In this document: positions 1 to 64,000 of the stretch, in pieces
Numbering within the stretch: position 1 is the stretch's first letter
Layout of the letters: the number at the start of each line of letters is the position of its first letter
Origin: Podarcis bocagei
Taxonomy: Eukaryota
Assembly: GCA_964188305.1 (NCBI GenBank)
Contig: OZ076887.1
Length of the DNA stretch: 64,000 bases
Direction: 5' to 3' (one strand)
Program-made: the position numbers and the translations under genes
Notes under the pieces: model-generated
The model's input: the letters and a program-made list of their open reading frames with translations, nothing else
What the model was told of the DNA's origin: nothing
Databases searched by the model: none

Positions 1-3000
1 TAAGTGCTTATTTTTCTTTTTCTAGTGCAAGACCTGATCAATGGTTATAGCACTAATTGGGGCCCATCGTTGAGTGGGAGGGCTAGGTATGGACTGTGTC
101 AGGTCCGTGTGCTGTTTTTGTTGACATATTTAGTGTGAAATTGAGATGGTGAGACCATAGAAAGAAAAACAGTAGCTTAAAGGCAGCCCCCTGGTTTGTT
201 TAAAATAATGAGCTGAACAGCTAATTTAGGATGTAATCCACAGCCTTGCAAGCCTCACTGAAGTGATGGATTGCATCTCTAGTAAACAATCACAAGTTAA
301 TTGGATTTTATGGAAAACGTATGTTATCAGGAACTTCAGAAGGGTGAGAATTCCTGCTTCATACTTGCTTCTTTAACCACAATCCTTTCCTAGGACTTTA
401 TTAATGTTTGATACGCTGTGCACAATATGATTTAAACACCAATTAAATGGAATGCCTGGTGCTGGTAATATGAATAATGCATTCATTTGGATTTCAGTTA
501 TCATGTATCTCGCTCTCCTGCCTACCACTGACCACAGATTACCATACCTGCAATATATTGCCAGTGGTTTTGTGGTGGGAAACTCCTTGCCCTTTACTGA
601 CTCGAGGAGATGTTACATTGACATGACCTCAGTGAAATATTGAGTAGGAGATCTTACATCGCCATCAAAGCTGGATTATTTTGATAGTTGGCTTGGTTGA
701 TTAGGAAACAGTAATTCTCTCTCTCTCAAAAAACAACAACAACTATATATCAGAGCAGCTGATTAAGGTGGAAAGTGAAACATTTTGCCACATAAATGAA
801 ATCTGATTTTGTTAATCATAGGAACGTATATAATATTGTAGTGACTCCTAAAAGAGATCCAGAGTGTGGTTGTGTGAAAGTGCTGTTTGATGGTTTATTT
901 CTATCTATATTGAATAAACACAGAGCACAGTCACAACTTTCATATTGGAAAGCCTAATTCAGTAGGATATTGCACATTATCCTTCTGGATGATGCTAAGA
1001 ACTCATTATTACTATTATATATCTAGGGAGAGAAGCCTGAAATCTTTTTACCAGATTTTGCTTATTTTGAGTGTAGATATGCTATCATATGCAGATGCCC
1101 TGTTGAGTGACTATTAGGGCAAATGTATTGTTCTGTTCCTTGTTTTAATTTTAAATGTAACATGTTTTTGTTTTACACATTATTTTATTTATTACACAGT
1201 TTATTTATTACCCAATTTACAGTCTGTATGATGAAACATAATGAAATGGCTTATTTGTATTTACTTGCAATCTCCTCTTGATGGCCACATTACCATACGT
1301 ACTCTCACAGGTAGGATGGTAGGGGGAAGTCATTTTGCCTGGCATAGCACAGAGGAGAAATGTTTCTGTTGTCCAAGGATGTTGGAATGTTGTTACGGCT
1401 CATTATTCATGACAGAACTTGACAGCTCCAAGGTTAAACTTGCTGCCAAGATTTTATTTTATTTTTTAAGTAAAATATCTGTGGGAGGTAGATGGAATGG
1501 GTAGCTTGCTTTTTTTTTGTACCAATTTGAATGTTTGTATAGGATTTTTGGAGGGCATAAATGTTTTCAGATTATTTTCTTTTCAGTGTGGGCCCTGGCA
1601 ATATGCACATGTGAAAGGGGTTTAGTTTAGGCTCTGCACACCGGTTGTATGTTATACTGTTGTACGTTCAAGTCCCACCACATTAATTGAATGCAGTTCA
1701 GAAAATCAAAGAGTTCACATACACATACCTTCATTGAATACTCCCAAAGAATATCTTTGTATCAGAGGAATGCTATTTCTTGTCAAGCGATATGGACAAA
1801 TCGGTTTTTAATTTATAAATAATGGGATTCAATGTTGCCTCTCCAGCTCTAAAGGCTCATTTGTTCTTGATCTATCTTCCATGGTTGGACATGATGGGAC
1901 ACCACCCTCTGATTCCCTTCAGATACTTTTTCCTTTGGACTCCAGTGATGCTGCTTGGACTGCATAAACTAGTATGTGCTGCCAAAATTTCCCACTTTAG
2001 TATCTGAGTGGGACCAGTGATTTGTTAGCCACAATCTGCTTAGTATAGTGCTTCCTGGCTGAGTCTTTCACCAAACTCTGTGTGTACATAGCATATTTTT
2101 CCTACCTACCTACCCACCTACAAAACAATTCCCTTGTATCAAATAAAAAAGATGAGTATAAACACAACAAATTGCTTGGGTTCTTCAAATAAGGCATAAA
2201 TTATTGCTCAATACATGATAGCTGTTTAGTAGGGATAACCTGAAAAATGAGCATCATTGTAGACAAAGACCCAGGGATAAGGAACTTCAGGCGGGATGGC
2301 CCTTTTAATTGGAGCTGGAGTTCAACAATATCTGGAGGACCACAGGCGTCCCATCACTGCTGTACACTCTTGTTGTATATTAGTTATACTTCTGTGGTGA
2401 AGTTCTGTTCCACAGATTACGTACATATGAGAGATATATGAGTTTGCTAAGTATTTGGGGGAAATGTGCTTATTTAAATCAGTGTTTGCTAGCATGCACT
2501 TTAATCAACCCAGCAAAGTTTCAAAAAACCACTGTTGAAGGAATATACAAAACGAAAAACATATTTTGCTATGATGGGATCTTTAACTTAGTGTTTAGGA
2601 CTAGTTGTGATGGTAATATTTAGCAATTTAGACCATACACATGAAAAATGTTTGATCTGAATGGGTTATCCATATAACTTTCTAATGGATGATCCTATCT
2701 GCTAATGTTGTATTCCTGACAAAATATTACACATCTTTGCTTTCTTAGGTAAACATTTACAGGATTATGCTGTTAGGCAAACATCAAATTTACCTTCGTA
2801 ACTGAATGCAGACAGCAAGCAAGTTTTCAAGAGTCAAGTTTAAGAAAAAGAATCTACTGGCTTTTGAGGAAAAGACTCTTTTGGCTATAATGCTTTACCC
2901 TTGAGAATGGTACCAGGCAACAGCAGTATCTGAAAATGATTTATTATCTTAGTTATGCTTTGGACCACATTGCTTTAGAAAGTTAATTGTTTTGGCTTGC

Positions 3001-6000
3001 ATATGTTATTAACTTTCTTGCAGATTGCTTGAATTCTTCAGTCAGTTTTATGACTTTTGATATTTATAACACATAGGTTAGGTAAGTGCCTCAGATAGTT
3101 TAGAATGGAATTCTTACCACTTGTGCCATTGAAAATACCACACAAACAGCTTAGTTTAAGAGTTGATGTTGTTTGCTATGCTTTGATTTGGAAATGGTGG
3201 GCATTTCATCCTTACCACTTGTTTAGGCAGGTTATTGACGTAGAGTAACTTATAATTTGATTTGGAATGGAATGGCACCTCCTCTCATTTTAAAAGTAGG
3301 ACAAATTGATTCTGTCTTTGTGTAATTTCTTATATACATCCTAATGTAGAGGTCAACAATTTGTGACTCTGAAGATATTTTTGGATTACAATTCCCATCA
3401 GCCCCAGCCAGCATGACCACAGGTTCCCCACTCCTTCTCATAAAATGGAACTGTGCTTACAGATGGAAAAGGTTGTGTCTCTTGAATTAATCTTGCTCTA
3501 TTTTATAGTAACACAGCATTTTGACTTAAATGGCACAAAAGAAATACCATGAGCATTGATTGCTTAAACCCCACTGAAGTGATTGTGATGCACACAACTG
3601 TGCTCTTATACAAAACCACCATTCATTTTTCTATCAAAAAAGTTCTTGTTGTGTTCCTTTAAAAATAGTGTGAACAATTGCCTATATCAATGTTCAAGTT
3701 TCTGAATGTCAATAGGTGCTGAGAACATGAACTACCTTTGAATTCACTGGAAATCTTGTTTGTGCATACCAAGTATTAAATGTTAAAGTGAAATGTATAA
3801 TTAGGTATGATAGCGGCAGCCTTGGAGTACGTATCTAAATTTGAAAATGTTGCCCCATGGGAAATTTTCTTTATTTGAAAAGGTATTTTCTTTAATTATG
3901 TTCTCAAGTAAATTTTGATTATGTAGCCAGAATAAGGAATAATGGCTTTCTTTAGAGGCAATACTGCTGTTTATAATGGCTCCTCTCCTACTACTAAACC
4001 TCTAGGGAAATTTTGCAAATGCAATTATATGAGATCCTAAAAATCTGAGAGTTTTTCATGAAAATTCCATTTGCTGTCCTGCCTTGCTAAATTGGAGGAA
4101 GGAAGAAAAAGAGGTTTAATCTTGCAGATGCTGGACCTGCATTCATGCTATTCTGCTGCCTAATCAAGCGAACCAATCCACAAGACTGTCAGTGAGGATA
4201 GAAAATGGCAGCTTCTAGTTTGACAGCACATTGGTATTGTCATGAATGAGAATCTCTGAACACTTAATTAACTGGCCATAATGATAAACAGATGTCAGAG
4301 GAGCAAACCTCCTGCAATAATAATTGTCTAATCGCAGCAGAGTTTGACTGATCAGAAAATTCTATACTTGTCTCCTAGCATTTGTTTTTAGATAAAGGGT
4401 TCATGCTTTTCTGGTATAAGCCTATGTAAAAAGGTATGAGGTTTGGAGTAGTTCTATAATTTCATCAAGCACTCTTGAGAGATCTGGGAATATGAACAGG
4501 ATGCCAACCCCTGTACTTCATGTATTGATTGCACTGCAGTTCATTTTCTGCCCAATATGACTATATTTGTCTCGCTGTCCGCTGTAGTGAAATTACATAT
4601 TTTACGTAATTAATTATGTAAATTGTGTAATTACATTGCCACTATGCTATTCTATCCCATTCATCTCAGTGCAAAGGAAACACAACGCAAATGGGAATCA
4701 ACATAATCAATTATGTAACATTCGCAGATTGAAAGGAACAATTCTGGACATGGGATGAACAAATGAACATTGGTAATTTCCACTCTGTTTCAGTTTTTGT
4801 TGGAATTCTCTGACATCCTTATTGCAAAGTAAGTCCTCTTGAGTTCAATGGGGTTTGCTGGCAGTTAAGTGAGTACATTGTACAGATAATTGCAGCTTTA
4901 ATAACCAAAAGATGAATCCTACTAAAACTTTATAGTTTCAGGAATGTTTTGTGAATCTTTTTGTGTTGGCAACCATGCAGCATACTTATAGGCAATTTAA
5001 GTATAAGGTTTCTCTAGACTTTTACCACTACTTTATGTTGAAATCAACAGTGGCACATGCCATGGATTTTGACCATGGCCAGTTCTTACTACTTTATTTG
5101 AGTGTCTACATGTAGAAATCAAACAACAGGCTTTCAGACAAAACAGACTTGGATCCATTTCATTTGGTATTGTCTTTAGAAGAAAATACACCTCATACTT
5201 GGAATTTTATTGAGTTCAGTACATTAGTTAAAGTACCTGGAACTTAGAGTTTATAGAGGGATTGTCATAAGAGTGCATACAACCCAAACAGCTCTTTTTC
5301 TAAGTACTGAAAGCACTTCACATTTATTGGCTCTAATGGCAAATCATATATGGCATAATGGGAAACCTTTGACATCTTATAAAATGTACTTGTTGAAATT
5401 TATGTCCAGCCTATATGCAATCCATTCTATGCAGCCTAGATTTCTGTAATTAAAATGGTGAAAAAGAAATAGGCAGTTTGACTTGGTTCTGAAGAAACAT
5501 TTGGATGAGACAAAAGGTATTGGATCACTTCTTCCTCAGGTATTGGATCGTTTCCTCATGTAGATTTGTTTTCTGTAGGAGCAACTATTGGGCGGAATGA
5601 CCTTTACCAGCTGAAGTTGATGATGTAGTGGAAGGGACATTTTCCCACTTGACCTTTACACAATGTGTCATCTTGTCCTGTAGCGCAAAAACATGATGCA
5701 ATTGACAGATTTGATGGAATGCTAACCTGACAGAAGCGTATTGTTTGGAAGGATATGTGTGTTGAAATGTGAACCCTGTAGCTATAGCATGGCAAGCTTT
5801 CCATGTACCAGTCATTCCTAGGGGACTGATGGCACAGAAATGGCTGCTAGATGTTATCACTGTTGGACATCTTATTCCATTTAGTATGTTATCACTGCCT
5901 CTCTCTGTGTGTGTCTTTCTCTTTTTAAATTGGACCTCAGTAATTGTTTCCCAGAATATGTTTGACAGTGTCTTATTCTATTCAGAGTATTAATGGGGAG

Positions 6001-6435
6001 AAGGGGGTGCTGCTTGGAGCAAATTACTTTGATTTTGTGGCAAATTCACAGGCTCCCAGTAGGTTTCTAGGTTCAGTTCAAAATGCTAAATGGTCTAGAC
6101 TGGAATGGACCAGAGAGGGGGAAGGGGAGTCATGCTGCAGAGAAGCAGCTTCCACGCCACTTCTCTAGACTAAGCTGAAATACAGGAGATAGGTGAACTT
6201 TAAAATCAACAAAAAATAAAGTATAGCTGCTATGGCAGTGGGTGGGAAAGGTACCCATAACCCTGTCTGTGGACTGTTTTTCTATTTATTGACAAAAGAT
6301 ACTGGACAAAGGGTAGGGATGGGGCATTGATTGGGAAAATGACCTTTGGGCAAAGGGTTATTGATACCTTTTCCCACCATTGATACAGTCATTTGCAGGT
6401 GCTGAAAGCTGCACTGTAGTTTATAACCAAACTTA

Positions 6436-6553
6436 GAATCAGAGAATCCATGACAGATCCAACTTCCGCTTAAAAATCCCCAAGGAGGGATAGTCCCAAG
6501 GAGTCTGTTCCACAGTTGAACAGCTCCTACTGTCAGAAAGTTCTTCCTGATGT
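6436..6553 (-). mobile_element. Old CR1 3' fragment
   Basis: GAACAGCTCCTACTGTCAGAAAGTTCTTCCTGATGT is similar to 22546-22580. Confidence 0.7.
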
Positions 6554-7613
6554 ATACCAGGGAGAATGCTTGGGAGAATGCTCACGCTTCTCTCACATCT
6601 AATTAGGTGGTCACTTCTGTGATGGCCTTCTCAAAATTGGGGACCCCTCCAGTTTTTGAAAATCTTCACAAAAGCTGCCCCCATTTGCTTCAGTTTAGCC
6701 CTCATTTAGATGTATTTTCATTTCCCTCAAAGCACCTAGCTGAATTTTCTACTTAAGAGTGAAATAATAGTTCTGAGAATGAAAACTGAGTGATGGTGGT
6801 TGGAAATGGTGGAAGTATTGGAGGATCTTTTGTTTCTCAAAGAATAAAAATATTGTTTTACATTTGTTTGAAATGAGTATATTTAAATATACTCTATGGA
6901 ATTTAAAAGCCTCTATAAAGAAACAAAAGGATGCTAACTTTTTAAAGTGTCAATTACTAACAGAAGATAGGCAGCTTCTTTATAAAATAAGATGTTAATA
7001 TTGTTTTCAAGTATGCCTTTTATCCAAGTTCTCAAAGTTTCATCAATGTTATTTCAACCCAAGACATAAGTTCTTAAGAAATAAGTTTTTGAATAGGGAA
7101 TATAGAGTTGACTTACCCAAAATGAGGTGGCACATAAAGATGGGGTCAAATAGTAGTTGTGTGGGCCCTGATCCATTTTGGGACACTAACAGAGGCAAAG
7201 GGTTAAATCCCCACAGTCTTTTTGCTTTAGTCCTGATTCAAATTGCCTCCCCCTCCACCTGCTTTTTGGTGGAGGAAAAAAACAAGCGTATGATTAATGT
7301 CACGTCTAATTTTGCTGTAAGCATTTGATGTCAGTACTGCACGTTTCATAATGTGTGTTACCATTTTCAACAGTGTATGCAATAATGTCAAGGGTTGGTT
7401 CTTTACATATATATAGGTTAAGTAGCTTGGCAACCAGTGCGACTCTTTGGCTGCATTTTTAATAATGTCGCTATCATTTAAAATATTTCACATAACCAAA
7501 GCTTTCTGTCTATGATATGTCCCTTTTGTTTATCACTATACCAGACTTTCTTTCGAACAAAATATAGCCCGGAATCATTTAATTATAATGTGTTTTCCTC
7601 CTTGTTTTCCCAG

Positions 7614-7761
7614 TTGATAAATTTAGAAGAAAACTTGAAGAGCTGGAGAAAGAGAAAAGTGCACTAAAATTTCAGCTTCCTTCACAACATCCTTCAATTA
7701 GCAGCTTTTTGGAGAGATTTAAAGCACAGGTTCAAGTGGCATTGTATGGGGAAGTTCCTAG
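7614..7761 (+). CDS. DISC1: DISC1 coding exon (human exon 4 equivalent), 148 bp, phase 1 to 2
   Basis: Polypyrimidine tract + CAG acceptor, AG|GTAAGT donor. Translates DKFRRKLEELEKEKSALKFQLPSQHPSISSFLERFKAQVQVALYGEVPR, matching recalled human ETLQQRLEDLEQEKISLHFQLPSRQPALSSFLGHLAAQVQAAL. Confidence 0.93.
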
Positions 7762-8014
7762 GTAAGTTTGCTGGCCCTAGTGGTATAGGATAATGTTTTA
7801 AGCTTCCTTAAAAACTGTGCTGAAATTTGTGAACATAGGGTGAAACCCAGCACTCAATTGAAATCAATGGGCCTTTGTCATTTATTTATTTATTGAGTGA
7901 GCGAGCGAGTGAGTGCATTTATATACCTCCCTTTCTGCCAAGGCACCCATGGCCGACTTAAAAGCACATGCCACTATTTGCTGACTTGCACACTTCTTAC
8001 CAAAAGAAGTCCAG

Positions 8015-8175
8015 AGAGCTCATGCAGTGTTAGGATGCTGAGCTGTGAACCAGGAAGCCCTTCATTTGAATCTTGTCTCTGCCATGAACTAACTGGGTGG
8101 CCTTAAGATAACTAACTCTCGGACTTGGCTCCTCCATCTGCACATTTTGGGATAGTGATACTGCACTGACCTATT
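8015..8175 (+). mobile_element. Old MIR/CORE-like SINE
   Basis: tRNA-like head and TCTGCCATGAAC...GGGTGGCCTT...CCATCTG core-like motif; degenerate. Confidence 0.5.
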
Positions 8176-10334
8176 GTTGGTTGATCATATATGTATCTAA
8201 TGATGATGACTGTTTGGGGGCACAGTCTAACAAGAAGTATTTCTCTGCAAACCTCACTAAGGGCCACGTACAGGTCTGATATATTTAAGAGTGACTTGCA
8301 CAGGAGAACATCTGAATGGATTGTAGATCAGCCTTCCCCAAACTCCTGCCCTTCAGATGTTGGCTGGGGCAGACAGGAAGTGTAGCCCAAAACATCTGGA
8401 GGGTACCAGATTGGGGAAGGGTGTTGCAGATTATTACTCACCATAGCAGAGGTCCTGACATTTTCTTTTCTTTGCTGAGCCTCTCCCTCAATCTCCCACT
8501 TCATGGAAAGAAAACCTCATACTTGTTTAGATTATTCTTTCCTTGTTCAAGTCTTTTATAATCAGTTCTTTATGACTGTTACTGTCTTTGCACAAGCATT
8601 TGTCAAGGTTCATATTTTCAGTGGGAAAGGTGAGCGGTATTGTCCACACCCTTAATTGATTTCCCATGTTGTTCTCTCATGCCCTCTTAGCAGGTCAGGT
8701 GTTTCTGAACTAATCAAATCCCATGTGACTTTCACAAGTGACTTCAGAAGGCATTTGACTGAACTTTGAAACTGTAACTGGGGAATGAATGATTGTTGTG
8801 TTATAAGAGAAATTAAAGAACACATAGTTGCAAAGGATATATCACATGAATTAAAGGATTTATCTGTTCAGCCTTGCACAGGCCAGCAGAATCTTCTATT
8901 TTTATACGCTAATAAGGGAAAAGAAGCCCCCCCCCCCCCGCAAATAAAAATCCTGCTTCCAAGCCAACCCAAGGGAATGTGCTTGGACACTTTTTAAACT
9001 GGGAACTGTGCAGCATAGTTTCTGTAAGTAGTGGTTTCATAAGGTGGTAATCCAGCAACATGCTCCCCTTAAAAATCTAATTTCCTATTGGATGATTTTC
9101 CTAACAAGAGTAGGAAAATGTTATTTTGAGGTGTGCTATCTTCAAGTAGGACCAGACATCTAAAAGTGCCATCCTATGCATATCTGCTTGGAAGTCTATC
9201 TTTGGTAAATGTGCCCAAGATTGCAGCCTAATTTATCATTTCAGAAGGTGTTTTTCTTTTACTTTCTAAAATTCAAAGCAAATGAGAGCTTTGGGAAAAT
9301 CTGGGCATTTCTTGGATGGTAGTGAAAGAATGATTCATGATTGTTTTACATTCAGCACACACATATTAAAAGGCTTGGCACTATTTTTAAAAAGCTGCAT
9401 ACCAGTGATTGTGGGACTTTCCATATATACACCACCTGCTGGTGAGGAAAATGTTTTTACTCCCTTACAGTAGTATTGGGAACGAGATGGAGTTTTAAAT
9501 AAAATTATGACAATAATATTTAATTGCAATTTACTGAATTCTGGAAAGGTGTGATTCAGCACAAAAAAGGATGTGATTCATCTATGCACCTACCTTGGAT
9601 TTGCATGTAAATGCTGGCCACTAAATGCTCAGTTTAACAAATTATATAGGGAGGAATTCAAATTTGCACTCTTCCAGTTATTCCATTAGTACAAGCATTT
9701 TATGATCTGCTCTCTCCCACCATGTGCTGTTCTTGAGGTTCTCCAGACACTCCAGAGCCAATTGAGGGTGCATGGTGGAGGGAGGAAACAGGGAAATCTT
9801 GTTCTTGTAGTGAGACTTCTTATGCTGGTTCCCACAAACCATCAGCACAGCCTCTCAGCATGGCTTTCTGCCATCATTTAAGGTGGTAGTATTGTTACAT
9901 TCCAGGCAGATATCAGCACAAATACTGAGGACTGGAGAGCTAATTGATAAAGAAATTTGTCACGGTGGAGATAAAAAATTGCATTTATGCATTTGCCTCT
10001 AGCCACTCATTTAAGACACTAATGGATGCATTTTAGGCAAACAGCATTGTATGATGTACACAGAGAAAAAAGACCCTTAGGCCATCATATTTTAATTAGT
10101 GATCCCACCTTATGGCCTCTGCTAAACTCTCAAAGCCCCACACAACATCAGACCACTAAACTGCTTTAAAATTTAAATAAATTCTCAAGCTTGGCACAAC
10201 TATGTTTTTAGAGACTGGATCACCGTGACCTGGAAGATAGTGTGTGTTTTTCTAAATGTTTAGGAGATGACTGCCAATTTGCTAATGCAACACATGTCAG
10301 CGTTTGTAATGGTTATTTTTGAAATGCTTAATAG

Positions 10335-10455
10335 AGAAGAAAAACAGCTGTTGCAGAGATGTGAACAGAAGATTTTAAATTTTCCTCACCATGGAAGACT
10401 ACTAATTTCAGCCACAAAACGAGATCAGCTGCTTGAAGAAAAGGCATGGATACAG
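10335..10455 (+). CDS. DISC1: DISC1 coding exon (exon 5 equivalent), 121 bp, phase 2 to 0
   Basis: EEKQLLQRCEQKILNFPHHGRLLISATKRDQLLEEKAWIQ resembles human ...LHVSITRRDWLLQEKQQLQ. Donor CAG|GTAAGA. Acceptor TTAATAG chosen because it fits the phase, so the 5' boundary is less certain. Confidence 0.85.
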
Positions 10456-12080
10456 GTAAGAAGGACATGATATCCCAGTGTATGCATCAATATTTATATA
10501 TAGGAAAGCAAATGGGAAGTATGGTCAAGTGGATTTATTGTTGTTCAGTAATTAGAATCTTAGTCCATTTGGCAGTCTAAAAAAAATAATGAATAATTTT
10601 GGCCACAGGAGTAGTGCAAACTTCTTGCAAGGTTGGAGGGTATTGAAGATTTAGTTGTTCATGAACATGTTTTTACTTTTCTGAGTATTTTTAAAATATT
10701 TACTTTCTTAAATTTAATTGGCTATTGGAAATTAGTTGAGCGGGAGGGAAATAAAACTTTCAAAAACAAATTTCATTTATTCTTTGTTTCGTTTATTCTA
10801 TCAGTGTCTGATCAATGAACTTCATGATTTAGGTTCTTGAAAAAGTAACTTAGAAGTTTGACATGCAATGATTTTTATAAAAATGTTGTTCTTGCCTAAC
10901 TTTCTTATACGGTTTTGAAATCTTCATTTTCTTCTTCTTCTAGTAAAATAGGAAATATTCATGATCATAACTAATAAATGGAAACTTGTAAATGTTGACT
11001 TATGATGTAGCTTTTGTTGTAATTGGTTTTCAAAAATAGGTACAAGTTCTTTGCTGAAGAAAAAAGGCTGGGTTGTCAAAAGCCAGCAGGACTACCTGTT
11101 CATGAACCAATGCAGATGTAGTGTGTAATGTTCTCTGTTTCAATGATGAGCAGGTCAGAGGAATTGAAGAAGAAATAGTTTTATTAAAGAACTATGTATA
11201 ATAGGTCTTCATTCCCTGGCTACTTTCTCCTTCTGCCTCTAGCTGAGCCTCCTCCCTGGGCCTATCCCCTAAAGTAGTGTTATAGTCACATTATTCTAAC
11301 ATAGTGTATTCTTGCCCTCCACAAAGGTTAAAGGATTGGGAGTGAACCATGGAGTATATCATCATTCTGTGGTTTGGTCATTAGGTGGCATTAGACCTAA
11401 TTGTATTTGAGTAGAATGAAGAGCTGCTTGTTGCTGTTCTGTTCCTGGTTAAAAGAAACAATAAAGTTCATGTTCAGTTTTTTGCCTGGCCTCTTCTCTA
11501 AGCCCTACATGGCACCTGGAGTTGTATGCTGCCTCTCCTGTTCCAGAATGAATTCCAGCTATCCGTCTCTAAGCATTATTAAATGGTTTAAACCAGGAAT
11601 TTGGAACTTCCGGCTCACAGGTCAAACTTGATCTACCAGGGATTCAGATTTAGCCTGTGAGATGTTAGGTGTGTGACAGGTTGGGATACAACTGCCAATG
11701 CGCAATCTTAAATCTTTAAGTGATTGCACATTGGCAAGGAAATCAGACTGGATTTTCTACACAAGCAAGTTCTCCACAGGGAACTCACTTGTGCAGCTGA
11801 TGCCTGTGGAAAGCCAAAGCCTTAGCTTTTAAGCCCCACAAGCCCTGCAAGCCCTGCTGGGTGTTTTGAAGTCTTGATTTTGGAACTTCAGATTGCCTAA
11901 TCAATCAGTCATTATGACTTCATGTGACAGATGTCATCAGCCCTGCCCACCTGTCAAATTCGGCTCACAAGACTAGTATCTGATAAGGATCTGGTATACA
12001 GCACCAAAATGGTTCCCCGCCCTGATTTAAATAAACATTAACCACACTTAGCACTAACCAGGTTTCACTGTTAAGACCCA

Positions 12081-12288
12081 AACCCAATGGCTTCAAGTTA
12101 CAAGAAAGAAGATTCAAATGAAACACCAGGAATAACTTTCTGATAGTAAGAGCTGTTTGACAGTGGTGGATTCCAAAGGTTTTTAAGCAGAAGTTGGATG
12201 GCCATCTGTCATGGATGCTTGAGTTGAGATTCCGGCATTGCAGGGGGTTGGACTGGATGATCCTCAGTTCCAACTCTACAATTCTATA
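12081..12288 (+). mobile_element. Older CR1 3' fragment
   Basis: Degenerate match to the CR1 ORF2 end and 3'UTR (CAAGAAAGAAGATTC...GGGGGTTGGACTGGATGA...CCAACTCTACAATTCTAT). Confidence 0.85.
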
Positions 12289-13396
12289 GGATTTGAAGCT
12301 AGATTTAGAAACTGCTTTTTTACTGGGTGGGAAGAGTCATGTGGGAGTGGCATACCCTAACAATGCTGGGCCCAGCCTGTTGATCTTTGTGCACCTGAAA
12401 TAATAACATTGTTAGAGTGTACTTTTTAATGTTGTGTCACATAGCTGTAATTTTGGATTTTAGTCCTATATCCCCCCTACAAATGTTGTCAAATATTTAA
12501 CAATACAGAAGTTATATAACACAATTTCCCTCTTTATTTCTTTCTCCAACTTTACCAGCTAATGGAAATTAGTACGGTTGAGTTTGGAGATGTAGTTTTG
12601 TTAACTGAAGACCATTGGGTTTTTGGCTCTATTATCAAATCAGTAATACAGAGAATGAATTGTTTGTGCTACAAACTTGATTTTATACACAAAGTAACAG
12701 ACCTGATGTTGTCCTGGTGACCTTGAGAAATACTTGTGTGTGCTGAAGCACTACTTTTGTCTGTTTTCCTGCTGCAGAAGAAACTGTACAGCAAATAACA
12801 TATGTTTCAGGCAACACAAAGTGCAAATTGAATTTATTGGATGGACTATTTCAGTTCAGAATGAAAAGCTCTTCTTCCTGTGCTAATTAGTACAACTGCA
12901 AAGCTGAATTAGCTTTCAAGGGTTGGCATATCTTCAGAAATGTGCCTTTACAAAGTGACTGACTGTTGTTGCTTTGATTCATGCTGTTAGCTTGTATTTG
13001 TTTAAACATATTGATCCTAATCCTGAGAACATAACTCACAGATAAGCTTTCTTTAAATCAGTAGGACTTACATTAATAACATTCAACTTGAGTTTCATTG
13101 GGTTCAAGAGGATAAGGTAGAACTTCAGCTCTTTTCAGACATATTGAGTTACGTGAGAGATTCTTTTCTATGGTTCTTTCCCATGTGACTGTGACATGGC
13201 TGCACATATTGTAACCATGTGGGTGAGGTTCATTGGGTGGGAAAGATGAGCTTGGTATCCATGGTATTCATAAATGCATTATAGCCATGTGGAGAATTGG
13301 CTCTTGCATGTGTTTGTGTGTGCTTGCACCATTTGGTATAATTCATCGCATCCTTTTTTTAACAAGAATGCACAATTCTGTCTCTACTTCATGCAG

Positions 13397-13632
13397 AAAG
13401 AAATTGAAATCCTTAGAGCAAGGCTGGCTGTTCTAGAAGCTAAAGATCAACAGCTAAGGAGAGAAATTCAGGACCAAGATCAGTTTATTCAGACGCAGGA
13501 CTGTGAGTTGTCTACCTTGCTTAGCTGGGTATCGCTTGGAGAGCTGCAAGAAATAGGCGAAGCCTTGACTGAAACTTCAAAGGCATCACAGAATATTCCG
13601 TGCAATTTGGATTTACCAGAGTCCCTTAAAAG
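13397..13632 (+). CDS. DISC1: DISC1 coding exon (exon 6 equivalent), 236 bp, phase 0 to 2
   Basis: KEIEILRARLAVLEAKDQQLRREIQDQDQFIQTQDCELSTLLSWVSLGELQEIGEAL... matches human KEIEALQARMFVLEAKDQQLRREIEEQ. ATGCAG acceptor, AG|GTATGT donor. Confidence 0.96.
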
Positions 13633-15268
13633 GTATGTATTATTGTACGATACTTAGAAATCCTGTATAAAAACTCTGATGTATTGTTTTCTTCTGATTT
13701 CTCTCTTATAGGGCATCTTACCTCATCAGAAAATAAATACATGAAAATTTCTGTTTTTTAGCTTTAGAACCTGAAGTTCAGGAAGCTGCTTTGAGGCATT
13801 GGAATGATTTTGGTGTTACATAATATTTTACCAGGAATTGGGTTTACTATAGCTAATAACAATAGTCACATAAGCCATTCATTGATAACATACATTTGTG
13901 ATGGCATGGTGAAAACTTCCCAGCCTTGAAAGGATCTACTTCACTTGAACACCTTCCCACATGGAGCACCTTCCATGTGGTTGTTTTCCCCCCAAGAAGC
14001 TTGCATTTTATTTCTAAATGAGGATTTCATTAGTGCAGAGATGGCCAGAAGGCAATCATTTCATCCCCTGTGCTGAGTAAGAAGCAGCATTATCAATCTT
14101 TTGTGCCATTTCCATCCTTACTGGTGTCTTTCCCATGTGTCATGGAAGGGGATTATTTAAACTGTTAAATAAAGACTCAGGCAGTTTATTATAGTGCAGG
14201 TCTTTCATTTTGATACAGTGATTTGTCCTGCCCACCAAGCAGAGAAGTGGCAAAATACGTCCTCATACCCATTTATTGACCTCTGATCTCAAAACCTTTT
14301 ATCATATTGCAGCTGAAGACCCTCATTATTACAGAAGAGAGGTGCCACCCCCTCCCCACATTACAAAGCAAATGTCATTCACTTCACATCATGCTGAAAG
14401 GGGTGGGTGTCTTTAACTTAGCATAATGCTGATGGGGTGAAAATGTCTGTCCTGTCTTATTTCCATTAGTTGGTTATAGAATTCTGTAAAAAAAGAAAGA
14501 AAAGACTTTAGGGTCAGAGAAATCAGTTGCATATTACATTGATTTTAAATAATTTTTGCTCCTATTTGTCAATTTCAGTTGGAAAATCAGTCAACAAATG
14601 CGGGAGTTAAAATGACAGCTTTTGGATTAGTCAGTTGCTATCCTGCTTTGTTATTGACACAAGTAGATACATTGAGAAGGACATTTTTTTATTGCATGCT
14701 TTGATGAAAAAGATCAATGGAGGTCACATCTACAAAACTGAGATTAATTATCACAGAAACCACTTATCTGTATGTATCTTGCTTAGCTTTCATATTTTTT
14801 AAATTTAATCTTCTCATCTGCTTTCCTGTTGCTCATTCTTGGCTCCCTTGTATTATACTCTAGGGTAATGCCAAAATACTTATTTTGGATTAGGGGAGGG
14901 AGTGGGAATCTGGATGCCAGTTCTAAAACAGTGCCTTGAGGGCTGGATAGTGTCCAACATTTTTTTAAAAAAACTTGAACGCTCCGCTTTCATTCCCACA
15001 TTCACCCCCTTTTTAGCCGTTGCTGGTTGAAATGCGTCCAGAATGCAAAACCTGTTTTATGGATGTTTTAAATAATCTGGATTAATATTGTCATGGCCAT
15101 TGGCAGTAGGATTTTCTCTTGATGTTTCTGGTAACCACTCCATTCAGCTACAAGAGCCCTTAAAGGTTTGTCTGAAAGAGGTTAATTCAAAGATAATCTT
15201 AAACGCTTGGGGCCTGAAAGGCTTATTAGTTAGAATATTGTTCAGCCACATAGTAATTCTGGTTGAAG

Positions 15269-15442
15269 NNNNNNNNNNNNNNNNNNNNNNNNNNNNNNNN
15301 NNNNNNNNNNNNNNNNNNNNNNNNNNNNNNNNNNNNNNNNNNNNNNNNNNNNNNNNNNNNNNNNNNNNNNNNNNNNNNNNNNNNNNNNNNNNNNNNNNNN
15401 NNNNNNNNNNNNNNNNNNNNNNNNNNNNNNNNNNNNNNNNNN
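15269..15442. other. Assembly gap (174 N)
   Basis: Run of n characters. Confidence 1.
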
Positions 15443-15629
15443 GTGAAGAGAGAACTATGATTGTTCAATATGTTCATTAAGCACTATGAAAAGTGGTGCC
15501 CTGAAGAAATATCTATTGTCAGTAGGAGGGTCTGTCACCATAGAACTTATTGTAGCATAAAATATACATAAATCTTGGTTTCATTCAGATTTGGCCATAA
15601 ATCTGTAGAGAGCTATGTAAGCTGTAAGG

Positions 15630-15880
15630 CAGGGGGTCAGCAAACCTTTTCAGCAGGGGGCCGGTCCACTGTCCCTCAGACCTTGTGGGGGGCCAGACTA
15701 TATTTGGGAGGAAAAAAAGAGCAAATTCCTATGCCCCACAAATAACCCAGAGATGCATTTGAAATAAAAGGCCACATTCTACTCATGTAAAAACATGCTG
15801 ATTCCCTGACCTTCCACGGGTCGGATTTAGAAGGCAATTGGGTTGGATCCGGCCCCCTGGCCTTAATTTGCCTACCCATG
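15630..15880. mobile_element. Non-autonomous hAT (Charlie-like) MITE
   Basis: Perfect 8-bp TSD CTGTAAGG at 15622-15629 and 15881-15888. Imperfect TIRs CAGGGGGTCAGCAAA / TTTGCCTACCCATG. Confidence 0.88.
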
Positions 15881-16449
15881 CTGTAAGGTGACTCACTCAT
15901 CTGTACTAGGTATTTATGTTTTGTTCATCTCATGTTTGGCTCATCTCAAGGATCTGGGGCAAGTTGCAACACCAAATCCTGTCCCTTCATAAGAAAAGCA
16001 ATAGAATAAAAATCCTGCAAAAACTACTATTACCATAGGTCATAACAAGCCACCTAAATTTGCATGAAATGTAAAAAAATTCTGCTAGTAGCATAATTCC
16101 AATTACTAGCCAGATAAAGTGATACTATTTTGCAGTGCTGGTGGAAAATATTCAGATCCATACACTAGCAGATATCCCTGGAAACAGAATTCAGCTATTT
16201 TTTGGATTTGCTAGCCAATGTTTAATATCCCTTTTTGTACTTTCTTTTTTATATCTGGTGTGTGGATAATATGGGTATCTAAGGATTTGCCCAAGCATTA
16301 TAGAAAACTCAAGGGAGTCTTTAGTTTTGTGCGCCTTTACTTTCAGGTTTGTCAGTAGCCACAGGCAAAGCAACAAGAAGGAAAAAGTCTTAGAAATGTC
16401 ACCTCCCTCCTGACACTTCCATTCCAAATGGTAAATTATTTGGAATATG

Positions 16450-16632
16450 CGTAGGGACATAACGAGGTGCCTTACACCAAAGACCATCTGTCCATCTAGC
16501 TCAGTATTGTTCTACATTGATGGGCAGCAGCTCTCCAAGGACAAAGAATATTTCCCAGCCCTTCCTGGAGATGCTGGGGATTCAACCTGAGACCTCCTAG
16601 ATGCCAAGCAGTTGCTCTACCACTGAGCTATA
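16450..16632 (-). mobile_element. Old tRNA-derived SINE with a CR1-like tail; related copies at about 45505-45675 (+), 48535-48720 (+) and 60630-60790 (-)
   Basis: Shared AGCTCAGTGGTAGAGCA head and ACTGAGCTAGATGGAC core among the copies. Confidence 0.65.
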
Positions 16633-17130
16633 TGGAGTGCCAGTTGGACTGTTATTCTGTGGTCTTCCCTGTCTGGAATTCCTTTCTGACAGTCGTTTCC
16701 CCCAATGGCTTGCCTTCACTTCTGTACTTGATTTTGTAGGGCTTCTGCTGCAACTTCCCCTCCTAACCTGGGGTTTGCTGCTGTCATCCCTAGCTGCTGG
16801 TGAAGCACAGTAAAGTTGAGTATTCTACCTCATTTTAGCTTACTTTTAGTCTTCATTCAGAGCCAAATGGCTCCTTGGTGAGCCACATCTCTTCCCCCAG
16901 CTTCAGTTGTTCAGCTTTTGATTACTTTTTAAAATGCATCTATGGCTTTTTTGATGCATGACTTGCACGTGTGATTTATCCTACTCATGGAAGATGATAA
17001 ATTTGTATGCTGTGGTCTGAAAAGTCTGCATTTATGAATTCTGCATGTAAGCAAATAAACCCCTGGATATACAGACCAAACCTTACAACCTTACATTAGT
17101 TTATGTATTTTTCTGCATTATTTGTGCCAG

Positions 17131-17395
17131 TTGTGGAATGCTCTCCGCAGGGAGGTTCGCCTGATGCCTTCATTATATATCTTTAGGCACGAGGCAAAAA
17201 CGTTCCTCTTCAACCAGGTCTTTGGCTGATTAATATTCTACAGCCTTTTAAATGTGTTTGTGGGAGGGGGCTTTATTGTTTTGTTGTTTTCGTTTTAACT
17301 ATTTATTTCTGCTTTTATCTTGTATTTTTATCATGTGAACTGCCCTGAGATCTGAAGGGTCGTATATAAATAAAATGGATAAAAATAAATAAAAT
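17131..17395 (+). mobile_element. L2-type LINE 3' fragment
   Basis: TGGAATGCTCTCC...AAAAACGTTCCTCTTCAACCAGG...GTGAACTGCCCTGAGATC...AAATAAAT. Reverse-complement match to 33040-33260. Confidence 0.72.
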
Positions 17396-17590
17396 AAGCA
17401 TTATTACACCATTCTTACACTTACACTTCCTTTCACTTTTATGAGAATTCTGTTCATCTCTGAAATTCTAAGAACCATCGCATTAACACATATTTTCCTT
17501 TTTGATATTGCAAGTAGTCCTTAACCTTGGAACTTTATGTTAATTGCCTAACTGTGTCTTGTTAAAGTATCAGAGCCCAAAAGCTGTTTA

Positions 17591-17892
17591 GCCAGCGTGG
17601 TGTAGTGGTTAAGAGCGGTAGTCTCGTAATCTGGTGAACCGGGTTCGTGTCTCCGCTCCTCCACATGCAGCTGCTGGGTGACCTTGGGCCAGTCACACTT
17701 CTTTGAAGTCTCTCAGCCCCACTCACCTCACAGAGTGTTTGTTGTGGGGGAGGAAGGGAAAGGAGAAGGTTAGCCGCTTTGAGACTCCTTAGGGTAGTGA
17801 TAAAGCGGGATATCAAATCCAAACTCCTCCTCCTCCTCCTCCTCCTCCTCCTCCTCCTCCTCCTCCTCCTCTTCTTCTTCTTCTTCTTCTTC
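17591..17892 (+). mobile_element. Young tRNA-derived SINE (Squam3-like) with a (CCT)n(CTT)n tail
   Basis: A-box TGGTGTAGTGG, B-box-like GGTTCGTGTCT, near-identical to the copies at 32791 and 49664. Family name is from recall. Confidence 0.85.
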
Positions 17893-19065
17893 ACTTGAAA
17901 TATTGATAGTCTCACTTTATGGGTTAACAATCACGTTATGCTATTTGGATTAAGCAGTAACTTTTCAAAAGATGTAACGATTGTTAGGGTAAAGTGAAAG
18001 CACCTGCAGAGAATCCAGTATGAGTCTACTTAATTTTTATTGTGTTTTCACAATGCACAATTGGTCCAAGAAGCATTCTTTTTTTGTATAATTCATGATA
18101 TTACAACAAATTTATCCAATGGTAAATAAGTTTTTTTTAAAAAAACAACTTTAATTGTAATGAGCAGTTGCTTGATAAAAGATGTGCGAAATTGCACATG
18201 GAGAGGTTCACAGATAAGAACTGTAATCATGCCAAGGAGTTATTGATTCCTTGATTGATTCGTATTGTGCAGACTTTGCTGAAGGGCAAGGAAATCATTC
18301 CATTTCAAACTTTTAATAGAATTTTGCTATATATCTTCCACTGAGGCAAGCTTCAGCAGATAGAAGCCCCTGGAGTACAGTGTTTGCCTTCTTTCAAAGC
18401 ACTTGGATTAGATCTATTTTGAAGGTCATGGCTTTCAAAATGCCATTTGTGGAAAAATTTCAAAAGTCTGTGGTAGAACCAGTGTGTACTGCTGTTTTGG
18501 AGTCTCTTCAGCAAATAAAATATGATCGCCTCCTTAGGCACCCACACCTGCTCACCAACATCTTCTAGTTGTCTTTTCAGATGTGAGTGTGGATTATTGG
18601 CATTATCCCACACTGAGTTAGCTTTCTTTTCCTACCCCCTGCCAGCTTTATTTGGTAATGGGATGCTACAGTTTCTGATGGCCTCATGTTAGAAACAGGC
18701 CTTAAAATATAAAATTTAGTGGGCATGGTCATGTCAATCTTAAGTACTTTTTATGTCCAGCCCAGGGTGGGGTAGGGATTAAACATATGTTCTTCATAAA
18801 TTAATGTGATTTTGTGTGACCTCTTCTTTAGAGCCAAAAAGTAACATAGGAATACTTTTAGAAATAAATACATACATTTAAAAGTGCTTAGCTTTGGATG
18901 AGTTGGGCTGTAAATAAATGAATGGGTGTTTTGGTGTAACAGACAATAGTTTCAACTATCTGAGAGAGTTGTTATGGGATAAACAAACTGGAATATTTGT
19001 TTTTGTTTCTGAGATGTTGATTATCCAATAATGGGAATCTTTTAATATTCATTTAATTTTTCTAG

Positions 19066-19120
19066 GCTTCAAGAAAAAGAGCAATCGCTCAATATGTCCA
19101 TTAAAGATACAGCTGCCAGA
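19066..19120 (+). CDS. DISC1: DISC1 coding exon (exon 7 equivalent), 55 bp, phase 2 to 0
   Basis: TTTTTCTAG acceptor, GTAAGT donor. LQEKEQSLNMSIKDTAAR vs human LQERIKSLNLSLKEITTK. Confidence 0.94.
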
Positions 19121-19834
19121 GTAAGTGCACTTTAACTGCTATATTTGTTTCTGTAAATGTAAGGCATTAATGAGGCAATTAATTACATAAGTGTAAGGAA
19201 GCAGTCTGTGAACAGCTTTCTAAAGATCTTGTTTTTAATGTAATATTAAGTGATTATTGGAATGCTGACATTATGCTAATTTGGTCAGTGTATAAAAAGT
19301 GAAAATGTGACAGCTGGATAGTGGGTGGAATGGTGCATTAGATATTTTATTTCTTAGCTCATGCAAAGGAGAGATAATCAGTGAGCTGCCAATTGGAAAA
19401 AATTATCAGGTTTATGAGGGCTTTGAATATTATTTAAAACATCCCCCCACCAATCTCCATTTGCAAAGACTTTTGGAGTGTCTTAGAATAGGATTAATAA
19501 GAACAATAACAAACAGTCTTTACCCATCAGCTTGCGATCTAAAGGACAAAACACAAAAGAAAATGGGGATTCAGAGACAGGAGGAAAACAAGCAAGCTCA
19601 GGCATAATTTCTTAATGGTGCTTGTAATGACAGACCTGAACAGAAACAGTTCAGGGATACAGAGCTGAAGGATGCTGGTTTTTCAGTAGAGTTGATAAGA
19701 GTGAGTGCTGCAGTCCTGTCTCTCTCTCTGCTTGCTCATATCCCTGATTTTAGCCATCATAGCAGTAGTTAATGGCCTGGTTTACATGTCACACAAAGCC
19801 AAACATGCAGGCACATGGAGAGGAGATTGCAAAT

Positions 19835-20474
19835 TAACGTTACCAGATTTTTTTCAATAAATCCGGGGACACTTTAAATACACACATACGTGTATACATA
19901 CTACACATTTGGGACGTTGATGCTGCAGTGATGGCGGTGGCAGAGGGGCAGCCACCGTCTTTACCTCAACTACCACATTTCCCCTTCCTCCAGGGCTTCT
20001 ATCTCCTTTCTCCATGAGTCTGGGCAGCCCCTGAGTTGTTGGTTCTTTGGCAGTGGTGGGGAAGCGGTGCATGTTAGGTCAGGCATGGAAGGCGGAGAAG
20101 GAGGGCCGAGAGTATGCAAGTAGGAGTTGGGATCAGGGCTGCTCCAATAGGCAGCATGAAGCCTCCCTTCACAGCTTAGTTGCTGGGGTCAGGGAAGGTG
20201 GAGGCAGCCCGGAAGATGCATCTTGGAGCCCCTGCACCACCATCATATGGGGACTTCTGGCGAGACAAAATGGTGGGGGCCACAGCAGCGAGCAGCTCCT
20301 GAAGCCAGCCAGAGCCAACTGCACTGCCGGGCTGGCTCCGGACTGGTGAGGCTGCCGCTGCCACGTTTCCCGGGGACATTAGATGAAATCCGGGGACATT
20401 CCAGGGGTGGAATTTGTCCGGGGAAAGATTCGCAAATCCGGGGACTGTCCCCGGGAAACTGGGACGTCTGGTGA
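19835..20474. mobile_element. GC-rich non-autonomous DNA transposon (hAT-like)
   Basis: Ends GTTACCAGAT... / ...CGTCTGGTGA with subterminal CCGGGGAC repeats; shares both ends with 51116-51205. Confidence 0.72.
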
Positions 20475-22449
20475 GATGCTTCACTCATCAGTCGTTCAAC
20501 TACAGTGCATGGATAATCTTAGTGTGTTGTTTGAAAACCGGGCTTGTGATTTAACTTTCTTCAGACTAACCAAGATTTGTCCTGTGATTTACAGTTCATG
20601 GAGAACTAAACCACAAGCCAGGGTTTGGACAACATGCTAAGGCAAATCATGCTAGTAAATTTAACAAGAAGGCTCATTCCTACTATTCTAAGAGGTACAA
20701 AAGTGCTTTGATATTAGGAACTGAACTGCTGCTGCAGTCTTTAGGACAGATTGCAAGAGGAAAGGAAGTGGTCCACCACTCTTCCACGCCCTAAGAAAAT
20801 GCATTACTTTTTCATGTTAGGATTTCTCAGAATGTTGGAGCAGCAGTTCCAATATTTGCTCCTACCTCAGTTCACGGAGTAGGCAGGCTTCCTTGTACTG
20901 TCTGAAGCACAACATGCTCTTCTATTAGTCTTGAGAGTCTCAGCCCAATACTGTGCTAAGCAACCTCTTCACAATAGCAGGGAGGATTCTGATGGTAGAA
21001 TTGTTTATAAATGTTTCAGTATCCATTTTGGATTCGGTGGAGGCCATTGAAAAGTTATTTGGTGTGAAAACTGTTCATAGAATATTCTGAAATAAACATT
21101 GCTGAATTAGAACTGTGCAACTGCCTCATAGATTATGCAGTTTCATCTTGGAAAAGTAATATAAACACAGTGGGCTCACTAATTTCTACGGGTATTTACA
21201 ATTGCAGCCTTACCTAAAAATCTTGAAAGCCCAGAATTAAATAGCATGTAGTGTCTGTCACTTGCCCCACAATAATAAGTAACTGATTGTTCCCTCCCGC
21301 TACTACATGGTCATAGGAAATATGTGTTATTTATTAAGATACGTAGCATTTCGAGTGACTATTGAGCAAGACTTTGTGATAATGAACTGAGCAGTCAGCC
21401 TTAGTCACTTTGTCCCCTTCAGAATAAAGCCAGGCCTGGTCTGATGCAAAGTGGCGATGCCTCACTTGGATATGAAACTCTGACAGAGGTGCTGCCTTTG
21501 GCATCAATAACTCAGCACTGCTTCCATCTCTTTGATTTTTCTAAGTGATTGTTACAGCAAATACTGAAGATAGCATGACATTTTGAAAGAGTGAGTTAAT
21601 TTTAGTATTCTAACACACACTGCTGCATCCTCCATTCCTGCCACTATTGATTAGCTTCATATAGGAGTGAGGTATTGTACGGAGCCTGGCTCTCTACGCT
21701 TAGAACACCATAGTGCTACTCGGAGTGGCTTATTTAAATGCCAAAATGGTGGCAGTTCACTGAAGGAGGGCAGTTGGCAAGGCAGAGCCACAACAGCAGT
21801 ACTGAGGCAGTCGGTGGAATCAGTACAGAGCAAGCTGATGCTAATTGAGCTTTAATCTTTGGCCATTTTATTCTTGCTGTTGCTTTCAACATCTCTTTCT
21901 TTTCATGTATAAATCAATATACATACTTAGTTAGTCCCAAGTAAGAACAAATAATATTTATTTTTGGGTGGTTGTATTTTTCTGATAGGCACTGAGCCAC
22001 CTGTGTTTGGCATGGGAGGAAATGATGCTTGTTTTTAGATGGGAAGGGATGGAAGACAGTCTCTTTTGCAAATTTAATTTATCTATTTCACCTGTTTATA
22101 TATTGCTTAATCTCTGAAGTTTATAAGTAGTGTATGTAAAATTACAAAAAAACTCAGAGTGAATAAAATCAATTAAAACTTAATCACAAAAGCATAAAAC
22201 TTCCTTATTGTCTGCTGAAATGGAAAGGTCTTTGTCAAACATCTGACATTCAACAGGGAGGTGACTTGTAATGTATTATTTCTGCTTTGATTCTTTGGAT
22301 AGTTGTTTGGCGCTCTGCTAGCACCTTATACTGCATTCCTCTTCCCAGCAGATATTTAGAATCATAGAATCATAGAATCATAGAATCATAGAGTTGGAAG
22401 AGACCACAAGGGCCATCGAGTCCAACCCCCTGCCAAGCAGGAAACACCA

Positions 22450-25371
22450 TCAGAGCACTCCTGACATATGGTTGTCAAGCCTCTGCTTAAAGACCTCCAA
22501 AGTAGGAGACTCCACCACACTCCTTGGCAGCAAATTCCACTGTCGAACAGCTCTTACTGTCAGGAAGTTCTTCCTAATGTTTAGGTGGAATCTTCTTTCT
22601 TGTAGTTTGGATCCATTGCTCCGTGTCCGCTTCTCTGGAGCAGCAGAAAACAACCTTTCTCCCTCCTCTATGTGACATCCTTTTATATATTTGAACATGG
22701 CTATCATATCACCCCTTAACCTCCTCTTCTCCAGGCTAAACATGCCCAGCTCCCTTAGCCGTTCCTCATAAGGCATCGTTTCCAGGCCTCTGACCATTTT
22801 GGTTGCCCTCCTCTGGACACGTTCCAGTTTGTCAGTGTCCTTCTTGAATTGTGGTGCCCAGAACTGGACACAGTACTCCAGGTGTGGTCTGACCAGAGCA
22901 GAATACAGTGGCACTATTACTTCCCTTGATCTAGATGCTATACTCCTATTGATGCAGCCCAGAATTGCATTGGCTTTTTTAGCTGCCGCGTCACACTGTT
23001 GGCTCATGTCAAGTTTGTGGTCAACCAAGACTCCTAGATCCTTTTCACATGTACTGCTCTCAAGCCAGGTGTCACCCATCTTGTATTTGTGCCTCTCATT
23101 TTTTTTGCCCAAGTGCAATACTTTACATTTCTCCCTGTTAAAATTCATCTTGTTTGTTTTTGCCCAGTTCTCTAATCTGTCAAGGTCGTTTTGAAGTGTG
23201 ATCCTGTCCTCTGGGGTGTTAGCCACCCCTCCCAGTTTGGTGTCATCTGCAAATTTGATCAGGATGCCCTTGAGTCCATCATCCAAGTCGTTGATAAAGA
23301 TGTTAAATAAGACCGGGCCCAAGACAGAACCCTGTGGCACCCCACTAGTCACTCTTCTCCAGGATGAAGAGGAACCATTGATGAGCACCCTTTGGGTTCG
23401 GTCAGTCAGCCAGTTACAAATCCACTGAGTGGTAGCAGAGTCAAGACCGCATTTTACCAGCTTCTTTACAAGAATATCATGGGGCACCTTGTCAAATGCC
23501 TTACTGAAATCAAGGTAGGCTATATCCACTGAGTTCCCTTCATCTACCAGGCTTGTAATTCTGTCAAAAAATGAGATCAGGTTAGTCTGACATGACTTAT
23601 TTTTCAGAAATCCATGCTGACTATTGGTGATCACAGCATTCCTTTCTAGGTGCTCACAGACTGTTTGCTTAATGATCTGCTCCAGAATCTTCCCTGCTAT
23701 TGATGTCAGACTGACTGGGCGGTAATTATTTGGGTCCTCTCTTTTCCCCTTTTTGAAAATAGGGACAACATTTGCCCTCCTCCAGTCTGCCGGGACTTCG
23801 CCTGTTCTCCAGGATTTCTCGAAGATGACTGCCAGTGGTTCTGAGATCACATCTGCCAGTTCTTTTAATACTCTTGGATGCAGTTCATCTGGCCCTGGAG
23901 ACTTGAATACATCTAAACTAGCCAAATATTCTTGTACTGTCTCCTTAGTTATTCTGGGCTGTGTTTCCTTTGCTGAATCATTTGCTCCAAATTCTTCAGG
24001 TCGGGCATTGTTTTCTTTATCGGAGAAGACTGAGGCAAAGAAGGCATTGAGGAGTTCAGCCCTTTCTGTGTCCCCTGTTTGCATTTCACCATCTTCTCCT
24101 CTGAGTGACCCCACTGTTTCTTTGTTCTTCCTTTTGCTACGAACATACCCATAAAAGCCTTTTTTGTTGCTTTTAACCTCTCTAGCAAGCCTGAGTTCAT
24201 TCTGTGCTTTAGCTTTTCTGACTTTGTGTCTACACGTGCTGGCTATTTGTTTGAATTCCTCTTTGGTGGTTTCCCCCCTTTTCCATTTTTTGTACACATC
24301 CTTTTTTAATCTTAATTCAGTTAAAAGTTCTTTAGATAGCCACCCTGGCTTCTTTAGGCACCTTCCATGTTTCCGTCTCAATGGTATTGCCTGACGTTGT
24401 GCTTTTACTATCTCCCTCTTAACAAACTCCCAGCCATCATGAACTCCCTTTCCTTTTAGTATTGCTGTCCATGGGATCTCACCCAGCACTTCCCTAAGTT
24501 TTATGAAGTCGGCTTTCTTAAAGTCAAGAAATTGAGTCCTAGTATGCTTGGCTGCTCCTTTCCGCTGTATAGTAAACTTCAGAAGAGCATGATCACTCGC
24601 GCCTAATGATCCTTCCACTTCTACCCCACTAACCAGGTCATCAACATTGGTTAGGACCAGATCTAAAATGGCTGTTCCTCTTGTTGCTTCTCCCACTTTC
24701 TGGACAATGAAGTTGTCTGCAAGGCCAGTGAGGAATCTGTTTGACCTTATGCTCTTGGCTGAGTTTGACGTCCAACAAATATCCGGGTAATTGAAGTCCC
24801 CCATTACTACTATCTCCCTTCCTTTTGCATGCTTGGCCATCTGTTCCAGGAAGGCATCATCTATGTCCTCCGTTTGGCTTGGGGATCTATAGTAAACTCC
24901 CACAATGAGGTCTCTGTTATTCTTCTCTCCCTTAATTTTGACCCAAATGCTCTCACATTGGCTTTGAGGTTCTAAATCTTGGATCTCTTCACAGGTATAC
25001 ACATCCCTGACATATAACGCCACTCCTCCTCCTTTCTTGTCTGGTCTGTTTCTCTGAAATAGATTGTATCCCCCCATTATTACATTCCAATCGTGGGACT
25101 TATCCCACCAGGTTTCAGTGATGCCTATTATGTCATATTTAGTTTGCTGTACCAAGAGCTCAAGCTCATCTTGTTTATTTCCCATGCTTTGCGCATTAGT
25201 GTACAGACATTGAAGTCCATTAATCATTCCCCCGTGTCTCTTATTTAAGGATTTTTTCCTCCCACCACTAGGTCCGCGTGCTGTTTGCTCCATTTGGTCT
25301 ATGACATTTGGATGATCATCTTCATTAATTGATAGACTCCTACCTTCAGGAGCACTGTCTCCCTCCCCCAC
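22450..25371 (-). CDS. CR1 ORF2: AP-like endonuclease + reverse transcriptase (973 codons, uninterrupted)
   Basis: Endonuclease motifs [34 protein letters not shown] motifs [35 protein letters not shown]. The annotated start is a GTG. Confidence 0.96.
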
Positions 25372-25376
25372 ATTAG

Positions 25377-25943
25377 TCAGTTTAAAGCCCTCCTGATGAG
25401 GTTTCTGAGATTTTTGGCAAAAACATTCCTCCCAACCGTTGTGAGGTGCAGCCCATCACTTGCCAGAAGTCCATCTTCAAGAAACTGCAGTCCGTGATCT
25501 AAGAATCCAAACCGTTCCTGTTTACACCACTTGCGAAGCCAGCTGTTCACTTCCACTATTTTCCCCTCTCTCCCTGGGCCACGTCGTTCAACTGGGAGGA
25601 CAGATGAGATGACAATTTGTGCATTTAGTTGCTTCAATTTCCTGCCGAGAGCCTCGTAGTCTCTTTTGATCTTCTGGAGGCTATTGCTTGCAGTATCATT
25701 GGTTCCCACATGAACCAAGAGGAAGGGGTATTTGTCAGTGGGTTTTATGATTCCTTGCAGTCGTTCAGTTACATCTTGGATCTTAGCCCCGGGGAGACAG
25801 CACACTTCCCGAGACATCTTGTCAGGCCCACAGATCACTGCTTCTGTTCCCCTCAGTAGGGAATCCCCTATCACCACTACACGCCTCCTCTTATGTTTGG
25901 TCGGGGTTCTTCCGTGAGCTGTCCGTTCCAAGGTCGCCTGCAC
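25377..25943 (-). CDS. CR1 ORF1 C-terminal SGNH/GDSL esterase domain (5' truncated)
   Basis: GDSL block [17 protein letters not shown] and DGLHL motifs typical of CR1 ORF1p; ends ...IRRALN*. Confidence 0.92.
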
Positions 25944-26500
25944 ATTCCCTAAGGACTGTGCTAGCTGTTCACTCCAGCAAGAGAATTGGGCTCAGTTTCT
26001 AGGAACATTGGTCCAGCCTGCGTGACTCTGCCCTGTATGTCTTGTGGTGGAATGCTGTTTTAGCTGTTCCATAAGGACAGCAAGAGTAGAGCCGGATTGT
26101 TAATCTCAAGTGTTTGTTTACTTTGATCTTCAGCTGTTATGACTGTCAACAAGACATTTACAGAAAGATCAAACATCTGCAATAATTTTCCAGCTTTGGC
26201 CTCTTGCCTGAAATATAGTCTTTCAGTATCTGCTTGTCTGCTTTGTTTGTGATCATCATTTTTCCCTATTTGGGCAACTGTTAAGAGAGTTACTATTTCT
26301 GGGGATTCTGTGGCAAAGCCCTTGAATGGCAGGATGAATGTCTTGCAGCAATATCACACATCACTTTTTATTAACCTTTATTGTCATGCTGTGTAATGAT
26401 ATGTCATGTCTGTAAACCAAGACAATTTGAAATGCCTTTTTTATTCCCTTATATTTTTACATGAATGAATTATATATCATGGCTGTCTGCCTCAATCTAG

Positions 26501-26603
26501 GTGTGTACCAGTCAGAAGCTGTGCAGCACTTTAAGGAGGAAAGTGAATGATATTGAGACTCAACTACCAGCTCTTCTTGAAGCCAAAGTGCTTGCTGTTT
26601 CAG
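26501..26603 (+). CDS. DISC1: DISC1 coding exon (exon 8 equivalent), 103 bp, phase 0 to 1
   Basis: VCTSQKLCSTLRRKVNDIETQLPALLEAKVLAVSG vs human VCMSEKFCSTLRKKVNDIETQLPALLEAKMHAISG. CTAG acceptor, CAG|GTGATT donor. Confidence 0.97.
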
Positions 26604-28960
26604 GTGATTTTTTTTAAACTATTAACTATTAAGTATTCATACAGGTTGCATAGATGCAGACAGAGTTGCAAGGCATTGTACTGAATTACTATAATAAGAC
26701 CAAAACAACAACAACAAAACACCATCAACTGCATTATGCTACATATCCATAGGAAGCTCAAACTTACTCAAGAAAAGGGTGTGCACTAGGTGTTATTGCA
26801 GTGTCCAGTGCTTATTTGAAATAAAGTTATGACCATAAATATTTCAGAAATCAATCATACCAAATGAATCTTTATGTTTGGTTCCCCTATGTACCCACTT
26901 TGGCTTCATAAATTTTCCAACCAGTGTTATGTTCCAGACCAGTAGTTCTCATCTGGTGGTCTGTGGCACCATTCACATAACTCTTGAGAAATGGGGGGTC
27001 TGCAGTACTTAGTTAATTTGGAGCCACTGTTTTCAACCTTTGTCCACCATCCTTGCAGCAAAAATGAAGTTTTGTACCACCAGTATTTGGCTCCCTTTGC
27101 AGCCAGCAGCAAGGCTGTTAAATCCTTATGTCTTTGTCTGTAGCCTCAGGGTTAATTGGCAATAAACCAATTCCCAGATTCATCAGGATTAATTGTTGGG
27201 CTTTGAATGGGATCTCTTGGAATTTCCTGGAATTTCCCAGGATGTATTAGCCACTGGGCAGTCCTACCACATGCAGTTAAAACTGCCGCTTTATATTGCA
27301 TCCCCTCTAGCAGGTCGTCCTTATTTGTCTGATTTAGCTTTACCAGCATTCCAGGTAATTTTTGATGAAGGGTTATTGAGTCTTCCTAGTCTCTAATGGC
27401 AAATTCTTCATCATGACCTGCATGTGTAAAGAAAGCAGGAGGTAGTTCTTCTAGCTAACAGTAGTTTTGTTTCATAAACACATGAACACAAAGAGGTTTG
27501 AGAATTAAGATGCATCTGATTTAAATGACATTCCACAATGGAATACAGGAATTGGCAGCTTCTTATTCAGATCGATAAGCAGCTAATGCTGGCAATGGAA
27601 GAGCTATTTGTCTTCAGAGTGCATGTGAATATTATTCATGAGCAAAACACTGATATGTGACTCTGAACTTAACAACATATTAAGTTGTTATGATTCCCCC
27701 CCCCATAACAGCTTTTTATGCCTTGAACTTTGGATTACTGTAGTCCCTTGCCTTTTTTTTCAGTAGGAGTGAGAGAGAACAAATTATGCACAGTCGTGTT
27801 TACAATTTGCAGAGTTGACAAGCAGAAAATCTCTCCATTAGGCAACGAGCCAGCCCAATGAATGGGTGTATGGTTCAAGAAGGTCTCCCATCAAAGAACA
27901 CTGTTGTGATGTGTTTTCTGCATGCCAAGAGGATGCATATAGCTTATGATTTTTGCACTCACCAGCACATATAGTGTTGTGTAATAGCACTTTGTACTTT
28001 GAAATAAAGTGAGGAGTTGTACCATCAGCTCTTGAAATATTCTTAGAAGGGCTGTACCACCTATAATCTCACCACTTCAGCTCCTCACATCCTTCTCTCC
28101 TACCCTTCACCATTCTGCCCATCTCACCTCTTTCCACAGCTGGCTCCTCTTATTGGGCAATTAATACTTTTCTTAGGCTTCCAGTGAGTTTTGTCTCTGC
28201 TTTGGAGAGATGCTCTTGCATCTCTCAGAGGGGATTAATGTTGAGTGAAATTATATGAATCCTATATAAATTACTTGGTGTGTAAGAACTTAGAACTTTT
28301 ATATGGTTCACAATGCTTTTCTACTAGTGCTCTGTAGTTTCAGTTTCAATAATATTTGATGTATAGTTCAATAGCAATGGGGGGGGGGGAGAAAAAGTAT
28401 GGACTGGGAGCACAGTGCATGTAGTTTGAGCTTAACCTTTCCCATGGTTCCTGAAAAAAAGCCCTCTGCAAGCTGCTGTTTGCTGAGGGAATAAAGAGGA
28501 TACGTAGCAAATAGTCTGGGGACTGTGACTGTGGCATGAGAGAAGGGATACAACCTCCTTCAGCGTAATAGTTCTGTAAAACAAATGTACTATTATGTCC
28601 ACATTGCAAATGGGGCCTGAGACTGAGAGTCATAGGTTCATTGCTGACCCTGTTCTTTCCCTGAAATTTCAGTATCGTAGGTGGTTCAAGGACTAATTTG
28701 CATAAGCTACACATTTGTTTGCTTAAGACTACCACATGGCCTGACTTTTAGAATCTCTTCTTATATGAACTTGCAGCTTCATCAGGTTGTGGCAGTGTGG
28801 CTAATTACAGATCTAGGCTAATTACAGGTCTAATTTCTTCATGGCCCTTCGGAAGTGTTGTTTTTCCCCAGTATTGGCTGCCTAAAGAGCAGTGCTGTCT
28901 AGAAGCTTGGGGCTGCAACTATCAGTCCCAGCTTGCATGACCAATGGTCAGGGATGACTT

Positions 28961-29036
28961 GACTCATGTATTGCAGAGGGTTGGACCTGATGACCCTTTG
29001 GGCCCCTTCCAGCTGTACAGCTCTGCGATTCTATGA
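28961..29036 (+). mobile_element. Short CR1 3' tail inserted into a small palindromic MITE-like repeat (about 28900-29080)
   Basis: GGGTTGGACCTGATGACCCTTTGGGCCCCTTCCAGCT...GATTCTATGA splits the GGGATGA|GTTGTAGT...CATCTGGAGG repeat that is also seen near 2300, 8380 and 46740. Confidence 0.65.
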
Positions 29037-30230
29037 GTTGTAGTTCATAACATCTGGAGGACACTACACTGTCTACCCCTGAAATAGTGGATAAGGTTAA
29101 GATGGCACTTTTATGTTTATGTGGTTCTGAACTACATTAACGTTGCCTGTATCTGGGGCTTATTCCTGCACGGCTGTCTAGCTTCCATTCCATATGTTAA
29201 AAGCATCTGAATGCCTTTTATTTTCCGCACTCTTTTAGGGAATAACTTCTCATTTCCCTTTTGTATAATTTTCAGTTTAAAATATTTTACATGATTTTGT
29301 TTCATGTTGGCAATGTATATATTTTATTGTTTATAAGTGTCTTGTGCACAGCTGTTTGGTGTGGTATAGAAGCAAAATTATTTTCATTCTCAGTCGTGGG
29401 TGGGCAGTAAGGGGTCGAGGCAGACAGCAAGCAGTTTACCATTCAGTTATTTGCCTGGGGCAGCTGCTATCTATTCTGGGCAACCTGCCAAGTGGCAAAT
29501 TGCATGGCTGAACTATATGTACAGTTTATTTCAGCAGCATTATGTAGGTCTTCATCACAGAGTTTGTGCCCTACCCAGTTTGTACCCCACCCTAGTATCT
29601 TGCTTCGAATGGCTCAGATTGAGTCCAGATTGATTGACAGCTAATTGAAGGTGACTTGCCTGCCCCTGGGTGGGCCTTGAAAAATATTTTGACTCCAGGC
29701 GTGTTGCTTTAACCCCCAAATCTTCAGGCTGCCTATTTCATTTATTCGTTATTTATTTTGTTTGCAATTATTTGTTTCTGCCTTTCCACTGAAATATACC
29801 CAAAACAATTCCAAAGAATAAAAACATATAAAATTGCAAGAAGCAACAAAACAAAATAGCAGTTAAAATTCAGACCTGAAAAAAATCCTCAGCATAAAGA
29901 CATTTATCTCCTCCCCTTTTCCAAGGACATACAAATAAAATTGCTTTCATTTGCTGCCTAAAACAGAGGAGAACAAGGGCCAGGCAGACAGCTCTGGGGA
30001 AAGTATTCCAAAGTCTGTGCACCAGTAAAGTGTTGTAATTGTTTCGTCTTTTATGCATTACCGTATAAAGGATGATATGGAAAAATTGGCAATGAAAGAA
30101 ATGCCTCCATATAGCTTTACACTTGGAAACACAAGCATGGACTTCTGCTAATATTCTTTTGTGTTTATTTGTTTTCATTTTAAATAGATATATTAATAGA
30201 AAATTGGTGCAGGAAGCTAGTAGTTGCTAT

Positions 30231-31182
30231 ATAGAATCATAGAATCATAGAATCATAGAGTTGGAAGAGACCACAAGGGCCATCGAGTCCAACCCCCTGC
30301 CAAGCAGGAAACACCATCAGAGCACTCCTGACATATGGTTGTCAAGCCTCTGCTTAAAGACCTCCAAAGTAGGAGACTCCACCACACTCCTTGGCAGCAA
30401 ATTCCACTGTCGAACAGCTCTTACTGTCAGGAAGTTCTTCCTAATGTTTAGGTGGAATCTTCTTTCTTGTAGTTTGGATCCATTGCTCCGTGTCCGCTTC
30501 TCTGGAGCAGCAGAAAACAACCTTTCTCCCTCCTCTATGTGACATCCTTTTATATATTTGAACATGGCTATCATATCACCCCTTAACCTCCTCTTCTCCA
30601 GGCTAAACATGCCCAGCTCCCTTAGCCGTTCCTCATAAGGCATCGTTTCCAGGCCTTTGACCATTTTGGTTGCCCTCCTCTGGACACGTTCCAGTTTGTC
30701 AGTGTCCTTCTTGAATTGTGGTGCCCAGAACTGGACACAGTACTCCAGGTGTGGTCTGACCAGAGCAGAATACAGTGGCACTATTACTTCCCTTGATCTA
30801 GATGCTATACTCCTATTGATGCAGCCCAGAATTGCATTGGCTTTTTTAGCTGCCGCGTCACACTGTTGGCTCATGTCAAGTTTGTGGTCAACCAAGACTC
30901 CTAGATCCTTTTCACATGTACTGCTCTCAAGCCAGGTGTCACCCATCTTGTATTTGTGCCTCTCATTTTTTTTGCCCAAGTGCAATACTTTACATTTCTC
31001 CCTGTTAAAATTCATTTTGTTTGTTTTTGCCCAGTTCTCTAATCTGTCAAGGTCGTTTTGAAGTGTGATCCTGTCCTCTGGGGTGTTAGCCACCCCTCCC
31101 AGTTTGGTGTCATCTGCAAATTTGATCAGGATGCCCTTGAGTCCATCATCCAAGTCGTTGATAAAGATGTTAAATAAGACCG
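30231..31182 (-). mobile_element. 5'-truncated CR1 copy, nearly identical to the 22-26 kb element
   Basis: Same octamer tail and RT C-terminus. I saw only two substitutions by eye. Possible TGCTA target-site duplication. Confidence 0.96.
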
Positions 31183-31221
31183 TGCTACAAATGTCAAAGC
31201 AATGTTAATAAAGGAAGCTGC

Positions 31222-31224
<3 letters not shown>

Positions 31225-31252
<28 letters not shown>
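31225..31252. repeat. (GT)n microsatellite
   Basis: Direct read. Confidence 0.95.
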
Positions 31253-32384
31253 ATCTACCGGTATATGTGTGTGTGTATATATAAATATATAATGTAATTG
31301 CTATTTTTAAAATATTGACCATCATTTGATCAACTTTTTCTGCTTTTTGGAAGATACTTTCTTTCAAATTATTGGGAAAGGCTTGCTTAGCAAGATCTGA
31401 CAAGTACTATCTGAGACAGTGCAGTATGGAAATGTTGAAAAGAAAGGCATACTGAATAAATTATAACATGCAGTTTACATAAAACATAAATCTGTCATGG
31501 AAATGAAAAATTGTAGTAATTAAACAGTATTAACTAGATGCTTCCCTGATGAATATATTTCCAGCCACCAAAAAATTACCTTCGTCTCTTTTTAAAAAAA
31601 GATACAGAACACCTTTATTATTTTGTGATTTTTAACAGTGAGACAGATTTATATTTATGTTTTTAAAAAACGAGTTCTCTTGTAGGATTTAGAAAGTGCC
31701 CATTGCAGTTACTGTGATTGAGGTCAGGAGTTCAGCACTGGCACTTTAAACGAGTGGTGTGCTGATCTCTTGATGAGTTCTTGATATTTGAAGGCCTATT
31801 CCCTCTGTCAGGGAAAAAGCTGCATAGGGCAGTTTTGCCTCGTGGGCATATATTAGAGGCAAAAATGCTTGTAAATTATTAACAGGGATACTATGTTTAT
31901 TCCATCATAGCTTCAGGTTTTGATATTAACCTTCCCTCTGGGAATTAATAATGATTCAGTATATATGAAATTTTAATAGGCAAGGTAGTGCCTTCTTCTT
32001 AACTTTTTTTTTTAAAGACGAAGAATGATTAGGCTGTGACTTCTAATTAAGAAGCCTTAAATTTTTGAATGGCCCCATGGCAGAATAGCTCCAGCAATAG
32101 AGGGAAGCACACAGGTGCTAGCTCCAGACTTGCCAGACAGGGAGTTTTTTTGACCCCTCTCTTACACCAACAAGCCCCTTTCTCCTGTCTGTTGGACTCT
32201 GCACACAGGAAGGACATAGCACAGTGCACCAGACAAAGAAGACTCTAGTCTAGGTACATTATTCTATATCCTCTTTCAGATCCTAACTCAAAGCAACTGC
32301 ACAGCAGAACTTGTGATTCGAAGAGCTTAGAACCACAAATAATGTTATTTATTTATTTACTTATTTATTAAATTTGTATTCCAG

Positions 32385-32515
32385 CATGGGCGTAGCCAGG
32401 ATTTTTGTTAGGGGGGGGCAGGCCTTTTGTTGGGAGGGGGCAGAATCTCAGTTTGCTATGTATTTTTATTGAATTTTATTGATTCAATATTGGCCCCGCC
32501 TCGGCTGCGCCAATG
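32385..32515. mobile_element. Small MITE (hAT-like)
   Basis: Imperfect TIR CATGGGCGTAGCC / GGCTGCGCCAATG. Confidence 0.7.
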
Positions 32516-32517
32516 TA

Positions 32518-32775
32518 CCGTATTTTTTCTCTATAAGACGCACCAAACCACAAGACGCACCTAGTTTTTGGAGGAGGAAAACAAGAAAAAAAATATTCTG
32601 AATCTCAGAAGCCAGAACAGCAAAAGGGATCACTGCGCAGTGAAAGCAGCAATCCCTCTTGCTGTTCTGGCTTCTGGGATAGCTGCGCAGCCTGCATTCA
32701 CTCCATAAGACGTGCACACATTTCCTCTTACTTTTTAGGAGGGAAAAAGTGAGTCTTATAGAGCAAAAAATACGG
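32518..32775. mobile_element. Tc1/mariner (pogo-like) MITE
   Basis: TA TSDs; TIR CCGTATTTTTTCTCTATAAGAC / GTCTTATAGAGCAAAAAATACGG. Confidence 0.9.
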
Positions 32776-32790
32776 TATATCAGCGCTTCA

Positions 32791-33031
32791 GCCAGTGTGG
32801 TGTAGTGGTTAAGAGCAGTAGTCTCGCAATCTGGTGAACCGGGTTCGCGTCTCCGCTCCTCCACATGCAGCTGCTGGGTGACCTTGGGCTAGTCACACTT
32901 CTCTGAAGTCTCTCAGCCTCACCTCACAGAGTGTTTGTTGCAGGGGAGGAAGGGAAAGGAGAATGTTAGCCGCTTTGAGACTCCCTAGGGTAGTGATAAA
33001 GTGGGATAACAAATCCAAACTCTCTTTCTTC
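32791..33031 (+). mobile_element. Squam3-like tRNA SINE
   Basis: Same sequence as the 17591 copy; possible CTTCA TSD. Confidence 0.85.
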
Positions 33032-33610
33032 ATCATCCAAAGATCTCAGGGCAATTCACAGCATAAAAATACAGAATAAAACACAAAGTGCATAATAAGA
33101 ACAAGAAAACAAACCAATAACCTCCCTTCCCACAAATACATTTAAAAGGATCTAGACATCAGCCAAAGGCCTAGTTGAAGAGGAACATTTTTGCTTTACG
33201 CTTAAGATTTATGATGAAGGTGCAGACTAGCTTCCCTGAGGAGAGCATTCCACAAACAGGGAGCCGCTGCAGAAATGGCCTGATCTCGTGTTGCCACCCT
33301 CCAGGCCTCTCGTGGAGGAGGCACACGAAAAAGGATTTAAGATGATGATTGCAGAATCTGGCTTGGTTTATATGGGGTGAGGTGATCCTTGAGATATTGT
33401 GGTCCTGAGCTGTTTAAGGCTGTATAGGTCAAAAACTGCACTTTGAATTGGGCCCAGAAACTAACTGGCAACCAGGCAGGTGGGCCAGGATTGGTGTAAT
33501 ACACTCAAACAATCTTGTTCTGGTCAACTACCGGTCCACCGAATTCTGCACCAGCTGAAATTTCCAAACCGTCTTCAGAGGCAGCTCTCTGTATAATGAG
33601 CTGCAGTTAG
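33032..33610 (-). mobile_element. L2-type LINE 3' fragment (its tail continues at 32345-32384)
   Basis: AAGATCTCAGGGCAATTCACA, GAGAGCATTCCACA and ACTTTGAATTGGGCCCAGAAAC; reverse complement of the 17131 fragment. Confidence 0.75.
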
Positions 33611-34782
33611 AATTCCTGATCCTCACTTCTGGTTGTGGCTCCAACACACCTACATTCAGCACAACATTGCTATCAATTAACAGCTGCAAGGTAACTTTGA
33701 ATCTCTGTTCTGTCCTCCTAGGTTTTCATGTCAAATGGTCATGCTTCCACCTTTTTTAGAGTAGCACAATCTTTCCTCGTTAAAGAACGCATTTTACTCT
33801 TTAGTGTTGTTAATGTATTAGGGTTAAATGCACCCGTGAATTCATGCTTATATGCTGGAGTGTATTAATTAGTTTGTAATTAAATTCCTTTCCCCACCCC
33901 ACTGTAATAAATACCATTTAAACTGAGTTTTTGTTTTGGGTGTGAATTCCTAGGTTCTGAACTCTTTAGACATATTCTCAGGGCGGTGATCAATCAACTC
34001 ATGTAAGAGATCTACCTCTCAGAAAAACACATTTAAAGTTTGCATGTGAAAAACATGCGCACACAGGTTCTTTGTGACATGTATAACAGCTGGCTCTGGA
34101 GAAACCAGTCTGTAACTAAAAGAAACACCATGGGGAGTTTTGTATAGCAAAGGAAAAAGATAGCAACTGGAAAGGATTCCTTTGACCAGGCTAGTCTGCC
34201 ATGGATCTCTAATGAAAACAGAGGGAGGCCAGCTCATTTGGGGATGGGGGTGGTAGAAGCTATGTGCATGTATTGACTGTCTCTAATTTAAAGGATTTAT
34301 TTATTTGCGTATAATATATGCTCCTCATGATGTGCAAGGGAGATTTCATTTCAGTTTTTTGAAGATATCCATATAAATAGCTAGCTGTAGCATAATGATG
34401 TGATGGATTGCTGGGTAATGATCCAGTCAGCATGCAATTATTTGTTAATCTAAAAAAAAATTACATACTGACCAGATCATTACCCTGCATTCCATCACCT
34501 TTTAAAAAAAACCTAAGTAGCAGTTTGGTAACCTGAATGAAAAAATAATAATCAAATTAGGTTACCACTGTTTATATGGGCAGTATAGGTATGAGGAAAT
34601 GGAAATCAGTGGACATAGGGAAAATGTGTTTACTACAAATTTTCTTTCATTTGCACTGCTCAGGTTTTAGCTCCTGTATGAACGATTAGCTATTAATTTC
34701 TTTTAGTAAGCTCCTTGAGGGTGTCTATTGTTTCTTCTCTGTCTTCCACCGTCTCTCTAATGTCCCTCCAATGAATCCACAG

Positions 34783-34971
34783 GAGGTAATTTCTGTATGG
34801 CTAGAGACCCTGTAGAAGAAATTAAGTCGTTAACAGCTGAAAGAGAGCGACTGGAGGGACTTCTCAACGAATGGTTCACGCTGAGTGCCAAAAATGTCCA
34901 AAAATTAGAGAGAATGAAAGAAGGTTACAAGAGACTGAAGGAAGAAATGGCGCAAGGGGAGTCTGCTTTTG
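34783..34971 (+). CDS. DISC1: DISC1 coding exon (exon 9 equivalent), 189 bp, phase 1 to 1
   Basis: GNFCMARDPVEEIKSLTAERERLEGLLNEWFTLSAKNVQKLERMKEGYKRLKEEMAQGESAF vs human NHFWTAKDLTEEIRSLTSEREGLEGLLSKLLVLSSRNVKKLGSVKEDYNRLRREVEHQETAY. CACAG acceptor, G|GTAAGT donor. Confidence 0.96.
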
Positions 34972-35754
34972 GTAAGTGGAGCAGTTGGCCAGCTGTTGGG
35001 GTGACAGAAGCCTGGCATTTCCTGGGCTATGTGTCATTCAGTATCCTGCCTGAACTGATGAGCAGCCATCTAATTTATATGACATAAGAATAGTTATTTT
35101 GATGGGCAAATCTGGCAGACCATTTGATATATATTAGGTTGAATGTGCTGTCAGCCTCGGAGTTTGTCATTCTTGAGGGGTATTTTTTCCCCTGGCGTTG
35201 TGTATGCTGATGATGTAGCAGGCTTTGAGTTGATTTCCTCTTGCTTATTTTTTGCATAGCCTCCTGTGGTGAAAAGCCTGCTAACTGACAGTGAGAATGT
35301 CTCTGCATTCATAGCTCCTGCATAATTTAATAGTGCTCTGCACATAGAATTGTGCATGCTTCAGTTTTAATCCATAGGAAATATAAGATCCCGCAAGCCC
35401 AGGAAGAAAACTGCCTAGCATCACTGGGTTTTTGTTGTCTAAGCATGTTGTGTAAGGATGTAATCCACAGCATGTGTAATGTTTTGAAAGCAATAAGTCT
35501 TTATTTACCTGAAAGATTAAGGTGGATTTTGCCAGTTTAGTGACTAGAACTGTCCTGAAAAGGTGAGATTATTATTAATCACATTGAAACTAGGAAATAT
35601 TTTTCATGTGTTGACATTGGTCAGCGGAGCTTATTTTAAACCCCAGGCTTGGCTTTGACAGGACTCCCACACCAGAGCAGGTAACTGAGAGGCAAGCAAT
35701 GTGGCTAAGGTGGCTGAAAGTAGGCACACCTGAACCAACCAGAGATAGGCTGAG

Positions 35755-36022
35755 GTTGTTGTTGTTTAGTTGTGTCCGACTCTTTGTGACCCCATGGACC
35801 AGAGCACGCCAGGCACTCCTATCTTCCACTGCCTCCCGCAGTTTGGTCAAACTCATGCTGGTAGCTTTGAGAACACTGTCCAACCATCTCGTCCTCTGTC
35901 GTCCCCTTCTCCTTGTGCCCTCCATGTTTCCCAACATCAGGGTCTTTTCCAGGGAGTCTTCTCTTCTCACGAGGTGGCCAAAGTATTGGAGCCCCAGCTT
36001 CCAAGATCTGTGCTTCCAGTGA
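35755..36022 (-). mobile_element. BovB (RTE) LINE 3' end with a (CAA)n tail
   Basis: Translates REDSLEKTLMLGNMEGTRRRGRQRTRWLDSV...WRALVHGVTKSRTQL, the BovB RT C-terminus. Confidence 0.92.
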
Positions 36023-36041
36023 ATAGGCTACCTCAGCCTAT

Positions 36042-36145
36042 TCAGCCCTGAGTGCTCACAGGAAAGACAGCTCCTGAAGCTGAGGCTCCAATACTTTGGT
36101 CACCTCATGAGAAGAGAAGACTCCCTGGAAAAGACCTTGATGTTG
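36042..36145 (+). mobile_element. Second BovB fragment in inverted orientation
   Basis: Encodes ...LKLRLQYFGHLMRREDSLEKTLML, overlapping in sequence with the adjacent minus-strand fragment. Confidence 0.88.
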
Positions 36146-37202
36146 CCAGTACCAAAGAGGAAAGGGCTAGCCATTGGGCTAAACTGTACTGGATGTTTAT
36201 CATATAGTTTATGCTTGTGTTCAAGCTTTTCTTTCACCAGTGGTGGTGCTGGTCTTTAATCCTTTTGCCTCCCCTTCCAACTTTTTATACTGATTTCCTT
36301 CCCTGCCCACACCTGCAATTTGCAGTGGGGAAAAAAGATCCAATTGGAGTTGCTGTGGGGAGCAAAGAGTTATCCCCACCCACATCCAAGTTGCAACCCA
36401 GATTGGGACCCTGCTCTGGAAATCTTTGAAGCAAATAGCTTGCACTCAAGCTGATGATCATTGCTGTGTATCGTTTACCCCATAGATGTGTAAAATTTAT
36501 GGCTTAGATAGCTAAGCATTTATTGGTCTGACATCACTTTCTTTTATGTTAGGAGTGGACTATGCTCCTTCAAATTTCAGCAGTGCCCTGTGTGAGGCCA
36601 AAATTTGCCCCCCACCCTGCTTCTCCCCTCCCATTCTGCTCAATTCACTATGTCACAGTTGTGACGCCCTGCGGTGGCCCTTAGGCTCAATGCCCAGTGC
36701 GACAGAACTGCTTGCACCATCCTAAGGGCTGCATTAACACATGGTCAGCTCTCCGGGCGCTGAAACATAAAAGTGGGTGAAGCAAAAAAAAAAAAAAGTT
36801 TAGAAGAAATTTTGTAGGGGATCTTGGGGTGGCTGTCACAAAAACCTTTCGTCATCACAACAGCGTACTTGTGAGAGTGGTCAGCAGAGGCACCATATTC
36901 TCAAGATGATTGAGTGGCCCCAACACAACATTGCGAGGAGGCAGGGGGCAGAGCTGAGCACTCTCTGATCATTGAGACGGCCCAGTCCCCTCAAAAAACA
37001 TTGCCCCCCCCAAAGTGCCTTGGCCTTTTGGAGCTGGCACCTATGGTGGCCAGTGAGTTATTAAATCTTACATATAATAAAAATGTGTGAGTGTCATTGT
37101 GCTGTTTTCATTGGTGGTTTCCCAAGGTCCTAAAGGCAGGGGTCAGGAGAGGTTGCCCTGAGAAAACAGCATGCTATTTAAAGTGACTGCCCTCTTGGTT
37201 AC

Positions 37203-37232
<30 letters not shown>
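37203..37232. repeat. (GT)n(GC)n alternating purine-pyrimidine tract
   Basis: Direct read. Confidence 0.95.
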
Positions 37233-37233
<1 letters not shown>

Positions 37234-38437
37234 TAGCCAGTCTCCTCCTCTTCATCCTTTGGCTGTCTAGCTCTGTTTCAGACACACATACACACAGAAT
37301 TTGCAAACTGACTTTCTTCTCAGCTTGTGCATGCATGTGCACAGACAGTCCCCTCTTCTTCCTCTTACGCTCCTGCTCCATTTCATATAAATAATACATG
37401 TGCAGGCAGGCACACATAATTTTCCTTCCAATACATGAGGTGAAATATGAATGGAAAAACAAATGTAAAGAACTGCTTTCTGTTCCCGGCACAGAAACAT
37501 AATTTTAAAAAGGTAAAGATACTGAAAAGTTGATCCATTGTTACAATAACCATCTTTCAGAATATAGCATGGAGATTAGTTTGGTTTTCAAGCGAGTGTC
37601 TGATCACTGATAGATCTGTTCTTGTTGCTAGGTAGTCTCTGTAAAATAAAATAATAATGTTCTGTAACGTTTTGCTAAGGGTTCTGTCCTCAGATTTGTT
37701 CTCCTTTTTCTGAGATTTTACCTCCATCTGAACTTCCAAACTGCTTTTTTAAACTGCCCTAAATTTAAAATGCAGTCTGGGGATTTGATGCTGGAATCCC
37801 CACCTGCCTCAACCCCTCCAGGAAGAAACCACACACACCAGCTCAGTTTTCCCTGTAAAGACTGTAGTGCTGCATTCCCAAACTTGGGGTTGAACTCTGG
37901 GGAATTTATAAAACTGTTTTGAGGGGTTCACTTTCCAAAAGGAGAAAACTTAGCAAATTTTGGATGACAGCATGCATGCTGGCTTGTATCATTGTTTGCT
38001 TGTATCAGAGTGTCATCATCCTTTGTTTAGGGTGTAACCGCATTAGAAAACACACAACAATATGTGTTGCTTCCCCCTCCCCCTTAAGATGAACCTTACA
38101 TTTCTTGTAATTCTCAAGCAGTGACTACAGAGAATATGTTCTCCTGGATAATAAAGCCCAGTGGAGCACAAATTCCTCCAAGCAAATATAAATAATTAAA
38201 ATGAGTGATCCCCATTTTACTCTGTTATCTACTGCATGTCTCTCTTTAGGCTATGGTAATTTGTTTAGCTCTGATTAAATTAAGCATATGATGGGTGTAA
38301 CAAATTTTGTTGAAAACAAACCTATGGTGCCTTTTAAGGATTTTTTAAAAAATGAAGCTATTTGCAATATTGTTATATATATTAATGTTGTTGATCCCCC
38401 ATTTGCTTTTTAAAACAAAAATACTTTATAATGGGTG

Positions 38438-38438
<1 letters not shown>

Positions 38439-38485
<47 letters not shown>
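38439..38485. repeat. (TTA)n microsatellite
   Basis: Direct read. Confidence 0.95.
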
Positions 38486-38898
38486 GAAAAACATCCCTAC
38501 ATATTTAGCTGGAAGACCTAGTTGTTGGGAATATTTCTTGAAATGTTTTCTTAATTGGCCAGTATATCATATGGGTAATATTTTACATTTATAGAAGCGC
38601 TCAGTGTGCTTCATTTACATGGTCTGTATAATACATACAGTAATCATATAGTGGGTCAGTGTTACCCCATTTGCAAGGATTATATTGGGGTTGACTGAGA
38701 GCTCGTTATTCACCTATTGTTGCCTAGTGATATTAGCCATATGCCAGGTTTACAGTTGTTAGGACCCATCCTACTCTGCTGATTGCAAATTGCTATAACT
38801 GATTTTAACATTATATTTTTATATTACTGTAATCTGTCCTCGGCCCTTATGGTGAAAGTGGGTATACTTGTATATTGGGGTTGCTGTACCTCCAGGAA

Positions 38899-39671
38899 GG
38901 GACACGAGTGGCGCTGTGGGTTAAACCACAAAGCCTAGGGCTTGCCAATCAGAAGGTTGGTGGTTTGAATCCCCGCGACGGGGTGAGCTCCCATTGCTCG
39001 GTCCCAGCTCTTGCCAACCTAGCAGTTCGAAAGCACATCAAAGTGCAAGTAGATAAATATATTTTTTTTATATAAAATTTTTATTGGTTTTTCACAAGTT
39101 TTATAATCACAAACAATACACAAAACAAACACACACACACACACACAAACATGTATAATTTCATATCCCTTTTTCTTAAACCTTACTTCGCCGACTTCCC
39201 CATACCTCCCCTTTCTACATCCCAATTTCCAAAATTATTTCAGCAAATCCTAACACTTGGTTTTATCCAATTTTCCCTTATTCTTTTCTTTTACTTAATC
39301 TTTTACAGCTGTAATCTCCTTCCCCCCCCTAAAACCACGACATTTTAGCATTCATTAATTTTGCAATATTTCTTAAGATAAATTTTAAATTTCTTCCAAT
39401 CTTCTTCCGCCGTCTCTTTCCCCTGATCACGGATTCTGCCAGTCATTTCAGCCAGTCCCATATAGTCTCAAGTAGATAAATAGGTACCGCTCTGGTGGGA
39501 AGGTAAAAGGTGTTTATGTGTGCTGCTCTGGTTCACCAGAAGCGGCTTAGTCATGCTGGCCACATGACCCGGAAGCTGTACACAGGCTCCCTCAGCCAAT
39601 AAAGAGAGATGAGCGCTGCAACCCCAGAGTCGGTCACGACTGGACCTAATGGCCAGGGGTCCCTTTACCTT
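38899..39671 (+). mobile_element. Full-length Sauria SINE interrupted by an L1 fragment
   Basis: GGGACACGAGTGGCGCTGTGGGTTAAACC head, (ACCTTT)n tail, 12-bp TSD TACCTCCAGGAA at 38887-38898 and 39672-39683. Confidence 0.93.
39060..39468 (-). mobile_element. L1-clade LINE 3' end
   Basis: 14-bp TSD CAAGTAGATAAATA. The minus strand encodes DYMGLAEMTGRIRDQGKETAEEDWKKFKIYLKKYCKINEC*, followed by a 3'UTR, AATAAA and an A-rich tail. Confidence 0.8.
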
Positions 39672-42283
39672 TACCTCCAGGAAAACCTGGACATGTTCTC
39701 TTTTGGGGGGGCCAACATGCCCACCTGGGAGGATTTTTACATTTTAAAGGCAATGTCTGGGTTTGGGTTTTTTTGGTGGGGTTGGTTTATTTTTTGGGGG
39801 GAACACATGCATACTTAGGAGGGTGCTGTGCCTGGGAAGCAGAAGTGCCGCGGCGGAGTGAGGCCATTGCATGGAAGATCAGGTTGGAGCTGGGGTCCTG
39901 CCTTCGCTCGCACGCCGCAGTGGCCTCACACATGCCCTCGCCTGTATGCCTCTTTTCCTGGCTTGGGCTACCAGTAGCTCAGGCTGTCCTCTTTTTTGCT
40001 TTTCTAGATATGGCAACCCTATGATACTTTCCTAGGTGTAAGCCCTGCTGAATGCACTTGAACTTACTGCTTAATAAACATGCATAGGATTGCACTGGAT
40101 TTTATTTTGTTTTATTTTATTTTATTTACAAGATTGATCCAATACCTTTCCAGAAGACCAAGAATTATATAAAACACAACCACATTAAATCAAGATCAAT
40201 GTCAAATTAACTGAAATTTAGATGCAGTATTAGTTAATACTATTATGTTAAACATTTGATAGGTGCAACAAACACTTCTGTCTAATTTTTTAAAGGTTCT
40301 TAAGTTTGTGTCATGAAAATGGAAACATTTATTAGTAAGTTTGAGCACATTCTAGTAAAGTGGTGATGGCTTGCAGCTTAACCAGTGAAGTATTGGTAGG
40401 GAATGGCAGTATGTAATAGCTTAATTATTCTTGTTGTCTGAAAGTCTTAATCAAATGTATAGGCATACATCGTAAATACTGTGGGTTCGGTTCCAAAATT
40501 TTGTAGATGGTTGAGCACTGATTATATTGGGACCAGATTAACACATTCAAATACATTGCCTTTTTGCAGACTCAGGTAGTTGATAAAATCTCCACAATTC
40601 AAAGAATAAAACTTACTATGAGTGCCAAATGGATGTGATAGCATCTGTATACACCCTCTAACAAAATTATTCTAAAAGATTCGCCTGTGGGCTCTCTGCA
40701 TATTTTCATACACTGATATAAGCATGACTAGAAGGATCAAAACAGGGAAGAGTGGCTAAGCTTTCGTAACTGTTAATATTTGGCAGGCTGAGAAATGTAT
40801 CAGAAAATGTAATGGACTTGAGGCTGCCTACCCATTTAATCAAGGCAATTGTGCTAAGTCCAACCCAAACTGGTATCCTTTACAATTAAAAATATTGGGA
40901 TAAATGTATAACTCTAGAAATGCAAATCACTCCCAGTTAATGGAAGCTGTAATTTAATATGCTCTTCTTTAGTTTAATCTTGTTTGTTTAGTTGTATAGC
41001 CACAAATGAATATTTCAAAGATGCTATTTCAGATATGATAAGAGACCCATATAAACTGGCAGTTGTCTGACGCCCTTCTTAGTTTTCCTTATCAGGGTGT
41101 GAATTTTGCCCCAGTTGATTCTGAAGCCAGAGAATTCCCCAAATAATGGAAACTTCTAATTTGTTTTAATCCAGCATACCATTAATCAAGCATCATCTGC
41201 GTCCAGTATCACCATGTGTTCATGTCCCCAAATGGTGGTCTCAGTGACCTGCTTTGCATGTAACACTAAGCCAAACCATTATTTCCTTACTGTCAGCTTA
41301 TGCAAGCTAAAGGTTCTGTTACCAGATCAAACACCGGGTGTAAGATAAGTCAGGCCTGCCCTGGTACCCTCTTTCCAAAAGAAAACCTGTGAGGGTTCCA
41401 TTTACACAACCACTAGATGTCATATTTTTCATCGTCTTCACACCAACCAATTTGGAAAGCTAAAATTCACTGAGGCACTATATAGAAAATTTCCGTGAAT
41501 TGGATCAAATGCTTTCTCTCATCTGGTTACTATGCCAAAAGCAGGCCCTGGATCAGAGCCCTTTCTACCTGAAATGAACTCAACTTGATCTGAATGAATA
41601 ATCAAAGGAATAATTATTCACAAACTTGCTGCCAAAACTGTTGGCAGGATCTAACTATCAAGATTAATGAATAAAATTGGTTTGTAGCATGAAAACCAAA
41701 GATGATCTTTCACCAGTTTGAACAACAACAAAAAAAATATGTTCATACACAGGACGGGCTATTGAGTGCTGTTATTAGACACAGTGCACCTATCTGTAGA
41801 GTGGAAAAGGTAGCTTTTGAATCTCTTCTTTATTATGTAAGGAACTAGCGTGCAAGTTCAATCTTTGTATATTGATAGAAAGGCTATATTATGATCCTGG
41901 CACTCTCCAGAGTCTTTTGTGCCTGTGTGTCTTTTTTTTTTTTTGAATAATTATAAGCAATATTGAGGAACATGTACTGAAATAAATTAAAGGATGGGAT
42001 AAATTACCATGAATATTAGCATCACAAATACACTAGGAGGAATAGAGATTTTAAGAGTTTTGAATGTCAAAACTAGGCCATGAGGCCAAGAAACGTGGGA
42101 ATTAGATAATACTAAAAATTTAAAGAACCACCAGAAATAGCAAGGGGTGACAACTGGCTTTGCTTAGATCACCGGGCTGGAGGAAGGGGGATGCATATCA
42201 CTATTCCCCCCTCATACACATGAGTTTTGGCTGCCATTTCTTGGCATGGGTAGAGTTATGTGTTAAATGGTGTGTTGTAAATA

Positions 42284-43076
42284 CAGTGGTTGGTTTTCAA
42301 ACTTAATCTGTTCTGGAAGTCCATTCCAAAACCAAAGCATTCCCAAACCCAAGGTGTGCTTTCCCATAGAAAGTAATGCAAAATGTATTAATCCTTTACA
42401 TATTTTTAAAAACAAACCCTAAAACAGCAATTTAACATGAATTTTACTATCTAATGAGACTATTAATCCATAAAATGAAAGCAATAATCAATGTACTATA
42501 CTATAAAATAAATAAGACAGTATTGTAGATGATAAAAAACGGGAGCTCACCCTGTCGTGGTGATTCGAACCACCAACCTTCTGATCGGCAAGTCGTAGGC
42601 TCTGTGGTTTAACCCACAGCGCCACCCACGTCCCTAATAATCAATGTACTCTACTATAAATAAATAAGACAGTATTTTAGATGATAAAAATAATTATTTT
42701 TTCTTACCTGCATGGATGATAGTCATTGTTTGGATGGGGGGCTTTTATCCATTTCCATAGTCACACAATTAATCAGTAGCTGAACTGGGTTCCACACAGT
42801 CACAAAAACAAATTAACCAAAAAAGCCTCAAAAACAAAAATGCGAAATAAATAGCAAAAACAAAAGCGCCAAACTTAATCCATTCTGGAAGTCCGTTTGA
42901 CTTCTGAAATGTTCGAAAACCAAGGCACAGCTTCTGATTGGTGCTGGTGCCCCAGAAACAATAGCCAACAGCTGCATTGAATGTTCGGCTTCCGAAAAAT
43001 GTTTGAAAACCGGAACACTTACTTCCGGGTTTTCGGCATTTGAAAACCAAGGCATTTGAGAACCAAGGTACCACTG
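42284..43076. mobile_element. Tc1/mariner (Tigger-like) non-autonomous element
   Basis: TA-CAGTGGT...TTGGTTTTCAAA and TTTGAGAACCAAGGTACCACTG-TA ends. Confidence 0.85.
42538..42634 (-). mobile_element. Sauria SINE 5' head only
   Basis: Reverse complement of the first ~95 nt of the 38899 SINE. Confidence 0.88.
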
Positions 43077-45245
43077 TACATTTATCATGTATCTATTTGC
43101 CTGTATATCACATACGAAATATTCACCTGATGAATCTGTTCCTGAGAGCAAGTGCCACATTGCTGCCATAAAGTAGCTGCCAAAATATGTTTGTTTTTTA
43201 GGAAAATGGTTGTGGGTATAAGCCCTCATATATTTCACCCTGGGGCCCACTCTCCACTAAAAACTATTGCAGGGCAATTCCCCATTCTTTTAAATAAATC
43301 TCACACTGGGTGGATTGAAACAGAAACAGCAAAAAGCACTATTTAAAAACTACCAGTGCTAAATGATAAAAGCTTCAGTTAGGCATACTTCGGAAATCTA
43401 ATTTAGAACATCCATGTGAAAGAGACCAAAGAACACATTAGATATATTATTTAATGTGTTCTAATTGTTGGGGAAAACTTTTTTTAAAAAAATGTCATTT
43501 TAACGAGTCTTTCACAGCCTGAAAACAAGCAACATAGCAGGTTTATTTTTTTGAAGCAAGTTTAGGTGTAGAATAGATGTGCTAAAGATTGTAGAACCAT
43601 GGATATGCTGAACTTGGATTGGGGAGACCTTGGTTCAAATCCCCAGTCAACTTTATAAAGGTCAATTAGCAGTCTTGAGCCTGTCACCATCTCAAAGCAT
43701 GACCTACATTAGTAGAGTTCATAAAATGGATAACCCCCTGACCACAGAGGTTTTAAGAGTAATTCTGTATGATATTCAGCATCTCAAAATTTTGCCATGC
43801 AAACTCAGCGCGTTTCCATATTTCCTGTAGTTTCCAGTACCACTGCAAGTATTCCATTGTAACCCAACTTTATAAACAGAGAAAGGTAAATGGATCTGCT
43901 AAAATATAACAAGATTAATTGCAGGTGTCCAGAAGACTGCCTTCAAATTTGTGTTTCTTAAGAGGAGAGCTGCCTCTCACTATTTAAAATGGTTGCAAAT
44001 AAATGTATGAGTGAGACTGACAGACAGGTCTTTCTGCTTTTCTATTGTTGATGCCTTACTTACTGTTACTTAGATAGAAGGAAGCAGAAGTCAAGGGAAG
44101 AGATTTAATCACATAATAATCAGGGCTAGAATTTTAAATGGGACGCATCATTAGCATGTTAATGAGTTTTCTCTCTTGATGCCAGCTGCCATGTATAAAA
44201 GGTTGCAGAAGTAATGCAGAGATGTGGCTTTGCAAAAATGTTTATCCTTTGATCAGTATATGCCTTGTGGGACAGAATCTGTGATTTTTAGAAAAACGTT
44301 TTACTTCCTTTTGAATAAACATGGTATCAGCTCATGATTTAAATATTCAGGACACAACCAGCCCATGCAGCTAAGGACACATATCCCATTGGGACAAACA
44401 AGTTGGCATTTCTTCTGCACAAGCTCCATTAAGAAGAATTGGAGCTCATTAGGTGAATCCTACCGAAAAAGTGTAAAGAAGCATCTGTATCTGATGGAGT
44501 TGATTTCTGCTGTTATTTCCTTTGCCCACTTCTGTCTGGGTTGGCAATGAATCTCCTCCTAGCATTTTTCAGTTCACCAGTTTGAGGACCCACTGTGGGC
44601 TTGAGTGCTGATGTTGTCAAATGTATGAGTGGTACATATTGTCAAAAGGTGTATTTCTACCCCATACTGGGAAACTTTTCTTTCTTTTCAGTACACACAG
44701 TGTTTTAAAATTATTTAAGATGATTTAACAGAGCAATCTATTATTACATATTCATTTTTAAAATTGGTGTAGCACGCTGCAGAGTGGCTCTATTGTATAC
44801 ATGCAGATTTTCAATGGCTTAGAAACTCTGTGTGTCCTTGTGTGTGTTTCTGAATCTACACATGGTCAACAGTATCCCATCATTGCCTAGATTTTATTTT
44901 ATGCTTGATATGGGTTACCTCATGCTAAAGTGGAAAGATTATAATTCTGATTCCATCTGCCTAAATAAATCATTAAGACTAAATTGCACAGGACACATAG
45001 CAGATGGGTTCCCATCTGAAGGCAGCAGCCTTTAGTAACATTCTTTTGACCACTTCTAATATGAGAGGGGCTGTCAACATTCCCTTGCATCTCCCCTGCA
45101 GGGGACGGATGCAGAAGAAACCATCTGAAAAGTTGTTTTGATTGCTCAAGGAGGGGTGCTTTGTAGCTTTCATCTGAAGTTGTCCCAGATGAAACAGATT
45201 TTGTGAAGGCAAAGCAGCAGATAGAACTGCAGATTCACTAGGAGT

Positions 45246-45314
45246 TCATAGAATCATAGAGTTGGAATAGACCACAAGGGCCATCGAGTCCAACCCCCTG
45301 CCAAGCAGGAAACA
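45246..45314 (-). mobile_element. Extremely truncated 3' end of the same young CR1 family
   Basis: TCATAGAATCATAGAGTTGGAATAGACCACAAGGGCCATCGAGTCCAACCCCCTGCCAAGCAGGAAACA matches 22378-22445 except at one base. Confidence 0.9.
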
Positions 45315-45789
45315 ACCAGGATTAGAAATCTAGCTGAACCAGGATTAGAAATCTAGCTGAATAGATTTCTTATTTTAGTCCTGTATCATTATGGAAATTT
45401 TACTATGAACCAGAAGACGCACATATATGAGTACATTTGTGTGATGATTAGTATTAGTATAAAAACTCCTGCAATCGAGTTTTTTTTTAACACTGCAGAG
45501 GGTTTCAGAGCTCAATGATAGAGCATTTTCTTGCCTTCAGAAGGTTCCAAATTCCAGGGAGTGCTGGGAGTGACACTTGCTTGTGGCATTGGAGAGCCAC
45601 TGCCATTCAGTGTAGACAGTACTGAGCTAGATGAATGAATGGTCTGTCTCATTATAAGACAGCTTCCTGTGTTCATACAACTGAAACCAATGGCCTACTC
45701 TTATCCTGACATTAATTCTTGGTATATTTTACCATAATGACATTTGCCATAGACTCCTGTTGTCATGTTCAAAATGTCATGTTAATTTG

Positions 45790-46640
45790 TATTTTTTACT
45801 AAATATACAATCACATGTCCTCCATGAATTGGTTTAATCCTCTTTTAAAGCCATCCAAATTGGCAGCCATCACCATTACATCTTGTGAGAGTAAATTCTA
45901 TTGTTTAACTGTGTGCTATGTGAAGCCACTGAGTCTCTTGGGCTTGCTGATCAGAAGGTCAGCGGTTCGAATCCCCACGACGGAGTGAGCTCCTGCTGCT
46001 CTGTCCCAGCTTCTGCCAACCTACCAGTTCGAAAGCACATCAAAGTGCAAGTAGATAGATAAGTACCGCTGCGGCAGGAAGGTAAACAGTGTTTCTGTGT
46101 GCTCAGCCTCTGGCTTCTGTCTCAATGTTCTGTGCACCAGAAGCGGTTTAGTCATGCTGGCCACGTGACCTGGAAAGCTGTCTGTGAACAAACACCGGTT
46201 CCCTCGGCCTGAAAGTGAGATGAGCACCACAACCCCATAGTCGCCTTTGAATGGACTTAACCGTCTAGGGGTCCTTTACCTTTTACCTTTACCTTTTATG
46301 TGAAGTACTTTATTGCCCTGATGTTTATCACTTTACTGTTGCTTACATTTAATTGCATTTACCTCTTTGCTTCCCATTCACCCAGTTGAGAGAGGTCACT
46401 TTTTATTTAACCACAATGGGGGGAAATGGTATCACCTGCAAACTACGCTACCTCACTGCTCACACCTATTTTCAGATTATTAATGCACATGTTAAAAAGC
46501 ACAGGTCCCAGCACTGATCTTTGGGGAACTTTGCTTTCTATAGGCTACTTCCATTGGGAGAACTGTCCATTCCTGCTGTTGGCTTCCTGCTCCTTAACCA
46601 GGTACTTAACCATAGAAGGCTCTCTCTCCTCTTATTGCCT
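45790..46640 (-). mobile_element. Old CR1 remnant interrupted by a Sauria SINE
   Basis: Degenerate RT region (GGTATCACCTGCAAAC, about FADDT; GGTCCCAGCACTGATCTTTGGGG, about PQGSVLGP) plus a 3'-type segment. Confidence 0.65.
45926..46296 (+). mobile_element. Sauria SINE (slightly 5'-truncated, different subfamily)
   Basis: 9-bp TSD TATGTGAAG; (ACCTTT)n tail. Confidence 0.9.
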
Positions 46641-49600
46641 GACTTTACAACACTTCTAATGCCAAAAAAACTTGTCTAGAAACAGTGTTGGATGCCAGCT
46701 CCCATTTGTCGCAGTCAGTAATGGCCAGAGATGATGGGAGTTGTAGTCCCAAGAATAGCTGGAGGGCACATTCCTGTGCCATGTGATTCAGAATATTGCA
46801 TTTTGTAGAGCCATTTTTCCCATCCTGGCCCCACTACATATACATCTGAAGTATGACTAGGAATATATTAAGACCCTCCACCTCTCCTGCCAGCTTGACA
46901 TCACATGCTTCCTGCCTTCAACATCATGCAGCAGAGACACATTAAAGTAATCATTATCCCTTAATTTCTGTGGAGGATTATCCAGACATGTAGCAGACCT
47001 AATGTTAACTCTCTATTACCCTGCCCTGCCCTCCATTATCTGCTGTTAGATACTGTGAGGCCAAAACTCCTTTTCCTGAGAACAGGTTGATGTGCCTTCT
47101 TGTTCTAGGTGAAATCCCCATTTGTCCCTTCGTGCTTAAATGAGCTATATTTTAATTTGCTTGGACTATTGTAAAAAACCATCAAGGAAAATATAGGTTT
47201 TTTTAGCAGCATTCTTAATGGTGATCATTTGACTAACTTATTTATCCCCCCCTTTTTTGCACAAATTTCTTCCTTTTTTTTTTTACAGTGATATGGTAAA
47301 CTAGAAACTTAGACATAGGATGTGATGAAGTGATCACAACCACCAGAGGGGGAGGTTGGAAAAAGAAGAAGATAAAGCCAAATTCCAAAATTAACATTGC
47401 ATCCTTTACTATAGTTTTGTTCAAATTAGCTCGCAGCTTGCTTTTAATTCTAATGATAGTATGTTTCTGAATCAGTATTTTTTAATTCTTGCAAGAATAT
47501 AATTCACTATAATGAGAATAATAATGACCCCACACTAATACATAACTCTAGTCCCAGCTGTTGCATATATGATGCCTACTACTGACTGTGGATTTAAAAT
47601 CTCTGGAACAAATTACAAAACTAAATTATAGTTAATAGGAATATGTTTTTTTAAAATTGGTAGGTGGTGGCAAGATACAATCCCTTTAGTAATTTTAATA
47701 TGCTCACATTATAAATGCCATTGGCTCTCCCCAAGATATAAACCTAAGAAAAATTCACACCTGACCCAACGAGTTCTGTGTCAAGGTTAACAGAATTGTG
47801 CACATTTTAGCCTGACAGGGAAATTGCTTTTTTGCCTGAATGAAAATTTGATAGTTTTCTGGGATATGAAATTTCATCTTTACGCTGACTGGAAAGATTA
47901 TGAAACATCAGCTAGAGGCATGAAAGTCAAGGCCAAAAGAAACCCATGGGATACTTCCTTATGTTATAAGTATAATACAAGATGTCCATTTTATGAAAAA
48001 AATGGTATTGGGTTTCATTCCCACTGATGGCTTCCCAGCAAGGAGCTGGGCCTTGCTTCAAGTTTGTAGAATGCCTTTCACACATGTTTCTTAAACCACA
48101 GAGGTTTTAATAATATGAAAGCTGACTAGGTTTAAATCGTTCAGGTATTTATACGTAGGTCCAAAGTTCTGCATGGTGTTTCTCAATTATTCTCAACTGG
48201 CCTGGTTTGTGCAACACTTGAGACCACATGAATGTGGAGGCTCTAAGAGAGGAGCCTGCAGTCATTTTGATCCTCTCTAGTCCTTTTTACTACCATGCTG
48301 AGTTAAGTGAAGGTTTGGCTTAGTGCGTTGTCTAAACTGGGACTTGTGGCAAAGTTCTTTTCTCATGATTCAGCCAGGACTTGTTCTAACTCTGACGTAG
48401 TACAGTGCAGCAGCAAAATGACTGGGAAGGAGCAAAGTGGCCACAATCTCCTCTCCAGGATCCTGCATGTTTGCTCATTCACCTGGTTTGGCCTAGCACA
48501 GCATGTGAACCACACCTGATACCTGAAAGTCACACAGGGAAGAGATCCAGCTCAGTGGTAGACCAGCTATGCTCTGCATGCAAAATAACTTTGGTTCAAT
48601 CCCAGGGATTTCCCAATAGGGCTGGGCAAGTCTCTTGTCTAAAACACTGGATTGCTTCTGCCAGTCCTTGAAGAAATTGCTGAACTAGATGAACCAATTG
48701 CCTGAATCACACTTCCACTCCAAATGGGCTTGGAGACTCAGCTTGGGCAGCAGCAGCACCACATCTCAACTACTATAGCAGTAAACCTCCACCCTGTGAA
48801 ATGAGTCCCTTTCTGTTCAGATTTCTTTGTTGGTGTTATGATGGCTAGAAAAGCTGCCATGTGGAAGCACCCATGGATTTCCTCTTTGTTTCCCACTACT
48901 TCCACTTTTTTTTTTAACAAGGTTCCTGAAGTTTCAAAAAGGTTTGCTCTCCTATTCTTTCATGCACCTTCCATTTTGACTTGCAAACTTAATTTTCATT
49001 ACCGCCATGCTTTTCCCCACTTTCTTTGTACATAATTCAGCTCTTTTCACACATTAAGATGGAAGACACATTTTAGGTGAACATAACCTCTGCTGAAAAA
49101 GCATAGAAAGTTGTGTGTAGCCATGCAGAACATTCCTTCACATCTTTTCTGAGACAAGGTGCAGTGTTTCTACTTCTTGGTCCTGCCAACTTTCTCTTTT
49201 AAAGAGACTGTTGCTTTTGAATCTTCATTAATATTAACGTGATTTGAAATTTTGCATTGTTCTATCTACCTGCAGTGCTGGCAGATTTTTCTTTTTAATG
49301 GTTGTGGAGGGACTTAAGTGTACTTAACTTTATGCGAATAGCATTCTGGGCCTGCAGTTCTTCAGCCAGTGATGTATTCCTGATCCCTTTGAAGTCAATG
49401 GAATTAAATACATGTATCTAGGTGCTGGATGGCAGCCTAAGGCCATTTGCATGATTTTTATTAGCAACTTCTTTCTCTACTCTACTTACGATACCAGTCA
49501 TCAGTTTATGCTCTGAAGTAGAAAACTTCACTGTGGTTTTGAAAGTTGTTTTTAAGAATTCTCCTTAAAAACCCAGAGTTCCTGTTCCATTACAGTTCAG

Positions 49601-49663
49601 TTTATATACTTTGAAAATTAGATTTTATTTTAGGCACTTTGAGAATATTCTTTTTTTCTTTAA

Positions 49664-49908
49664 AGTGTGGTGTAGTGGTTAAGAGCGGTAGTCACGTAAT
49701 CTGGGAAACCGGGTTCGCGTCTCCGCTCCTCCACATGCAGCTGCTGGGTGACCTTGGGCCAGTCACACTTCTGTGAAGTCTCTCAGCCCCACTCACCTCA
49801 CAGAGTGTTTGTTGTGGGGGAGGAAGGGAAAGGAGAATGTTAGCCGCTTTGAGACTCCTGAAGGGGAGTGAAAGGCGGGATATCAAATCCAAACTCTTCT
49901 TCTTCTTA
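49664..49908 (+). mobile_element. Squam3-like tRNA SINE
   Basis: Same sequence as the 17591 copy, with a (TCT)n tail. Confidence 0.85.
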
Positions 49909-50359
49909 TAACCTTTTCTTGTTAAGCCTTTTCTTTCTAGGAACCTTTTGTTTGTCTTTTAGTAAAATTTTATCTTTGCTTCCTTAAAACCCTTGTGGTC
50001 TCTGTTTGAAGCCGAATCACATGCTACCTGAAAAGCTCTTGGGGAGATACAAGGCCTTTTTTTTTTTTTAGACTGAATGGTGTAAAGCAGCCTTGTAGGA
50101 AATATTTTTTTACACCTGGTGGCAGAAAGTTAGTTTCTTGGAAAGGTGGGTGAACAGGCGGGGACTGGATCTCCTTTCTCCATCACAGCCCAGGACTCAG
50201 GGTAGCTGTGGTACCCTCACACTGTCCAACATATAGGGCATCTGAAAACATGATACAGTTTAGATACAGTTGTGTTATATATATACTGTTGTCATTATTG
50301 TTACTGTTGTTATGAGCATCTTTCACTTAAACACTCCTGTGTAGTATTTTTTTTTAGTC

Positions 50360-50376
50360 TGTGTGTGTGTGTGTGA

Positions 50377-50422
<46 letters not shown>
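50360..50422. repeat. Compound (TG)n(AG)n microsatellite
   Basis: Direct read. Confidence 0.95.
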
Positions 50423-50427
<5 letters not shown>

Positions 50428-50502
50428 ATGATGTACTTCTTTTTATATGTTGATTTATTATTCTCTTGCATTACGTCTGCACCAAATTCAGAGGTTCATA
50501 TA

Positions 50503-50834
50503 CAGTGGTGCCTCGCAAGACGAAATTAATCCGTTCCGCGAGTCTCATTGTCTAGCGGTTTTTTCGTCTTGCGAAGGGTCAACCCTATTAGCGGATTAGC
50601 GCTATTAGCGGTTTAGCGGCTATTAAAGGCTTAGCGGCTTAGCGGCTAAAAGGCTATTAGCGGCTTAGAAAAAGGGGGGGAAGCGAAAAAAATCGCAAGA
50701 CTCGCAAGACTTTTTCATTTTGCGAAGCAAGCCCATAGGGAAATTCGTCTTGCGAAGCGCATCGAAAAACGGAAAACCCTTTCGTCTAGAGGGTTTTTTG
50801 TCTTGCGAGGCATTCGTCTTGCGGGGCACCACTG
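50503..50834. mobile_element. Young Tc1/mariner MITE
   Basis: TA TSDs; TIR CAGTGGTGCCTCGCAAGACGAA / TTCGTCTTGCGGGGCACCACTG; CpG-rich. Confidence 0.92.
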
Positions 50835-51115
50835 TACTGTATGTATTGGGTTTAAGCTAATGTGCAGCAGATCCCCAACATCTACATATCTAACTTTAAT
50901 CTTGCCCCACAGATGTAGATTATTATGTGTCGTGGAAATAAGCAGAGTCTGCACCAGTGACTCAAGCTGGTCTCATTTCAGGTTTCCCTGTGAGGCATAC
51001 GCTCTGCTGAATATTGACTTATTTTTGCGGCGCTTCTGCTTCATTCCAGGCAGGAATGTAAGAGATCTGTTGGAACTCTGTCCTGGGCAGAGTTTGTGTG
51101 CCGGAGTTGGTAGGC

Positions 51116-51205
51116 TAAGGTTACCAGATTTCCCCCCAATGAATCTGTGGACACTTTGTAAATCCGGGGATTGTCCCTGGGAAACGGGGACGTCTGGTAA
51201 CTTTA
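51116..51205. mobile_element. 90-bp minimal hAT-like MITE
   Basis: TIR TAAGGTTACCAGA / TCTGGTAACTTTA; imperfect 8-bp TSD TGGTAGGC / AGGCAGGC. Confidence 0.75.
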
Positions 51206-52908
51206 AGGCAGGCTGAACTTTTTGTGCAGCGAGGTTCCAACACAAATATCATAGTCAGTATAGTAGATATTTTAATCTCTAAATACCATCACTTGGCTTG
51301 GAAGAGTTCCTAAAACAGCTTCTGCTCATTCCTTGTCACACAAGTGTGTGTGTCCACAATTTCTCCTGCCTCCCCTTTCTAATGGCTGACCACCTCACCA
51401 CATTCCGCTCTGGCCTTGAGAGTCAATGGGTGCTTAGGCAAAGCTTGCGTTGGGGTACAGGAAGTGGCACGAGAGGCAGAGAGACAACGAGAGAGAGGCT
51501 GTTCCAGAAGTGAGGCTCTGCTGGTGGGTGTTAGGATTAGGGATCATGGAGAATTTTGCAGTAAGCAAACTTTAATGTGAGCTGTGTGGTATTCCCTTGT
51601 TCGCCAACTATGAGCCAATTGAGTCCCATGCAAGTGTGAGCAATACTTATTGATATCATTTAAAAACCCCCACATACTTAATAATTTCGTAAACCACTTT
51701 GTGGTCTTCTTTTCTTTTTTTACAATCAGACGGTGTATAAATTTTATGAAATAAATAACATTTTTTCTGAATCCAGACCATTATGCTAATGGTATTCTGT
51801 TCATTGTCATTATTTTGGAGGTACTGCCTGATCTGATGTGCTGAAATGTGCAATCCCTTGAACTGCTTTGTTTGAGGTGATCATGGTAGTCTCCCTACCT
51901 GTACAGACCTTACATGAATCTCTGAACTTCTCTCAGAGGTACTTGAGGTAATCCTAGTATTGAAATGGCTCACTAATCTGCAGGATCAGTGTTGCTTAGA
52001 AGTCTGTGCCCTAAGGCAAGAACTATCATGAGCAGACTGAGGATGAGAGGAGGATGGTGGATGGAAGCAAAATAATTACTTATACCATAAATTACTATGC
52101 TGGGTGGGGGATCTTGCATTATCAGTTTTGGATTGGGTCACACTATGTAACTGTAAAGTCTACAGAAGAGAGAGCACAGCACTGCAAGGGTTAAATTAAA
52201 CTATGCAGACAAATGTCGTGACACCTTCCCAGTGTTACCCCCCCCCCCCGTAAAAAAACCAACAACACAATTGAGGATCATTGACTTTAAAAATAGCAAA
52301 TTTTAAAACAAAGTACTTTCTTCAGCTGCATGCAGAAGCCTCATTAGATTCCTAGAAAATATAGAAAGAAGAAAGGAACGTGTCAAAATTAATGCGACAT
52401 TTCAAGACAGGCAAATTACAGTACCTCTGGGGGCATGCAAATGGCTACTTGATGATGGGTAATGAATAACAGTAGCAGTACTGTAAATTATGTGAGTTAT
52501 GCTCGCAACACTGTCAGGAGAATTGAAATCAATAACATTATTTTTGCAAACCACTAGATTGTGCTGAGATCATAAAAGTTTTAACAAAATGTGAACCGCA
52601 ACAGGCCATGTTTGAGTTATGATAACATGATCAAAGGATGAACAGGTATATCTCCTGATATAACAATGGATTAACAATACATTAACCTGCTGGATGAGGC
52701 CGCCTAGTCCAGCGTTCTGTTCTCACAGTCGCTGACCAGATGAAAATTGCCTGCCCTGTTCCCTTAGCAGAAGCTGAATAGAACCGTACTCAGGACAGGA
52801 CTAGAACCAATACCCTGCTGATACTATTCTAAATTGTCTTCGATGCCACAACTGGGATCTACATCAAAATGATGAGTCATAATAAATAATAGCCTCATTT
52901 TTATGTTA

Positions 52909-53060
52909 ATAATACTAATACTAATACTAATACTAATACTAATACTAATATAATTTATTATTTGTACCCCGCCCATCTGGCTGGGTTTCCCCAGCCACTC
53001 TGGGCAGCTTCCAACAAAGATGAAAAATACACTAAAATGTCACATATTAAAAACTTCCCT
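52909..53060 (-). mobile_element. L2-like 3' tail with a (CTAATA)n microsatellite
   Basis: Hexamer array followed by TTTGTACCCCGCCCATCTGGCTGGGTTTCCCCAGCCACTCTGGGCAGCTT. Confidence 0.65.
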
Positions 53061-54341
53061 GTTTAATTTTGGTTTTCCTTTAGAGCAGCTTCATAAAAGC
53101 ACAGCTGTTGGAAGGAGCTTTTATTCTGAGGAAATATTTAAAGGAATCATGTTAGGTTTAGTTCCATAAGAAAATACGTTTTCAGAAGAAGTCCAGTTTC
53201 CCCCTACACTTCTGCAGATAAATAATCTGGGATTATATCAAGAGTTGTAAAAGGGTAAACACATATACGAAGCAGGAAAAATAACATGCAGCAATATGGT
53301 GCCTTTCAAAGAATAGCTTTGGCAATGTGAGATTTTACTGAGGAAAATTGGATGCAACCGTTTGCTTGTCAAAATTTACTAGCCCAGATGGGATTAATAT
53401 TAATGCTGATATAATGCCACTTTGGCTAATGGAGATATCAATAGTAGCAACGTTATGTGTCTGTTTTTAGAATTTCTTTGCTTTGGCTGTGTTGCATAAG
53501 GGTAAACTTGTTATTTTACTGTATTGTTTGGAAATATGTATTTTAAAACAGCATGGGCTAGTTATGTTATTTTATTGGCCATTTCATTTCGAATAAACAG
53601 TATACATTTTAGCATGACTTTTGCTAGAAGCTAAAAGTTGGATTTCTGAGATTTCCCCCCTCCCCTTTTTTGCATGCTTTAAATGAGTAGGTGGGCATAT
53701 ATGCACAGAGCTTTACAGAGTTGTGGTTCATCTTCTGCTATATTGCTTTTGTCATAAAACCTATGCATGCGCTAACTCTGTTATATACACTAAAGATCCT
53801 ATATCTGCTCCAAGTTGGTGGATAGGAGTCTATGCATATTTTTTACATTTGTATATCAAGGAGCGTTATGAAAATGATTGTTGAGAAAAGAAAATGAGGT
53901 TATGGATTATGGTAGTGATGATGACACTGATATTTAGGCAAATCAGAGCAAGTTGGGAATGTGATACTGTCCTTCAAAGCCCCTGTATGTTTGCCACTGG
54001 TGGCAAAAAATACCCAGATACATAAACCCGCTGGAAATTCCCTAACTGCAGTATGACAGTGAGCAATGCTAACGGATCATTCACAGATCAGTTTTCAGTA
54101 CAACATACTATGGAATTGTACGCACATTGGATTTTTTCTTCAGCAGAACTAAAAACGTTTGAGATTAGCATTTTTAAAAGTTTAGACAGTTTTGAACTGT
54201 ACAGCTTTCATCTCATCATAACCTTTATAGTCCCTAGAAATACCTCCCTGACCTTGCTGGAAGGTAGTAATGAATCTGTAATTAAAGTACCGGTAATAGG
54301 TTTTCAAAGTAGAAGATAACAGTGCCATTGCCACCTTTTTT

Positions 54342-54356
54342 CCACCAGGGGGCAGT
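54342..54356 (+). promoter_or_regulatory. Candidate CTCF binding site
   Basis: CCACCAGGGGGCAGT closely matches the CTCF core consensus and lies in sequence I could not assign to a repeat. Confidence 0.55.
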
Positions 54357-55089
54357 GTTGTAACGCTATAGAAGCAACCCAAGATTATTTGCAGATTACT
54401 GGTGCACTTTTCACATGAAACTTCAAAGTGGGAGCTCATTTATTAAGTTCAAATAGCTAGCTTTGATTCCTGCAGAATGGGGGGGGGGGGAGGAGACTGA
54501 GAGAAATAACAGATACATCTTCACAATTACACTCCTCTTTGATATTGGGCTGCTTCTGTCTTTTGAAGGCCCGTTTTTCAGAACAATGATCTTTTGTTTC
54601 AAATTACAGTATATTTTGGTGTTGATTCTGCCTTAATATCCACCTTGCAATAACACTGTCATCTTAGCAATAATAGATGAGAATGGGTAATGGGGGTGTT
54701 GCATTTTAAATCTTTAATATTTTACTGGTTATTCATACGCTATCTATTTGCAGTTCTTTGTGATCAGGCTCACACAATTTCAGGGAAGGAAATGACTGGT
54801 TTAAAATCAGGTTACCCTATTGGGTGACTTTTTGGAAACGATTGCAGTGTAGAAAAATCTGAGATGGTGTTGGAAAGAAGCCTCTGTTTATTGGATTTAA
54901 AATCTTTCCTGTCTTACGTTAGCGATTTGCAACTGGATACAGAGGGATACATAGCCGTGATGGTCTTCACCTGGTTGGATTGAGAACGAGAAGTGGGTCA
55001 CAACCCAATTTAGCAGGGTGTGTGCGTGCCTGTCTCAGTGGTCCTAGTATTGTGTTCTTTTTGTTGCATTTAGTCACCCTACTTCAGTA

Positions 55090-55315
55090 CAGTGGTACCT
55101 CGGGTTACATACGCTTCAGGTTACAGACTCTGCTAACCCAGAAATAGTGCTTCAGGTTAAGAACTTTGCTTCAGGATAAGAACAGAAATTGGGCTCCGGC
55201 GGCGCGGCGGCAGCAGGAGGCCCCATTAGCTAAAGTGGTGCTTCAGGTTAAGAACAGTTTCAGGTTAAGTACGGACCTCCGGAACAAGTTAAGTACTTAA
55301 CCCAAGGTACCACTG
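55090..55315. mobile_element. Tc1/mariner MITE
   Basis: TA TSDs; TIR CAGTGGTACCTCGGGTTA / TAACCCAAGGTACCACTG. Confidence 0.92.
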
Positions 55316-57379
55316 TATGTGTGTTTTATTTATTTATTTGGGTGGGGGCAGGGTGACCCAGCTTTAACCTTGTGCCACATCTCTAATTGCTATAGGCAAC
55401 ACTATATATCTAGTATAACACCCCCTTTTTTCATGAGCAACTTTGGCTTATAATTAGGCAGCAGAACTCATTTCTCACTTAAATTACTCGTGTTGAACGC
55501 TGAAGTAATTTTAAAAGAAGCTTTTCGAGCAGTTCCTTAAAATATTACATTTCTACTCTACCATGCAGCACAAAAGAAATGGCTTTGTATCAAAAATAAA
55601 CAAACCCAAGTTGTAAAATGACCGTATTGCAATCACAGTACTGGTTAAGCGAGTTTATTGTGGAAACATCACTGCCCTTGGCGACGTGGAGGGAGGCACA
55701 AAGTGAGTGCACTCTGGGTCCTCTAAGCAAGAATGCATTTCCTAATGCCAATTGACGTGAGAGAGCACTAGAATAACATTTGTGCCAAAGCACCTTTGAA
55801 CATCTTGGGCTTGGATCAGCTGGTGAATGGCTAATGACTCCTCCTCAATGAATGGACCACTTCAGGGTTATCTGGCCGCATTATCAAAACAAACAATGTT
55901 TTGATTTTGAATCTGCTATGGATATTTATATGACGACCAAATTGCAGCACTGACTCAGAATGGATATGATACCACTTTCGGCACTGAAGGAGCCCCTTCT
56001 GCTTGCACGCCCTGCAGCACAGAGGCCCCTTCAACTGGGGGCAATTGGAGTGCAATTTATGTAGATGAGTTCCTTTTTAATGCCAGCCTCCTATAATATC
56101 CAGCATCCTCTTCCTGTGCTTTTTCCTTTCCTGCCGGCTTGGGCCTGTTAAGCTCAGGAGTGCAACTTTTTACAGGAAGACCAATTCTTAGCTTGGTGGC
56201 ACCCCAGGTATGGAACTTACTTGCTACCTATCCCCATGCTCAGGCATCAGCTAAATGCTTGTTTGTTCCTGTAGGCCCCTTCAGAACAAACATGAACATG
56301 ATGTTACCTGTGTAATCTGCCCAACTTTCTGCTCTCTGTTGTAGCTGTTGATTTTTTGGGGTTTAATTGTGATTTTAAGAGTGTTTTAAATAGCTGTTTT
56401 TTTAATTATGGCTGTTAACTTCCCTTGACTTTTTTGAGAAGAAGGGCAGCCAGAGGTGACTGGAAACTACTGGGCCTGATGGCGTGGCCAAGGGGGTTGC
56501 TAGAGGCAGGACCAATTTATTCTCATTTCCAAGGGAGAGGGCAAAGTTTCTGATGAGATTGGTGGTGGTGGAGGAATTTTGAGAGAGTTGGTAGGGGGAG
56601 ACTGTTGTTCTCTCTTGATTATTTGTGGATTAGGAGCATTATGCTTATCAACCATTCTTTCCCCCAATAATTATCTATTTATATTATTTTTAAAACACCT
56701 GACCCTGCCTTTTCTTTTACTCTTAAATACAATTAGCACTTTACTGGCAGTTGAGGAAAAGACCCTAGGCAGCTGTTTCCCATCAGGAAGCAACAGCTGG
56801 TAATGGCTCCTGGAAAAGTGTTACCCTTAGCACTTACCCTGTCATCTGTTGTGCTTGTGTTGCTGCTGCTCAGGCAACATGCAGAGATGGAGTTCTAGCG
56901 TTTGTGCACACATTACTATTCACTCAGTGGAGATGTGGTTTACATAGGCGCTCCAGAGAAGGGACACAGCTCATGTTTTGAATGCAAAAACAGCAACAGC
57001 TCTGGTTAAAAGGATCTCAGGTGGCCAGGCTGGGAAAAGCTTCTGCCCGAGACCCTTAAGAGTTGCTGTCGCTCAGTTCTGGGCTAGAATTGCCAGTGAT
57101 CCGCCTGAGGATACGGTCGCTTCATTTGTTCATGTGGGTAATCATTGCTTGTGGTGTTTACAAGTTAAGCTGAACAACAACTCAGCGGTCGTTTCAAGAT
57201 TTTTGGAGAGACAGTCATGAAGACCTCACCTGTATCTTGAAAGTAAATGTGATCAGCATCATATTTTATCTACTTCAAGTTGCGCTTTGCACTTCTGCAG
57301 CTTTTGTCCACATTCAGAAGACTCGAAGGTTCATTTTTTTTCTTTTTACACTGGGCATTTGTTAATATATGTGATATAC

Positions 57380-57630
57380 AGGCAGTCAAGTGACCAGAGG
57401 AGAAATGACCGCTGGGAGGAGCACAGAGAGAAGAAACGCCATGGTTCATCGGCAGCAGCACAACCGTATGCCTTCATCTGTCCCAGCTGCAACAAAACAT
57501 GTCTCCGCCACATTGATCTCTACAACCACAGCAGGAGCTGCAACTGTCCAACAGATTGAACTCACCCCCAAAGGTTCACTTCTCTGTTGTCTCCCAAGAC
57601 AGATGGATGCTAACTCAAAAAACTCAAACT
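57380..57630 (+). mobile_element. RTE-clade LINE 3' end with a C-terminal zinc-finger remnant
   Basis: Encodes ...FICPSCNKTCLRHIDLYNHSRSC, then a short UTR ending GTCTCCCAAGACAGATGGATGC. Confidence 0.72.
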
Positions 57631-57693
57631 GTGATCAGAAACTATTGATGCATTTATGTTATGTTTACTCTACAAAGCTGCTTCATAGCATTA

Positions 57694-58043
57694 AAAAGGT
57701 AAAGGGACCCCTGACCATTAGGTCCAGTCATGACAGACTCTGGGGTTGCGGCGCTCATCTCACTTTATTGGCCGAGGGAGCCAGCATACAGCTTCTGGGT
57801 TATGTGGCCTGCATGACTAAGCCGCTTCTGGCGAACCAAAGCAGCGCACAGAAACACCGTTTACCTTCCCGCCGGAGCGGTACCTATTTATCTACTTGCA
57901 CTTCATGCTTTCGAACTGCTAGGTTGGCAGGAGCAGGGACCGAGCAATGGGAGCTCACCCCGTCACGGGGATTCGAACCACTGACCTTCTGATTGGCAAG
58001 TCCTAGGCTCTGTGGTTTAACCCACAGCGCCACCCGTGTCCCA
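57694..58043 (-). mobile_element. Full-length Sauria SINE
   Basis: 13-bp TSD CTTCATAGCATTA at 57681-57693 and 58044-58056. Confidence 0.94.
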
Positions 58044-61000
58044 CTTCATAGCATTAGGACTGAACATAAAATAGAGAAGAATGAAAGCATTGAAATGATT
58101 GCAGTCATCCAGAATTCTGCATAAATACATCTTGGAAACTTTGTCCTCTCAGTACAGGTGAAATTAATATAAAATTTATTCAAACAGTTCCAGGCATTAG
58201 TATGAAAGGAAACAAATGCTCCTGGGATTAATCTAGATTCGTTTTACTTGACCTATGCTAGTTGTTTGTTTTCTGGACTTGAGACAGCTGTACAGCATGC
58301 ATGTGTAGCCGAAAACCTCCACAAACTGAGTAAAGCATCTCTCCTGATCTGTGGAATGATGGCATGAAATATTTGTTGTGTGAAATATTATTTTCTGTAA
58401 GAATCAATACAGTTCTCTTGGACAACAATTTGTTTCAGCACTTATTTGGTGCAATGTATTGAATTATGCACCCATTTGTCTCTGTAGTATGACTCTCCAT
58501 TTTGTTTGTTAGTAATGAAAAAAGTGTCATATTAGTCATTGTTGTATGGTTATTCTTTCATATATTTCCAAATTCACTGTATTGATTTACCTGTATCAGA
58601 GCTCTGCAAATGCCAGTCATTGATCCAGTGTTATGTATTATAGTACCTTCTTTCAAGCCAAGGTCACTCTGATTCTTATCTTATTCTTTGTCGACTTTGA
58701 CTCATGAGCTATTTTTGCAGCCGATACGGAATGGAGTGCAGGTATGTGTTGTTAAAATGAATAATAAAGCGCCGCCTCCATCCCAGTTGTAAGTCTGCAA
58801 TCGAAGGTTATTTTAAGGTGTTTTTAGCGGTGAGTGGCGGCGGCCTTCACATTCAAGCCTTTAGCACAGACTACAGCAATGTTTCCAAATGTTTCTCTGA
58901 AAAAGGTTTATAAACTATATGGAGAGAGAAAAAGGGAGAGAAATTTGGATTCATCACATTGAAATAACTGGGCAGTTGGATTCTAGTCCCCCTCAAAATG
59001 GAGTATTTTTTCTGTACTACATAATTGGCTTTTTGGCTTCATGTTCACAAGCTACAGTGATAGGCACCAGGCTCAAAGGCTTTTTAATAAAAAAAGAGGT
59101 TAGATGAATTCATTATAGATCGATATGCAGTGCACTTTTGATTGCCACATGCTGAGGGCAAGTAAGAATAAATGGCTATCACACTCAAACCCGGTTTCTG
59201 AGCTTTCTGCTGCAATCTGACATTTTTTTCTGGCTAAATGGACCCTTTGATCTGTTGCAGAATAGCAATTCTTAAGATTTCATTGCTTAATAGTTCAAAA
59301 TCTCTTTAAGACCAGTCTCTGGAACTAACGGGCGTATCTGTCAACCAAAGATATATAGTAATATATTATTCATAGCTAGCTTTCAAAAGATGCAGAAAAG
59401 ACTTCCCTAATAGAAGAAGATTATGATTTAGGGACAACTCATCTATTACAATTGTCTGCCTATCTGAGCCCACAGAAGGAGCATGCAGATCAGACAGAGC
59501 TTGCAAGTAAAACAAGGAACGCCTTTTCCGCAATAATCAAATGCAAGTTTTGCGAACAGGTTTTGTTTGGCTTGATGGTGAGAACTAATGGGTTTAAGGC
59601 AACCCATGTGTCTTCACCCAAAAGGTGGATTTTGTGGAGAGAATGTAGAGAAGGGAGGGGAGAGGCAGTGTAGACACTTTTGGGAAGCAAGTTATAGATC
59701 TAGTGGACTGCAAGGGAGAATTTGGATGGTTGGTAGAGGTGGGAAAAGTGAAGGCCACCATGAGGTAAAAAAAAACTTGGGAAGTATGGACACATTCTTA
59801 AAATGCCTGTCTATGCAAAGGAGTTTTCTTCTTTGTTCATCCACCAACAGTAATCATATTGTGCAGAGCTGAATAGGTACTCTTTCTTTTCTAGCTGATA
59901 ATCTCTGCTACTGTGTCTGGCTTCTCCCTGCACCCCTAAAAAGCAGATTTTCTTGAGTTTTCTTTTACAAAACCATTTTAGCCATTTAGGAAAGCTCAGC
60001 AAAGTTAATGGAAAAGATACAAAGACTTTTCATAGTGCTGTCATGTGTCCTTTCCTGGTTGTTCCTTTCTGCTTTCAGGTGCTTAGGAGAAAGCCTATGT
60101 TGTTATTGCTTTCCTGTCAAATAAAGATGAGATTAAAGCCTTGAAACTATTTGCAGAAACCTCTGGAATTTCAAATATAATTAACTTTCTCCTCTTGAAA
60201 GAGTTCATGACATATATTTATTGCAAGAAGTTTAAGGAGTGCCCAGATTTAAGTCCTGAAAATGAAGCAGTTTGAAATGAATTCAGCTTATTATTCAGAG
60301 CACCAAGGTTTAAAGTCATAAACATATTAAAAATTATATCTCTGAACCTCTAGAATGATTTTGAAAAAGGCACAATATTTAAATTTGTAAGTTCTATTAG
60401 AAAACGAATCTTGCTACATTACACCCTGTATTAATTAGGTTATAGTTGGTGTCATTGGTTCTGATGCAGTTTGCCTAATATTACTAGAAATACTAGGGAA
60501 ACAGAGCTTGTAAATTAAGTAAATATGCATGACTCATTCCAATGGCAGAATTCACATTTTCTCATCCCAGGAACTGGTATGTGTTCTCTTCCACACTTTT
60601 AGCTCAAGGATTCCTGGTTATTAGGACAGGGGGAGCTGCATAATATTTTGTTGGGCCACTGATCCATCCAATCTTGTACTGTATATTCTGATTGACTTTA
60701 CAGGGTGTTTGGCAGAGGTCTTTCACAGCTGGTGGACTCATCCCGTAGGGCGAGGCTTACATGTACAAAGCAAGTTGTCCACCATTAAAGCGTTGCTCAT
60801 CCCTCATTATATGGTACCTTTTAAGTATTTATATGAACAGTAAGAAGAGCTTATAAAATAAAGATGAGAAGAAATTTAACAAGGTGGTTATTTAAAAAAC
60901 CACTCCCAGTTTTGATAAGGTGGAATCCCTCTTGCATTTCAGACTGGTACAAGTTCACTTTTTTATGCAAGAAAGGAGTGAGACAGCAGTAACTGGAAGC

Positions 61001-64000
61001 ATTGCTGTTTGTGGCAAATGATTACTCCAGTATACATATTCCAAATTTGGTTGCTAAAATAGTAAGCAATTAGAGTTTACAATGTGTATGCCTTTTAAAT
61101 TGAGTTATTTTGTGTTCAATCTTGTTTGCAGATAGAAAAGGTGAAACAGCCTGCCATGAAAACCTTCTGCCTAATTGACTTAGACTGTTTGTTGACACAC
61201 ACAAAGAATTGAATTTTGCACACAGAATTGAATATATGTAGTTAATACTCTGTGAAAGTGCAACAGTTATTCATTGGCTGTCAAACAGTTAACACTGACA
61301 CAGGGAGGGTGCTGTGCCCTTTTGACACTTGAGCAATAGCCCCTTTTCTAAATTTGGAAGATGCATAAATAAATTAGAATCACCATCCAACTGAATACTG
61401 GGTCTCTTGGATATGAGTTGGGCTAGTGGTGTTTTCTGGATGATTTTCTCCTTTTCTGTTTTGAGGAGCAGTATTTTTAATCAGTTCCTAAAATTCAGAT
61501 AGCTAGCAAATAAAAAATTAGTGTGGTCCCTTAAGCATGTTTCATTATCTTGATCTTCATCTAAACTGCATATTTTGCAAGACATCTGTGATTGGATTTC
61601 CCAATTTAGTTTTCTTAAAAGTAGTAATGCACCCCCATTTCTTTGGATACTTATTACTTAATTTTAATGATTAATGATTATTCACATTGTGTCTATATGT
61701 TTCCCTTCTGTAACTAATAGCCACTCTAGAAGATGACTATTTGATTGGGTAATCAGTATAGGGATAAAGGGTAATCAGTATAGGGATATTATTTTATATT
61801 CTACAACCCCAATCTAAATTGACTCCTCCCATGCCTGCTTTAAGGACAAGAAAAATATGCCAGGTGATTCAGTCATACACACACAGATAGAGATTCTATT
61901 TGGATGTGCATGAAAGTTGAAGTGGATGAAAAGCCACTGTTATGTTGTGAGAACCATTGATATAGAATATGGGCTGCAACGAAAACTAAAACCTAGTAAA
62001 AAAATATGAGTCAAAAAAGCTAGATCACCATTTGCATCCATGCATCTCATATTTTTGCTTTTCATGAATAAATCTGTAAGAAAAGTCTCAAATATTTCTG
62101 TGGCTGTTTTAAGTTGACATGCTACATAGGTTTCAATGCAAATATGAATTCACACAAATGCTTGTGAAGATGACAATTCTACATATATTTTGGAGTAATA
62201 AAAATGTTGGGCCCACCAAGCAACCGTATGTTAAATGGCCAAATGATTTGGAAGTATGACAGGCACAGTGTGAAGTATAAACCGAATATAAACTGAAGTG
62301 TATTCACAGAAACGATAACTGAACTGTTTTAGCTCATGACCCTGTTTATAAGCATGAAAGTCTATAGATAAGAATGCAGAAATAGCTTTAATAAGGCAGA
62401 CAGATGGCCTATCAGGCAAAGTATTTTGAGTATCCAGTCAGTGCTGATGTAGTAGGATTCCCATTATCCACAGTCCAGTTATCTGGAACATGTCTGCACC
62501 CCCACAAAGAGATGCGATTAGAATCAGCTTGGATAATATCCCCAGGCCATTGGACAAAGTACTGTACTGCATTCCTTTAATGGAAAGAAATTACAGCAAA
62601 CAGTCTACTACAGAATTAAACTCATTTTTCTTAGAAGTCTTGATATTCTTGGATGCATAGATTAGTCTGTGTCACATTTCCATTACTGTTTGATGAGAAT
62701 GCAGGAAGAAAACACAAGAAACAATATATGGAGAAAATTGTGACGCAGTTTTAGGGCCTCTGGTCTGGTCATGATTCACAAGCATCTTCGCCAAAAAGGG
62801 ATGAGGCTATTCCTTAATCAGGTTGACTCCTCCTACTGACCTTGACAGGCAGGATCTTTAGAGCTCTTCACCACATCTGCAGTGATTCCAGATTGTTGCC
62901 TTCTTAGTGTGAAGTATGGTGGTTGATGTAAGCGGAAATGAGACTATACCTTTAAGGGTTCTTCCATAACCAGTTTGGGAGATTAGGCCCAAACAGTGAA
63001 CATTACAGTTGGTAGGCATGCAGAAAACTTTCAGATAAACATGAAGATTGGTGTAATGGCAAGTGCCATATTTTGTAATGCAGCGGTGTGTGTGTGGGTG
63101 TGTGTGTGGGTGTGTGTGGTTTGGCCTCCAGGGTAAACTAGAAATCCGGGTCAAACCCTGCTTAGCTTCAGGCTCAGTTTGCAGTGAGCTCCATGCTATA
63201 TCATATAAAGCTCCTCAACACCAGTTCTCCCTGTCTTTAAACCCTCTTCTGAAACTTATGTGAAAAAAGTGGGAAGCCTTGCAGCTGTAGTAGCCTTAAG
63301 TCCAGGCCTGGGTGTTCCTGTTGTTGGAGGGAAGCACTCATAGAGATATACAGCTTGTTAGTCTTGAGGCCTCGTTATCCCCCCTGCCCCATGCCACAGT
63401 AAGTTTGAGGAAAGAAGGTAAGAGCTACAGCAAAGGGGAGTTCTCTGTTTGAGCCTAAATCAAGTTTATGTGGCCCAAATCAAATTGAGCCCAAAGTTAA
63501 CTAGTGTGAATCAAGCACATTCCAAACAGACTAGGGAGCTTCCTTGTGACTAGTAATGACCATGTACTCAACCATTTTGTGATGGTCCTTCTCCAGTGGT
63601 AATTGTGTTCACAGAGGCACTGATGATCCCTCAAGCAGAAGAGATCAGTGACTTACCTTTTGATAGTTTCTAGGAGAAGAGGTTTTGGGGGGTCTTTTGC
63701 CCAGGTTCTCCAAAGGAAGTATTACCTTCCTCTTATATTTATTACAAATCTCCCTCGGTAGGAGCATAAAAAAAAGCTTGGTGGGGCATGCAGACCGAAA
63801 CGCAAATGTCTAGAACATCATTACCGAATATTGGTTTGCACTACTTTCCTCTTAGATTTATGAATGTTCTGTGAGTTTTAAATTTGGATTATTATTTTTT
63901 GCTTATTTCAGTCATACACTCACCTGAGATCTAGGAAGTGCACATAATATAGCAAATAAACAATATAATAGTTTACTTGGTCAGTAGTGTTTTGTTCTGG

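Follow-up and report, generated by a model that had tools for sequence, protein, structure and literature searches.

Conserved in-phase slippery heptamer at the ORF1/ORF2 junction suggests programmed -1 ribosomal frameshifting in CR1-group LINEs

LINEs of the CR1 group probably express their second open reading frame by programmed -1 ribosomal frameshifting where ORF1 stops, which would yield an ORF1p-ORF2p fusion; we put the probability of this reading at about 75%. The first-pass annotation of the window, the 64,000-nucleotide stretch of Podarcis bocagei DNA analysed here, had proposed that a LINE copy within it may make an esterase-endonuclease-reverse transcriptase fusion by frameshifting. 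The core of that proposal is strongly supported by conservation of the heptamer at synonymous sites, by a -1 frame that is kept across linkers of many lengths and by lineages that have no AUG in the linker, whereas the stimulatory structure that it included was not supported. How the second ORF of a LINE is translated has long been asked and, to our knowledge, experiments have given an answer for just a few elements, such as L1 and SART1. CR1 dominates among the transposable elements of birds, crocodilians, turtles and snakes and has an ancient history in vertebrates. Its slip site offers a concrete and cheaply testable mechanism for ORF2 translation. If the mechanism operates, a fusion resembling Gag-Pol would account for cis-preference and stoichiometry and would explain the absence of a start codon in many CR1 ORF2s; for annotation, it would mean modelling CR1 ORF2 from the heptamer and not from the first ATG. 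A full-text literature search, whose reach ended short of the founding papers (Haas 1997, Kajikawa 1997), where an earlier mention is possible, returned no report of frameshifting in CR1.

The features of the LINE copy are collected in Table 1. Its 5' break, overlooked in the first-pass annotation, is marked by reads from four runs, all of which depart from the window sequence past ~25958, and the ORF1 frame contains stops upstream of 25943. Because the copy is 5'-truncated, its candidate frameshift signal is an inherited fossil that is merely preserved here. A junction pattern search allowing 3 mismatches found no second junction copy in the window. Homologues of the ORF1 are present in turtles, frogs, lizards, birds and fishes, the closest coming from turtles, birds, lizards and frogs. 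CR1 is dominant in these last four groups. The 150 matches listed by the ORF1 profile search were all close CR1-type ORF1s, the reach of the search stopping before L2 and invertebrate relatives, and the fish loci in our comparison could be either CR1 or L2. Three properties of the window element fit the CR1 group: a 3' end formed by a short octamer microsatellite and not by poly(A), an ORF1 of the esterase (SGNH/GDSL) type, and an ORF2 in which an APE-type endonuclease precedes the reverse transcriptase. CR1 tails are typically octamer microsatellites (PMC2612034), and among CR1 and L2 lineages no ORF1 type other than esterase can be identified (PMC13343379).

Table 1. Features of the LINE copy and of its ORF1/ORF2 junction, in window coordinates.
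Feature	Position	Strand	Basis or remark
CR1-type LINE insertion, 5'-truncated within ORF1	22358..25958	-	ORF2 intact, 3' tail present
3' terminal octamer microsatellite (ATGATTCT)x4	22358..22389	-	read directly from sequence
ORF1 remnant, 188 codons + stop	25377..25943	-	no ATG start remaining
GDSL/SGNH esterase domain of ORF1	~25431-25799	-	PF13472, E 3.4e-10
ORF2 frame entered from heptamer, 978 codons + stop	22450..25386	-	stop 22452-22450
ORF2 endonuclease (EN), Exo_endo_phos, PF03372	~24586-25197	-	domain search
ORF2 reverse transcriptase (RT), RVT_1, PF00078	~23101-23751	-	domain search
Slippery heptamer T_TTA_AAC, in ORF1 phase	25380..25386	-	X_XXY_YYZ
ORF1 stop codon TGA, abutting heptamer	25377..25379	-	sequence
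Spacer CTAATGT, 7 nt, variable	25370..25376	-	low conservation among relatives
G-rich element GGGGGAGGGAG, 10 nt past heptamer, candidate frameshift stimulator	25359..25369	-	conserved among lineages
Local hairpin GCTCCT-gaaggt-AGGAGT	25336..25353	-	stem arms 25353-25348 / 25341-25336; fold prediction
Linker, -1 frame, heptamer to endonuclease	25218..25379	-	in-frame ATGs at 25293 and 25227

The junction in the window is as the first-pass annotation had read it. ORF1 ends AGG GCT TTA AAC TGA, with TTTAAAC in X_XXY_YYZ phase directly before the stop, and a slip of one base backwards gives TTT AAA CTG ACT AAT GTG GGG GAG, which is the ORF2 frame. This frame is open from 25455 and remains so for all 978 codons from the heptamer, while its first ATG comes only at 25293. 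The AUG at this position has an A at -3 and a G at +4, and independent initiation of ORF2 from it is possible in the window family. The G-rich run and the GCTCCT/AGGAGT stem that had been pointed out downstream are both present as letters. Tandem slippage on X_XXY_YYZ and its use in gag-pol frameshifting of retroelements are established (PMC5009743).

We compared 73 distinct junctions, from the window lizard, Varanus, three turtles, a dendrobatid frog, at least five bird-type subfamilies, a ray, a skate, a sturgeon and eel-type fish. The 80 metagenome loci were picked by a peptide pattern far from the junction and are therefore unbiased toward the heptamer. TTTAAAC was exact and in phase in 65 of the 73 junctions, and each of the remaining 8 differed by a single substitution. 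The first base of the heptamer (-7) was T in all 73, although the codon to which it belongs took eight forms (GCT, TCT, ACT, GTT, TAT, GAT, GGT and CAT): the residue preceding the terminal Leu may be A, S, T, V, Y, D, G or H, and its codon always ends in T. Against the slip site stands one shark protein (a UniRef entry, protein only) that ends EELN, which cannot yield T at -7. A stop followed the heptamer directly in 72/73 junctions, and its identity varied (TAG 54, TGA 13, TAA 5). At the level of sequence, conservation of the putative slip signal spans sharks to birds.

The relation between the two frames is conserved as well. Of the 58 loci with a detectable EN, about 46 had ORF2 in the -1 frame, which was held, mostly without stops, over 11 or more linker lengths (33-91 codons). 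The loci with ORF2 in other frames are mostly decayed, as judged from the stops that most of them carry. In frog and softshell-turtle elements the -1 frame is open for 973 codons. AUGs within the linker, by comparison, differ in position and presence among lineages: the window lizard family, turtles and some bird sub-lineages have them in frame, and they are absent in several others. In the intact frog element, whose ORF1 is open, the stretch from the heptamer to the first EN strand lacks a Met, as it does in the bird-type loci L006 and L007 and in most copies of the main subfamily with a 33-codon linker. In the lineages with Met-less linkers the first Met sits inside the invariant CxYTNAxSM block of EN. 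A PDB search with the window EN sequence gave no match, and an EN profile found only weak matches to L1 EN among structures (E 0.004), which begin after the first strand; our argument from the catalytic Asn accordingly rests on the invariant TNA block and not on a structural alignment.

These observations bear on the possibility that ORF2 is a separate product, whether of termination-reinitiation or of non-AUG or leaky initiation, with L1 and SART1 as models and with the heptamer, stop and G-run acting together as a reinitiation signal. L1 translates its ORF2 by an unconventional route that does not depend on an AUG, and in SART1 a UAAUG overlap is used (PMC3708506; PMC5009743); L1 shows, in the account of Alisch 2006 given in PMC3708506, that neither a frameshift nor even an AUG is required for translation of a LINE ORF2. 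The stop that sits directly at the motif in nearly every junction and the well-placed AUG of the window family would both suit such a route. However, the junctions that we compared contained no stop-start overlap and no conserved restart codon at the ORF1 stop, and an AUG that moves among lineages and is missing from several is not a conserved start. A reinitiation signal also gives no reason for a perfectly phased X_XXY_YYZ whose X base is fixed over eight codons. Finally, the -1 frame is preserved along the full linker despite many changes in length, which argues that translation enters it at the 5' end. We therefore consider separate synthesis of ORF2 unlikely.

Under programmed frameshifting, most ribosomes would decode Leu (UUA) and Asn (AAC), reach the abutting stop and release ORF1p. 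A fraction would slip back one base on U_UUA_AAC, their tRNAs re-pairing with UUU and AAA, and would then translate the variable linker, the endonuclease and the reverse transcriptase in the -1 frame. The outcome would be an ORF1p-ORF2p fusion made in a constant proportion, much as retroviruses make Gag and Gag-Pol, and the G-run 10 nt downstream would raise the frequency of slipping, perhaps as a linear, protein-bound element. We infer the shift, its efficiency and the role of the G-run from what the sequences show: a conserved signal in the right phase, the relation of the two frames and, in some lineages, a linker that lacks any AUG.

This arrangement resembles that of retroviral and LTR-retrotransposon gag-pol and of coronavirus ORF1a/1b, in which an X_XXY_YYZ site at the end of the upstream ORF is followed by a polymerase ORF in the -1 frame (PMC5009743, PMC8499926); the CR1 heptamer is identical in its letters to the coronavirus U_UUA_AAC. 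As with gag-pol, a fixed ratio of the structural or accessory protein to the RT-bearing fusion would be expected (PMC5009743, PMC8499926). In contrast to the gag-pol and coronavirus sites, the 0-frame stop of CR1 abuts the heptamer directly, and the ORF1 of this non-LTR LINE encodes an esterase, whereas the upstream product of retroviruses and LTR retrotransposons is a capsid. Among LINEs, a -1 frameshift is stated to be required for translating the ORF2 (APE-RT) of Dictyostelium TRE5-A and TRE3-A (PMC5911963). These elements belong to another LINE clade and host kingdom, whereas CR1 is vertebrate-wide. L1 and SART1 share with CR1 a bicistronic mRNA and a coupling of ORF2 expression to the ORF1 end (PMC3708506, PMC5009743). 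They make separate ORF1p and ORF2p with no need of a slippery heptamer, whereas CR1 has no UAAUG-type overlap and several of its lineages have no AUG.

We turn to the region downstream of the heptamer. Among 20 non-redundant lineages, spacer positions +2 to +10 were conserved at only 0.35-0.65, while the share of lineages with a G was 0.85-1.0 over +11..+15 and 0.65-0.85 over +18..+21, and these stretches take in third codon positions of the -1 frame. The G-run started exactly 10 nt past the heptamer in 50/73 junctions and 9-12 nt past it in 61/73. The overall pattern is thus a conserved heptamer, a variable spacer and a G-run conserved at a fixed 10 nt. The usual stimulator of frameshifting is a pseudoknot or hairpin 5-9 nt downstream, which is common though not universal. 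The gag-pol and coronavirus sites have such a structure; in CR1 we found none that is conserved, and the G-run lies further away than usual and has no detected pairing partner. The first-pass annotation had proposed the GCTCCT/AGGAGT stem, possibly with a weak GGGAG/CTCCT pseudoknot, as the stimulator, and this part of it was not supported: with folding tools that leave pseudoknots out of account, the window region folds no better than shuffled sequences (z +1.35 over 120 nt, +1.27 over 97 nt), and 14 lineages folded singly gave z from -1.66 to +1.44 and no consistent stable fold. The stem starts 26 nt past the heptamer and is absent from the alignment of relatives; the hairpin is probably copy- or family-specific and irrelevant. 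Three other structures were considered and set aside. A conserved hairpin was rejected, RNAalifold on 8 lineages returning only a 5-bp helix (-1.3 kcal/mol) with broken pairs; pairing of the G-run with the next 70 nt did not exceed that of shuffles in RNAduplex (mean z -0.17, n=25); and a G-quadruplex was predicted by ViennaRNA with its gquad option in only 2/20 lineages.

Such conservation of nucleotides without structure is also what a cis-acting RNA or DNA element with no role in translation might show, for example a site for ORF1p or ORF2p binding, packaging or regulation, in which case the likeness to a slip site would be coincidental. LINE RNAs do carry protein-recognition elements, though the known ones lie in the 3' tail (PMC4176376). 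This explanation, however, needs three coincidences at once (the identity of a canonical slippery heptamer, the right phase, and a position exactly at the start of the -1 ORF) and leaves ORF2 translation unexplained in the AUG-less lineages, and we regard it as quite improbable. If ribosomes do shift at the heptamer, the conserved G-run probably stimulates the slip, and its mode of action may be that of a linear element, possibly with a protein bound to it, and not that of a hairpin. Precedents for a conserved element further downstream than the classical pseudoknot are the C-rich motif bound by arterivirus nsp1beta/PCBP and the 2A-bound element of cardioviruses, and the arterivirus stimulator is linear and unstructured (PMC5009743), as the CR1 G-run may be. 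The CR1 motif differs in being G-rich, and the parallel concerns a stimulatory role that in CR1 is entirely inferred. A structure-free G-run at a fixed distance could represent a new type of frameshift stimulator. A far broader proposition, which we offer tentatively and think somewhat doubtful, is that every jawed-vertebrate CR1-group LINE with an esterase ORF1 produces its ORF2p solely as a trans-frame fusion, through an undescribed cassette kept for >400 million years that would consist of U_UUA_AAC, an abutting stop, a free 7-nt spacer and an unstructured G-run acting via a bound host protein, ORF1p or direct ribosome contact and not via an RNA fold.

The heptamer could in principle be kept only for the C-terminal Ala-Leu-Asn of ORF1p, aided by codon bias or shared ancestry. 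The LN pair is invariant at the protein level: in an alignment of 17 ORF1 proteins just five columns are invariant, and the terminal L and N are among them. In 20 non-redundant ORF1s (<80% identical), however, synonymous positions are fixed at the site and free at every other conserved Leu or Ala column of the same sequences. The terminal Leu codon was TTA in 19/20, a minor codon that makes up only 11% of Leu codons in these genes, while 14 other conserved Leu columns used 4-6 codons each with a major-codon share of 0.32-0.65. Similarly, the terminal Ala was GCT in 17/17 (major-codon share 0.31-0.56 at other conserved Ala columns) and the terminal Asn was AAC in 20/20, compared to 13/18 at the other conserved Asn column. 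Endings in CTN-AAY or GCV-TTA occurred in 0/73 junctions, bar the single-hit variants expected in decaying copies, and the constant third-base T in the codon of the changing residue before Leu points the same way. A need for these residues is therefore a very improbable account of the motif. The shift site is conserved beyond coding constraint, which settles in the affirmative whether TTTAAAC is conserved in relatives at its synonymous positions, as the first-pass annotation had wondered; since this holds across jawed vertebrates, the heptamer is far above chance.

Joining of the frames in RNA, by splicing or transcriptional slippage followed by conventional translation of the fusion, is scarcely credible: turtle linkers hold a AGGTAAGTG stretch that resembles a 5' splice site, but two RNA-seq runs that span the window junction at 37-51x, a depth at which events below a few percent would escape, read through the heptamer with neither a joint nor an indel, which argues against a union of the frames in RNA. 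The best-supported variant sites listed (44 further sites exist) include no heptamer variant, a weak observation that we do not use as evidence. The T3 and A3 runs of the heptamer are also too short for polymerase slippage, which has been described on runs of ~9 (PMC5009743).

The first-pass annotation had proposed that a -1 slip on a T_TTA_AAC heptamer joins the esterase ORF (ORF1) of a CR1-type LINE to its endonuclease (EN) and reverse transcriptase (RT) ORF (ORF2). We found the heptamer placed and phased as described, with the -1 frame leading into the ORF2 frame, whose first in-frame ATG lies at 25293; its coordinates proved correct in every case. ORF2 is fully open and encodes Exo_endo_phos (E 7e-18) and RVT_1 (E 2.5e-35) domains, and the octamer tail is a typical CR1 3' end (PMC2612034). 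Truncated at its 5' end at about 25958, the copy lacks the 5' UTR and the N-terminal part of ORF1: the ORF1 frame upstream of 25943 contains many stops, no ATG precedes the esterase, and beyond 25958 reads and contigs from four runs all diverge from the window into a different, shared sequence. Normal ORF1 expression from this copy is therefore impossible. Its slip signal is inherited, and the frameshift argument concerns that inherited signal.

Features of the CR1 copy and its ORF junction
Feature	Position	Strand	Basis
CR1-type LINE	within window	minus	ORF1 and ORF2 domains, octamer tail
ORF1	25943-25377	minus	GDSL esterase domain PF13472, E 3.4e-10
Slippery heptamer TTTAAAC, phased T_TTA_AAC	25386..25380	minus	ORF1 end AGG GCT TTA AAC TGA
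ORF2	973 codons from GTG at 25371; frame open from 25455; stop 22452-22450	minus	Exo_endo_phos and RVT_1 domains
3' UTR terminal repeat (ATGATTCT)x4	22389-22358	minus	read directly

ORF1 homologues were identified in turtles, frogs, lizards, crocodilians and metagenome contigs; a further search added birds, another added more fishes, and a profile search returned 5464 relatives, the named ones including ray, skate, sawshark, sturgeon, eel, snake and swallow. Most full-length proteins end in LN, and these two residues are among only five invariant columns in a 17-protein alignment. DNA was obtained for 14 loci through exact protein look-up and for 80 more from metagenome contigs picked by the peptide pattern VCCLPGARIR, which lies far from the junction and therefore does not bias the result there. 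Most of the 80 derive from one sample, an environmental metagenome (L010-L089; JGI Ga0065711, Ga0181612) heavily contaminated by vertebrate host DNA, in which many contigs of up to ~80 kb carry bird-type CR1 of at least five subfamilies.

At the DNA level, TTTAAAC was exact in 65 of 73 distinct junctions, and the other eight had single substitutions, as expected of decaying copies. The first base of the heptamer (-7) was T in all 73, although it closes eight different codons (GCT, TCT, ACT, GTT, TAT, GAT, GGT and CAT). A stop codon followed in 72 of 73 junctions, its identity free (TAG 54, TGA 13, TAA 5). Thus the junction reads GGT TTA AAC TAA in ray, GTT TTA AAC TGA in skate, CAT TTA AAC TAG in sturgeon and TAT TTA AAC TAG in the eel type. 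Conservation at synonymous positions, a check named in the first-pass annotation, was borne out in 20 ORF1 3' halves with protein identity below 80%. The terminal Leu codon was TTA in 19 of 20, a triplet that these genes use for just 11% of their leucines, while 14 other conserved-Leu columns used 4-6 codons each with major-codon shares of 0.32-0.65. Similarly, the terminal Ala was GCT in 17 of 17 (other Ala columns, 0.31-0.56) and the terminal Asn was AAC in 20 of 20. Neither protein constraint nor codon bias nor common descent therefore accounts for the heptamer. A sawshark ORF1 (Pristiophorus japonicus, P0217), known from its UniRef protein alone, ends EELN; as no Glu codon has T as its last base, this sequence, possibly from a decayed copy, would depart from X_XXY.

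The proposed frame relation was also conserved: of the 58 loci with a locatable endonuclease, about 46 have ORF2 in the -1 frame, and most of those with ORF2 in other frames have stops in the linker. Between heptamer and endonuclease, the linker takes at least 11 lengths (33, 48, 53, 55, 59-62, 70-72, 76 and 91 codons) with the -1 frame kept, indicating that every accepted indel was a multiple of three and, hence, that reading starts at the linker's 5' end and extends through all of it. ORF2 might instead start at an AUG. Linker AUGs are present in the window's family, in turtles and in some sub-lineages, at non-conserved positions. An intact frog element, whose ORF1 is open and whose -1 frame stays open for 973 codons counted from the heptamer, lacks any Met ahead of the endonuclease; the same holds for the bird-type loci L006 and L007 and for the majority of copies in the main 33-codon-linker subfamily. 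The first Met in such elements is that of the invariant C-x-Y-T-N-A-x-S-M endonuclease block, and a start there would delete conserved residues.

Runs from about ten related organisms contain the window's CR1 family in nearly identical form. In two bulk RNA-seq runs, coverage of the junction was continuous and in both orientations, and the 37-51 reads at informative sites contained no joint and neither insertions nor deletions at the heptamer. Within this depth, the frames are therefore not joined by splicing or transcriptional slippage. The reads show transcription of some copies and are silent on translation. Separately, the sea-turtle (L002:16170-16185) and softshell-turtle (L004:4595-4610) linkers both carry AGGTAAGTG, a near-perfect 5' splice-donor consensus ~35 nt past the ORF1 stop; the lizard sequence differs at this position, and the lizard RNA reads revealed no splice.

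The comparative data best support programmed -1 frameshifting, which would yield an esterase-EN-RT fusion, with a probability of roughly three in four. The part of the original proposal that is not supported is the GCTCCT/AGGAGT stem and weak pseudoknot. This stem begins 26 nt past the heptamer, and predicted stability there does not exceed that of shuffled sequence, either in the window (z +1.35 and +1.27) or across 13 further lineages (z -1.66 to +1.44); the sole conserved fold from RNAalifold was a 5-bp helix at -1.3 kcal/mol.

What is conserved downstream is a run of G. In ungapped register, conservation is 0.35-0.65 at +2 to +10 after the heptamer, and G occupies +11 to +15 in 0.85-1.0 and +18 to +21 in 0.65-0.85. 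The run starts exactly 10 nt past the heptamer in 50 of 73 junctions and at 9-12 nt in 61. In the -1 frame, +11 and +14 each fall on the third base of a codon, and the codon at +9..+11 varies at its first two bases, arguing that the constraint is on RNA and not peptide. This arrangement, in which a free spacer separates a conserved site from a conserved element, resembles a frameshift cassette. Within the 70 nt that follow, no significant pairing partner for the run was detected (mean z -0.17, n=25), and a G-quadruplex was predicted in only 2 of 20 lineages. If the run is a stimulator, it is probably not a classical fold, and the CR1 stimulator is possibly unusual. G-quadruplexes stimulate frameshifting in synthetic constructs, and linear or protein-bound stimulators at greater distances from the shift site are known for arterivirus nsp1beta/PCBP and cardiovirus 2A (PMC5009743). 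At 25365, within the five-G run next to the shift site, one G is missing from ~6% of the DNA contig depth of sequencing run X5, compared with 0 of 51 and 0 of 37 RNA reads; the missing G is probably copy variation or homopolymer error.

Full-text literature searches returned no report of CR1 frameshifting; an early remark in the founding CR1 papers, Haas 1997 and Kajikawa 1997, is possible. A large recoding review covers LINE ORF2 expression with CR1 unmentioned, and neither overlap nor frameshift is mentioned in a 2026 survey of CR1-group elements, Metcalfe & Casane 2014, Suh 2014 or Lee 2009. On how two-ORF non-LTR elements translate ORF2, Odon 2013 states that the mechanism "is not clear". 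For Dictyostelium TRE5-A and TRE3-A, ORF2 is stated to use a -1 frameshift (PMC5911963), and a LINE precedent for the principle therefore exists.

Several CR1 ORF1 esterases bear misleading public names (among P0047, P0044, P0005, P0314, P0078 and P0215). Varanus proteins are called 'Replicase polyprotein 1a' and 'Platelet-activating factor acetylhydrolase IB subunit gamma', and a terrapin protein 'NUBP1 isoform'. Some are assigned to bacteria (Pseudomonas aeruginosa, Labedella endophytica) or carry a contaminant flag (Acipenser), a sign that the assemblies concerned contain host DNA.
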